From Balanoglossus misakiensis (Eukaryota > Animalia > Hemichordata): DNA of 64,000 nucleotides. Positions 1 to 64,000 of the stretch are shown here, in pieces. Both the position numbers and the translations under genes were made by a program. The stretch is taken from contig CM082579.2 of assembly GCA_040954595.2 (NCBI GenBank), forward strand, positions 4,143,227 through 4,207,226. Reading direction: 5' to 3'. The notes beneath the pieces were generated by a model, which saw only the letters and a program-made list of their open reading frames with translations, was not told where the DNA came from and did no database searches. Numbering within the stretch: position 1 is the stretch's first letter; each line of letters begins with the position of its first letter.

Positions 1-3000
1 GTGATTTCAGTGGTGCCATATGGAAAGGTTAAATATTAAAAGGAGAGAATGAATTGCGATTTGTATATACAGACAGACAGTCTGTACCTGTGATTACTGG
101 CTCTAAAACCCTGTAGTACTCAGCTGATACAAAAATGTACATTTCATGGTTGCAGAGCCAGTAGTTCAGAGGGGAAGTGTCTGAAAACTAACAGGGAGAG
201 TAACAGTTGCATGTTAGTTGAACCCACGTCAGCTTTATAGAGACAGTGATAACAGTTTTAGATGTACATGTATATTGGAGAGAAAAAAGATCATTACAGA
301 AAGATGGGACAGTGATAGCAAGTTGGTATTGCGCGTTTTAAAGAACGAAAAAAATTGTGATGTAAAATTGCAATGGAAAGGCTTGTGATGTGTATTAAGT
401 CTTTTGGGATTATGAAGAAGTAAAAAATGTTCAATTTGATGGCTTTGAAAATTGCATACGTGTGGTGGTGTCTTCATTGCTGTGGTTGTGCCATGAAGTG
501 AGTGAAATTGCTTTTAAATGTGATGGCTGAAACAGATTGGTTGAGATGTGTGATGTGTATGCACATGATGTGAGTAGTTGATGGAGTGACTGTACTGTAT
601 ATCCTGTCAGTTGGATTGGAGCAACTGGTATTGTAATTATAGCCCTGACTGGCATGTGCAACTTTTATCTTTGAAAAAAACATGTCAGTTACAGTTGGAT
701 GGAATGAGCTTTGCACAGATGCCACTGACAAGGGACGATGGAAGAAAGATTTAAAATGTATCGGGTTTTATGTGCTATCTTTCATAGATTAGAGTCAAAT
801 GTCAGGGTTTTTTGCTGTCCCTGTGTGTCGGTCTGTGTAGGGCAAAGTACTGTGTGATGCTAGAGATGCTACCAGCAGACGTGATCAAGCCAGGATTGGT
901 GCCTGGTTTAATTGTCACATTTTGCCTGTTAATTGGGTCAGCACAGGGTATTTAAATTCAGAGTGTATAGTCTTGTCATTTATGGCCATGCTAGCCCGGA
1001 GACACAGGCGTTGTATTCTAGATCTAGATCAACGCATGTGTCTCCGGGCTATGGCCATGCAAACCAAGAACAATCTAGCATCATATGTAGAATCACAAAA
1101 TCTGATATTGATTCAAATGATGTGATGAAATTGCTAGCTTATTATAGACCAAGTCTGCAGACTGAACAGTTTTGAATTATGGGGCATTCACGAGAACAAA
1201 CCTGTCTCGTTTTATTGGTCATCACAGTTTTAGCACTTTTCCGGTATATGGCCAATCCCATGCTTAACTGAATCACTGCAGGCATGCACTTTTGATAGAC
1301 CACGTGGACAGAGAGGTGTTGAGTCACACGGCAAGCCGGATGCCAACTTCTAACCAGAAACAGACCACCACTATCAACACACTGGGTAGTAATTGCATGT
1401 TAATTCATGGATGGATAAACCAGACTGGCATCCCAAAGGAAGCCAGACAAAACTTCCTCTCAGTGATCTATGAGGTCACACTCCAAGGAAAGAAAAATAT
1501 TCCAGCCTTGCCCTTTTCTTTTCCACAAGTCTGGAAGATATAATATTGACCGGAAGCTTCATTTGCATGAAATCTACATACATAACAATATAATTCATCA
1601 TATTTCAATAAAAAATTAACACATGCCGTCCCTGCTGTTATCAAACTGAACCACTCAACCAATTGAAGACACAACAATGTATTGAGTCGATATAAATCAG
1701 GATATGTAGTCAATCATTGCAAAACGGTTTTGTTTCATACAGGAAACATGTATTATTTTGGGCAGTGCCTACTTATATCGATGATGTATTGGTGTCATGG
1801 CCGGTTAATAGGCAAAAAAATAAAACTGACCCTGTCCCACATCAAGGTTTTATCAGAGGCTATAGTCAACAATGTTGCGAGTGCACAACCCTGTATTCTT
1901 TGGGCCAGCCCCCTTTCTATTATCCGAGCAGAGATCAATCTTGATGGGGTGTCGAGCCAACCTCTGATTCAGATCCTTAGACATACCAACATATAAGCAT
2001 GTTTGTAGGTTACAATAACCCATCATGTACGTGTTACAACATCGGACCCCTCGGCGATTAGTTTTACAGTTGGTAAATCAATAGAAGAGGGCTTGGGGTT
2101 CGGCTGGACTTTGAAGTGTTCTGGGTCATATCGTTCTAATCTCAATCCAGTTTATGGAGCTGTTATAGATTCACACTCTGTATTATTGGCAGCATTCCAC
2201 TGAGCATAGCAGTGTCAAGTGTTCAGGGCAGAAGAAAAATTCTTTCAATATTGTCGTTGGAAATATTTTGTATAGGGAGATGATCTTCAGGACTGCAACA
2301 CCATACCCTGTATAGTCATAATCTCCCCAATGGAAAGAATATCTATTGCAAGTCCTGACTGAGATACGAAATATTAATCATATTCCAAATAGACAGGATT
2401 TTCTTTTGTCAGACCACAGATCTGATGACCTAAACTATGATTAAGTATTGAGGTCACAGACCCAGTACCGGTAGACAGATAATGATCTTGAATATGTTTG
2501 GTATATTTTCAAAAGTTGCAAAAAAAAACTATTAAAGAATACAGTCTGGTGCAGTTTCACAGCCTGTTCCTTAATTCCTTAAATGCAGAATTTTGTTTTC
2601 GGTAATGTTTTGCATGTTTTCATGGATTGTCAACCATATAATAGTTTGACAGTATTCGCATGATGATGTCATTCTAGGTCAAGGGTCACTTCATATAAAT
2701 AACCATTCAGTGTAAAACCCAAAGGTAATAAATTTCATTAGAACTGTTAACAATTAATTGCCCCATTTATGCATTTAACTCATCTGTTTTTACCTACGTG
2801 ATCTGATCTATTTGATGGCAGATCAATATTCGGTAATTTGAATGCAGCTATTTCATATAAAGTGAGTTCATATCAGCATGTGATATTTTCAAAAATAAAG
2901 ATCTGTTAAGTGGACCCCATTTGACGTCAGCCAGATAAGCTGAATTTCTCAGTCCATCAAATTCGCTGGCATGAAAAAAATAGCTGCCATATTTGTACAG

Positions 3001-6000
3001 ATCTCAGCTACGCACCCATCTCACGCTACACTCTGAAACAATAAACTAGTCTCGGAGCACAGCTGATTATTTTTATGGTGTAATTCCAAACTGTCGGCCA
3101 GCGCTTGGGTCGCAACACCCGACAAAATAAATGCCTCTCCAATCCAAAAGGTTATGTTGTTTGTAAAAACATTGTAATATAACAGTTTATAATACTTTAA
3201 TATATTAGTCGGCATGTAAAATGCAATAAATCTGCAACGTTATGTGAAAAAATACACTGAGAGGTCACCGGCCCAGTCAATCACTTGTGAGGAACGCAAA
3301 ATGTGGTAGCTCGTTGCCGATCAGCCTTGGTTCTTACAAAATATCCTGTAAGATGAGAAGCTGATAAAAAATGACAAGTCTGGAGAATAAATATCTGGAA
3401 TTTTTGTCATCCAGTGAAAGGTATTGTTTTACAAGTTTTTTAATGCAAAATGAGGTATAGTCTCCAATGCATATAAACAGTAATCTGACAGTTGAAGAAA
3501 AAGTATTGTGGCTTCTCAGCAGTCAATTGTCTTTTCTTGGAAAAATACTTTCTACAGTTGCCTGAGAAAGGCTGGTCAGCAGGCTCCAGTGGAAATTGAT
3601 CGTTTAGCCTAGATTAATAGTCTGGAAATGTTAAGGCAAGTAGAAAACTGCAAGAATTGCAGCCAATCTGGGTCTTAACGTCACAAAGAAATGTACAAAT
3701 CTGAAAGATTTCAGAGGCGCCGGAGCAGATGAGGCAGGGTTATCACTAATCTGATGGCCACACCCTTTTGCTAAAAATACAACCCAGATCGGCAATATTT
3801 GGTTTCAGCCTTGAAAATATCTGGCACAATGCACGGCTGTGTTGTGTTTATGTGCACATGTGAATTTTTGATCACTGTCCAACAAATTGATTTAGTTTCG
3901 GTGGCCAGGATTCTGCACCCATGTGCATACCAAACAATGGTCAAGGATTGGAAGTGTTAAGCTCTTTAGCAGTAAGTGTGTACACACCCACGGTGCACAC
4001 ATAACATTTACTGACACTAGTCATGGCCGGCAAATCAATAAGTCATCTTAGCCTAGGTTATAACTGTAGCTCGAGTCTTCTGCAACAGCTGTTTTGGAAC
4101 ACAAAAGGCATTTGAAAAGCTATAGAAGTTTTTTTCTAATATTAAAATGGAGAATAGATTACATAAATCTGTGGCCCAAGGGAAATGTTTCAATCTGAGT
4201 AATTTGAAAAAACAGAAGTAGTATGAGCATCTAAAAGTTAGTAGGTGTGGCTTGCATATTAATGTTTCATTTGCATATTAATTTACATAAAAAATGTCCT
4301 CACTGACTTTAAAAAAAAAATCCTGGAAAGTCCTGGGATTTTGAATGACGTGACGAGACGTGGGTACATGGTGCACAAGCCTTGCAAATAGTACATGTTG
4401 TAAAAATCATATTCCTGGCAAAAAGAATTTCATACATGTACCTAGATTAGTCGTTCTAGCCACATTTATGTGTCCAGGTAAAACTTATACGTTTATTGAA
4501 TTCTTTTTCTAAATTTGGAATGATTTCTGCGTGTAATAATCCTTGGGCATAGAAAGGAATCGGTGTCTCTAAGTACCAGCGTTAGGGTTGCCATGGTGAC
4601 GAAACACGCAAAAAGTGTTTCATAGGGGGCCTGTTTAATGCAGCGAGGTGTGTGGAATGTTTCAGGTAGGGTTCTGTTGCTAATCAAGTTAATTGTGTTG
4701 GCCTATTCGTCAACTGAAAAAAAGCGGGGGTCGACCTTCGGACACAGAATGGGAGCTAATAGAATGGTATAAATTCCATTGACAACTCCGTGTCAGCGAA
4801 GGTCTCGCGGAAAATGTAGTTGCAGCGATGAATGGAGCAAATCCAATTCGATTTCTATTTTCTGGGGTTGCGTGGCATTCATGTGATTTCCGGCCGAAAG
4901 TCCGTCACATTGCAAGTCAATGACCAAGCTACAATTCAAAGTATGCCCGACGTTTCAAGGGATTTTGTTCGCGCTCGAACACTGGAAATGCAAGTGTCAC
5001 ATTGAATGGGTGTATAATTATTATGAACCAGTTAACAGGCCATCCCGATTTCTGACTCTGGTGCATGGTGAGATGTACACGGGGTCATCTGCGGACATGA
5101 TGCATTTATAATACCTTGATCTCAACGTGCACATCAGTTTGGTGTAATGTCTAGAACTGTTAAAATTTACTGCCAGAGTGAATCGAATAAATTATCCATG
5201 ATTATTCAAAATCAACCATTAAATTTCGCCCGGAGAAGATAACGAATTCACTCAGCAGGGAGTGTTGAATTATTCGCAGCTTTTCAGGAGAAAGCATTTT
5301 ACAGATAACATTTCTAGGCCAGATTCTCATTCTTTTGGCTGTCACCGAGAAACAACATTAAACCTTTATCGACAGAATGATACCATATGTACAAAGAACA
5401 TCTACTTTACACGATGTAGGCCTATACTATCTCATACTACCCGCCAGAGACCCTATGACAAACGACTACATATCTACACCATTTCTAAAAACTTTGCATA
5501 CAAAGCGACCAGGTAGATATGCGAAAGCCTTGAACAGTACTTTCCCTTCAAGTCAAACAGTGGGTGGCCATGGATTATTTCCTTTCGACACCAGTTAAAT
5601 TGGAAACTTCTTTCACAAATCTCGCAACCCCAGGGTAGTATGACTTGTCTGAAAGTGCACACAGCTGTGTGTGCATCGCTTTTCCTTTCTATTAAAACCG
5701 CGATTCTATAATTTCAAAGGGGGAAAAGAGAATGCCGAGGGGAAATGGCGCTGTCGTCTTGTTCCCAAGAAGAAAAAACGGTAACCAATTCCTGTTTTCC
5801 ATATTGAATTGGTAATTTTACTTTAAGATGGGGCTGAAAGGGTCTATGAAGCCAAATATCGCGGCGGTGATTATCACGTTTACACGATTAGGAAAAACAT
5901 CTAAACACGACAGACAGCCGAAAATAGAAAGCATTACACGACATCGATGAATTATTCAACGCAGCTGTCGCAGATCGTGATGCAAGTGAATATTAAAAAG

Positions 6001-8867
6001 TTGGCGCTCGCGTCTCGGAGGCATCCGCTGCGTGTGTAAAGCAAATCTCTTAAGTCGGGCATGAATAAAAACGGCGGCAAACGTCCGAAATGATGATCTC
6101 CAAAAATTCAAGACAGTTTTACGGCTAATGCCGAAACCGTATATATTTTCAAGCAGGTGTTTCGTTCGTCTAGTTGCGTCACACGATTTAACTATGCATC
6201 GAGATGATAACTGTCTATGTTCAGATTATAGATGCAATTGTAAAGGAACCATATCGCCAATAGAGGAAGAGAGATGAAGTTCCACGCACATTTTGAGACG
6301 ACACAGGGCTGGGTAAAATAATTGTCATTAATCACGTGGCAACTGACCCGATAACGCAGCACAATGATTTATGATCAGATTCTCCGCACAATATCACAGC
6401 TATGCAAGGCCGTGGCTCACACAATTGCGTGTGTGTTTTTTCTTGTTACTGTCAACAATGGGTAAATTTCAGCAGCAAACACTGCGACAAAAGTTGACTT
6501 TTACCTGTAAAGTGTTTTATTTTGAAAAGCTGTCGCTAATTTCACAAAGAAATGCCCCTTTGGCTTTGTCGGGAGGTTCGCAGGATGGGATTTTTTGTGT
6601 TTTCATAATCGCGTGATTGCCGTCGTACGCTGATCTCCTTTATACAACTGACATCAACAGTAAAACAATGATTAATATATCAGGGAAAAAACGTTTTTAC
6701 TACCGACAAAGTTGGCAAATATTCATCTACAGTCTACGTTTCTGTGTCGGCATGCATGAAGCTCGAGATGGCCTGTAAATATTTGATGTTCTTGAGACTG
6801 AGATATTTCTGGTGGTATCATGTGTGTCAGACGTCCGAAGGTATAAATGCAGAGTGCAACTTCAACGGTACTTCTCAAACCACTTCAAGAACGACACACT
6901 CAGTATATTTTCATCGGAATGCCTTGCAGACAGAAGTTCAATAGGCCGTGATTTTGACAGACAATTAAAATGCCAGGGAGTTTTTATGTACACGTACTTC
7001 CGTTGAACGTCAAACTTGCGGCTCCGACTCAATGTCCGAAACAGAGTGTGCTACGTTTGGTCATAAACTGGTTCTACTACTTCAGTCTACGAACTGAAAA
7101 TTATTGCTTCTCCGATCTAGACATGGTTCAGATGAATTTTAGACTATGCTCTCTTCTTCCAGCCCAATAAAAAAGGTTTTCCTATGTCTCTATCGCAATG
7201 ACTCTTTATAAGAGTATAAAAGTATTAGAACATATTTTTTCGCCTTTCAACACAGCTTTCGCTTTTTATTAATATTCAAATGAAATTTCTCGATAACAAA
7301 GGTCTTTCAGCCTTTCAGGGGTTTACTACCGTCACGATATGGGCGTACTTCATCCAAGTCAAGGAATTCACAAAGAATGCATGGGATTAGGCGTTGATAT
7401 TCGGTGACTCGTGAAAATATTCACGTCCAAATAAACAAAACGCGGACCCCTGGTTCTGTCACCCAAAGAAACGCTTCTAGCAGTTTTTCCCCTGACAAAA
7501 CAAACAACATCAGTTACATTTTGTCAGCTGAGTCTAACAAGGGGGTAGGATCGCTCCCGACCACCTCGTGCGGCGCAACAAAGTTCTCACGCCCCGAGGA
7601 GGTGATGTTGACCAAACCAAGTCGTAAAGCACAGGTGTGAAATGATCCGAAGAGTAAGATCAAGGCCACGGCGCTTTCGTTGCTTCGAGACGCACAAATT
7701 CCGTCCAGTTTGCCGCCAGCGGCAACCTGTGGTCGTCGGGAAACATGCGCGGCAGCTGGTGGGCCTTAAATCGACAATTCACTTTACCAGAAACCGAGAT
7801 AGAAGTTGACGCACAAGGGATAACTATGTCTGAAATTCCACACATTTACTAAACAGAGACACTGGAAACGCTAACTTGAAAAATAAAATAAAACAAATAG
7901 TGAAAACACTGCACAGTAAGATTACAAAGAATGAACAACATACATCATATTTCGAATTCTTTACTACTCTTTTCCCACTGGCTTCAATATGAGTACAAAG
8001 TTTGAAAACAAGAATGCGAAAGGGTGTGGTATAACTTTACCAGGGAAAACAACAACTGCCAGCATGAATAACCGTGTCTTGGTGTTTGCTCCAGGGCCAA
8101 AATACTTGGGGGAAAAACGGGTGCAGTCCACACGTTTTCACTTTCTCCGTCATACACACTTCAGTCAAACATTTCAGGGTTTTCAAAAATTTGCAAGGCC
8201 TTGAGGAACCACTTTTCACAAGCTCATCATCTCAACAGAAATGACGATGTCTGCACAGCTTCAAGGATAAACGTGACGTGTATTTGCTCGGTTCTGACAC
8301 TGGTGGCGCTATAAAAGGGTCTGTCACACATAGACTATTTCAGTTGTGTGCATGTAGTAAGGAATGTGTATTTCTATTCGTTTATCACAGTGGTATTTAC
8401 ATGGTTTTACCAACTGGAGGTGGCTGATAGTCTGTTACACAGTATATGCATTAATTCAGAGCCCTCTAATACTAAAGACATTTGTATCTGAATGATCATT
8501 TTCCACCAGAGATGCAATCTTGACACATTTGTTGTGCCCTCGTACAAAATCCACTACTTTTCTTTTGTGTGTGCCGGTGCAAAACTCAAGCTGAAAACCT
8601 CTGATAATCAACAGCACTATCATCAGATTCACAGCACTATCATCATATATATTATCTTGCACTCTCCATCGGCACCCACACTCTGCCTGGAAGGACACAG
8701 ATCAGTCCACTACACACAGTAGAGTTATTTGTCCCCATTTTAAAGACATTTCTTTAAACCAGGTGTGTTCGGCAGTTCAGTTCTTTCTGATGGCGCTGCT
8801 GCACCAAGTGGTTGACCCACATCTGATTCACAGTTGACTGAATGACAACATTCTTGGAATGTGATCT

Positions 8868-9831
8868 TCATATCATCCAGGGTGGTGAATCTCCAGTGTC
8901 AGCGTCATTGCCCATGTCCATTTCAACCTAAAAAACACACCAAAGATAGAGTTTGCTATGAGTTGATCACAATTTACTGTCATCCAATAACCTTAGAGAC
9001 ATAGAAATCATGGTGAAGACTTGATCTGTCAAAGTTGACTATTCCCCTCCCTCCTCAGCCTCTACAATCACGCTAGCATACATGTATACACTTTGATCCA
9101 GCCTTTCTTGAAACTTTGCACTCTGAATACTCACATCTTCAGGTGAATCTTGGTCATAATCATTCATTTCGTCAGCATCCAAATCATCAGGGTCTTCTTC
9201 AGATTCCTCTTCGCTGTCTTCCTCTTCTTCATCGTCGTCATCATCTTCATCATCATCGTCATCAAAGTTCTAAAAGACGAGTGGATGCAACATCCACACT
9301 TAATTACATTTAGGTGAAGGCCATCCTGTTGCTCTGACTGTCAGTGTCACACAAACTAACTCAAATCGCACTATAAACACTTGAAACAAAAGACCCAGGT
9401 AATTGATAAGGTGATACACTCTCACCATTACACAGCATACACAGTGATAAAAAAAGCTGAATGCTATGCACGATACGGTAGTTACCTCAGAAGCTGTTTT
9501 GCCCATTGGGATGAGATCGTGATCCTTTTCTGATATGCTCTGAAGCTGTAAACAAACAAAACGCGTCAGGTTTACTACAGAAAATAGGACAGTGTTACAG
9601 GGTCTACGAACCTCCTACATCATACATGTAGTATTTTGAGGGAAACGTTAGGGGCCCAGGCCCAATATTCTACAAGAAACAACGGCTGTCCAAGATACAA
9701 AATTCTCTTACCCAGTTTTGGTGAGCTTGTTCTTGTTCTGTTAAATCATTTTCGTCGTCACATGGTTTGTCAACTCTGAACCACAAACTGTCAGACAGCC
9801 GAGGAAACAAACTTGGGAATAATGCCGCCAT
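8868..9831 (-). CDS. ANAPC15: Anaphase-promoting complex subunit 15 (4 coding exons, 124 aa)
   Basis: Exons 9712-9831, 9486-9545, 9135-9269 and 8868-8927 have GT-AG boundaries, all in phase 0. They splice to MAALFPSLFPRLSDSLWFRVDKPCDDENDLTEQEQAHQNW|LQSISEKDHDLIPMGKTASE|acidic tract...DEMNDYDQDSPED|VEMDMGNDADTGDSPPWMI*. This matches the ANAPC15 pattern (LFPSLFPR...LWF, IPxGKxASE, acidic middle, C-terminal WMI). Confidence 0.95.
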
Positions 9832-9880
9832 GTTGGATTTAGTGTTCAAACTGAATATCGTACAAAGCCTCTGATTGGAT
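9822..9880 (-). promoter_or_regulatory. Putative ANAPC15 proximal promoter motifs (CCAAT box, CHR-like TTTGAA, YY1-like motif over the ATG)
   Basis: Minus strand: ATCCAATCAG at ~9871-9880, TTTGAA at 9845-9850 and AACATGGCGGC spanning the start codon. Motif match only. Confidence 0.35.
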
Positions 9881-11043
9881 GACATACATAACCAGATCCC
9901 CTAACTATCCCAGCAATAATTCATCTCGGACCACCCAAAGGTCCGTGAATAGGTAATATGGCCAAAATAAAAACAAAAGTATCAAAGGATTCTTGTCACT
10001 TGAAATGAAGGGAACGGTCATATTTCTCGTCATTGGGTATGGGCCTGTCCTAAAACTATAAATATCGGGGGGTACTTGAAGTTGAACAATTGAAACGATA
10101 CGCAATTCTCACTGGTGCAAACTGATGTCATTTATTTCACTACATGCACACGGTTGCCAAGATATACAACAACGAGAACAATAATTAACATCAACCACTG
10201 AAAATGGTATTGCAAATCTACATAATTTAGGATCACAACATTGAAATCATGGTGTAACACTCGACTGTGAGATGGATATGTTTCGGTGACAAATACTGTT
10301 AAATTAACGCTTGGACTGCGTGACCACGTCACCCCATCCTACACCCCTCCCCTCCCCTCCCTTGCCCCACACCATCACCACCGTACAAAACCACATGCAT
10401 CCATGTACTCTATAGTAAAGCGTTGTGAAGAAGTGCAATACATTAGCTTGTCTATACAATGAAGCAAATATCTTTTGACGACAAAGACATTCGAACTCAT
10501 TACCACATGGTGTTCCAAGACACACCACACAAAAATCCACCTCCGTCTGACAATAAAAAATATCTATTGATTTTTATGATGTCTTAAGGTCACATGACAC
10601 TCCATGTCTGGTTTTGTTCATATATCTCATCAAAGGTGGCGTGGTAACGCCAACAAACGATATGTTTTCATAAAACAGATTACCCGAACTTCAAAACTCA
10701 TTTATGTCATTCAAAACGAACTAACTTCGCGAGTGGTTGACACTCTAAAAGTCGAAAAAAAAGAGATTACATGAGCAAAAATTTACTTTTGTTTCGTGTT
10801 ACCAACTATCAATCTCAAATGACAGTGCTTGTGCTCGAAACATCGAGGTTTTAAAAAAATATTGGAAATCACACAAAGACGATTGACGTCATTTCCGCTG
10901 TGATGAATACATTATCGACAAAATACACATCTTGCTGTATAACATGTATAAATCTGATAGACGTCTACCATCTTGTTTTGTACATTAGGTAACGGAAAGT
11001 TTGGTTAAAGTGTGCTATTTATATCAAAGTGAATTCTACATAT

Positions 11044-11132
<89 letters not shown>

Positions 11133-11143
11133 AATGATGATGA
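11044..11143. repeat. (GAT)n microsatellite
   Basis: Directly visible trinucleotide run with one interruption near its end. Confidence 0.97.
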
Positions 11144-13708
11144 TACAAATGATGAATCTCAGACTGGCCTAACTTTGGGTTTAGTTTTTACGGTGCCATT
11201 CCAATTTTTCGGGATGTTTCTCTTATGTTGGGTATAAATGTTCAGTAAGAATTGCACCAGTAAAACTACGGACCCACGGCCAGGACCGAGCCTGTGATAT
11301 ATATTTATATAAATATGATTTGAATGAAAGTCAAATCTGATGTTTGAGGGTGGATATATATATAGGCATACAATTGTTTCTCGCTCTTTTTCTGACTGTC
11401 TATGGCACTAGCATCAATCACTTTCTCCCTTTAAACCTGCGTCAACAGAAAACACGCTCCATGCATGTGCGCATCATCACGCAGGTTGCCATGCAACTTG
11501 GCGAAGGCACGGTGTTGCGAGATTTTGTCATGTGCGTTGTTTAATTGGGCGGACTTTGCAAAGACCTCGATAGACCTGCAACTTCTTCGGGTGAACAACG
11601 CATTTCAGCAACGTTTGCTAATAACGAAACAAGCCACAACACCTAATGTAAATGCGCAACAGGAAAGCTAGTCGTCATATTGTTTCTACAGGAATACCAT
11701 ACAATGCAAGTTTGTTCCGTGCAGCCAATAATGAAACCACATAATTTACGTCGATCGCGTACGTGTGGTGCCCCAACGTCCCACCCCAAAATAAAATCGA
11801 GCGCTTCTCTACGCATGGGTCAAGCAAAACGTAAATTGTATTGATTTGAACGTACATGCATGTTGTTAACGAAGTCCCCGTTGTATTCATATGAATCATT
11901 TTGCTATATGATAAAACTCAATTTGGTACAACCTATCGTCATTTCCGAAGGTGCAGTCGGACCTGTGCAGCATTTTGTAAATATCATGAAAATAGCTAAA
12001 GCCGTGAAAGCCAGTGCTGTCGAGGAGGATCAGTTGCTTCCAGGTATAATTAAAATATGTTTTAAAAAAAGTTGGGGAGGCGATGCATAAAAGCAATCAC
12101 AAATTTTAATGTTCCTAAAATGGCAAGACGCTTTTCTAGTTATCTACGTAAAAACAAAGTTATGATTTTTTTATGTTAGCATTTGGAATATCACTTGAAA
12201 ATATCTTGTCTGGAGAAGCTATGCACGCCGCTCTAGTTATGTACAAGAAGCTGCGCCAGACTTCTCATCTACTGTCAGTCAGTGCGCCCTCAAGCACGGC
12301 AAGAATCGTTTCATCAGGAGAATGTCAAAGCTATCTGATATGTTAGTTCATAAACAGCACATGGTCATATGTCATTCATAACCGCATGCACATCCCAACA
12401 ATGCTTATCATCTGAGCGGTTCACAGAGAACCATAAGTCACATAACATCTGCCAACCTCCTGAAACACATGGAAGAACCTTGCTGTGTGATTTTGACCAG
12501 CGACCAGGCTCAGGGCACTCTTTTGAAACTCCTGACTATGCATGCTAATAATTGGCGGGTTTTTACTATTCATGAAGTTGGTGCATGTAGAACCACCAAC
12601 AATTAAACTGCCAAATTATTATGTTTCATGAACACTTGCGAAAAAACAAGTTTGCACACTCACTTGAAACGCCATCACTGTTTCCCTTTAAAAACAAGTG
12701 CTACTAAATTACGCTTATAACTCCTACCCCTCTATTTTGTTGCACCTAGTACATACTAGGGGAAAGTCAAGTAAAACACATTATTTAAGTATAAGCAAAT
12801 GCGCATCACTATTCCCTAATGCTTCAGAAGAAGTAAAAAAATCACATTTGGATGTCTCTCTATCCAAGTCCCATGAGCTGCAACTCGAAGTGACAAAAGT
12901 TAAGAACACATTCATCCCTGCAGTTGAGGAATGACACCTGTATGTAAGACTCGGTTAAAAAAACCTAAAATTGACTATTTACAGAAGCCAAAATACTGAA
13001 AGAAGTATCAAAATGTTACAGCTGGCTGGTGTCCTGTCAAGTTTGTAAAAGTCCTTCACTTCAATTCATTTAAATCGATGACACCATGTTGTGTCTGGGT
13101 GGCCATAATTGAGTGGCACACCCATTAATTATTTATCCACTTCAAAGGTTTGCATGCACTGCCATACAATGCTCAGTACAATGCACAGGCCTCAGGACAC
13201 AGTTATGATCGTCACAGCTAATATGGGGAGAGTCAGGTCTTCCATATTTCCTCAAGGTTGCCACATTCACTTTTTAGGCAATGTCCTCGTGAAGTTACAG
13301 AGTATCGGCTATCCACGTACAGAAATTGACGTTCGCCCTGAACGTACCAGAAGTTACTCTCCACGGGTTACTTGAATCACCAGGCCAGCATGTCCATTCT
13401 AAACAGTGTAACCATGTTGAATGAGTGAAAGTTTAAAGCAATTAAAATGACAAAATCCCAACAATAGTATATTCAGCCTACATGTCAGATGTGGCCAGAC
13501 TTGGACTGCTGGCCCTGGGCCCCGGCATTAACACCATGCAGGCTCAAAAAACATCACCACAGACCATGCGCTCTGTGCGATGATATTGCCTTAAATGGTG
13601 TCTGCCTTTCCCCAGTATTCATAAAACGCTTACTAAAATAAATGTTAACAATAACGTTGCTTGATACCCAGGCTGCATTTTTGTGGTGCACTATAGACAA
13701 ACTGCGGG

Positions 13709-15835
13709 TTAATGCTTGTTGTCATTACACAGACAGTGCATATACTTGGACAGGGTGGCCTTGACGGACGACCAGTCATAATCGTTGTAGATAACGCAGT
13801 TCTGGTGATTCCGATCCCCCTCCAGGTAGTTCAAAAGTGGGAAAATCACCCGGAAGACGAAAAACTTCCCACGCAGGTGAGGGTTCTCCACAAGTATTTC
13901 GTGCAACGTCAACGCAATGGGACACAGTGCCACACTGACGGCGATGTCCATTGTGTAATGAAAGAAGGAGGCAAATAAACTGATGATTCCGGTGAGAGAG
14001 GCGATCCATATTAGTGGGTGGAAAATCCCAAACAGATTGCGAGAATCTGGAAAAAGAAGAGAGAACAGAGATACATGTGGTTATAGTAGCAGAGTGATTT
14101 TAAGTATTCAAGCAATCAAATCTGATTTCCATAGATGGTTAAAAGGGCATTTCTTAAAGCCTTCAATGATTTTCTCTTGGCCCCCCAGTGAAAATTTGTG
14201 ATTGGCTAATTCCCAACTTTACATGACAAAAGTGGATGAATTTGCAAAGGTACTTCATGTATATACCATTGACCAATGTAAATGTTACAATGTAGAATTG
14301 AGAATAGAGTTTTAAAGTCATCATGCAAAATTTTGAATGAGTAAATATTGTATATACTTACATCTTGTGATGTAGTAAGCTAAGAAGATGTATGTAATGG
14401 TGTGACCACTGTACATAAAATCACCGCAAGTGACCACGGGCGTGGCAGTCTCTGGCTTTGGGGTGGCACCCAGGGTAAGTATAATTGCCATAGTTTCCCT
14501 CAATCTTGCAGAAAATGAACCATCTGTCTGTAGAATGAATTGTTGGCAAGAAGTTAGCAGTAGTTGAATATGCATGCATGGGAATATTTCTATGAAATCA
14601 TACTGTTATCATAAATTTGTTACATTTGAATCTAGGAATTATGGTCATGATTAGATGCTGTTCTCACTATCTGCAGAAAGTCTTGTATACCATATCCTAT
14701 TCCTACATACTAGTAATGTATGAATGCTTCCTTTTGTTGACACAAAGGGCAACTGTATGGAGCAGGAACAGGACAATTCATTGTTGGGGAGAGGGGGGGG
14801 GGATCAGTGGCCAAGGATGTCTCCGGTATCAAACTGGTCTCTGTTGATGATTACCTGTGTAGCACAGACAAATCTGCTATGTGTCACCGGCACTCCTGTC
14901 CCAAGCATACATAAACACCTCCAGAGGTACAAAGAAGTGACGTTACTGACGTATCTTCGAAAAATCATCTGCCTGTGAAAATGTAATTACAGAGACCCCA
15001 GTCTTATGAAACAAACAGGAATAGAAACAATCAAATAAACACACCACAACACACCACATACATACACACATACATTCGTGCATGCATTGCAATTGCATGT
15101 ACATATTTATAATATATGCACATACGCTTTGCATAATGCTTCTGGCCGGTCAAACATGTAAAGCGCCACCAGCGACGGATTGTTCACACAAGTCGGCGTC
15201 TGCAGCTTGCTTGGCGTACACTACGTCGCGTCGGGTTTCGTTAAAATTATGTTGGCTGGTTCAGTATCTACGCCAAATTTGACAATGACTAACTTGACAA
15301 GAACTAAATTGTACAACCTGTCAACCCCCTCTCAAGGTGTAAGGTTTAGTGGAAGCCTATACAACAAGCATTCAATTTTACTGTGTCAGGATTTTAAAAA
15401 GAACAAAGCCACCGTTGGCTTCACACACATTTCACGGCGAGCAGAATCAGTTTACAAATTGTAACTCAAGGATCAAAATGCAGCGAATTACCTTTGTTTG
15501 TGTAATAACAGCACGACCAAACTTGTGAAGGCAAGAAATGTAAGTGACGCGGCGCAAATCTTCCTCGGAAACACCCGAAAGGAAATCGAATCCAAAATCA
15601 CGTCGGGTAGGGGAGGGTGCTTCAACGGATCCGGTCGCTTGTCATTGACGACAATGGTCGTGTAGGCAGTAGAAAACATGCAAATGACATAGTAAATTAA
15701 GCCGACCAATGTTCTACTTCTTGAGGGCTTTCCATTGTCGCTTCGGAGGACTGTTTCCTCTGAAAAATTCTTCATCGTACCGTTCGGCTTTGCACATTCC
15801 ATCATGATCAATTCCTCGTGTTCCGATGTCGCCAT
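13709..15835 (-). CDS. Sphingomyelin synthase family protein (SMS/SMSr-like, PAP2 superfamily), no SAM domain, 4 coding exons, ~321 aa
   Basis: Exons 15492-15835, 14855-14972, 14362-14527 and 13709-14046 join in compatible phases. SMS family motifs are present: PPLPD (D1), RR...Y..R...TGVP (D2-like), CGDFMYSGHT (D3) and HYTMDI (D4), with multiple hydrophobic helices. A splice acceptor at 15857-15858 just upstream of the ATG implies a non-coding first exon. Confidence 0.9.
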
Positions 15836-17412
15836 TTTACATTTCCTGGGATCTCCCTAAAGATGAAAGTAAATTGAGAATTAGTTAATTTAAAAAAAAA
15901 AATAGGATGGACATTTAAAACAACAATAAGAGTGGGACATTCTATGTGGCAAAATATACGAACTTTGGGAGAAATAATATCTGACATGACAGATGGAACT
16001 GATGCAACGTATATCTGTGAACCTTTATCTAGCGCGTGCAGTTCCAACATTCTAAAGTTAGAAACAGATTCACATTCGCTTGCCGGATCTACAATTTTAC
16101 ACTGTATATGCATACAGGTGGTCGTGTTATGGTAGGCCTAGCCTATATCATATATACTGCCTATAATTAACCATACGTGTAGTCTAAATTACTAGTACGA
16201 GATGTGCATCGATCATAGTCAGAAGTTTGGCCACTACGAAAGCCAACATACTAGTATAAAAATGCCCAAGACATCACAAAGAATTCGGCATAGGCCATGC
16301 ATGAGTCAAGAAGACTCGAATTGTGATCAGCCAATTATTCCAATACGAGCGTATAGTAATGTTAAAATGAGACTAAAATTAGGCCTATGCGGGTACCAAC
16401 ATAACAATATTCAAATGTATTTAAAAACACAATCGCCATCGAAAGCGGTTTTAATTTTTAGAATTTTATATCAATTTAGTGGTGACTTTTGTTGTATTTC
16501 TAACGACACCACTTCTTCGTGTTTCTGCATTTTCACATCGACCTCGAAATAATCAATATAAACGCCGGATGGTGCATTTTGGTACACGACTTAGCCATTA
16601 TGTATCGAGCCCATGGTTTGCTTTTAGGTCTAGTATTTGTAAACTTTGGGGGCAAATTGAGCGTGTCTAACATAATTTGATTAAAACTGTTCTAATTTAT
16701 AAGGTGCTGCAGAGCACAAAGGGTGAAAGTTCAACCGATGATATACTAGTAATCATGGTAATAGATCAGACCTGGTCAGTCGCAGATGGCGTACCCATCA
16801 GGACGGGATGTTTTCCTAGTCACTCGTGCTTATACATTTTTTGTGACATAAATTAATCGACAGTTGATTGTGCGCGACAAGTGGAGTGACGTGATAGTCT
16901 GTAAACCCACCGCCACTGCTATGCGTGCCATTAAATTGACAGCATGCCTTTGGAATCTCGCGTCTCTCCGTAGTCGTGGTATTTTTGTTCATGTGTAAGG
17001 ACTCTCTGTCCATTTTTTATCAATTCAGACAAAAATGTCAATTATATATACATGTACTGCAGTAGTATTCCCAGTTCCACACTGCATTGCCTATTTGGGT
17101 CAGCTGAGCGCAGTAGATGTCCTCAAGGTCACATTTTCAGCGTCAATAAAATTCAAAATTGCGGGCAGGCATTTCACTTGTGTAAAACAATGCGCTTTAT
17201 TTAGAAACCATTTCATACCATGCACTATTTCAAACGTACGACCTTACCAGTGCGCCTAGGAATTAGTACACGGGCAAAATAATCCGTCTGCTTGCCCTTC
17301 AGTTGTTGTGTGTTAACGAACGTAATATCAAATATACACGCCCTTAATATTGCATATTGCTTACATTCCGCTCTATATCAGGTTACTTTTAGAAAAAGAC
17401 GCATGATTAATT

Positions 17413-17499
<87 letters not shown>
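17413..17499. repeat. (GAT)n microsatellite
   Basis: Perfect ATG/GAT run; it generates the spurious poly-M, poly-D and poly-I ORFs. Confidence 0.97.
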
Positions 17500-20400
17500 T
17501 GCGTCATAAACCGCCAGTGGACGGGAAACTCGCGCAGTTGTGCCTGCTCCTCACCACATATGCCCGAAACCTTCAGTTTGCTGGACAAACAAATTGTGCA
17601 CATATACTATTCAAGAACATGTTTTGAGTTGACTTGGCGTTCTAAAAACTGCAGTTGGAAATCTTATACACCCGCAATGCTCGGTGCGTACACAATTTCA
17701 GACTAAGGGTTAACTTCGAGACCTTTTGGAAAAACAAGACGGGAAACCCGAGCGAACGTACAACCTTCACCGCTTCGCATGCATTGCCAATGATGCGTAT
17801 GTTAATAAGACGCCGCTACCTTTAGTAAGCCTATTGGTGCTTTTCAGCTATGATTATGAGGTCATGTGTGGTCAACGGTTTAATACAGTTCATGTAGACA
17901 TGGGACATTCTCCCAGGCCCTCGAAATACCCAATTTGGTCCATCCCTTATGTTACGCGCATCTCAACTCCAGTATAGAATTCATGCATGTGACGTGATTG
18001 TAAAAGTTGTTTTCACGGGCTTCTCGGACTTAACCAGGAAAGTGATATTCCCTTGTAGTCAGATAGACATCCACGTTTGAAATATTTTAATGTAATGCAC
18101 CATTTTTTCAACGCGGCTTTTATGCGGGTAATATAATGCGATCTTTTAAGAGCCTGGGGTCAAGGTGAGATTGGCCCAGATGACGCGACGCAATGCCCGC
18201 TGAAGAAGTCTATTAAAGTTTCTCGCCACGAATAAGTTCATCCTCTCGAAACAAACAACTGCCTGACTATGTCTTGGAAGGACTCTTATCGAGTTGTCTT
18301 TGGTCGTATGGTTTTGGCCTAGATGCAGACGACGAGTCCCGTCTTTTTTTTATCGTATGTGTCACGTTCGCGCTCCAGACTACAAGGTCCAATTGCATCT
18401 CAGACAAGCTGTCTGAGCTTGCGTGCTCAGAATACATAATAAGTGCTGCATGCTGGCGTGTCATGTCACATTCAGACTCGATTATTCTAGATCGAAGCGG
18501 TCAACCGAGTTCAGCTCTTGGTGTGCAATACAAAGCGCCTGCAGAATATGGTTCAACATGTCAGTTTTGGCCAACAGAACAAATATCCAAATTTAGAGCA
18601 AACGAAGTTGGGACAAATGAAATATATCAAGGTTCGGGGGTCAGAAACAAAAGGGCAAAGTGCTCATTGACATCAGAAACCAATAAATGGCGCATGTACA
18701 ACTATACATGTACTACTATACTATAATATTCTATACTATACATGGTATCGTATCGTTTGACCTAAAAAGAAGGAAAGTTAGTAAAATTCTAGCTAATGAA
18801 AAAAACAGTACCTGTACTATTTGAAGACATACTTAACACTCAAATTTTATGAAGAGGACTTTCGCCTTAGGAAAATAAAGAAACGACACCAAAGCAGTGT
18901 GCTTTTAGTTTTTTTCGATTTTTAGGAAAAAACTAGTCGCGTCTTTCAAATTCTTTACAACATTCCAGCCTGTGTTCCAACCGAACAGAAGTAGGCTCTT
19001 CATGATCAGCTCACACTTTTCAAAACATTGATGTTTGCTTTCAGTATCAACCAAATTTTGCCAATATGCCCTATCTGTTTTAAATTCAAGATGGCGGCCG
19101 CCAATATTTTATGTGAACGAGGAAACGCTACACGTCACCTTTGCTGACAGGGAGGCGGTGCATGGTGAACAGTCCCTAGCTGATCTCTGTCAAGCTTTCA
19201 AAATATCAACTATACACAGCAGAGAGGGGAAAGATTTTGACAAGTGTACACTTCGGCCAACATCCGAAAATTCTATTACCGACGCGAACGTCGATGTACT
19301 CATGTAGTGCCGCGGTTGTTGGAGGCTCTAACACGAATCTTACAGTAAAGTGCAAGCGACCTCGACGCCCTGAATTTAGTGAAAGTTGAGTGAGAGTGCT
19401 TCACAAGATTCCGGCCATTGATACAGTTTGGAGGTTGGCGTGACAACAAGAGACAGATTGCATTTACTTTATATAATAGGCGCAGTTGTTTGTGGCCGAG
19501 ACATGGGTATTACTGTCGATATTATGGCTGCCTATGCCTACGACATGGCTGGTTGCTGATAACATATATGATATATATCGATGTCAGAAAATAATTTTGG
19601 TGTGGCATTTTCTATCTACATAGTTACCATACACATCAGTAAAAAATATTAAAAATGGCCGCATTGGGTAACCAGACTGTCAAGGACACACTGTCGCCGG
19701 CGCTGCAGGGTTTTCCCGGATTTGTACAGGGGCTGACTCGTGTTTTAAAGGCGAAAATTCTCCCCTAAAATAGCCGAATGCTTCCTAAACCCACCCCTGT
19801 TGAATCACGCGATGCCAGCAATTCGACAAGTTTCATTGAGAGGTCGTATAACAACTGGTGCTATGGCCCGAGTTTTGTGCAAACAGAAGGCACAGTCACG
19901 TTCTATATACAATGTACTTTTACTGCACAGAGAGATGGCCTCATTTCACATATGAAGTCTGTCTGGTATAGCTAAAAAACAAGAGATTCGCCGGGCCAGG
20001 TGTCAGACAATCAGATGGTGTTGTTGCTTCACACACCCGAAGCCATATTACATTATGACCTATGTACATGTCTAGTCATAGTAAGAAAACAGATGGTAGA
20101 AAAAACGTAAAGCGCGGTGTTAGAAAGGCGTTTGGCCTATATACATGATATAAGCACTATTAAAACTGGATGGCGACGCCGAATTCCGCACACTTCATCG
20201 ATTGTGTCGGTATGCCAAAAATAAAATTTCACCCCGTCGAGGTCAAGGCAACTTGTAAAGGTGTCCGTGATGCTGTATATAAGTCACCCCAAATCTTAAA
20301 CAGATTGTAAATAAATACAGAAAGATACTCATTGATCGCTATATACCATGTAGTCAACGTTTCCAAAGGATGCCTCGTGCGAGAACGCAGTTTCCCCTTT

Positions 20401-20605
20401 TCGTTAGCAGTTGTAACCCACTTAACATGTTCGGGTAAGTTAAGTACGCAGTGAGTGCCCTAGATGCATACCTGTACCCCTGAGCCGTCCACATGGGCGT
20501 TTCTACAAGGTATGCCGCCGTGAAGTTGAAACACTTTTCTTTAAGGGAGTCGCTTTCAATACATCTCGCGTTCGCTTAACGACATAATCCACATGTTGGG
20601 CTTAC

Positions 20606-20710
20606 CTTCGCTCCGGGGCCGCCTGTCACACGTTCGTCCTTCAGTGCTCCTAAAATACTAGACGGTGTCTGACATCACTTTTGATTGTGAACGTGCAAGT
20701 GGGGCGGGCC
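20606..20710 (-). promoter_or_regulatory. Candidate 5'UTR exon and promoter of the SMS-family gene
   Basis: Strong minus-strand donor AAG|GTAAGC at 20606/20605 in a GC-rich patch, with a GC box (GGGGCGGG, ~20701-20708) about 100 bp upstream. The link to the acceptor at 15857 is inferred. Confidence 0.4.
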
Positions 20711-23700
20711 TAGGGCTGCACCATATCAAGCGCCGTGGAGGGCTAGTAATTCGCGGAATTTAATATGAACTCGAAACAGCTACAACAGCAATAACAATAT
20801 CCACGCAAATCTTTGCATAACATCTGTTGTTAGGCGATATCTGTCAATATTTTTGGCTTTCATAAACGCCACCTTTTTAATTTCAGTCCAGTTGACTGTA
20901 TCGCGACCTTAACGACCCTGTAGAAATGTACTCACAACCCGACAATGTTATCACACCTACACATGTATATGGTTGTCAAGAGTATCTCGTGCCTCAATAA
21001 CTCACTTGAAATATTGCGGTAATAACCTGGCACTGCGCTCGTTCTTCGCATCTAAACAGTGTTTCCCCAAGTAGGCATATCCACTGAAATTATTCATGCT
21101 GTTTCCATGAATGAATTGACATACAGTACGCAACCTTCGGAAATGCCCTGGAGACACGGGATTCAAACCCATGGCTTTCGCTTTGTTCTTTGTTTAATAT
21201 TAAGGTGAGGTGTCCGCATAAACGGCAGAGGTAGTTGATGGTGGGCGTGCACTATAAAATATGCTGCTATAATTTCACTTCCTGTGTCACGCCGCACCTT
21301 TTTAATATACCAGATATGGAAGTTTCCGTCCTTTAAATGGCTGGGCAATCATCTAAGACTCATCTTGATACACATCTTCGCGAGCCAAGCTACACTTAAC
21401 CCAGCGCTGTGTTTCTAAGAGACACATTTGCGTCACTAAGAGCAAGGTCGGGTGAATCGGAGGGTGATCTTAACCCCAGAGTAACGCTTGTGTGCAGGGT
21501 GGAGATTTTCTAGAACGGTTTCACGCCTTTTTAAAAATGGCACAGATGTAGTTGCGACAGATAAAAACCGATTACCCGTATGTGTACACTAGACTCCCCA
21601 TCCTTCACTTTTCAACTCACCTTACATTGTCTATCCTACTCCGGTAACACTGTACAACGCCCTAGATCGGTATCAGACGAGACGATGCCACACCCGATTC
21701 TCAAGAACAGAACCCCGTCAGCTTTCACTTACACCTTGCATCCAAACTAGCGGAGGCCGGCATCCATTTGCAATCGTGTTATACTTAAAAATATATGTGG
21801 AAGAGCGCATGCCCAACGTTGAAAGCGAGAGTGGCCTCAGATGCCCTTTGTATAAACCTGGTATATTACACAGCTTAAAAACAATGCACAGTGGCAGACT
21901 ATATATCACAAATAGTATTCCCGTTTCTTAACCAAAGGTTGCACTTGCAGTCGACGGCAGAAGAAGCTGTTCCTGCTCAAATATGGCTGCGTGTCGAAGA
22001 CTGGCTCTCATTATGGGAAGCCGTGGGCACAGCGGCTTTTCTGTTTCTAGGGAGGGTTCAGTGGAAATGATAAGGGGTGGGGAATCTCATTCTGGGCGTT
22101 TTCGATGATGGGCGTGTACATGCGGATACGTTCACTGAATATTTCCGGTCGAAGGCATAGGCACTTTGGAGTTGGTGGATTCTATGCTGATTCATTTGCG
22201 CCGGGTTTTGGAAACAAGTATTCTTTCAAGTGGTATTCTTTCGACATTTTGTTTTACGTTCCATCCGTGGGATGATTAAGAAGCCATCACTCTTGGGTAA
22301 ATGGGGAATGCAAGACGCACAGTGTCCTGCTCTTAGACACAAAAACATGCAGGGCCATGTTCGAGTCTCCAACTCACTGGTCTATCTGACCGATTTAAAG
22401 TATATATAGGGTTTGTCCATTCCAGTTTTACCAGTGCGTTACCCGAGAACAAAGGTTTGTCATATTTGAACTTTCAGAGGTCGCCGAGGTTTATCAAAAA
22501 GATACGTAGTCTAAAATCTAGACGACGCTTTCCGTCACTACCGGGTTCATTGAATCTGAAAACACCAAACATGTTTACCATGTCATATAGATTCCAGACG
22601 TCTTGACGAATAACGGGTAGTTTTCGACTTGCCCCGAGTATATGGGCTGAAACACCTTGCGTATGCATGCAACACGTTAATATTTAGATCATATAAATAT
22701 TGATCAATACCAAGAAATATGTCATAAGTCGCACTCAGGTGTTACGCCCATATACAGAGTGTGCGTTGAGTTGTGTCAACTGGTGATAGAACATATGAGC
22801 AAAGAAACTAAAATAAAGGCAAAATGGGTGATTTTTCCCTTCTATTAAGTCATAATAAAATAAAGATAAATATAAAAATGGTTGATAGAAATAGGAGACG
22901 GTGGAACAGTTAAATTAGTTAATAAGAATCGTTATCCGGAAATTGTCTTCATTGAGACATTAACAACAAGCGGTTAGCCGTTAAAGCTATAACATGTTGT
23001 GATGCAAGTCAAATGCGTCTGAGTTAATTTATGTCTATTCTGACTCACATGACTTAAACACTACGATAAATAATCGCTATACGGTTATTTTTAATTCACG
23101 TGCAGCCGGTAGTTTGCAGTCCCTGGAATTCAAATATTGAATTACGCAGAACTTATATGTTAGAAGTATTTTGTCTGCGAAGGATCGACCTCGATTTCTC
23201 TTACAAACAACGCCTGGTAGGTCAAAGTGGCATAGATTGCGTTGCCCTTGACCTCCATAACATCACGTTCGTGCTAATACAGTTCGATTCGCACCATCCG
23301 TATATTATATCACTGGTTTAAATGCAATCCAAGTGTTACAATATTCCTAGTCAAAATTTCCTATGTGTGACCCCTTTTTTCAGTGCCTGAAAACAATTGC
23401 CTTTCGTAGCTATTTTCACTTGTTGCAGGTCTAATAATGAGAACAAAACACCTGTCCCCAGGGATAACATTAATACCTCATCTTCCAAGCTATAGATAGA
23501 TGCAATGAATTGGTATCCGTGGAGACCGCTCAATGACCCTGTATACGTCATAATACATCGCCCCATCAGCTAACACTCCGTCATCACAACAATACAGATA
23601 AACATGCCACAATTACTGTTTTTCGTAAATGTGGACATGACATTGGTTTGTAACTAAATAATGAAAATGCAACCTGTTGTGACCGGCAGTACAATTACCA

Positions 23701-26700
23701 ATAATCAGTCTGTCAACGTTCACATATTAGATGTTGTGTCATTGGCAATTGCATTACACTCACGTATGGATCGGACGACAGAGTGTAACACACGGCATCC
23801 CAAAGGCATGCATGGCAGAAGCATGAATTTTCGCCCACACCCGTAATAATTTTTCATCTGGTCCCTAAATCAAGCTCAATATGAAAATAAGCATGTGTCA
23901 TGCGCACGTTGTGTGGTGAACACGGAAGTGAAAGCTAACCAGTCACATGATGAGGACGTGGAAAATAGATTTTTATTGCATAGGCTATATGGTGTTACTC
24001 TGTATTCAAAGGGCATGGTGATGAACAGGTCATCGGGCGGGGAAGCTGTTTGAGCATACGGATAACATTCCATCGTACGTACTATGGTCAAGAAAAATTG
24101 TTTTCATGCCCTTTTTACATTTCCTCCAGCACCCCGCCCTACATCAAATGGATTACCCCTTATTTCGCTGATGAGAATTTGCGCTTGTTGTCTGAAGGCG
24201 GTTGCACTTTTCACCCTTCCTTTGCTCACTCACACAATATGCTATGCCATGTATCACCGACATGAATCAAGCGTCTGCCTTTATGCCGTGTGCATTGAAT
24301 TTGCCTGCTTACAACACTGCCATTCTGTGACGCATGGCATTTTTTGCCGGGCACTATTAATGCAATTCACTGCTGCAGCGCTATTGTTAGAGCGGCAGGG
24401 AATACTATGGGCCAACGCTTTTGTGAAGCAACATGTCGTCGAGTTCGCGAGATCCGCATCATATATATTCTGGGTCAATATGCACTTACAAACCTGAATT
24501 TTGTACAGTTTTTTTCTTCCTCTCCCCTCCCCCCGAATTATGGATACTGCGGACACTACGATGTGACACGGCCCCAAATTTGAAAGTGTTCACTGAACTG
24601 GAAATATGTAAAAACAAACTCTTTTTATATTAATTTAACGTATACAGCTGGCTGATTTATGAATTTATGCGCGGCCAATAGACGCATGACGTGGAAATTC
24701 GATCAGCTGCAGGCATAGATAAGTGGAGGAAAGGAAGGACGTTCACACATTGCAAGCGCTGATACAGGCAATATCATACGCAATGACATCCTGGCTGTAT
24801 TTCACATATATTTCACATGCGTATTGTATGTAATTCCTCTGAGTGACCCAATTAATTGTTCACACAATTTTTACCAACGATTTGAAACTTGGAGTACGTC
24901 GATAAGTACAAATAATAGCGATAATCGTAGTGCTAATTGAGCCCCTGTTTAAATTAGGAAAAACATGCATACACTACTGTGGCATCATTCCTTTCTCTAT
25001 TTTAATTCACAATGTAGCACGATTTTATTCAAGGTGTGGAACCCTGAAAGGAAAAGGGTGTAAAAGAAAGTACGCACACAATACTCAATTCAATTGCGCA
25101 TTGTGGCGATTCATTCAGTGTAAGTGCCGTGCCCGGTCGGGGTTAGTTTCAATCGACTGCCATAATATTATATTATCACATTGAGTTAGATGCACATCAT
25201 TGTCATTCTCGGGGAAGGGGGGGGGGGGGGGTAATGGTTTAAATATCGTAGAGGGCGAAACACACAGTTGGTATTTGTTGCGACATAAATTTTAGCCTAA
25301 CTCCCTGTAGAGAGGTAAATTTGGGTCTGTTACCAAAAACTCGGGTCTGAAGGTCCAAGTTTCAAGATTATCTCGCTGCCCCCCCCCCCCACTTAGCTGA
25401 TGATCAATCCCTTGCTCCTAAACCACTTTCCTGTCCAGTCACTTTTAACACCCACCATCCCCAAATACCTAAGCCTGCGAGACAGTAAATTCATTGGAGA
25501 GGTGTTTCCTTTATCGCACTCGTGCTTCTATGAGGCGCCGCATGTTATATGTAGTGGGAGTGTTTGTGGCGTGTCACGGCAACCTAGGATGTTTACTTTC
25601 TTGGGTTATAATATCAACAATAATATTTCACAATTTATATTACATGCTTGTTTGCGCACGTAAAATGTCTGTCTTTTGCAGCTACGACCTTTGACATGCG
25701 GCACCAACCAACAACACTCCAAAGCAACCTTTGCCCACATTCATTCAGCTGTCTGGGAAAGTAAATGGCACTGGGGCATTGCACTGTTGAGGGCACCTCC
25801 CACAATGCATTGCGCTGCCCATTGTCCCTTTGGAGGGGGGGGGGGGGGGGCTTCCAGTCCATTTTTCTACTTCCACCCCATAGCATCATTTCCATGGAAA
25901 CCAGACACACTGAGCGACTTCCTTCCAATATTGAGTTTAATTATCTCCATTGCATCTGAATACAGATGCAAAAATTGTACAACAGTGAAATGAAACCCAC
26001 GAGTTTCATTTTTAAAAGTTTGCATATTTTAATTTTTTTTCAAACGGTAAATCTGACCATCTCTGCTGTTGATTAAAAAAATCCAAAGTTGGGTCGCCTT
26101 CTGAGACGAACAGGATCTACAGCTGCTTTGATCTACAACTACAAATTTTATAACTTTTAAACACAAGTGTTTTTTTCTCACTGATATCTGTAGTCAAAAC
26201 AGCATGCAAGATTTGCTGCACTAAGGGAAGAATCATATGATATGTAAGAGGGGGGCAGACGCAATTTAATGCAGTCAAAATGGCAAACTGTTCTGTATGT
26301 CTATTTGGATCTTAATTTGCCTTCAAGTAAGACTCTAAGAAGACCTCACAAAGCAGCAAGAGTTTTTTTCCTCTAAGGCTTATCTCCAAGGCAATTTTCA
26401 TTACCTGGCAAATTTGTTTCAGACATCCCCCCCCCCCCACTGGTAGCTATCAACTGATTCTCCCTTTGACAATCACATTAGCTTCTTGAAGCTAAAAAGA
26501 ACAAGTATGAAGAAATTGCCGCAACTTTGCAATACATGAAAAACGTCCATCACATACAGCATTCACAAATTATCGGGGATATACAAAGTGATATCATACA
26601 TCATTCTATAAATAAAACTCCATATACCACGGAACAAACTTGAACCAGACACCGGAGGTACTCTCTGAGACGACGTATATGTCGGTATGTTTAAGTACAC

Positions 26701-28211
26701 AGTCATGCGTAGGTAATCTGTAGGGGTTAAGCAACAAGCTTCCATCACTGGGACAAGTCTTTGCTTGGCAAAATGTCAGTCTCTGATGCATGTTTTATAC
26801 CAGTTCTGTCAGTGAAGATGAAAAATCGCCGGACCAGAAACAACCCAGCATAAAACTCGTACATGTAATGAACTAGAGTTGGTGGGGGAAAGTGAATTAA
26901 CGATTAATGCAGACATTTTGTGTACACAGTTGTAAGACTAATGCCCTGTTGGCAACTTTATCATTGCCCATTATTTATTTTTGTCATTAGTATATTATTG
27001 TATAAGCACATTCAATTTTTTTTTAAAAGTTGCAAATCTTAAAAAAAAAAACACGGACAAACACCACAAACATTTAGTATGCCAATTTTGCTAAAGAAAC
27101 TTGACACGCCAAACTATCCGTCTCAAAAAAGTACACCACATAATTTCACACTACAAACCTGACAGGCACTATGACCCAACTGTTCCTTTCACAACAAAAG
27201 TTACTGTTCATTTTTCACCCCCAAAATTCTCGGTGATCACAGAATTTGTTTCTGTTTTCGATTCAGAAGAGAGAACAAGATTAAAACCTAAACATCTTGC
27301 GTAAACATTTGATTACCCACATTTTAAATTCATCGACAAAAAAAACAGGATTCCTGCCGTTCAAATTACTTGAATAATCACACAACGCGAAAATGTCTCA
27401 ATACAACAAGCCTCTGTGCCTGTATATCTACTCCCCCCCTAAACACTTCTGTACACATAATTCTCACACTTCTACTACACCTGAACAAGCACTGTCATTT
27501 TGCATCCGAATCTTTCATTCTCTGAAAGAACGCAGCTACAACGACCGAAAAGACACCAAAGTATTGCACACTACGAGCGTGCAACTTGATTTCCCCAAAA
27601 ATCATTCCATCGAAAAAAAAGTAAGTGTCTTGTGATTGGCTAGGCACATTCAAACTTCTACCGTGCAACCAATCAACTAACATGTTATTTATTTATTTAT
27701 GTATTTATTTATAGGGAGATGAAATACCTTCACCACTTCATGAGTGACAGAAGGACAAATTCCAGAATCATAAAGTGTGCTCTAAAGACAAACGCCGCTA
27801 ACTGTACTAAACTATGTATAAAAATTTTCCCTGAATAAAAAACATCCAGAAAGTCTATGTGAGCATCACATCTCTTTCCACTGCTGTGATTCAAAACAAA
27901 ACGTAAGGTTTCTTAATTTCTCTGAGTGCCAGAGATACCAGGTCTAATGCTCTGTAAGATGTATTCCGACCACCTCACCTGGCCAAATATCTTGAGTAGA
28001 AAAGTTGGGTTCAGATTTGACAACACAACATGCACACACAAAAATGTGTGCCACTTTCTTCACATTATAATCACTGACATGTCTTCATATATTTGGCAAG
28101 GTGAGCAAGTCGGCAACGGACAGCCTAAAAAAATCACCGACTACTGAACGCAGACGAGTACCTAAGTTGAAACTGACATATTGCTGGGTTTGTGTTCACA
28201 CGTCTCCTCAT

Positions 28212-31200
28212 TTAGTCTTTTCTTGATCTCCTCTTCCTTGTTCTGCAACCGGGAAGGAAGGAAAGACAAAATATTGTTATGTACATGTATAACAATTGGG
28301 AAAGGCAAGGGTGTAATTCTGGGAAAGGCAAGGGAATAATACTGGGAGGGACATACGGAATGGCCACTGAAATTGTGAAACCATTAGTCATATCCTGCTT
28401 CGTCAAAAGCAGTCAAAACATATTTTATAGATATGACATACCAAATATTTAACATTTCAGGAGGAAAAATGTCCACTCCACAGTGAAATGTCTGCCAGCT
28501 CCAACACCATGTTTTCAATGAGATATTTTTTTGTTTCCTAAAACCATTCTCCCCTTTATGAATTGACAAACCATGAAGTGTCCTGGCCTTGACAAACTGC
28601 TTAGTTACTCTCACATTGAATCGGTATGCGCTTTGTTTTGCGTCTACTTTTCTGGGGTGGGGTCTGCAAGATTACATGAAATCTGGCAACTCTGACATTC
28701 CTGCCATGATACAATTGTCAAACTGACACCGGCACATGTCAAGACATTGGCATAAGCACACTGACCTGGGCCATGTGGTGACATAGATACCATACACAAA
28801 AATGTCTCAATGACCTCGACACATAAAGATTCAACTTCAACTGACCAATAAATGCCAGAACTTCTTGTGCCACACCCATGGGCTGATACTTCAATAAAAC
28901 AGTTTTACTTTGGAGAATTATAGAAGGGCACAGATTAAAAACGTCAGAGTCAAACATTGAATACTAGGACCCCACATTCTTTGTCCACACAGGAGCATGG
29001 CGCATGATTAAGCAGAGTGTCTCTGATTCTGAATTTGCTATACATAGTAGAATTTGGTCACACTGACCTTTCCACAGAGCTACGTCACACTGACCATGAC
29101 ACACATACTGATCTAGCTTCACACATCAAGACATATACTGACCTTGGTGACAGATCTTCCTCTGCTGCTGCTTTCTGTTCATCTTCTTCCTTAGCCTCAG
29201 TTGTGTCATCCTTATCGTCTCCACCCCCACCCTCATCTTTTTCTACTTCCTCCTCCTCCTCAGCATCCTCTTCATCCTCCTCCTCTTCTGCTTTCTTATC
29301 CTGTGACCACACCACACAATTCATCGTCAAAATATGGGTCTTTTTGAATCTGATACTTGCATCTCAACACACTAAACATCACGGCCATAAAGTCACCATC
29401 CTCAGAAAAACCACGGCCATGTCCAGGTCTGGGCATCGAACCCACAGCCCTCCGATTGTGAGTCCAGTACCCTGACCACTAGGCCTCCTATTACTTTCTG
29501 CTATAGTTATAACATGACGTCAGCAGCAGATCAACGTGAAAGGAATACCCCTATACTAACCTGAGTTGCTTCTAAATCTGCTTTACTGGGTTTCTTCGTC
29601 CCTTTATCTTCTTCTTCTTCGTTGTCTTCATCTTCTTTCTCCGGTTCGTCATCGGGGCTCGCCGCGTCGGTTTTCTTCGGATGCTCCGTAGATTTGCTCT
29701 GCAAACAGAGAGGAAAGGGGAAGCTGTGACATAAACTGACAAGGGCATCCATCTAACGAACTGAAATCAGTGCAAGTCTCGCCAAATAAAATGGACATCA
29801 TGATAGCGTTCATTTTCCTCACCTTTGGGAACAAGTAGCTGAAGCACAAGGCAATGGGAATGATGACCACCAAGCCATACACGGCCCACAACCAAGGGCG
29901 GTCCTCTGTGGCTCCAACTAGGCTGCCTACCACACTCTCCTGTGAAAAAAACCCAGAAAGGATACATGACAATACATCATTTTTTTGCTTATTGTAAGCC
30001 ATCACACAAAAGAGGTAGACAAGTACATATTAATACCGAATTATATTGTAGCAATGCAACTTTGTTGGCGAATAGACTTCAAATCAACCAGACACATTTC
30101 AGGGTGAGCAAAATACCTGGGATTTGGCGGCATTCAATTTATTTGAACAAAAATGACTGATTATACAGCCTAGCAACCAAACAATGCACCCATATGAATC
30201 GTACTGTATTTTAAACAGGCCTATATATTAAACAGGCCAGTATATTAATTTCATGGTGTTTGCCAGCTTTATCTTTCGCACGATTACCGTTATGTATCTA
30301 AATTCTTGAGTAGTGAAAACTGATTGCGTAAAAGGTCTAAAAGTCACGTAACAGCAATTAATTTGAACGCCGTCGTGACAGCTGATTCGATCTAAGATGC
30401 AGACGATAAAAAAAGAAGCATTACTCACTCCGGAAATCTTGGCACCTTCGGCCTCACTCTTGACCAGCCAGGTCTGCTCGGCCCATTCCTCGGCGGTCGC
30501 TCGGTCCGTGGTCACCAGGAAGTTGTCGAAAAGGATGCCGTCCGACATGGACCACAACTCCAGACTCACAGCGCTCTAAAATTGAAATTGAACAAGGAAA
30601 AATGAATCCACGCATTTCAGGGAAACACGTCTTATCGCTGGGTATCGGAATAATTCACTTTATCAGTACATTTTGTGTTGTATTAATATCAAATTCAAAG
30701 TGGAATTGAATTGAATTGAGCTGACTGGACTTGAACTTACAAATGGCGCCATCTTGAATGGATCCAAATCCTCGAAGAAATCTGGATTGGATATTCTGCG
30801 CGGGCTCCATTCACCCTTGTAGTCTGCGTTGTCTATCATGGGTGCGTGCCATTTGCCCTTGAACTCTGGGTTCTTGATCATGGGGGGACTCCACTCACCA
30901 CAGCCTGGATCACACGCTGGATTCTCTGTCGACACGCAAACCAGAAGCGCATGTTATAGCCAAACACCCCCATTTACCGGTACATGGGTCCAACCAGACC
31001 GCTGAACACATTGGGGTTAGACCAAACTGGGATGTTCATAAATTATTGGTTTATCAATTAAATTACGTCACTCTTACCTATCTTTGGTGCCTCCCATTCA
31101 CCGTCCATTTCATCATCCCTGCAATTGAAAAACATCGACTTGATTAACTGGCTTGTCACACATCATGCCAGCACAGGATCTGTGCCATGAAACTGCTAGA

Positions 31201-34200
31201 GTACTAATGAAGTCATATTGTATGCCACAATGTCATGTACCCAACGAGACACACAATTAAGGCAAATGGAACACACACACACTTCAGGCAAAACTCATCC
31301 TAATGAGCAATGACTCAACCAATCCAGCCACATGCACAACAGCATGTCCTCTCCCACCTCATGGCAAAAATCAAAGGATGGCAATGTCTTCCTTGCCTTG
31401 CCGAAAGGACCAACTTACCAATCTTCGGGTTTCTCTGCATCAGGGTCATCTATAAACTCCGCTTCGTCGTCAAGCCAACCTTCCGGCTTCTCGGCATTAG
31501 GGTCTGGGATTTCCTTGGGTGCATCCTCATTCCAATCGTCTGGTTTGACTGCTTCCGGATCGGCAATCCTACAAAACAGGAATTAAAAAAAATATGTTCA
31601 CACACACAATAAACCCTTCTGTCATCTCTGTATGTTTTTTTCACTAAATGCCACATAATCTGTACAATAGAGAGAAATAAATGTACAGTTTCTCAGTCCA
31701 AGTGTTCTTGCGCTTTGCTTGCTCTCACAAGACATATATTTTTCATTGATGTGTATGTGTACATGTGTGTGTGCACATGTGGGCATGTCTTATACATGCA
31801 CTAGCGCGTCAAACTCACTTCTTTCTGTCATCCCAGTCTGACGGCTTCTTGTCTTCTGGGTCATCAATCTCTGCTGGAGGATTTACGGGCGGACTGCATA
31901 AAAGCACAAAGGTTGGGTGACATCAGTATTCATACACATTGAAAGTTGGATTTCCATTAGAATGAAAGCATTGACCTGATCATGTTGATGGATGTGAACA
32001 GTGGCCATTTACCTTCGGGGGCATAGGTCGAAGCCAATACTGGTCTCTATGCAAAACTAAATCAAAGGGCCTTCAAATCAAACTTAACATTCTTTATACT
32101 ACCAGCATGCATCGTTTGTTCCTAACAATAGCAGTTACTGTTGCTTATATTTTAATTCAGACAAACAGCAACAGTGGTAAATTTCTGTTAAAACAACACA
32201 CCAGTTTTATGTGGAATCAACAGGAATTTTCTCACGCTTTCTTGGACAAAAGATTAGAAAACAGATAAATGAAGAAAATAGTTGTGATGAATTTCTACTA
32301 AATTTAACTGAGACTGGATCCATGTAGGGGGGCTGGCCATTACAGCCAAACGCGATGTTGGCCATTTTGAAACCTGATCGTACAGCTGAACTGAGTGTTA
32401 ACAATCATAAACACTTACGTGACATCACTGAGTAAGCTACCAGAGTTGACGCTGGCTTGGTCGACCAGTACTTCGAAGGTGTTATCTGGGTTGAGAACTG
32501 AAGATGCATGAAAAAAGAAAAAATTGGTTTCATGTTTATAATGATTTATATAAATTTTTATTTTGTTTTTTCCTGAACTCTTGAAATAAACTCTGATACC
32601 ATGTACCACATCTACCAATAAAGTAGCATCAGGCAGACCTGAAACTGTAATTATTAGGGTCCTTGAAAATTAAATAGGGGTTATTTTTATTAAGCAGTAT
32701 TTTAAATTACCATGCTAGAATTACATTTATTTTTAGCGCAACATTTTCACGAGTGAAGAGCATATGGTATTCATATTACAGATATTGCTACAAGGAAATT
32801 ATTATTCGTCTGTTCAGTTAATGTTGAAATTTTAAAAGGAAATACTTGTTCAGTTCCTTTTAATTAAATGTGGGGGAGGGGACTGGAACATGAACAAAGC
32901 TATCAACATGTGAGTGTAATGTGAAAACTCAAACTATAAATTCTCTCACACATTTTGACACTTTTGTTCACTGCAGAGGGGAGGGGGTTTGAGGTCAAAT
33001 AAATTCAATTTTCTCTGGTGCTGGCATGTTTTAATTATCCAGCGCCATTTACGGTATTTGCCGTTGATTAGCACCAGCAAAAGTTGGAAAACTTTGGCAT
33101 CCTGCCAATGTGCGAACTGCCAGTCAAAATATTATTTTTGAAATGGCTTGGTAAAATATATCCAGAAAACCAGTTGCACCGATTTAAAATGGCCTTTCTA
33201 CATACGAACAGACTTGTAACCCATCAATATAAAATTTAATGACCCATGAGGCCTTGAAAAAAAGTGTGTTTCCAGTAACCCGACCTACCCCTATTTTCAC
33301 CCAACCCCCGCTAACCCCACCCTAGACTTGACTAAAAAAACTCATGAGATTAAGTGAAAAGTTGAAATTCAAGGATGATATCAATAACATCACACAGTTA
33401 AAAAAACTACGGGTTCAACCATCTTAAAGTAAAATACAGTATATGTGAAAGGTGTTGCAGGAAACACAATTTTTTTTTAGTTTGGCCTGATTAAGTACCA
33501 CCTGACGTGGTTCTTAATCATTTGTCATCTGACAGACTGCACTATCAGAGAGTACATTTTAAAATTAAAACCAAAATAGTCCTTCACATATAATGGTACC
33601 CCTATCTTTTCTATATATTGTTTTCTAATTATAATGTAAACTTGAACAGATGTTGATCAGCCAGACACTAAGAAACCATATCCATCATGTAAATCCGAGT
33701 GAAACATTTTGTAGCTCTGTAGTCCAAATAAAAGGCAGACAATCCATCCAATCCATTCTTTAGGGCGGTACCCCAGGGCAAATGTTTCCAGGGTTCCCTC
33801 TCTTGTTAGTATATCAATGCAGCCATCATGAAGATTTAATGGTCTGAATGTCAAAGATTCACTTATCACAGATCCATCTATTTTATATGGTGGTTTAGAA
33901 ATTAGATCTTCTAGTAAAAATAATATTATGCTGAAATTTAAGTCTGAGGTGTTCACTTTCAATTAGAGCACATTTGGAATTTCTGTGTCCTTGATGTATT
34001 GACCACTGAGCTACAAGTGTAGATATTGGCAAGATAATACAGCTTACATGAGGTAATTGTTTCCTGAATGTACTCAGCTTGTTTCAAATTCAAAGGAGGA
34101 GAATTATTAATTACCATATCAGGTATAGGTATATTGGGTTTCACACCAATTAATAAGGGTTCACAGACATGTAAATTGAGAAAATATGGCCTTGGTCGAG

Positions 34201-36944
34201 AGTTAGTGATACAGAGTCTGGCCTGAAACCAATATGTCAAATGCAACTTTGAAATATGTGAAGTATTCCTGTCAGTTTTAATTTTAAGGAAAATTGTACG
34301 GCCTTGAATTACTGAAATAAAGATCACTATTAGAAATACATGTAAGAGAGGCACACATCCGAGAACAGAACAGAACAGCAAATGTAAAGATCGCGCCAAC
34401 TCTACCTCTGATTTTAATAGAGGGCAATGCCTGAAAACCCAGGACACATTGAAAGAGCAATAATAGTTCTGAATCCAATCTAAATGGTTTATTCTTACTT
34501 AAGGTGTACAGATGCGTTTTCTTGTCAGTGAACAGTTTGCTGATGTCACCAGTCGGTTTCTTGGCGTGCTTCTCCTGAAAAGCGACGAGGTACGACGATG
34601 ATTAGCAACAAGCCCCAAAACATCACTCATCTTTTGTTAATTTCACTTTTCTGCACTTTTCAAGGCCTTTTCTAGAGTGCATGACCCCCTGGTCACTCTC
34701 TTTAAACTTTATCACATGAAATAGCATGTCAAGCTTACTGCACTTTTTATACCACCACCACCACCAACATCATCAATCATCAGCAATCACTTGGGTCAGT
34801 GCTCAAGGGTCAATTGAGTCCATACATTGTAAAAAAAAAATCAGAAGTTGTTGCCACCACAGTGGATGTACTACAAAGTACCCCAAATTCTTTGATTTAC
34901 ACCACAATGAATTATCTCTCCAACATGTATTAACACGTTAATCACCTTTAATAATTATAAAGTACATCTACTTAAAGTGCACTTAGATGTTACAATGAAC
35001 GTCTCAAAGCAACTTCAAAAGGTAGAGATGTAATGGCTGGACTCGAGTGCAGACTGGCACTTAACTGCAAGCTGCCAATCTCAATCTTTTCATGAGTAAA
35101 CAATGCACAACGTGTCTACAGGAGGTTACCGGTTATTAAAATAACCTTAAGAAACAAAAGGTCACAATACTGGAGACAATCTGTATTTTTAATATTTTTA
35201 ACTTGCCAAAGCATACTTCATTACAGAATTAGCTCAAGGTAGCACCACACTGCCCATATTTCTCCCTACACATCTAACCTCTGACCTTAAAGGTCACACA
35301 ATCTGCATGTGTTGAAAAACCAGTATAAATCACTATGAATCATGGGATATCTCCAACACGGTGTGGCACTGTAAGGGTTCCACTTGAGGGCAGACTGGCT
35401 TCACAAAATCAGGACAACGGGAACCGGCGACACTTACCTCGTACTCGCCTGTCTTGGGGTTCTTGTGTTGAAAAATAAAATGCAGCTGCAAAAAGAATGG
35501 AGACGTGTGATTATGTCTTGGGGAAATTCAAACAATGTAGCATTTGGGGGGCGGGGTTATTCTGCAAGGTAAGAAATGTTGAGGCCACCTCTACAATGAA
35601 TAGGTGGTTCAATAATCTATCATGCTCTTGAATTTCTGTGTTAAATCTGGATTTTGTACCCCATCTATCATATTTCACAATGGACACCTGTTGTGTGTCT
35701 GTCATACTAACATTCTTTTAATTACGGTAGAATTCTTTCTACACTCGACGCCAGAGGGCGCTCTTGAAGCTAGCTTTATGTCATGGACCTTTCACTTTCA
35801 ATCAACCCACCTTGGAATCTTGTCCACATTTGTCGGGTCCAAACATGATAGAGTATCTTGTTTTGTCATGGACTTCTCTCTGAAAGATGAAAATGAAATC
35901 AGCACAATTGAGACACTGGTTTGATAACCAAAGCCACCCCACATTACACACTGAAGGCCTACATCAGTATATGTATATCATGATTAAAGCCCCAGTTACA
36001 ACTAACTTATGACTATTTTTTCAATGTACAAGTACTTACCAGGGTCAGGTCTGTGTCATCTGCCAACAACTTAATGTATGCCCCTCCACATTCCTGCCCA
36101 TTCTGGAATTGCACCTCATATTGTACAATCAGAGGATCCTCATCAAACACAAAGGGCTTGTCTAGAGCGGCGCTGATGGCATGGTGCTTGGCTCGACTCT
36201 GGAACACAAAATCACAACATGTCAGTTTCAGGCTTGCACATGCCCTCAAATGATGAACGTGGTCCTACACTCAAGCAGTGCTTTTTATGAGAACATGGGC
36301 TAATCCCAACATGGAATCTACACACCATTTGCAAGTCTGTTAGTGATAGTAATCTGCTGCCCTTACCTTCAAAACCAACCCTAAATCGCCGGCTAGGACT
36401 ACTTTCTCTGGTTCTTCAAGCGACCATTTGCCATCATACTTTGCAATGTCATCAGCTACTCCATCCTTAGTGGCTTTTGATGTTACCCACCTGAAAGAGA
36501 GTACACACAAAAATACAGTGACTGTCGTTTTATGTAGTGAAGAATAGGGACAGGTGGGCAGGGGACTAATATCTGGTGCTGTAACTGATGTTTGGTACTA
36601 GAACACAAGGCAAACATTGAAAAATAATTACGACAAAAATACAACTACTGTTCATTCATTCAATCATACAGGCGTGTTATGGTAGCTTACTTCAGATTGA
36701 AACCTTCCGCGGTCAGGAAAGGTTCTTTGAAATGAGCGGGTCCAGAAACAGACGGTGCCGAGTACACCTTTGGTGTTACGGTCACCGGTGTAGGTTCTTC
36801 CTCTTCCTCTTCTTCAGCCACTTCCACATCAAGGTCGTCAACATCATCACCAAAGTCATAGTCGTCCTGTGAGCGGACGCCAGGTACGGTGGTGTAGAGT
36901 AGAAGCGTCGCTACACATAGCGAAAGTAGCACTAGTCTGCCCAT
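28212..36944 (-). CDS. CANX: Calnexin (16 coding exons, ~616 aa)
   Basis: Exons 36691-36944, 36367-36490, 36040-36198, 35811-35879, 35438-35485, 34499-34574, 32419-32497, 31819-31893, 31419-31568, 31078-31118, 30741-30925, 30429-30575, 29823-29939, 29561-29698, 29143-29300 and 28212-28242 give an intact frame. It has a signal peptide, [21 protein letters not shown]-domain repeats ([37 protein letters not shown]), LELWSM..GILFDNF, a TM helix, an acidic tail and C-terminal [12 protein letters not shown]. Confidence 0.97.
29420..29487 (-). mobile_element. tRNA-derived SINE head (Pol III A/B boxes) in a calnexin intron
   Basis: Minus strand reads AGGCCTAGTGGTCAGGGTACTGGACTCACAATCGGAGGGCTGTGGGTTCGATGCCC, an A-box (GGCCTAGTGG) and a B-box (GGTTCGATGCC) at tRNA-like spacing. 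Stems are imperfect, so a SINE or pseudo-tRNA is more likely than a functional tRNA. Confidence 0.65.
33250..33487. mobile_element. PIF/Harbinger-like MITE (~238 bp) in a calnexin intron
   Basis: Imperfect terminal inverted repeats: GGCCTTGAAAAAAAGTGTGTTTCCAGTAAC on the left, and GGCCAAACTAAAAAAAAATTGTGTTTCCTGCAAC as the reverse complement of the right end. Both ends are flanked by a 3-bp TGA duplication (33247-33249 and 33488-33490). No coding capacity. Confidence 0.75.
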
Positions 36945-37854
36945 GCTCAAAGGTCACTCACTCTCACTGAAAATAAAGAAGTGCGAAATGTCATTATAGA
37001 TGACGATTTATCAAGCATAAAAGCCTATTTTGATTAAGGTTTTTGCCAACTACATAGCCCTTTTATTGTAATGAATACTTTATAAATAATTAATGACTAA
37101 ATGTGATTTCAGCCATTCATGTTTTCAGACAAAGGCCATTGCATCCATCACTGTAAATTTTGTAGACAAATCAATTTGCACTTTCATTCATATGGTAAAA
37201 TTTGGCTTTTGTTTCAGTGAGACCTTCCCTAATTAACTTCCCAGAGCTATTCTTTACAACACTAGTCCACATATAGCTATTTACTATTTATATAGAAAAT
37301 ATGCTACAGTGTAGCATGGAGATTATAGCCACAGTTCAGTAGTCTGGAATCAAGACCCAGTGTGTTTTAGATGTGAGTCTATCTAAAACATTGGGTCTGA
37401 ATTCCAGTCTGGCAGTTTAGTAGCTCGAGCTTTTGCCTTGGGTTTTGTTTGCCATGTAACACACAAACCAAGCCGAAACCTCGAGCTACTGAACTACAGC
37501 TATGATCATTGATGAGCTTTGTTTCCGCTGGGCCACACGACGTACGACCGACTGTGGATGATGACAAATTCGAACCTTGGATGCAAAACTTATGGAATTT
37601 TCGTCTTGTTGTGGGCGTGCAAATATACGAAAGAAGCTACTACCAAACTTCGAATAATACCAATCAGGGTACATGTACATGTACTTCGATGTATGTAGTC
37701 CACCATTTGAATCACGCCAACTTAATTGCATGCTCATTTCTTGCGGTGAACTGCACAGTCACATGTACGGAAATTGAAGAAATGCACACCATACGTCAAA
37801 ATAAAGCAGGCTGTGGCAAACTGAGTTAAAATATGCTATTGATAAGAAAATTAC

Positions 37855-37974
37855 CTTTTCCAAGTCGGTCACCTTTCCCTTACTCCGGTATAACACAAGG
37901 AATTACTCGGCAAAACCTAAGGCAGCTGACTCAATTAGCCGGGTCACCTGAAAAACGTGGACGCTCCTTACTGG
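37855..37974 (-). promoter_or_regulatory. Calnexin candidate non-coding first exon plus ERSE-like element
   Basis: Minus-strand donor AAG|GTAATT at 37855/37854 could pair with the acceptor at 36967-36968. CCAGT-N9-CCACG lies at 37956-37974 (ERSE consensus CCAAT-N9-CCACG). Confidence 0.55.
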
Positions 37975-39029
37975 CGAACGGTACGCTGAGCATATTTTTA
38001 CCATTGTAAAATGTGCATTCGGAATGCATTGTAAAAACAATGTACTAGTATTTAACCACAAACGTAAATCTAGCTTGTCATAAACATATTGGAAAATTAA
38101 TAATTTAATAGCAATAGTAAGAACATTTACATTCTAAGGGAAGCTTTGCACCAGTGCAGAAAATATCTTGCGAAAGGTAGACGAAAAAGGTTACTAAGGA
38201 TTTAGCAGCGTTATTCATTTGTTGCCCATAATTGAACGTAGGTGGCGCCATCATAATGACTCCGTTCCTGTTCAGACATGGATCAGCCAGTGACTCCAAT
38301 CTCTTCTTCAACTAATCACTTTCCAGCGCGTGAAGGTTAAGGTTATCTGAACATTGACTCCCGTCCGATACAGATCTCACCATAGGTACACAAACGGCTT
38401 CGGATGCCACGGGTACACTTTTAGCACTTCCAAATTAAAGTGCCAGAAATACAGACGCTGAGACGCAAAGTAACCCTGCGTACTGTTTCGTTGACAGACA
38501 AGAGACCAGAATGAAACAAGAATAATATGCTTGGTGTATAATATTAAAACGTGATTTGAAAATCCGGCACACACTTTATCTGTACTATCTGTTTACTCTT
38601 ACGAATCATTAACTCGCCGTCGATTCTAGTTGTGTGAGTCGAGTGTTCACTCAAATCGGCCGCGAATTCTTACGGTTTTTACTGTTATCAACGGATCAAT
38701 TTTTGTGCGATTATAGTTACACGTTTTTTCCCACCTCGGACACATAATTTCAAGTTCACTGCACATATCTGTGGATGCTTGCGTGTGAGCATATCGATTA
38801 CGATCGAACTCCCAAAAACAATTGAATATGATTATTGGCCTATAGGGCCTAGTAGTAGCGTGTGACAAGGCCGCCTTCGGGTCAAACTACAATCAATAAG
38901 TCATGGAACTTGCTGTTAAAATTTGACAGGAGTGCCGATCTTGATGCTAGATCACAACGAATTCCGCGTATTCTAGCTGTCATACCTGTACTAAATTCGC
39001 ATGCGCAAATGGGACAAACCACTCACTAG

Positions 39030-39094
39030 AGAAGCGCGAGGCGAAATCGGAGCAACACTGGAAATTGGTCGTCTGCGGGGCCCGAACCTGAAAG
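39030..39094 (+). other. Candidate non-coding first exon of the transmembrane adaptor-like gene
   Basis: CpG-rich patch ending in the strong donor AAG|GTAAGA at 39094/39095, with a downstream acceptor TTTTTGTATTCCAG ending at 40676. The start position is approximate. Confidence 0.45.
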
Positions 39095-40712
39095 GTAAGA
39101 CTCGTGGTAAGAGGCGTAAGCAATACCCATCACAGAGTTGCTGAGAGTGAGAGTGAGAGTTTGAATAGGAGATTGCAAATAAAGGGGTGGTGACCACAAG
39201 TTAACGCGTTAGGAGGGCGGACACATTTTATGGTAACATGTACTTCATCTTGGGGGCGAGACTCACTACTGACGTGTGTTATCACAATACATGTATTAAC
39301 AAATATGTCAGCAAATTGCAAAACTGTTTGCGTGACATGGCACGAACTTTACAGGCAAATTGACGTAAAACATGCTTGGAGATCTCCACTATCTGATTGT
39401 GCCTTTAGGAAATATCGCATCATCGTCAAACCCGCACGACTTGGCTAGATCGTCCTGGGTACAGTCAGAGTTACTGTAAGATAAACATAACCGCAACTCG
39501 TATGCATTGTATATCCATGGTGGAGATGTTCAAATTGTGGCAATTCTTAACAAATTAAAACGCCAGACACCTGTTGATATAATTAAGGTATAGTGTCCCT
39601 CATGGAATATATCTTCCGAGACTAGCAATCGTTGATCTCTTGCTGCAAAAAAAGGAGACACTTTTCTTATAAAAGTTCGGAAAATCCATTGGTTTATTAC
39701 GTGGATACAAAAAATTGTGTATTTTACTGCTGAACTATTTGGAAATAATCTCAAGTCTTTACTGGAACTCTGGGGGAAGCGAAAGACCCGTGAAATATCA
39801 ATATATTTCTAAGATAAGCTTAACCCTTGTTTCGAAACGATAACATTGGTGCTGCGGAATATCGTTTTCCTGAATATCAAATGTACTTGATTTTTTTGCC
39901 CAAGGGTCTACTTGTCTGAAGTGTATCATTGATCTCGATGCCTTATCTAGATTTTTGACAACCTCTTTTCGTTTCACCGACAGCTATCAAGAGCGACTCG
40001 GAAGCGAAACAAACGATTGAGTTCACATTGATACTGCACTACCCTAAAGTTTTCGTTGAAATGATAAATATGCCATTGCACGTATAAATTGATTTGAAAG
40101 TTGATTTTGTCCTCGCCAATTTTCAAAGCGACTTTTCAAAGCTGACAAAGTAAAGATTCGGAATATTGTTTCTGTGAATAATGAATGTGTCCAGCATGGA
40201 AAATTGTCTAACATTTCAAAGTGCAAAGTTAGGCTTTCGAAATATGTATGCAGTAGTCTACATTACGCACAGACGTAGGGAAGTAAAACGGAACCGTCAT
40301 AACAACATTATCGCTGGTAAAATTGTTGTTATGAAACTTCCACTATTAAGGAAAACACTGCGGGACCGACTGAGCATATATATTCTAATGGACAGGTGTA
40401 CATGCCTCCCTGGTCGGGCGTACAGGATAATCGGCATAATAGATGATTTTCATGTAGGACTGCACACACTTGCTTGTGCTCGAGTTATTCAGGAGTAATA
40501 TACTGAAGAATAACAGAGCTCATATGACATGATACACATAAGAATATAAAGTTGGGCGATTTTCAATTGTACTGTTACTCGAGTACAGCTCGCATTTTTA
40601 TCAACTGTGTCGACACGATTCCAACATACTAAGATGGTTCGATAAACTGATATGCATGTCTTTTTTTGTATTCCAGAAACAAACTCGGACAAAATATTCC
40701 CCGCGCTCATCA

Positions 40713-43700
40713 ATGGCTGAGACCACGGTCATTGCTGTAACCGAGGTTGAGGAGACGCCAACCGAGGACCCGACGCTAGGGTCGTTTGCAAGCGGCAGCA
40801 CCGACATCGTCACCATTGTGATCTGTGTTCTGACGACAGCGTTGGTAGTGTCCTTGATATGGGCTGCGGTTCTCTGGATTTGTTTGAAACGACGACGACG
40901 TCACGGACGCCATGACGACGACGCCGAGATGGCTTCATCCGGACTGAAGGCCGACCATATCAAAAATCTTCACGGCGGGGACGCGGACGTCAGCTTCGAC
41001 GAGCCTGACGACGGGGAGTACAACGACGCGTTCGAGGATGACGACGATTACATAATACCGTCAACGCCGACCGACGTTATTCATCAGAAGCCGATGGAGG
41101 TTGAAAATGAGAAGAAAAAGAAGACGCCATTTCGTTTTAATTTAATGAACCCGCGGAACAGATCGAAACAAAAGCGGAACACTTATGTTGAAAGTGTCCC
41201 GCAAGAAATGGCAGATAACACACGCATCTCAGAAGAGGAAAACTATGACGTCACTGAAGGAATGAGGGAGACCAAAGCGAGTACGGGGCGCGAGAATCAG
41301 CCGCACGACAAAAATCCGTCATGCGACGATGACGACGGAGTCGCTGATGACTACCTGGACATTATTAGCGACGTGGAGGGCGCCGCTTTTGGAAAATCCG
41401 GAATGCAAAAGAGTGCCGATCTCCAGGATGACCAAACACATAACCCTGCCCAGGAGAAAAACGAACGGTTTGGAGTTCTTACTAAAAGTTTGGAGAAAAC
41501 GTGCACGAGTGAGGTCGTGAATATTTCGAGATCTACGAACGAAAGTGTTTCTGACGGAGAGAGCAGAACTGAACCAGTAAAATATTACGACGCCATTTCG
41601 CCCGAAGCAGAATCGTCAAATATGTATAAAAACATCTCTCCTGGGATTGACAACTGTCGGAAAAGTCAAGGCCAAGGGAACGATGTCAGCGAAAGTTCCC
41701 AATCGGTCGACTCTCAGGTATCGAGCGAACTGATGTACGATGATGTCGACAGCGATGGCGCCCACGACTACCTGGACATTATTTCAGATGAAAAGGAGAT
41801 AAAGACCGTAAAGACGGAAAAGGCAACGGGCAGGCAGAGTCACAACGCCGGAGACAAAAGCAGTGAGAACGTCACAGATGATGATGACCGAGCCAAGAAG
41901 TCGAAAATTGGCCCTGGAAGGAAGAAGAGTCCAGTTCGTAAGACGGTCTCCGCGCCCGAAGCTGTGACAGATCATTCTCAGGATAAAATGGAAATTCAAT
42001 GCGATGCAGACGGCGTCGGGAAAGTTACTTCATCTGACGACTCTCACGCATCGAACGACATGACTTATGATGACGTCGATGCCGACGCCGACGACAACTC
42101 GGGCGTCATATCCGGTTCGGGCGAAAGAGGCACAAAGGACGACAGGGCAGATGAAGACCAATCCGAAATACAAAGTTGTGACGACCTTAACTCCACCGAC
42201 GCCCGAAAGAAAAACTCTGCCGGAAAGAAAAAAGAACGCTTTGGGTTTCTTAAAAAGTTAACGAAAACCTCCAGCGGTGAAAAGGACGCTGACCCTCCTG
42301 GGTCTACTTCTAATATCTGCTCGAAAACAGACGAACCACAGAAAGCGACGAGAATTGAACACCAAGTGAACGACGAACAGGGGCCCATATCGAATGACTT
42401 TCGGACATCAGACGAAATGACCTACGATGACGTGGATGGTGACGTCGTAGATTATCCGGATGCTGTTTCCGATTCTGACACTAGGGGCGGAAAGTTGGGA
42501 AATGTCCCCACACAAGAAGCAGGAGAAAAAGATGTTGGTGGTGTTCATCATAATGGCCAAAACAGGAGCTCCGTCGAAGAGAAAAAACAACGTTTTGGGT
42601 TTTTGAAAAGACTGAACAAGGCAATGTCTTCGAAGTCTAGTGATGGAGAAAATCGTTCAGCTTCAAGTAGCGATGGAAAAGACACTTGGACAAAAACACC
42701 TTCCGCAAGCGACGTCACCAACTCTCCCGCTGAGGGCGATTCTGATGCGATTTACGATGACGTACTCGGCGAAGTTACTGAATCTGAAAAATGCAGCGAC
42801 CAGCAATCACATGGAAGTAATCCTGGAAAGGGAAAAACACCATTTCGCTTCGTCTTTTTGAAAAGGCTTAAAAAGAGTCGACGCGGTACCGCTGATGGCG
42901 CCACACGGATTGAGATGACGAGGCCGAGGGATCCTCTTGGAGCATCTCTTCAGGATGACTACAACATTTACGACGATGTAGATCTTGATATCGAAGACCT
43001 GGTTGATAACATTGCGTTTCCCGGTCCCCAACGTGCTACGTTGCCTAGAGACAACCTCGGCTACTATAACGATGAAGAATTCGACGAGGTGTTCCCGCCA
43101 GACGACGAAGACAAGGAAAGGAAGATGGTTTCCTCCTCTCAGGGGAGCGGTGGAGTCGAAGACTCCGACAAGAAGAAACATAGGATACAGAGTCGACCCT
43201 TGCCGGAGTACGGCAATGTCGACGTTTCCGTTGAGAGTCCCCGCCACTACTCCGACTTGGTTGCCGACGATTTTCACCCGCGCAGTCCGGCTCAGACCGA
43301 GTACACGCATCTACAGATGTCATCCGCGGGCGGACAAGGCCAAGAAATGTACGAAGAACCGGTTGTGTACGTAAACGACCATCGGAGATCCGGGTTTGGC
43401 GAGTCGGCTACGGAACCAGGTGAGGCAGACGGTGAAGATATTTACGATTACGCCGACGAGGACATCGTAGAGTCCATTCATCTGAATTTAACCGGGGACA
43501 AAAGAGAGTCTACCGGTGAAGGTGACGAGTACGTCAACACGCCACCTGCGATGAGGTCGGAGGATAAACCTCCCCTTCCGACCCCGAGCGTCTCTGAGGA
43601 AAGCCGTGAGAAAGCGAGAGAACTAGATGTACCCACGACCGGGAATAAACACCTCCGGGGAAGCGTTGCAGAAATGGTCATTGGCATCGAAAAGACACGT

Positions 43701-43982
43701 GACAAGGACGTTATTGTAAAACCCGCCATCCCAACACGACCCCCGCACCACAACCACACAGGACGAGAGGCAGCTGGAGCGGCGCAACGGCTCAGCACCG
43801 ACATGACCCGGACGAAGTTGCCACCGGTTATCGACGTGACGAATCTGAACAGGGAACCGGCACAGAAACCGCAGAGGACTTCGCGGCCCAGCAGCAGGAG
43901 GATCGTCATCTTAGACATGGAGCAAGAACATCACGTGACGGTTCCCACCGACTTCTACACAACCGGAGAGTTTCGGGTGTAG
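40713..43982 (+). CDS. Uncharacterised type III single-pass transmembrane protein, transmembrane-adaptor-like (~1089 aa, single coding exon)
   Basis: 3.3-kb uninterrupted ORF. The first ATG after the acceptor at 40676 is in good context (TCAATGG). About 30-aa Thr/Glu-rich ectodomain with no signal peptide, one TM helix (IVTIVICVLTTALVVSLIWAAVLWICL), a KRRRR stop-transfer and a ~1030-aa acidic low-complexity tail with ~27 tyrosines and Pro-rich motifs. No folded domain recognised. Confidence 0.85.
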   Translation: MAETTVIAVTEVEETPTEDPTLGSFASGSTDIVTIVICVLTTALVVSLIWAAVLWICLKRRRRHGRHDDDAEMASSGLKADHIKNLHGGDADVSFDEPDDGEYNDAFEDDDDYIIPSTPTDVIHQKPMEVENEKKKKTPFRFNLMNPRNRSKQKRNTYVESVPQEMADNTRISEEENYDVTEGMRETKASTGRENQPHDKNPSCDDDDGVADDYLDIISDVEGAAFGKSGMQKSADLQDDQTHNPAQEKNERFGVLTKSLEKTCTSEVVNISRSTNESVSDGESRTEPVKYYDAISPEAESSNMYKNISPGIDNCRKSQGQGNDVSESSQSVDSQVSSELMYDDVDSDGAHDYLDIISDEKEIKTVKTEKATGRQSHNAGDKSSENVTDDDDRAKKSKIGPGRKKSPVRKTVSAPEAVTDHSQDKMEIQCDADGVGKVTSSDDSHASNDMTYDDVDADADDNSGVISGSGERGTKDDRADEDQSEIQSCDDLNSTDARKKNSAGKKKERFGFLKKLTKTSSGEKDADPPGSTSNICSKTDEPQKATRIEHQVNDEQGPISNDFRTSDEMTYDDVDGDVVDYPDAVSDSDTRGGKLGNVPTQEAGEKDVGGVHHNGQNRSSVEEKKQRFGFLKRLNKAMSSKSSDGENRSASSSDGKDTWTKTPSASDVTNSPAEGDSDAIYDDVLGEVTESEKCSDQQSHGSNPGKGKTPFRFVFLKRLKKSRRGTADGATRIEMTRPRDPLGASLQDDYNIYDDVDLDIEDLVDNIAFPGPQRATLPRDNLGYYNDEEFDEVFPPDDEDKERKMVSSSQGSGGVEDSDKKKHRIQSRPLPEYGNVDVSVESPRHYSDLVADDFHPRSPAQTEYTHLQMSSAGGQGQEMYEEPVVYVNDHRRSGFGESATEPGEADGEDIYDYADEDIVESIHLNLTGDKRESTGEGDEYVNTPPAMRSEDKPPLPTPSVSEESREKARELDVPTTGNKHLRGSVAEMVIGIEKTRDKDVIVKPAIPTRPPHHNHTGREAAGAAQRLSTDMTRTKLPPVIDVTNLNREPAQKPQRTSRPSSRRIVILDMEQEHHVTVPTDFYTTGEFRV

Positions 43983-46900
43983 GCGTCAGTTGAAAATCGA
44001 TGCTTAGTAACCGGGCTTGCAACCGACTCCATTTCAGGTTGTCGAAACGTTATAGATTGACTTTTCAACGAATATTGAAGTCTGAATATACTTTAGGGCC
44101 CGAAGTTGAACAAGAAACTGTATCTGTTGAGAACAAAATATCGAAAAAATGTCGAAAGTTTAACCGCCAATTTCCTTTATAATTTTCGGGAAAGCTACTA
44201 AAGATATAACAGTAATATTATGTTAACAAGAAAAATGTTAGGAGCAATACCTGCAATTTTATCCGGTGGGCGATTACGAAGGAACGAACCCAAGTTCTCC
44301 GAAGTTTATGTCAGGATGATAGAGGAGGAACTTTTACAGATTGCGCCGTTTGGTCAAGACAGGACACCAGACTACTTTTATCGGATATTCACTCATAAAT
44401 ACACGGATTAAAAAAGCTTTACTTTTTAATTATATTTTGAGATTTGCTCGGGAGGGTGTTGAAACGCCTAAATACCGATAATGGGTTCATTGACGTCATG
44501 TGGTTTTCTGTCATACGACCTTTGATGAAAAGTCTGTGGCATTTTCCTAGACTCAATCTTCAAGTTGCCACTGAGGGCGCACGGAGAAAGTAATTCAGGT
44601 TGGTCCGCAAGGAAAGAAATCTTTCAGAAAACACCATGGCTGTGCTCTTCCCACGAAGCAAATGGACACAACATTAGAACTCAGACGATTTAGTAGTAAA
44701 ATGTCATTTTATTGCTGAACAACTCATACAATTGATTAAAATGCCAACATTATGGCAAGATGAAACAAACGCTTCTTTTTTTGTCTTCTTCAAATAAAAG
44801 GAACCTAAAATACAAACAAAACCTTAAATTGTATCTAATCTGATCAATCACTGAGGTGATCAGATCAGTGAACCACTAGACATGCCTGACAACTAATAAA
44901 CTAAACTAAAGAAAATGATAACATATATATATATTTGATAAATATAATATTTCATATAATTTTTTTGTAGCACCAAGAGAATTTAAGAAATTATTGCATT
45001 TGGCAACATCTTTGGTGTTCCTTTGAATTAGGTTAATTCATTTCAAGCACGGAAAATTCGCATGCAATTTTAATGAAATTATTAAACATTGCCCAAGGCT
45101 TAACTTTTATCCAAACACAGAAAATCTGCATGCAACACTAACGATAATATTCTGGAAATTGCCTGAGGCCATACCTTGTACCTTTAACATTATTTTACCC
45201 TATTCCCAAAACAACTCCCATGATGCTCTGCAGCAATGAAAACGAAGTACTGGTGTATAACTGTCAAATATGACAATGTCAGTTTCGGTGATTTTTGAAA
45301 ATATATGATACAAAAATGATCAAGTCTTCAGAAAAATTCTGTGAAAATGTCAGCTTTAACACCTGCCAGATATTTAACAATGGCGAAAAAGAAAATTCTG
45401 AAAAATCAAATTTTCGTCCCGTAAAATTCAATATTTGATGGGAGACATCCAACACAGTAACAGAATACATCATTTTCAAAATAATGTACAATGATTAAGT
45501 ATTCTAACTCGAATCCGCATCAATAAAAAAACAATGATCATTCATTTATATCAGACACAATATTGCTAAATCTGAACACTCATATATCTGCAGATCAAGA
45601 ATAAAATCCAAATGATGAGTCCCTATATACCGGTAATGTTACAAGGAAAATACAACAGATTTGGGGAAAAAAAAGATTTGGAAAAATCTTCATAATACTG
45701 CAATGATGTAGATATTGTTGTACCAATTGCCCTTGACACTTTGAACTTGTCTTGTCATTTGATAAAAATATCATTTTTCGACATTAAACCCAACAGACTT
45801 CTTATTAGAAATTATTACAATTTTAAGCACCATTCCAAAAAAGTTTACATTTTAAAGCGGGTGGTCATATCAAGCAGAGTGAAATCCAGGGCTACAAAGT
45901 CTCCCTTTAATCTAACAAAATGAATAGTTAATTATATTAGTCTCTCCATGTAATCTAAATAAAAACAGAAAAGTACAATATTTTCTGTACAGAAGTAAAA
46001 TTCCACTCAAGAAAAGATATACCCAGAATCATTTGACAAAAATTTCCTTTATAGGTGGGCATATTTTCTAATACTATAAAAAAACTGACACTGAAAAATT
46101 ATGCTTTTTATGACGAAAAAACCCAGAGTCAACCCTTCTTAAGTCATGCCTTGCTTAGTCACAGACTGTGTTATAATCCCCCATTCTATTAAAAAAATTG
46201 CTGTGACAATTTGAAACAAAAACAGGATGAGATGATCTTGAGTTTAATGGATACCATTTTGTAATGCACAAATTCTCCAGTACTGATTTGTCAACGAGAA
46301 GGCACACAGTTTAACGTCTGTTGGTTCTTGAAAATACCATACACAAAAGGCCCACCCACTGTGGTGATATTGATTATTGCTAAGGAAGTCAAGGGTCAGG
46401 GGGTGAGGCTCCTTGACTCAAAATCAGAGACTGGCTCCCTGTCACTGAACATGTTTACAAAAGTCGTGAAAACATTCTGCAGTGCAGCAGTAGGTCTCTT
46501 TCGTGACCCCCGAGTGACCTTGTACATCCTGGTACTCTGCTGGTTTGACATCATGCATCGTTCAACATTACATGCAACATTTTGTAACTGACAAAATTTA
46601 AATTATCTGGTCCAGTATGGCTGACTGTTCCAGAGTTGAAACCCAAAATGGTAAATTTACACCAACAGGATGCAGAGGTCACATAGAGGTCATGAAAGTA
46701 TCCTATTTCTTAGTAGTGTCCTTAATACCTGAACTGCAAACTTTGTTTCAGCAAGCTAACTTGTAAGGCACTTACTGAAAACCACCAATATCAGCAGCAG
46801 CATTCAGACTGTTGTTTTTCAACTTAACGGATAATTTATTTGGTTTTTGAGTATCTAATAAATCAAATCACTGATATTTGTACACACTACTTGACATATT

Positions 46901-47259
46901 TATTGCTTTCAGGATCCCTATTGATCAAACATATTGTATTTTATAATATTCAATCAAACACAAATGAATACTGGTGCATTGCTTTTTGTCAAGTTCCAAA
47001 CTCTTGACATACACCGCTGAAACAAATGGATAATCTTTGTTTGAGAAGGACGTTACAGAAATCATTTGATGTTTGAGGACACTGCCAATACAAGTACATT
47101 CATGGCAAAGTAACAACTGTAGCATACAAATGACTGGCAGACCATATTGCAGTCAAACCTTGGCATCGTACACTTGGGAGAGTCCTTCCACTGTGTAGAG
47201 GTGATACACAGAATTAAGGACCCAGTTTTGAAAAAAAACCAGCACAAATGAAATTCTTT

Positions 47260-48829
47260 TTACTTGATTTTTCGGATCTTATTTCTCTTCAAGGGGATAC
47301 ACAGCAGTGGAATGAAGAGGAGAATTCCCAGAAGAACTTGACTGATGACAAAGGCGAGGAGACGATCATAGCCCCACGTGCTTGGCATCTGTTTCATTCC
47401 GTACAGGAGCAGAAACCCGATGATGACAGCTACGGACGCATAAAGGTATCCCGTTGCTGCCTGGAGACGAAAAGAAGACTTTATTAAACTCAATTGCAGG
47501 GGTAGAGGAGTTGTTTTTTTGTCGTATTATTTCCCAAAAATGCTTTGATACTAGTGAATGTAGGTTGGCACTGACTCAGACTGAGAATGAACAAACAGTA
47601 TAAGACTGTCTCTGATTGGCCTGTTATTTTTTTGCAGTCTGCAAATGGGTTTGAAGCAAGTACACGAATCGAGTCACCTCTTACGTCTAGCATTTCAGAG
47701 GCACACTGTATGTACATCGTCCTCCGTGATGAAGAGTGATGACATATGACTTGTTTCTTGTTGGTCTACTCACCTGTTTAACCATGGTCCACTTTCTCTG
47801 TTTGTTGATGGCTACATCTGTTGGCCAAATGGACATTGCATAGAAGAGTGGGGGGACAACGAATACAGCCATCACAAGCAAGGTGTAGAACACTTCACAG
47901 TGAAAGAAATCCACCAACTGATATTTTTTCCCAGCACGCCATTCTTCCAATGTGCCTGAAATGTGTACAACGAGTTTGTGTATTATGAAAATAGTGTCAG
48001 ATGACACTTTTGGTGAGAATTAGTACTTGTTTTTGTTTACGAAGCAATACACAAATCCACTCAACTTTCTTGACCAAATACTGCCCTCTATATTTATACT
48101 CTTATCATGTCACCAGTTAGACTGGAAAATCAAAGATCAACAAGCTGTTTTGGTAGAAATTTAGAACAGATTATATCTTATCTATCAAATTTACAAGAGC
48201 CATTGAAATGTTTCAAAGGTACATGTCCACAAGTCATAGTTCAATAACTGTACAGTACACTTCAGTGGTCCTTAATTAAAACTTTACTGGTACTTTACTG
48301 TGGTCACTGTGACATTATTCTTTTGGGGATGGAGTATACTTCGTGGCATAATTATCATGCTAATTAACAAATAAAAGTACTTGACAGCTGGTCCAGACAC
48401 TATTGGATGACTGAGCGAAGGATATAATGTCTTACCGGCATAAAGAAATCTGTCATATCCCAAAGAAAGAATGGCAGACATACAAGTGTAGGACATCGTC
48501 CAGACGGCGTGAGCGGTCGCTTCTTTGCCATTTTGAACTAGCTTCCAGACGACAACGAAGCCCAGTACTCCCTGTGAAACACAGGTGCATGCAAATAAGC
48601 AGACCCATATGGGATGGAGGCTTCGATCTAAGAAAAACATCGTTTCCCAGCCCGTGTAACCCCAGAGTAGATACACCCCCGACGGGGCGAACACCAGGCT
48701 GAGATACAGTACACAGTATACGAAATATTTGTTGACAACCATCGAGTGTTCTCGCTTTAGGGCTTCGGATGCACAGGCGGCAAAGCAAGCCCCCATGGCA
48801 AAAGACCAAAAGACGTCAACTTGAATCAT
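47260..48829 (-). CDS. Uncharacterised multi-pass membrane protein (3 exons, ~258 aa)
   Basis: Exons 48436-48829, 47774-47955 and 47260-47460 have GT-AG ends and compatible phases (1, 0). About 7 hydrophobic segments. Distinctive motifs MIQVDVFWSF, FAPSGVYLLW and GWETMF; basic C-terminus KRNKIRKIK. Confidence 0.82.
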
Positions 48830-49209
48830 TGTCGCTGGCTGCTGGCTCTTGACACACAGGTAGAAATGGTGCTCACACCAGCAGCGGCCGATGTCCCAGA
48901 TGAACGCTACGCTGGCAACCGGAAGTCACTGCTTTACGGAAATGGCACCGCTGCAAAACTCCTCCTCCCCAACTGAATGTCTGGAAGTACTTGCGCGTAA
49001 AGTTTTCAGTCACCTTAATGAGATTGTTGAGTACTGCCACTAGAGATGTCAGCCACTCCAGTTGAGGTTAGGCAACTTGTTGTGTAACTGAACTAGAAGT
49101 TTTCACCGGCTTTCATTTCAATGTGACCTTTGACATTATGCCGTCTGCACAAAAATTGTAGGATTTGAGCATGCGTGATGATGATACCGGAAGTTTAACT
49201 TCGTTTGAA
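48830..49209. promoter_or_regulatory. Bidirectional promoter between the membrane-protein gene and NXT1
   Basis: Divergent start codons are only ~380 bp apart. There are two ETS/GABP motifs CCGGAAGT (48919-48926 and 49187-49194) and a YY1-like AAATGGCGG over the NXT1 ATG. Confidence 0.6.
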
Positions 49210-50110
49210 ATGGCGGCTGCTGTAAGTATCACGATACTGTTTTCTTTCTCTCTTCCTTCCTGCCAGTTTGTTTGCTCATTTATTGGTATAGTGGAAATTT
49301 GACTGTAAACGTGCATCGTCTAGGATAGAATGTGGAGTGTAGTCTGAGCATCAAGTGTGTAATCATAGACTATACTCATTACTGTCTATCATGAGCATGG
49401 AGGTACTAAGAGATGGTGTAAATAACAAAAATATGTCGATTTTCAGGAGTTCAAAGCCAAAGCTGACGTAGCGTGTTTATCTGGGGAGGAGTTTTATAAG
49501 CTGTACTATGAAACATTTGATAAGAGAAGAAATGTAAGTATATTATCCTACACACTCAGTTGTATTCAGATGTATGCAATATGGGATTTGTGTAACTTTT
49601 TTCATGTGTCAATTCTGGTCATATGTCACACTATTTTAATACTTGGATGCAATGTATCTACACATTTCAGATATTAGCAAAGCTTTACTTGGACACAGCA
49701 ACACTGGTATGGAATGGCAATGCATGCAAGGGTGTTGATCAAGTGGCCAAGTTCTTTGAACAATTACCAGCGAGTCATTTCAGAGTGGAATCATTAGACT
49801 GTCAGCCCATAATAGGTAAGTACCACATCTGATCAAATGGGAGCATAGTGTCCTTGATGCTATTTTTATTTTCACTGCAATCATTTAACTTTTTCTATCA
49901 ATACTTTTTACTTAATCTATGAAATTATTTTTTTCTTGTTTCACAACAGAAGAAGCAACAAACAACCAGACTTCAATCTTGGTGACAATAAATGGAACTG
50001 TTAAATTTGATGGACACGATCACATCAAAGCCTTTCATCAGAGCTTTATCCTGACAGCCCAGGGAAATAATTGGAAGATAGCAAGCGACTGTTTTCGATT
50101 TAGGGAGTAG
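49210..50110 (+). CDS. NXT1: NTF2-related export protein (p15), 4 exons, ~134 aa
   Basis: Exons 49210-49221, 49447-49533, 49671-49815 and 49950-50110 give MAAA|EFKAKADVACLSGEEFYKLYYETFDKRRN|ILAKLYLDTATLVWNGN...LPASHF...LDCQPI|...VTINGTVKF...FHQSFILTAQGNNWKIASDCFRFRE*. These are typical NXT motifs. Confidence 0.95.
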
Positions 50111-50542
50111 GGAAACTGTGAATACTGAAGCAAATGTCAAATTCTCAGGGAAATATCAAGAAAAGGTTGTTGGCTTGTATCCCTGCATATCGATGTTTGA
50201 CAAGTTCATAATGGTTGGATAGAAACAGCGTCCACAGGGAGAAGATTTTTTTCAGCTTTTCTTCCCTAGTACTGTGCAGCCATAGTTGGCACGAATATCC
50301 AGTGAGGATTTGAATATTTGATGAATGTGGCCTTGCCAAAGCAGCACCTTCTATGGGATAAAGATGGCACTAAAATGGCCAGATGAGAGTGTGCATATGT
50401 AATTGTGTTGTAACCACAATGAGACCAGGTACAACGTATAGATGTTTTTGTGTATGTCAATTTTCATCAAAATGGGAGGGTAACAACACCTTTTATATAA
50501 ACTGACCCAAACCATCAAAATAATGGAAAAGCTAGTTTATTA

Positions 50543-51748
50543 CTTTTGTCATCCACAACATACATGTACACCATACATGTACCACAACATACACCAAAAT
50601 TGCGTACCAGTAAAATAAAAAAAAATGCACAGTAGATGTGTATTAATATTTTGCTATTATGCTTCATATACAATCATTGCATGTTGCAAATTGCTACCTT
50701 GTAGAATTCTCTATATGTTGACAAAATGTTATCATGGCGGTACATGTAGTTAATATCCAATTTGTTCGACAAATTGGAAAAAAAATATTCACAAACTGCT
50801 GACAAAATTAAATGCAATGATTACACCATGCAGCTGCAGAAGAAATTCAAATTAATTAATCAGACAATTGCCAATACTGCATGAGATATTGGGGGGAGAC
50901 TGGAATAATGAATTTGTACAATAATATTGCATTTGATTGAAATTGCGTATCATAAATGTACAAACATATAAATTTTCATTCGTCCTTTTCAATTATTTGA
51001 TTTTATTTAAAATTGCTGCTGTTAATTCTCAGACAGGTGTGCGGGGACACAGAGGCTACTTCTATAGCTTGCCGGCTTTTTGTTGGGCGACAAACTTTGA
51101 GAGTTCTCCGTAAACAGCTCCTCTGTGGCACTCATTCTTCTCGTCATCTTTTGTCATCCACAACATACATGTACACCATACATGTACCACAACATACACC
51201 AAAATTGCGTACCAGTAAAATAAAAAAAAATGCACAGTAGATGTGTATTAATATTTTGCTATTATGCTTCATATACAATCATTGCATGTTGCAAATTGCT
51301 ACCTTGTAGAATTCTCTATATGTTGACAAAATGTTATCATGGCGGTACATGTAGTTAATATCCAATTTGTTCGACAAATTGGAAAAAAAATATTCACAAA
51401 CTGCTGACAAAATTAAATGCAATGATTACACCATGCAGCTGCAGAAGAAATTCAAATTAATTAATCAGACAATTGCCAATACTGCATGAGATATTGGGGG
51501 GAGACTGGAATAATGAATTTGTACAATAATATTGCATTTGATTGAAATTGCGTATCATAAATGTACAAACATATAAATTTTCATTCGTCCTTTTCAATTA
51601 TTTGATTTTATTTAAAATTGCTGCTGTTAATTCTCAGACAGGTGTGCGGGGACACAGAGGCTACTTCTATAGCTTGCCGGCTTTTTGTTGGGCGACAAAC
51701 TTTGAGAGTTCTCCGTAAACAGCTCCTCTGTGGCACTCATTCTTCTCG
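50543..51748. repeat. Direct tandem duplication, two ~601-bp copies (50543-51143 and 51148-51748)
   Basis: Copies are offset by 605 bp and appear identical by eye, with a 4-nt junction TCAT at 51144-51147. The duplicated ORF prefix MLLLILRQVCGDTEA at 51013 and 51618 confirms the period. Confidence 0.95.
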
Positions 51749-51779
51749 AAGGCCGCACACGATCGGCAAATTAACCTCA

Positions 51780-54700
51780 TCAGTTGCCCTTCCATTCCAA
51801 ACCGTCTGGTGGTTTGACGTCTGTTTTATTTTCGGCGATTTCTTTCCAGTTTGTACTGAGCACAGTTCCGCCCGATTCCACCTGTGTTTGAAATCAAACA
51901 GGGATGCGAAAGAACGATTATTAATAAATACATTTTAGCCTTATTTTAGCTTTGAAACTAACCCATCACTCCAACTTCCTGGTGTGTTGGTCAAACTATG
52001 CTAGGGAAAATACTTGACGGTGCGTCTTATACAGTACAAAAATGTATAAGATGAATCATGGAAACATTGCTTTCGTCCTGCTAATCATATTTTCTTGTAT
52101 TATCGATCAGTACTCACAAATGACTTATTCATGGCCCTCTTGACCTCGTCGGATCCGTCCGCGTAAATTTGCTGGAAGAGCTCGTTGAGGGCAGCATCTC
52201 CTTCCTTTTTGCTGTCTTTCTCTTCTGCGTCCACCTCTTTGGCCAGTTTGTCCCAGTCTGTGTGGTGGTGACGACTGGAGGATGGGTACTTGTGGACTTC
52301 ATCCGCATCTTTGCTGGCAGCTGTGAAAGTAAAAGGTGTTTTCCTTTTGATCAGATAGGCACCCCCTTCCGTGAAAAAAATATGAAAGCAAGTCATGGGC
52401 AGTTTTTAGAACCGCGGATGAGAGTGAGGTACTTCATTACCTGAGATTCCTGGTGCAGGCCTGGGTTGATCATCTGTACCTTCCAACAACGACCACCTGA
52501 TACCTTCAGCTTTCTTCAGTTTCAACTCAATCTGGGTGAAAAATTTTGGGTTAAGCAATACCGTGAGGTGGTATTATGGTAGGACTTGTAAACAGGCAAT
52601 AATCTAGCAAAGAAATGCCATGAAACAAAACTTCAAAGCACGCATGGATGATTTTCATCCGAGATGGATATCATCTCCTCACCTTTGACCCGAGTACTTT
52701 GGTGATTGACTTGTCAGGCACTATCCTGTGGGCAAGATCCAAGTCTAAGATGTATTCATTGCCGCTGCTAAGTTTTACTGTTGTATTGACCTAGACATAC
52801 GGATAGAGTTTCAGTCATGAGTGTGAACTTATCAGTCAGGTGTTATACTAATTTGTAGTATAGTTGAATGTCAGTGAACAGAGAGTTCTGGTAAGCTATA
52901 CATAGAGCAGAATGAAAGAAAAAGTTATTTTTTCAAAAGCAGTACTTGAGCGGGAATCACCAGCTTACTTACTGTTTTTTCTGTGTACTCTACATGTACA
53001 TCTTCCTTCTTCGCTTGTTTGATCATGATGGTCACTATCACATGCGTTTCTGTTTGGTACCAATCGTGCCTACGAGACAATGAGATTGATGATATCTGAG
53101 TCACTGCACACAGAATATTTGAAGTGATATGTCTTCCAGATGTAACAATCTGTAAACTGTATTTCAATTCAAAAATTACTAGCGACATTTAGAAAGGGTC
53201 ACCTCATGGTGCAATTTCTGAGTCATTGTAACCGCTCACCTTGGTCTTGACGGTGCCGCTGGCTGAGGTGGCGGTGGTGGTGTAACTGGGTCTTCACTTC
53301 TGGTTACTGGTGCTGCAGTTGTTTTTGTTTCATTCATAGCCGTTTTTGATTCTGCTGCTGACGCTGTTGTCGTCGTCGATGACTGAGCACTGCCACTTGC
53401 TACGCCAATAACAGGCTGTGAAAAAAAACCCACGGATTTTAAGTCTTACTCATCTATCAGTCACAACTATATCTTCTTCTATTACCTGGTCTGACTTAGT
53501 AATACTGTCAGTAACATGCCTAAGTTCTCTTATAATGTATTAGAAAGAAATATGAATGTCTTACCTCCCCTTTTCCCCTTGATGTGGATTTATCCATTTG
53601 TTCCACTGTGGGTACAAAAATATCACTACAGATTAATATAGGGGCAAACCAATTCCTTGGAAAATCAGAATTTTTGTCTTCAAGTAAGCAAGCAAAGGAG
53701 AAAACAAATTGTGCATTAAAGTGTCGCAACCGACATAAGGAATGCTTTCACTTACAATCCAATTCTGCCTCACATTTTCTGATCCACGTTTTAAATGACG
53801 ATTCACTGGGATCTAACTGCTGGCCGTCAACAAAGGATTTCCTGGCTTCTTCATAGTTGTCTAAATGAAACAGTGCAATCCTGGATATTTGGAGCAAGCA
53901 TAAAATCACTCTATGGGTCAGGCTGTATAAATAGTGTACTAACTAACCCCACTTGTACCCTTTGACATTATGGTGTGTGAGGTTATCGCGTGGGGATTTC
54001 AGTAAAAATTGCCAAGGTAAACTTTGTTATGGTGACAAGGTACTTTGGGAATAAAATTCTGATTCAGCCTACCCTTTTCTTAAATGGGCTTTTGAATTTT
54101 TCGGTTCAAGTTCCACTGCTTTCTGTGAATCTTTCACGGCATCTGTTGAAGACACACATTAATTGAAGATTAGCCATTTCTAAGGAAATATTGGTCATTA
54201 GATTACACACTCTTCCTTCCAGACACTGCAATACAAGAAGTTGTATCGAATGTATTTTATGTAGTACTGTACTACAGACTGCTTTTGTCACATTGGACAC
54301 GAATTCATGGCTATCTCTAACAAGAACACTGATAAAGGTGAAAGATCCTTACTTGTGTAGTCTTCCACTTTGATGTATGTTTGAGCTCTTTTCAGGTAAT
54401 ATTCGGTTTTCTGGTCATCTTGTTCAATGGCTTGCGAGTACAGCTGTAAACGAGAGTCAGATGTTATGATGCGGGAAATGAAATAAGAATTTGGCAGCCC
54501 TTTGGGCATAATTTCAGTTCAGTACCCCTAAGAACAAGAATGGTGACCAATGAGAATTTTAAGATTCATCTAGGTAATACGTGGATGATGGTGATGATGA
54601 TCAAACTTACTCTGGTCTTACCTTGATGGCATTGCCATAGTTTTCATCAACAAAGGCTTCGTTTGCTTGGCTGAAATTACCAAAGTTAATAATTATAACA

Positions 54701-55187
54701 TCTTAATTGACAATACATGTACACACAATTTTAATTTACAATATGTATGTATTGTGAGTGTATGTGTGCATGCGTGCATGATCATGTATGTATGTATGTA
54801 TCACGTGTATGTATGTATGTATGTATGTATGTACACAACATAAACATGTTTGTATGTACATGTATGTTTGCAAGCGGTGACCATATGCATCACTAGTGCA
54901 CTAGGGCTTCGCGTGCCCTTGTATGTATGCATGTACAACATGCACGCAAGTATACATCATAGTTATTTTTTGACAGTACACTCGTGAAGTAAACTTGTTT
55001 GTGTTGCGGTCACCAACTCGGCCGATCTGTATGTTTCTCAACATCAATTCAAGCTCTGGCCCAATCTGATAACAGACCATCGGAAAAACGTTTCGACATT
55101 TTTTGCACAATGAGACAGATTTGTACGTGAAAAGTTTTTGAACGGAATCTTTCTGGAACACTCGTTTTACCTGAAGAGCTCCGCCAT
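51780..55187 (-). CDS. SUGT1: SGT1 homolog, HSP90 co-chaperone (TPR-CS-SGS), 12 exons, ~389 aa
   Basis: Exons 55171-55187, 54622-54670, 54353-54443, 54073-54142, 53756-53880, 53565-53605, 53240-53415, 52973-53069, 52683-52790, 52441-52531, 52118-52320 and 51780-51881. TPR region ([10 protein letters not shown]...LYSQAIE...YYLKRAQ), CS domain ([11 protein letters not shown]...KIELKLKK) and SGS domain (DWDKL...[29 protein letters not shown]|[12 protein letters not shown]). Confidence 0.96.
54785..54832. repeat. Imperfect (TATG)n microsatellite in SUGT1 intron 1
   Basis: Directly visible. Confidence 0.85.
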
Positions 55188-55507
55188 CTTGGATGCTTGG
55201 AGAATCATGGGAAGTTTAGCTGATCTCGCTGCGACATGGTCAAGATAGAACAAGAATAACAGGTCGAATTGTGAAGCAAGCATATCATTTTTATTAATAT
55301 TATTATTTTTACTAGCACTAATATTCTACCGCTACGACGGAATATAACGATAAACTCAAATATGAGGGCATGACCTTTAACCTTTGACTTGCCGGTGATC
55401 TAGAATACTTATGACCAGGCTTATGACATAGCCGGTATCCAGTTTAATTATTAATCGAGTAAATCTTCGAGCCTGTCATTACATAGGCTCCAGGACCCAC
55501 TCTGCAG
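55188..55507. promoter_or_regulatory. Shared SUGT1/nocturnin promoter region and candidate nocturnin 5'UTR exon
   Basis: YY1-like AAGATGGCGG at the SUGT1 ATG, a plus-strand donor CAG|GTGAGA at 55507/55508, and a nuclear-receptor half-site array TGACCT-T-TAACCT-T-TGACTT at 55371-55390. Confidence 0.45.
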
Positions 55508-56640
55508 GTGAGAACATATTTCAGTTATCGCTTAGAGATATCCTACCAATATTGTCTAACGCGACAAGGTCCTGCGGCCCGTCATTTAATAACACGCAGT
55601 GAAGCGGTGAGTCCCCAATGTGCCTTTCTCACTGTTTAGAAACGGTTACTACCAGCTTCATGCGGATAAAATACGAATTTGATCGCCTCTTTAGGATCAG
55701 GACGAACGAAATGGCCTATTTTACGGACGGTCAGTGTAAATCGGACCTTCATTAAACCGTTTGTATCATCGCGCAGTCTTGTTGCTGGGGCCCAGTCGGT
55801 GGGGGGGGGGGGGGGGGGTCATTTGGTATCAGATTGGTGCTGACAATAGCTGTATTTAGTGTTAACTGTTGATGGATATTTCATAATTTTGGGTCTATGT
55901 ACTTCGTTCTACTTCCTAAAATGCCAAGTATTTAGCAACTTGTCTAGATTAAGTTAAAGTAAATATTGTTGACTTTTGAACTTAAATGCTTATTAAAATT
56001 AATAAGTTATATTATAACCTTCAAAGTACAATAGCCCCCCTAGCCCTACCATTTAATAGTTAAGTATTGGTGTTTGTATTTGTACTAGAGAATGTTTATG
56101 TTGGTTTGGATTCTCACATGTTATCATGTGTGAAGCATAAAGCTTTTTTTTTATGCAATGTTTTTCTGAAGGATGATCATAATCATTTTGATTATTAGCA
56201 AATCACAAGTAGAAAGGACTTTTGATTATGAAATTCAAGTGTGACCTTTGTGTTAGTATTTGAATGCTTTGTTGCTCTGTCGAATGAGGTGTTGCAATAA
56301 AGTCATGTGATTAGTGATAGCCAATGGAATGTCCTTTTGAATATGTAGGGGGAAGTTTCTGAGTGTTGAGTGCCATAAGTATCTGGTAGTTTCATGTATA
56401 GTTATCAGACCTTACAACGCAATTATACACAAGACTTCTGAAGAGCATAATTTTCTCTATTGTCTGTGTTGGTTGCTGTACGAGTCAAGTCCCAGCTGAG
56501 CCTGACCTACGAAAAATCATACAAGTTAGTCTTCCTGAAAGTAGTTGAGGATTGACCAATATATTTCCAAATGATTGTGATGGACAGACCGCTTCCCCCT
56601 GTAACTTGTGTAACTCGTTTTTTTTTTTTCTTTCAGGTTA

Positions 56641-58002
56641 ATGGGACAGGCCAATACAATCTCAAGGATGACAAGCAATGCACTACTGACTCATTGTCGC
56701 GAGGTTCTCAACGGTTATCCTCCGTTGCTCACCAGGAAAATCCGCCGCATCAAACACTTTGGCAATCTCGCTGCAGCTGCTGCTGAAGGCCCAAAGGTTC
56801 GGATACTGCAATGGAATGTACTGGCTGATGGTGAGTGAGAAGGAAAAAGACCCATTCACAAATACATTGTGCTGTTACTGATTCTGAAAAAATGGGAATT
56901 TTATAGTTTGATTTGGTTTTTAGTATTTCATTTAATTTAGGATAAAACTTTGACAAAAGTAAAGAGTGAAACTGATGGCTGCCAATAACAGAGATGCTGT
57001 CCCATGGGTTGGAAGTGTTTTGGGTGGTAAATGTCGTGGGTTGGGGTAACTGTCATGATACCTAGACAATTTGTGCTTGTCAATCAGTACATGATAAACT
57101 GACATGCAAATGACTTTGTGTTTGTTCCATCAGCACTCTGTCAAAACAAAGACAACTTCATCAAGGCTCCACCGGATGGACTGTTGTGGGAAAACAGAAA
57201 ATTCCGTTCTCTGGAAGAAATCCTGACCTATGACCCGGACATCATTTGTCTGCAGGAGGTCGACCACTACCATGACTTTTACAACCCGATGCTGCAGAAT
57301 GTCGGTTACCAGGGTATCTTCAAACCGAAGCCGGACTCGCCCTGCGTCTACTGCGTCGATCACAACGGGCCCGACGGCTGCGCGCTGTTCTACAAATCGG
57401 ACAAGTTCGACGTCGTCGACGGCATCACCCCGAACCTGAAGGTCAGCATGCCCGGCGAGAGAACCTGGATGACGAACCAAGTGGCAATCATTTACACCTT
57501 GCAGGCGAAGGCGCCGAACTACAGCGGGGAGCAGTTCGTGGTGGGCGTCACCCACCTCAAGGCCAAGCCGGGCTGGGAAGATCTGAGGCACACGCAAGGC
57601 GAGAAGATTCTCCAGCACCTCAAGGAGCAGGCCAAAAACAAAGCCGTCGTCTTCTGCGGGGACTTCAACGCCGAAGAATCAGAGAAGGTGTACGAGGCAT
57701 TTACAAAAAGCAGCTTGAAACTGGACAGCGCTTACAAAGCCCTAAGCGACAGCGGATCAGAGGAGCCTCCGTACACCACGTGGAAAATCCGTCCCAGCGG
57801 AGAAGTCAGGCACACCATCGATTACATGTGGTACTCGGCTGAGAAGCTCAGTGTGCACGCTGTCTTAGAATTGCCCACTGAAGCTCAGCTCGGTGAGGCG
57901 AGAGCGCCCTCACTGGTGACTTCTTCTGATCATTTTGCCATGGTTTGTGATTTTAAATTTCAACCTGGCTACCATGGCGATAAAGGCTTCAGCTCTCTGT
58001 GA
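56641..58002 (+). CDS. NOCT: Nocturnin (EEP-family NADP(H) phosphatase, CCR4-like), 2 coding exons, ~352 aa
   Basis: Exons 56641-56830 and 57134-58002 give RILQWNVLAD|ALCQNKDNF...PDIICLQEVDHY...PKPDSPC...NGPDGCALFY...NQVAI...THLKA...CGDFNA...YTTWKIR...HTIDY...SDH. These are diagnostic nocturnin motifs. Confidence 0.96.
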
Positions 58003-60696
58003 TTGCCGCCTTTCAGGATGAGAAAGGAAGCGTGGAAACTTCCTTGTCTGTTCATGCGTTGTCTTTAACATTTGTTCAGGGTGCTGCTGTACAGTACGTA
58101 CGCACAAAGCTACAATCTATCTTTTAAGAAAATTAAATTAAAATCCCGATTCTGTGTGCTCACCACGTAAAGTGCAGTATTCATCTTGTGTGGTGGATTA
58201 GAACAATTGACAGGCGTGTATATCGTAAAATCAGTGTTGGATTCATGCAAGTATATGCACCGTACTTACAGTATTGCGTTTGCGTGCCAACAGTGTTTTT
58301 TGGAATTCCCTGTGTTAAGTCATTGTGGCTGCAGTGTTGTGTTGTGGCTACACGAAAATTAAAAGTTATCGTAATCTGTGGTCACAAAACCTGCAGAGAG
58401 GCTTTGTCCGTCATCTGGCTGATTGGTACATGTAGATTCAATGAGTGGGAACTTGTGGGGTCTGTCTGTCTTGACATTTTAAAGCAGTTCAACAATTCCC
58501 CCCCCCCCCCCCCTTACAAAATGCCAATTTGTCTTGTGATTCAACCCGTGAGGCAAGCATTGTGGTTTATACTTTATATACAAAGCCGTTATACTGGTCC
58601 ATCTTTGATATTTTGATATAAGGTGCTGATAAAGTACACGCCCCCCCCCCCCCCCAATGCTCCAGTGCACCTTTGATGGTAGAATGAGTTGATCCGCTAG
58701 AGGGCACACCTCATGATGAACGCAAACTCTGCATTGTTATGCGCTTAGACGATCAAGTTCAATTCGATTAACCTATATAACGTGTATCAACATGTGAGAA
58801 AGGAAAGAAATAAGATATTCATTGCCAAGTACGAATTCAAGATCACGGTTTCACAGCCATGAAAGGCTGCGCAATTAAGATGAAAAGCTTATTTTTGCCC
58901 GTTCCCCCTTGATTCAGATATTTCACATGCACTCTGACAACACACGAGCGATTTGTAAACATATTTGAGCGTATGCGATTGCCCGGTGAATTATTCCACG
59001 GCTTAGCCTTATCGTTTGATTGAAATCACATAAAAGCATTTGCTGTGCTGGGAAAAATCCAATCCCTTCTACGTATTATCTGTCCAAGAGCTGCCTCATT
59101 GAATTTAAGTACAAGCCACAATAGTCAAACCCAATATTCATATCTAACTTGGATCCCCCTCGGGCTGACCTGATCGGCATGAAGTCACGCACGTAGCTGC
59201 CTTGAACATAGCTCCATTGATCAACACATTAAAAGGTGTAAACTAAACCCTTTTTGAGACATCTACGATTTCGGAAAACATCTTTGAGTTTTGAACATCT
59301 GACAGGCGGGTACAATATCAGTCTGTCTCGCAATTTAATGTAGTCCACCGTCCCCCCGTTAAACAACTTCCCAGCTTCCTATTAAATTAGGACGCTTCTC
59401 TCAAACACACTTCCAGGTAATACACACCCCGAGCTAATTAATCTGACAAATTATTGTTTTTCCCTGTCGTCCTTTGACATTCAGTTTGCCTCGTCATCCC
59501 ATACCATACCACGTCAAAGAACCGGTTGTTAGGTTGTCTGCACTATTAAAGGGTACCCCCCTCAAGGAGAGTTCTGTCCCAAATCCAAAGCCCTTCTTCA
59601 GTGACGCCTGTTTGTCGGGTTGAAATCTTTCCATAAAACCTGCGCTCGTGTCATCAGCAGTGTGCAGGCCACGTGGTTTCCGTTTTTCGTAAAATCTTCC
59701 TTGTTTTGCTCATATATTGTCCCATTCCCCCTACGGTGGTCAATCCAAGCGGAAGAATATTATTATAATAGTACGCATGCACTGCGGTATTGACCTACCT
59801 TTGTTGCTCCACTGATGTAAACATTTGACTAAGGAACTTTTCGTAAAATGTTGAATTTTGACACCCCAGATAGAGGTTGACAACGTTTGATTTTGTGCCA
59901 GAGGGCCTTCTTGACATAATCCACCCCGATGGGAACAGGATAGGTAGGACGGTATAATTGTGCCGGCTTCCCGAAACGAATTTTAAAAGTATCGTGGATA
60001 ACGGGACGATATACACCCCTACGGTAAATGTCATAGAGGCCTAACAAATGTCAGAGTTTGACCGGTAAAGTCAAAACGTATTGGAGAAAACTGAGTCTCC
60101 TTAAATATTCATCGAGATGCTAAGATCAAGAGGCATTTTCAACGGATTAGTACATGTAGCATGAGTATAGTGAGCATGCGCCTTTGTGAAATAGTTTGTT
60201 CCATTCGATATAGAAAGCACACGATATTCAATGCATCGGGGTCAACAGAATTCTCCGAACCTGATGATCCCGAGGTGAAAAATGTTGTTTTTGATCCTAA
60301 TAAAAAAAACACGACAAAAAGACTACTACAACGGGCGCAACTTGTATAGGGGCCTACATGCATTTTCAAACGCAATAAGATTTCCTGGAAAATCACAACG
60401 CTTGCAACAAACACCACCGTGCGTCCTGGGTTGTTTCGTTGTACGTATTCTTCTCAGAAATCTCTTCTTTTTTCGCAATTTTTATCATCCCGATTTCCCA
60501 CAGCGTGCTTGCTGTCGACCTTTAAAATTATGCCGAGAGCTACAGACCGTTTTTTTCAGCTTCTTTTTTTCTCAGTTTAGGAAGTTCTTCCTACCGGCAA
60601 TGTGATACCTGGCGACGCAGTGGTATACCGCCCACTTCATCGTTGCACTGTAACAATTCTAGTTTAACAAATACCTGCGTATATATATATATTTAT

Positions 60697-60819
60697 TGAA
60701 TGAATGAATGAATGAATGAATGAATGAATGAATGAATGAATGAATGAATGAATGAATGAATGAATGAATGAATGAATGAATGAATGAATGAATGAATGAA
60801 TGAATGAATGAATGAATGA
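60697..60819. repeat. (GAAT)n microsatellite
   Basis: Perfect tetranucleotide run; it produces the spurious FIHS-repeat ORFs. Confidence 0.97.
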
Positions 60820-63800
60820 CATGCATGCATGCATGTATGAATAAATAATCGACGTTTGCATTTATCGCCACACTGGAAAAAAGTCAAGGGTGCTTACGCA
60901 TTGTCTTGACCGAGTTCACGGATGTGAGATTACTCACGCAACAGGGAGAGAGCGAGCTCTTCACAGCATGACTTATTTTCAAACTCCCAAGAGTAAGAAT
61001 ATATATAGTGATGAGTTCGGGGCAATACTTTAATAACAGCCCTATTATATTGCCAAACTTTATCGCTATCACCATATTTGCACAGAGTCTTCTAGGAGAT
61101 TAAGTGATATCTCACGAATTTCCGTAAAAACTACACGACACAATGTTATCGGGTGTCTGGCTTTCTGGCACGAACGGTAGATGAAATAACCTCATTTTCA
61201 TGCGGACGAGTGTATCGTTAACATCTCTGCGTTTAACTTGAGGCCATTCTTGCCCAGAAATCATACAATTTTAACCTTTGTAGAAGTAACCGATTTTCTA
61301 TAGACCATTAGACCTGTGTCGTTCTCCTGGGCATGTAACATGGAAAAATGATCCGTGTTTGGAGTTTTTACCCAATGGGTTTGATTTAAGGGGTCTTATC
61401 TGGCCATCGCAAAGGACCACCCCGTTACAAGAGGCGTTTTGTGTTCATGTGACAATGGTGTTGGCAAGGGAGAGAGAAAGAGAAAGAGTAAGAGAGAGAT
61501 ATGGACGGTTGAGTGAATTTACTGTGTCCAATTGAGTCTAGCGCCCTCTGGCGAAATAAAGCCCTCTCAGGTTTGCCACTGGCCAAATCATTTGCTGTTA
61601 TCTTGTTTTGGAAAGGACTTGTATATGTGAAATGAAACGAAGGTAAACAATTGTCGCCAGGTGCCTCGCGTGTATTGTCTGATTCACATTATACGAGCGT
61701 ACATGTGTACAGTTGAGTCTTTCGACTCTGAAGGAACATTCCACACTCTTTGATTGGCTGCAGCCGAGAGCAGAAGTTGCATGGACCTCTCTCTTCCTGT
61801 AGGCCAAAGAGATTAACTTTCCCAATTAGAGTCGTCGCGTGGGATGATTTTATCGGCTTTTTAAAGAGGAAAGTGACTTGACAAGGATTTCGTTGAATCA
61901 ACAACTCTGGCTATCGCTCCGACTTGTGAAAATCAACTAAACGTTGGCAGCGGCAATACATGGAATTTTGATGCTCATGAACATGAGTCCCCCCGGGATC
62001 TCGTTGCTAGCCCGACCTCTCACACAAGCACGAAGTGGTCTCCATACACTCCGATTTGGGTTTTTGGATTACTAGGGCGGCGTGCAAACCAACCAAACAC
62101 AATTACCTCGTTCGCTCGATAACCTAAAACTGAATTTTCATCACCCAGGAAATGAACTTACCAAGGGTGCCGTAATTCACACGTTCCACACGCCACTGGG
62201 GCCTTTCATGTTTCACATCACTGGTGCATGATCGTATTTTATAACGTTCACAGTAACACGGAAAATTCAAAGCAACTGAAAGCGAAGCGCCAGCGGCGTC
62301 CGCGGATAAAATTCGATATAGTGTCGACTGCCGTCACGTCCCGCACCCCGCCTGACCGACAAACCAACTAACACGAACTAACCCATATCTTAGAAGGTCG
62401 AGTTTTCACAGCTTTTCTGAGCGTTGATCGCATATTCTAGGGCACGTCAAGCATTAGAATGGGCTTAGTGAAGTGCCGTGTATATTGTACGGACAGGATT
62501 ACTCTTTGAAGACGCGAATGTCACAGCCCTAGCTGCCGGGCACTGGCATCCATCAATACCCTTTTCTTCCAAAGCTGTCACGATGCGCGCCTTTGATCAC
62601 ATTCAACGAAAGTACACTTAAAAGCAATACCCAAGTCTCTTCTGGATTTATCATAAAAAATTGATTTATGCAACCCTCCATTAAAGGAAACGCTTAAAGC
62701 TGTTAACGCTCGAGATTAATTCACCTTGTCGCAGCACATGTCACTTCAGAGTGCCTTTTACAAAATACATTTGATATCACTGTTCACATAAACCCAACGT
62801 TCGTATATATTTAATGCTCATGGTCCTGAACAGGATAACATATACATATAACAGGACCGTTCCCTAAACTTTTGCCAAGAACTCGGAAAGACACTGAATT
62901 GATAGATCGGTACCAAAAAGACAATCGTTGAGAGCTACTGTGCAGAATTTTGATTGGGAGAATGTCACAATTTGGAATTCAAATGGAGGCATGCAGATCT
63001 TCATTTTTAATATGATTTTGTTGAGCAGACATGGAGTAGGCCCACACAACAGCACGGTGTTGGAAGCTGCGCCGTCGCGTGGACGCCTGAACTATTAAAG
63101 TTGCATGTCATTCCGCAAAGCTCTGGGTGAGGCAGACGCGACCAGAGACGTGTACGCGTTTCGAACTCAGGGCAGTTTATTACGGCTCCCACGACGGCGG
63201 AGTTATTGCGTGTCGGGTGATGTCTGCTTTGCACGGGTCGCCGACGCCAGCTCTCGTTTGTCAAGGACTTACCGTCCGTGCCCCTCAAGTCAGACAGCTT
63301 ATGTCAAGGTATTCTGCACACGGCGAGCACGCGGCCGCTGATGGTAAATAATTATGCGATTGTTATTCCCACTGGCGACGCTGATACCAGTACTAGTAAT
63401 GGAGAACCTGCGTGCAAAAAGTGTTGACATCTCAGCGCGCAGACGCATGAGATATAGCGCTCGCAGTCGGCAGTCACAGACTAGACAAAGAGCGGTTCGC
63501 AATTGTGCAATTAACTCTGAGAGCCACTGCGTGTTTCACCGGTTATTTTCAAGTCAAAACAATCTTAAACACACCGGGTACCAATACCCGTGTCTTCTGA
63601 CCTACATCGTTCCCATTCCTTACCGACGGCACTAAAATATCCATATTTCCTTTTACTTCTCGGATCCATAAATACGTTTTTCTGTTACATGATATTTAAT
63701 AAAGCAAATGCGACCGTTCAGCATAATATTGAAAGGTTCATTCCAATCGGACCCATCTGTTGAAGTGCTTTCTTGTGTCCATAAATTGAGGTTGGATGTT

Positions 63801-64000
63801 TTTCATTATCACCGAGCGCGGAACTATATAAAGTGAAGAAAGGGTTCCATAAGGGGTTTGGCAACAACTGAATGTCTCTGTGTTAGCTTTTGTATCATCA
63901 CAACTCAGTGTGCATACATGACTACCAAACTATAACTCTACCATCCTAATTATTAGACTGTCCGTAAAAATGAACCCTTTCCCACACTTTTTAAAACGAG

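Follow-up and report, generated by a model that had tools for sequence, protein, structure and literature searches.

The locus studied here, in a window of 64,000 nucleotides (the whole stretch of DNA analysed) from the hemichordate Balanoglossus misakiensis, raises the question of whether an invertebrate gene encodes a giant phosphotyrosine scaffold of the LAT/PAG type, as an initial annotation had proposed. Transmembrane adaptors are defined structurally, in the accessible portions of two published accounts, by a short ectodomain, one helix, a juxtamembrane Cys and a non-catalytic tail with multiple tyrosines (PMC4861716, PMC3342071). An intact open reading frame of 1,089 codons is present on the forward strand at 40713-43982 (Table 1). 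We consider it moderately probable that the product is a transmembrane adaptor with conserved, partly duplicated tyrosine motifs and without a catalytic or folded cytoplasmic domain. No description of such a giant transmembrane phosphotyrosine scaffold in invertebrates was found in the literature searched.

Table 1. Features of the locus, with positions counted from the first nucleotide of the window.
Feature	Position	Strand	Description
Predicted splice donor, non-coding first exon	39092..39100	+	exon end 39094; second donor starts 39107
Predicted splice acceptor of coding exon	40657..40676	+	pyrimidine tract and CAG
CDS	40713..43982	+	1,089 aa, predicted type III single-pass membrane protein; Ptychodera flava ortholog
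Predicted extracellular stub, aa 1-31	40713..40805	+	Thr/Glu-rich, net charge -7, poorly conserved
Predicted transmembrane helix, aa 32-56	40806..40880	+	nine-residue invariant core, uncharged
Juxtamembrane Cys57 and KRRRR stop-transfer cluster	40881..40901	+	invariant in P. flava ortholog
Acidic segment with Y103 and Y113	40995..41066	+	YIIP at Y113, with YVTP as the P. flava counterpart; predicted SH2 site of the PLC-gamma type
First basic-aromatic motif	41109..41150	+	FRFNL preceded by poly-Lys; conserved in P. flava
Degenerate tandem array, five units of ~110-140 aa, aa 192-740	41286..42932	+	last unit shorter
YDDV sites (Y342 first)	41736..41747, 42066-42077, 42423-42434, 42753-42764, 42969-42980	+	predicted Nck/SLP-76-family SH2 sites
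Repeated basic-aromatic core RFGFL	42237..42251; others 41466-41480 (degenerate), 42591-42605, 42840-42854	+	predicted inner-leaflet binding
Conserved non-tyrosine motif AFPGP...T(L/M)PR	43014..43049	+	shared with P. flava
Distal tyrosine cluster, aa 828-957	43194..43583	+	predicted to dock Grb2/Gads, Nck and Src-family proteins
Conserved C-terminal segment, end F-x-V	43896..43979	+	EFRV; SFNV in P. flava

The sequence search returned a single match among 1.84 billion representatives and none in vertebrates. This sole relative is a 975-aa protein of Ptychodera flava (XP_070553920.1) bearing the automatic name "nucleolar protein dao-5-like". A helix-profile search recovered the same protein only (1 of 217 candidates), and no ortholog from Glandiceps, Saccoglossus or echinoderms was found in these sequence and helix-profile searches. 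The family may have arisen recently or may evolve fast, and its conservation rests on one comparison. A word-based search with the full protein gave no match among 7,989 candidates, by a method that also missed the true P. flava ortholog. The exact protein sequence is absent from the protein collection searched, and a plasmid DNA search, which does not bear on the present question, gave no match.

Pfam was queried with the whole protein, three tail pieces, an N-terminal piece and the P. flava protein. No match to the LAT, NTAL, PAG, LIME or SCIMP families was obtained at E values up to 10, in searches where the HMMER filters drop most weak matches, and no Pfam family was assigned to either full-length protein. 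Thus, the proposed LAT/PAG-like identity holds for the architecture (short ectodomain and single helix in the predicted topology, non-catalytic tail, multiple SH2-type tyrosine motifs), but homology to LAT, NTAL, PAG, LIME or SCIMP was undetected. The protein has neither the ITAM nor the charged helix of the subunits DAP12, FcR-gamma and CD3, and it differs from ADAP/FYB in lacking a helically extended SH3 domain (by Pfam) and in possessing a membrane helix. Several candidate relatives were rejected: the Pfam entries SKG6 (E 0.022) and DUF6338 (E 0.063), below the cut-offs and covering the helix only; PDB matches (MHC class I helices and two others) with E 0.08 or worse; Atlas structure matches with TM <0.3; and Atlas scores of 0.79-0.82 to SCIMP, LIME1 and PAG clusters, which lie inside the range of shuffled proteins. 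All Atlas feature matches were below 0.9, with a low recognition value for the query (1040).

The architecture read in the initial annotation was confirmed. There is no N-terminal hydrophobic signal, and a 31-residue N-terminus precedes a single helix, a Cys with KRRRR and a disordered tail containing 27 tyrosines. Residues 32-56, approximately, form the sole hydrophobic stretch of the protein, in which the small residues at 43, 47 and 51 share one face. The helix region is 64% identical to that of P. flava over 53 columns, versus 34% in the tail. Immediately after the helix comes C57-L-KRRRR, with a net charge of +6 in the ten residues past Cys57. The helix-flanking charges are -7/+6 in B. 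misakiensis and -3/+5 in P. flava, and this asymmetry, the same in both species, points to an N-out/C-in topology by the positive-inside rule. Cys57 is a predicted palmitoylation site; a juxtamembrane CxxC is absent, with the conserved Cys57 being single in B. misakiensis and P. flava having C-x-C. The tail is strongly acidic (net -82). AlphaFold produced one helix (28-67) and pLDDT below 50 in 1,039 of 1,089 residues, which alone is weak evidence of disorder here, the alignment holding only two sequences; by the charge-hydropathy index, 98% of the 51-residue tail windows score as unfolded.

Motif enrichment was judged by shuffling the tail 2,000 times. YDDV was observed five times versus 0.03 expected (0 of the 2,000 shuffles reached five), YLDI twice versus 0.005, Yxx[VIL] 12 times versus 3.6 (p 0.0005) and YxN five times versus 1.2 (p 0.005), with p-values that overstate the independent evidence because four YDDV and both YLDI sites sit in duplicated units. 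YIIP and YEEP occur once each. The list of tyrosine motifs drawn up in the initial annotation was therefore correct for YDDV, YLDI, YIIP and YEEP, but counted four YxN sites, overlooking YYN at 784. Acidic residues before Tyr exceed the background in the two species (0.34 versus 0.21; 0.41 versus 0.20). Pattern scans of both proteins revealed no ITAM (YxxL/I-x(6-8)-YxxL/I) in either ortholog, and no YxxM was found by pattern scan. The Pro-rich SH3-type motifs also listed proved weak: PxxP is not enriched (6 versus 3.1 expected, p 0.08), RPLP and KLPP have no PxxP core of their own, and KPPLP is the only proline motif exactly kept in P. flava, where PPLP aligns with RPLP. Two further patterns, RVxF and RxxTxP, present in P. 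flava and unmatched in B. misakiensis, were dropped.

Published ligands suggest an SH2 class for each motif. YDDVD is a ligand of Nck1 and of an SLP-76-like SH2 domain, YVNT binds Grb2 and Y[DE][EL][PV] binds Nck1 (PMC3514216). In the same study, a PDGFR-beta Y1021 peptide with YIIP is a PLC-gamma ligand (Table 1 therein), and a YLDL peptide showed no PLC-gamma SH2 binding. Moreover, pull-downs with pYDDV recover SLP-76, Nck, PLC-gamma and Gads, according to the available text of PMC2908683. By these established rules, the tail would carry Nck/SLP-76-type, Grb2/Gads-type and PLC-gamma sites. The distal cluster contains PLPEYxNV, YxxL, YEEP, YxN, IYDYADE, EYVNT and KPPLP, and 7 of its 8 tyrosines align with Tyr in P. 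flava. Translation of the reading frame also bore out the C-terminal EFRV noted earlier, whose F-x-V we take to be a candidate class II PDZ ligand.

Within the tandem array, the repeat unit (~115 aa) comprises YDDV, an acidic spacer and then a basic-aromatic motif; YDDV has decayed in the first unit and the basic motif is missing from the second. Units U0-U3 are related at the DNA level in 6 of 6 pairs (z 5.8-19.9), and the fifth, U4, shows no DNA-level significance against three of the four others. Tandem Repeats Finder did not detect the ~115-aa repeat and reported only short units of 6-16 bases. Across the five YDDV copies, spaced 72-119 residues apart, codon changes are synonymous only (third positions). 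The basic-aromatic motif, which trails three YDDV sites by about 30-57 residues, occurs in four copies versus 0.2 expected by a criterion chosen after the motif was noticed; in P. flava alone it is not significant (1 versus 0.1, p 0.097). The initial annotation had overlooked the tandem repeat, the basic-aromatic motif alternating with YDDV, and the expansion of different docking modules in each species.

The P. flava protein shares the short ectodomain, the helix, the C-terminal FxV and the end-to-end layout, with different indels. Tyr is the best-conserved tail residue (11/19 aligned, versus 253/740 or 34% overall), and the maximum number conserved was 7 in 60 residue shuffles and 8 in 60 block shuffles. 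A second aligner mode gave 13/19. In the main alignment, 16 of the 27 tyrosines are not conserved (8 opposite gaps, 8 opposite other residues), and the YLDI position is not conserved. Among the residues at +1 to +3 of conserved tyrosines, 25/38 are identical, versus 188/576 far away. In this one ortholog comparison, the tyrosine motifs are thus kept while the spacers drift, as the adaptor proposal anticipated, which supports selection on the tail tyrosine motifs as judged from a single ortholog. B. misakiensis has 6 Nck-type and 5 YxN sites, and P. flava has 3 and 9; the latter species amplified Grb2-type YVNT-KPPLP units, and B. misakiensis amplified YDDV units.

In the adaptor reading, the tail would be a substrate for a Src- or Syk-type kinase belonging to a separate receptor. 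Once phosphorylated, it would recruit Nck/SLP-76-type and Grb2/Gads-type SH2 proteins together with PLC-gamma, and these would drive actin assembly and Ras/calcium signalling. More speculatively, the basic-aromatic segments might tack the acidic tail down on the inner leaflet at intervals of about 115 residues and so keep every YDDV site in a loop close to membrane-bound kinases; the conserved helix face might pack against a partner or a second copy, and multivalent binding might yield clusters. Phagocytes or other immune cells are our leading guess for the cell type, a possible assignment that falls somewhat short of even confidence.

A bolder version, which we consider rather unlikely, makes this protein the missing invertebrate counterpart of LAT, an anchor for an ancient SLP-76/Gads/PLC-gamma complex. 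One chain would join the jobs of LAT (PLC-gamma, Grb2/Gads) and ADAP (YDDV for SLP-76/Nck), repeated membrane-tacking helices would loop the tail of 1,000 residues, and the Nck-to-Grb2 valency would be retuned from species to species as different modules duplicate in tandem. According to the available text of Qu et al. (2017), amphioxus has SLP-76, Gads and Itk, and sea urchin has an SLP-76; a LAT-like molecule was not found there in amphioxus, and an unknown membrane-bound protein was proposed for LAT's role (PMC5431462). The present gene is a concrete deuterostome candidate for that protein and a motif template for finding others. Such scaffolds are nearly invisible to homology searches and wrongly auto-named, as the ortholog illustrates, and the pair offers a natural experiment in multivalency, with Nck-type versus Grb2-type module amplification. 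If the immune link fails, the protein would still be an undescribed, taxonomically narrow phosphotyrosine scaffold.

Among the alternatives to an adaptor, an unlikely one that retains some appeal is a standing organiser of junctions or cortex in a non-immune epithelium (podocytes of the glomerulus, ciliated cells), working as the nephrin tail does and held at its C-terminus by a PDZ partner. Hemichordates have podocytes, the C-terminal F-x-V is conserved, and among Pfam-named language-model look-alikes poxvirus A36 comes nearest (0.85, 0.86; below 0.9, a lead only). According to the accessible part of PMC9333988, nephrin, Tir and A36 reach Nck, N-WASP and Arp2/3 through multiple YDxV sites. 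However, the protein has no adhesion ectodomain, and its membrane-proximal PLC-gamma-type site and the 5-9 YxN sites of the two species suit a signalling relay better.

An ordinary receptor, with its ligand-binding ectodomain encoded in unseen upstream exons, is improbable. It could draw on the acceptor ending at 40676 (the best of three above the cut-off, with the ATG 36 bases downstream and no other ATG between), which is in frame with the reading frame and followed by no stop up to the ATG, and on a start codon whose context (T at -3, G at +4) is no better than moderate. Nevertheless, the head-to-head neighbour calnexin (minus strand, start codon 36944, first-exon donor 37854) leaves only about 2.7 kb upstream, where open frames reach at most 75, 106 and 58 aa. 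Three donors score >2.5 in 37800-40712, on home-made scores that weak sites could escape, and all have ATG-free frames in the phase needed to join the reading frame, closed 1 and 5 codons upstream for the two strongest (39092..39100 and 39107) and 14 for the third. No ectodomain-coding exon that fits was found between calnexin and the reading frame by this splice-site and frame scan. The predicted P. flava gene model likewise begins 13 residues before the helix, giving an ectodomain of 13 versus 31 aa, and the 217 helix-profile candidates contained no isoform longer than this, up to 2,000 aa. The large upstream ectodomain that would make the protein a receptor was thus looked for and no fitting exon emerged. 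The gene probably consists of a predicted non-coding first exon and one coding exon, so that its earlier description as single-exon applies to the coding region and probably not to the gene, the acceptor lying before the ATG. CpG depletion is low over the gene, as in other stretches of the window.

YxxPhi motifs are sorting signals for adaptor-protein complexes, and acidic clusters act likewise. A trafficking or cargo adaptor using such signals is quite improbable: 12 of the 27 tyrosines are Yxx[VIL] and the tail is full of acidic clusters, but one or two sorting signals are normally enough, and the conserved YxN, YEEP, YDYA and YVNT do not fit YxxPhi. In a reversed (type II) topology the tail would be extracellular or luminal and its tyrosines in acidic context would be sulfation sites, a modification for which preceding acidic residues are likewise suitable; the tail contains 10 N-x-S/T sequons in B. 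misakiensis and 14 in P. flava. This arrangement is very improbable given the charge asymmetry indicating N-out in both species, the Asn +2 retained at non-sequons (YGNV/YVNV, YVND/YQNE, YVNTP) and residues +1 to +3 that follow SH2 classes. An unexpressed or non-functional frame is barely credible in view of the intact 1,089 codons, the intact ortholog with other indels and the synonymous-only motif change.

Comparison with known systems places the putative adaptor among several of them. MARCKS-type segments likewise combine Lys/Arg and Phe in an acidic disordered chain, with polybasic membrane binding switched by phosphorylation, as described in the accessible text of PMC7752083; the B. misakiensis segments are shorter and recur 4-5 times, with SH2 sites in between, within a transmembrane protein, and their membrane binding is predicted. 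The same site forms are found in FRS2 (YVNT for Grb2), p130Cas (YDY-x) and DOK1 (YDEP/YEEP-type for Nck) (PMC3514216, Table 1). The tails of vaccinia A36, EPEC Tir and nephrin are similarly disordered and membrane-anchored. FRS2, p130Cas and DOK1 are recruited via a lipid anchor or folded domains (PTB, SH3 or PH), not a transmembrane helix, and nephrin has a large ectodomain. Nck-type sites precede the YVN Grb2-type sites, which in the available part of PMC9333988 is the most effective order for A36. In contrast to A36, Tir and nephrin, the present gene lies on an animal chromosome and offers many more sites, with a YKN ahead of the Nck-type ones in both species; homology to them was not detected, and Atlas scores of 0.85-0.86 are leads only. 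The YDDV spacing is also much wider than the ~20 residues given for LAT, nephrin and A36 in the published excerpts. ADAP and HPK1 have folded domains (hSH3, kinase), none of which was detected here, and, to our knowledge, no membrane helix. The same exact repeated YDDV binds SLP-76 and Nck in those proteins, and a lipid-binding domain lies 38 residues past the second YDDV of ADAP, in the accessible portion of PMC2908683, much as the basic-aromatic motif trails YDDV in B. misakiensis.

The vertebrate adaptors LAT, NTAL/LAT2, LAX, PAG, LIME, GAPT and SCIMP have, as far as the available excerpts describe them, the same short ectodomain, one helix, juxtamembrane Cys and multi-Tyr tail. On the same partial sources, the B. 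misakiensis protein is larger (1,089 aa versus about 400 for LAX) and richer in Tyr (27 versus 10 in PAG or LAX), and its ectodomain exceeds the 16 residues of PAG. LAT, NTAL and PAG have CxxC in place of the single Cys, but LAX is also without CxxC and still an adaptor. Beyond the absence of sequence or Pfam similarity, the protein adds the YDDV/basic-aromatic array and the conserved C-terminal F-x-V, and it resembles LAT in having a predicted PLC-gamma site near the membrane and YVN sites distally.

The open frame of the candidate phosphotyrosine scaffold encodes 1,089 residues: an acidic N-terminus of 31 residues without a hydrophobic signal, the sole hydrophobic stretch of the protein (~32-56), C57-L-KRRRR, and a tail of ~1,030 residues holding 27 of the 27 tyrosines. 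The frame thus reproduces the layout proposed in the initial annotation (no signal peptide, ~30-aa ectodomain, one transmembrane helix, Cys then KRRRR, ~27 Tyr). The disordered acidic tail described there was likewise recovered, with 98% of tail windows scored as unfolded, a net charge of -82, and an AlphaFold model (two-sequence alignment) containing a single helix (28-67) and no other long stretch above pLDDT 50. The positive flank of a membrane helix faces the cytoplasm (positive-inside rule), and the tail is therefore predicted to be cytoplasmic, since the charges flanking the helix are -7/+6 in this protein and -3/+5 in its Ptychodera flava relative. Conservation of the helix is far above that of the rest of the protein, and small residues at positions 43, 47 and 51 in both species suggest a putative helix-packing face.

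Among 1.84 billion representatives searched with phmmer, a single one matched (E 1e-26): XP_070553920.1 of P. flava, a 975-aa protein automatically named 'nucleolar protein dao-5-like'. No further relatives appeared among 217 candidates for a helix-region profile, and the detected range of the gene family is two species. The P. flava protein starts 13 residues ahead of the shared helix, is 64% identical in the helix region, and is collinear with the B. misakiensis protein through the final residue. Tail tyrosines were identical in 11 of 19 aligned pairs versus 253 of 740 positions overall, which ranks Tyr first of the 20 residues by tail conservation; the remaining 8 of the 27 lie opposite gaps. 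Because aligners favour Tyr pairs, shuffled controls were realigned: conserved tyrosines averaged 2.9 (maximum 7) in 60 residue shuffles and 5.0 (maximum 8) in 60 shuffles of 20-residue blocks that leave motifs intact, against 11 in the real pair (11, 11 and 13 by MAFFT mode). In the third MAFFT alignment, the three residues following conserved tyrosines were identical at 25 of 38 positions versus 188 of 576 elsewhere. Retention of tyrosine motifs amid drifting spacers, anticipated for a genuine adaptor, is thus observed in the one ortholog compared. The gene is real, conserved and previously mis-named.

A pyrimidine tract plus CAG ending at 40676 is in frame with the coding sequence, and upstream exons were therefore tested as a possible source of an ectodomain. 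Splice sites were rated by simple scores with a cut-off, and three donors in the ~2.7 kb available exceeded it (37981, 39095 and 39107). Upstream of these, frames in the required phase close after 14, 1 and 5 codons, respectively, and contain no ATG; by these scores, no coding exon adding an ectodomain fits. In the likeliest predicted model, a single coding exon follows a non-coding first exon to 39094 and an intron of 1.6 kb, so that the earlier description as single-exon probably holds for the coding part only. Transcription starting before ~39000 would include two out-of-frame upstream ATGs and a possible 45-codon upstream reading frame (39001-39094 joined to 40677-40718) with a stop codon overlapping the main ATG. 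The CpG observed/expected ratio is ~1.0-1.4 over 37500-44500 (gene and promoter) compared with 0.4-0.5 in most of the calnexin gene body, and other stretches of the window, e.g., 15-25 kb, resemble the former. This suggests an unmethylated gene body at 37500-44500; such gene bodies are typical of regulated, not housekeeping, genes.

Coordinates of features in the window
Feature	Position	Strand	Remark
Sphingomyelin-synthase-like gene, exons	13709-15856	-	weak PAP2_C match (E 1.3e-5), just under cut-off
Calnexin-type gene, start codon	36944	-	head to head with scaffold gene
Calnexin-type gene, first-exon donor	37854	-	
Scaffold gene, coding sequence	40713-43982	+	
Scaffold gene, membrane helix	40806-40880	+	
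Scaffold gene, conserved non-tyrosine segment	43662-43694	+	helix-like SVA-x-x-V-x-GIE motif
Scaffold gene, conserved non-tyrosine segment	43896-43979	+	two short hydrophobic strands, then terminal F-x-V
Multi-pass membrane protein gene	47200-48925	-	directly downstream; 212-aa open frame
Small multi-exon gene	49210-50110	+	by eye, presumably NTF2-related export protein NXT1
Direct duplication, 601 bases, 100% identity	50542-51142 and 51147-51747		between NXT1-like and SGT1-like genes
SGS-domain gene (SGT1-like)			downstream of scaffold gene
Nocturnin catalytic domain	57103-58002	+	single 299-codon open frame

Among the neighbours, the calnexin-type gene gave Calreticulin family matches (E 1e-18 and 1e-7) in two of four pieces scanned, and the 212-aa frame had no match in a Pfam scan. 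For the nocturnin exon (57130-57963), identity is 86% with Ptychodera flava, followed by Glandiceps talaboti (79%) and Saccoglossus (65%), and ranges from 49 to 54% for the remaining 117 among the matches listed; on this basis the host is probably a ptychoderid acorn worm, distinct from P. flava. The 601-base duplication is either an assembly artefact or very recent.

Four tyrosine motifs were enriched relative to 2,000 shuffled tails: YDDV (5 versus 0.03 expected), YLDI (2 versus 0.005), Yxx[VIL] (12 versus 3.6) and YxN (5 versus 1.2). PxxP was not enriched (6 versus 3.1; p 0.08). The motif inventory of the initial annotation was therefore correct overall, although it overlooked the fifth YxN and overstated the proline motifs. 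Classes were assigned from published ligand tables (Table 1 rows and consensus list of PMC3514216; table of PMC9783222). In the former, YIIP is the PDGFR-beta site for PLC-gamma, YDDVD is the motif through which HPK1 engages Nck1 and an SLP-76-like SH2, and YVNT corresponds to the FRS2 Grb2 sites, while YEEP fits the Nck1 consensus; the ligand assignment of YLDI is doubtful. In PMC2908683, pull-downs with ADAP pYDDV recovered SLP-76, Nck, PLC-gamma and also Gads, although Gads did not bind directly in a two-hybrid test.

The tandem array, the basic-aromatic segments and the YVNT...KPPLP expansion had all been overlooked. Residues 192-740 form a decayed tandem array of ~115-aa units (U0-U4), each with YDDV (decayed in U0), an acidic spacer and a basic-aromatic motif (lost in U1). 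Successive YDDV sites are separated by 110, 119, 110 and 72 residues, and the five copies differ at third codon positions without any residue change. U0-U3 are related at the DNA level in all six pairs (z 5.8-19.9; 0/100 codon shuffles reach the score), and U4 is related to U3 only. Interspersed with the YDDV sites are segments rich in Lys/Arg that carry two or three Phe apiece; a criterion chosen after the motif had been noticed picks out four of them, versus a mean of 0.2 in shuffles (0/1,000 reach 4). Helical hydrophobic moment exceeded the 92nd percentile of the tail in three of the five basic-aromatic cores listed and fell below it in two. In P. flava, a single clear copy of the segment lies between a YDEV and a YDDV site and appears to represent the ancestral module. 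This species has instead two YKNT units and three YVNT...KPPLP units, versus one of the latter in B. misakiensis, and the balance of Nck-type to YxN sites is 3/9, versus 6/5.

In the mechanism we propose, a separate receptor would activate a kinase that phosphorylates the tail, leading to assembly of Nck-, SLP-76-like-, Grb2- and PLC-gamma-class SH2 proteins. More tentatively, the basic-aromatic segments might hold the acidic chain against the inner leaflet in the intervals separating the docking sites, by analogy with the polybasic segments that, according to PMC7752083, pin MARCKS and receptor tails to the membrane.

Of the features that define transmembrane adaptors in PMC4861716 and PMC3342071, all four that can be judged from sequence are present. 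Homology to any named transmembrane adaptor was absent in Pfam scans and in the phmmer search. The LAT/PAG-type reading advanced earlier is thus retained for architecture and motif conservation, from which an adaptor role is well supported, and not for descent: the protein is predicted to work as an adaptor, and by test does not belong to the LAT, PAG, LIME or SCIMP sequence families. The ESM Atlas clusters among the nearest for both proteins (A36, UL135, SCIMP, LIME1/PAG, opalin and unnamed arthropod) fit the architecture, yet their scores, all below 0.9, fall within the range given by shuffled proteins. By features, the unnamed arthropod clusters (579, 947 and 868 aa) are first or close to first (0.85-0.86), and they may represent further long membrane scaffolds with tyrosine motifs. 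They hint that layouts of this kind may exist elsewhere among invertebrates, which would make the protein less novel. A close parallel with LAT is weakened by the lack of CxxC, by docking sites set far more widely apart than the ~20 residues given for LAT, nephrin and A36 in PMC9333988, and by the doubtful YLDI assignment. Literature searches, largely outside subscription journals, found no description of such an adaptor in invertebrates or hemichordates. According to Qu et al. (2017; PMC5431462), a LAT-like molecule was not found in amphioxus, where an unknown membrane-bound molecule might take the role of LAT.
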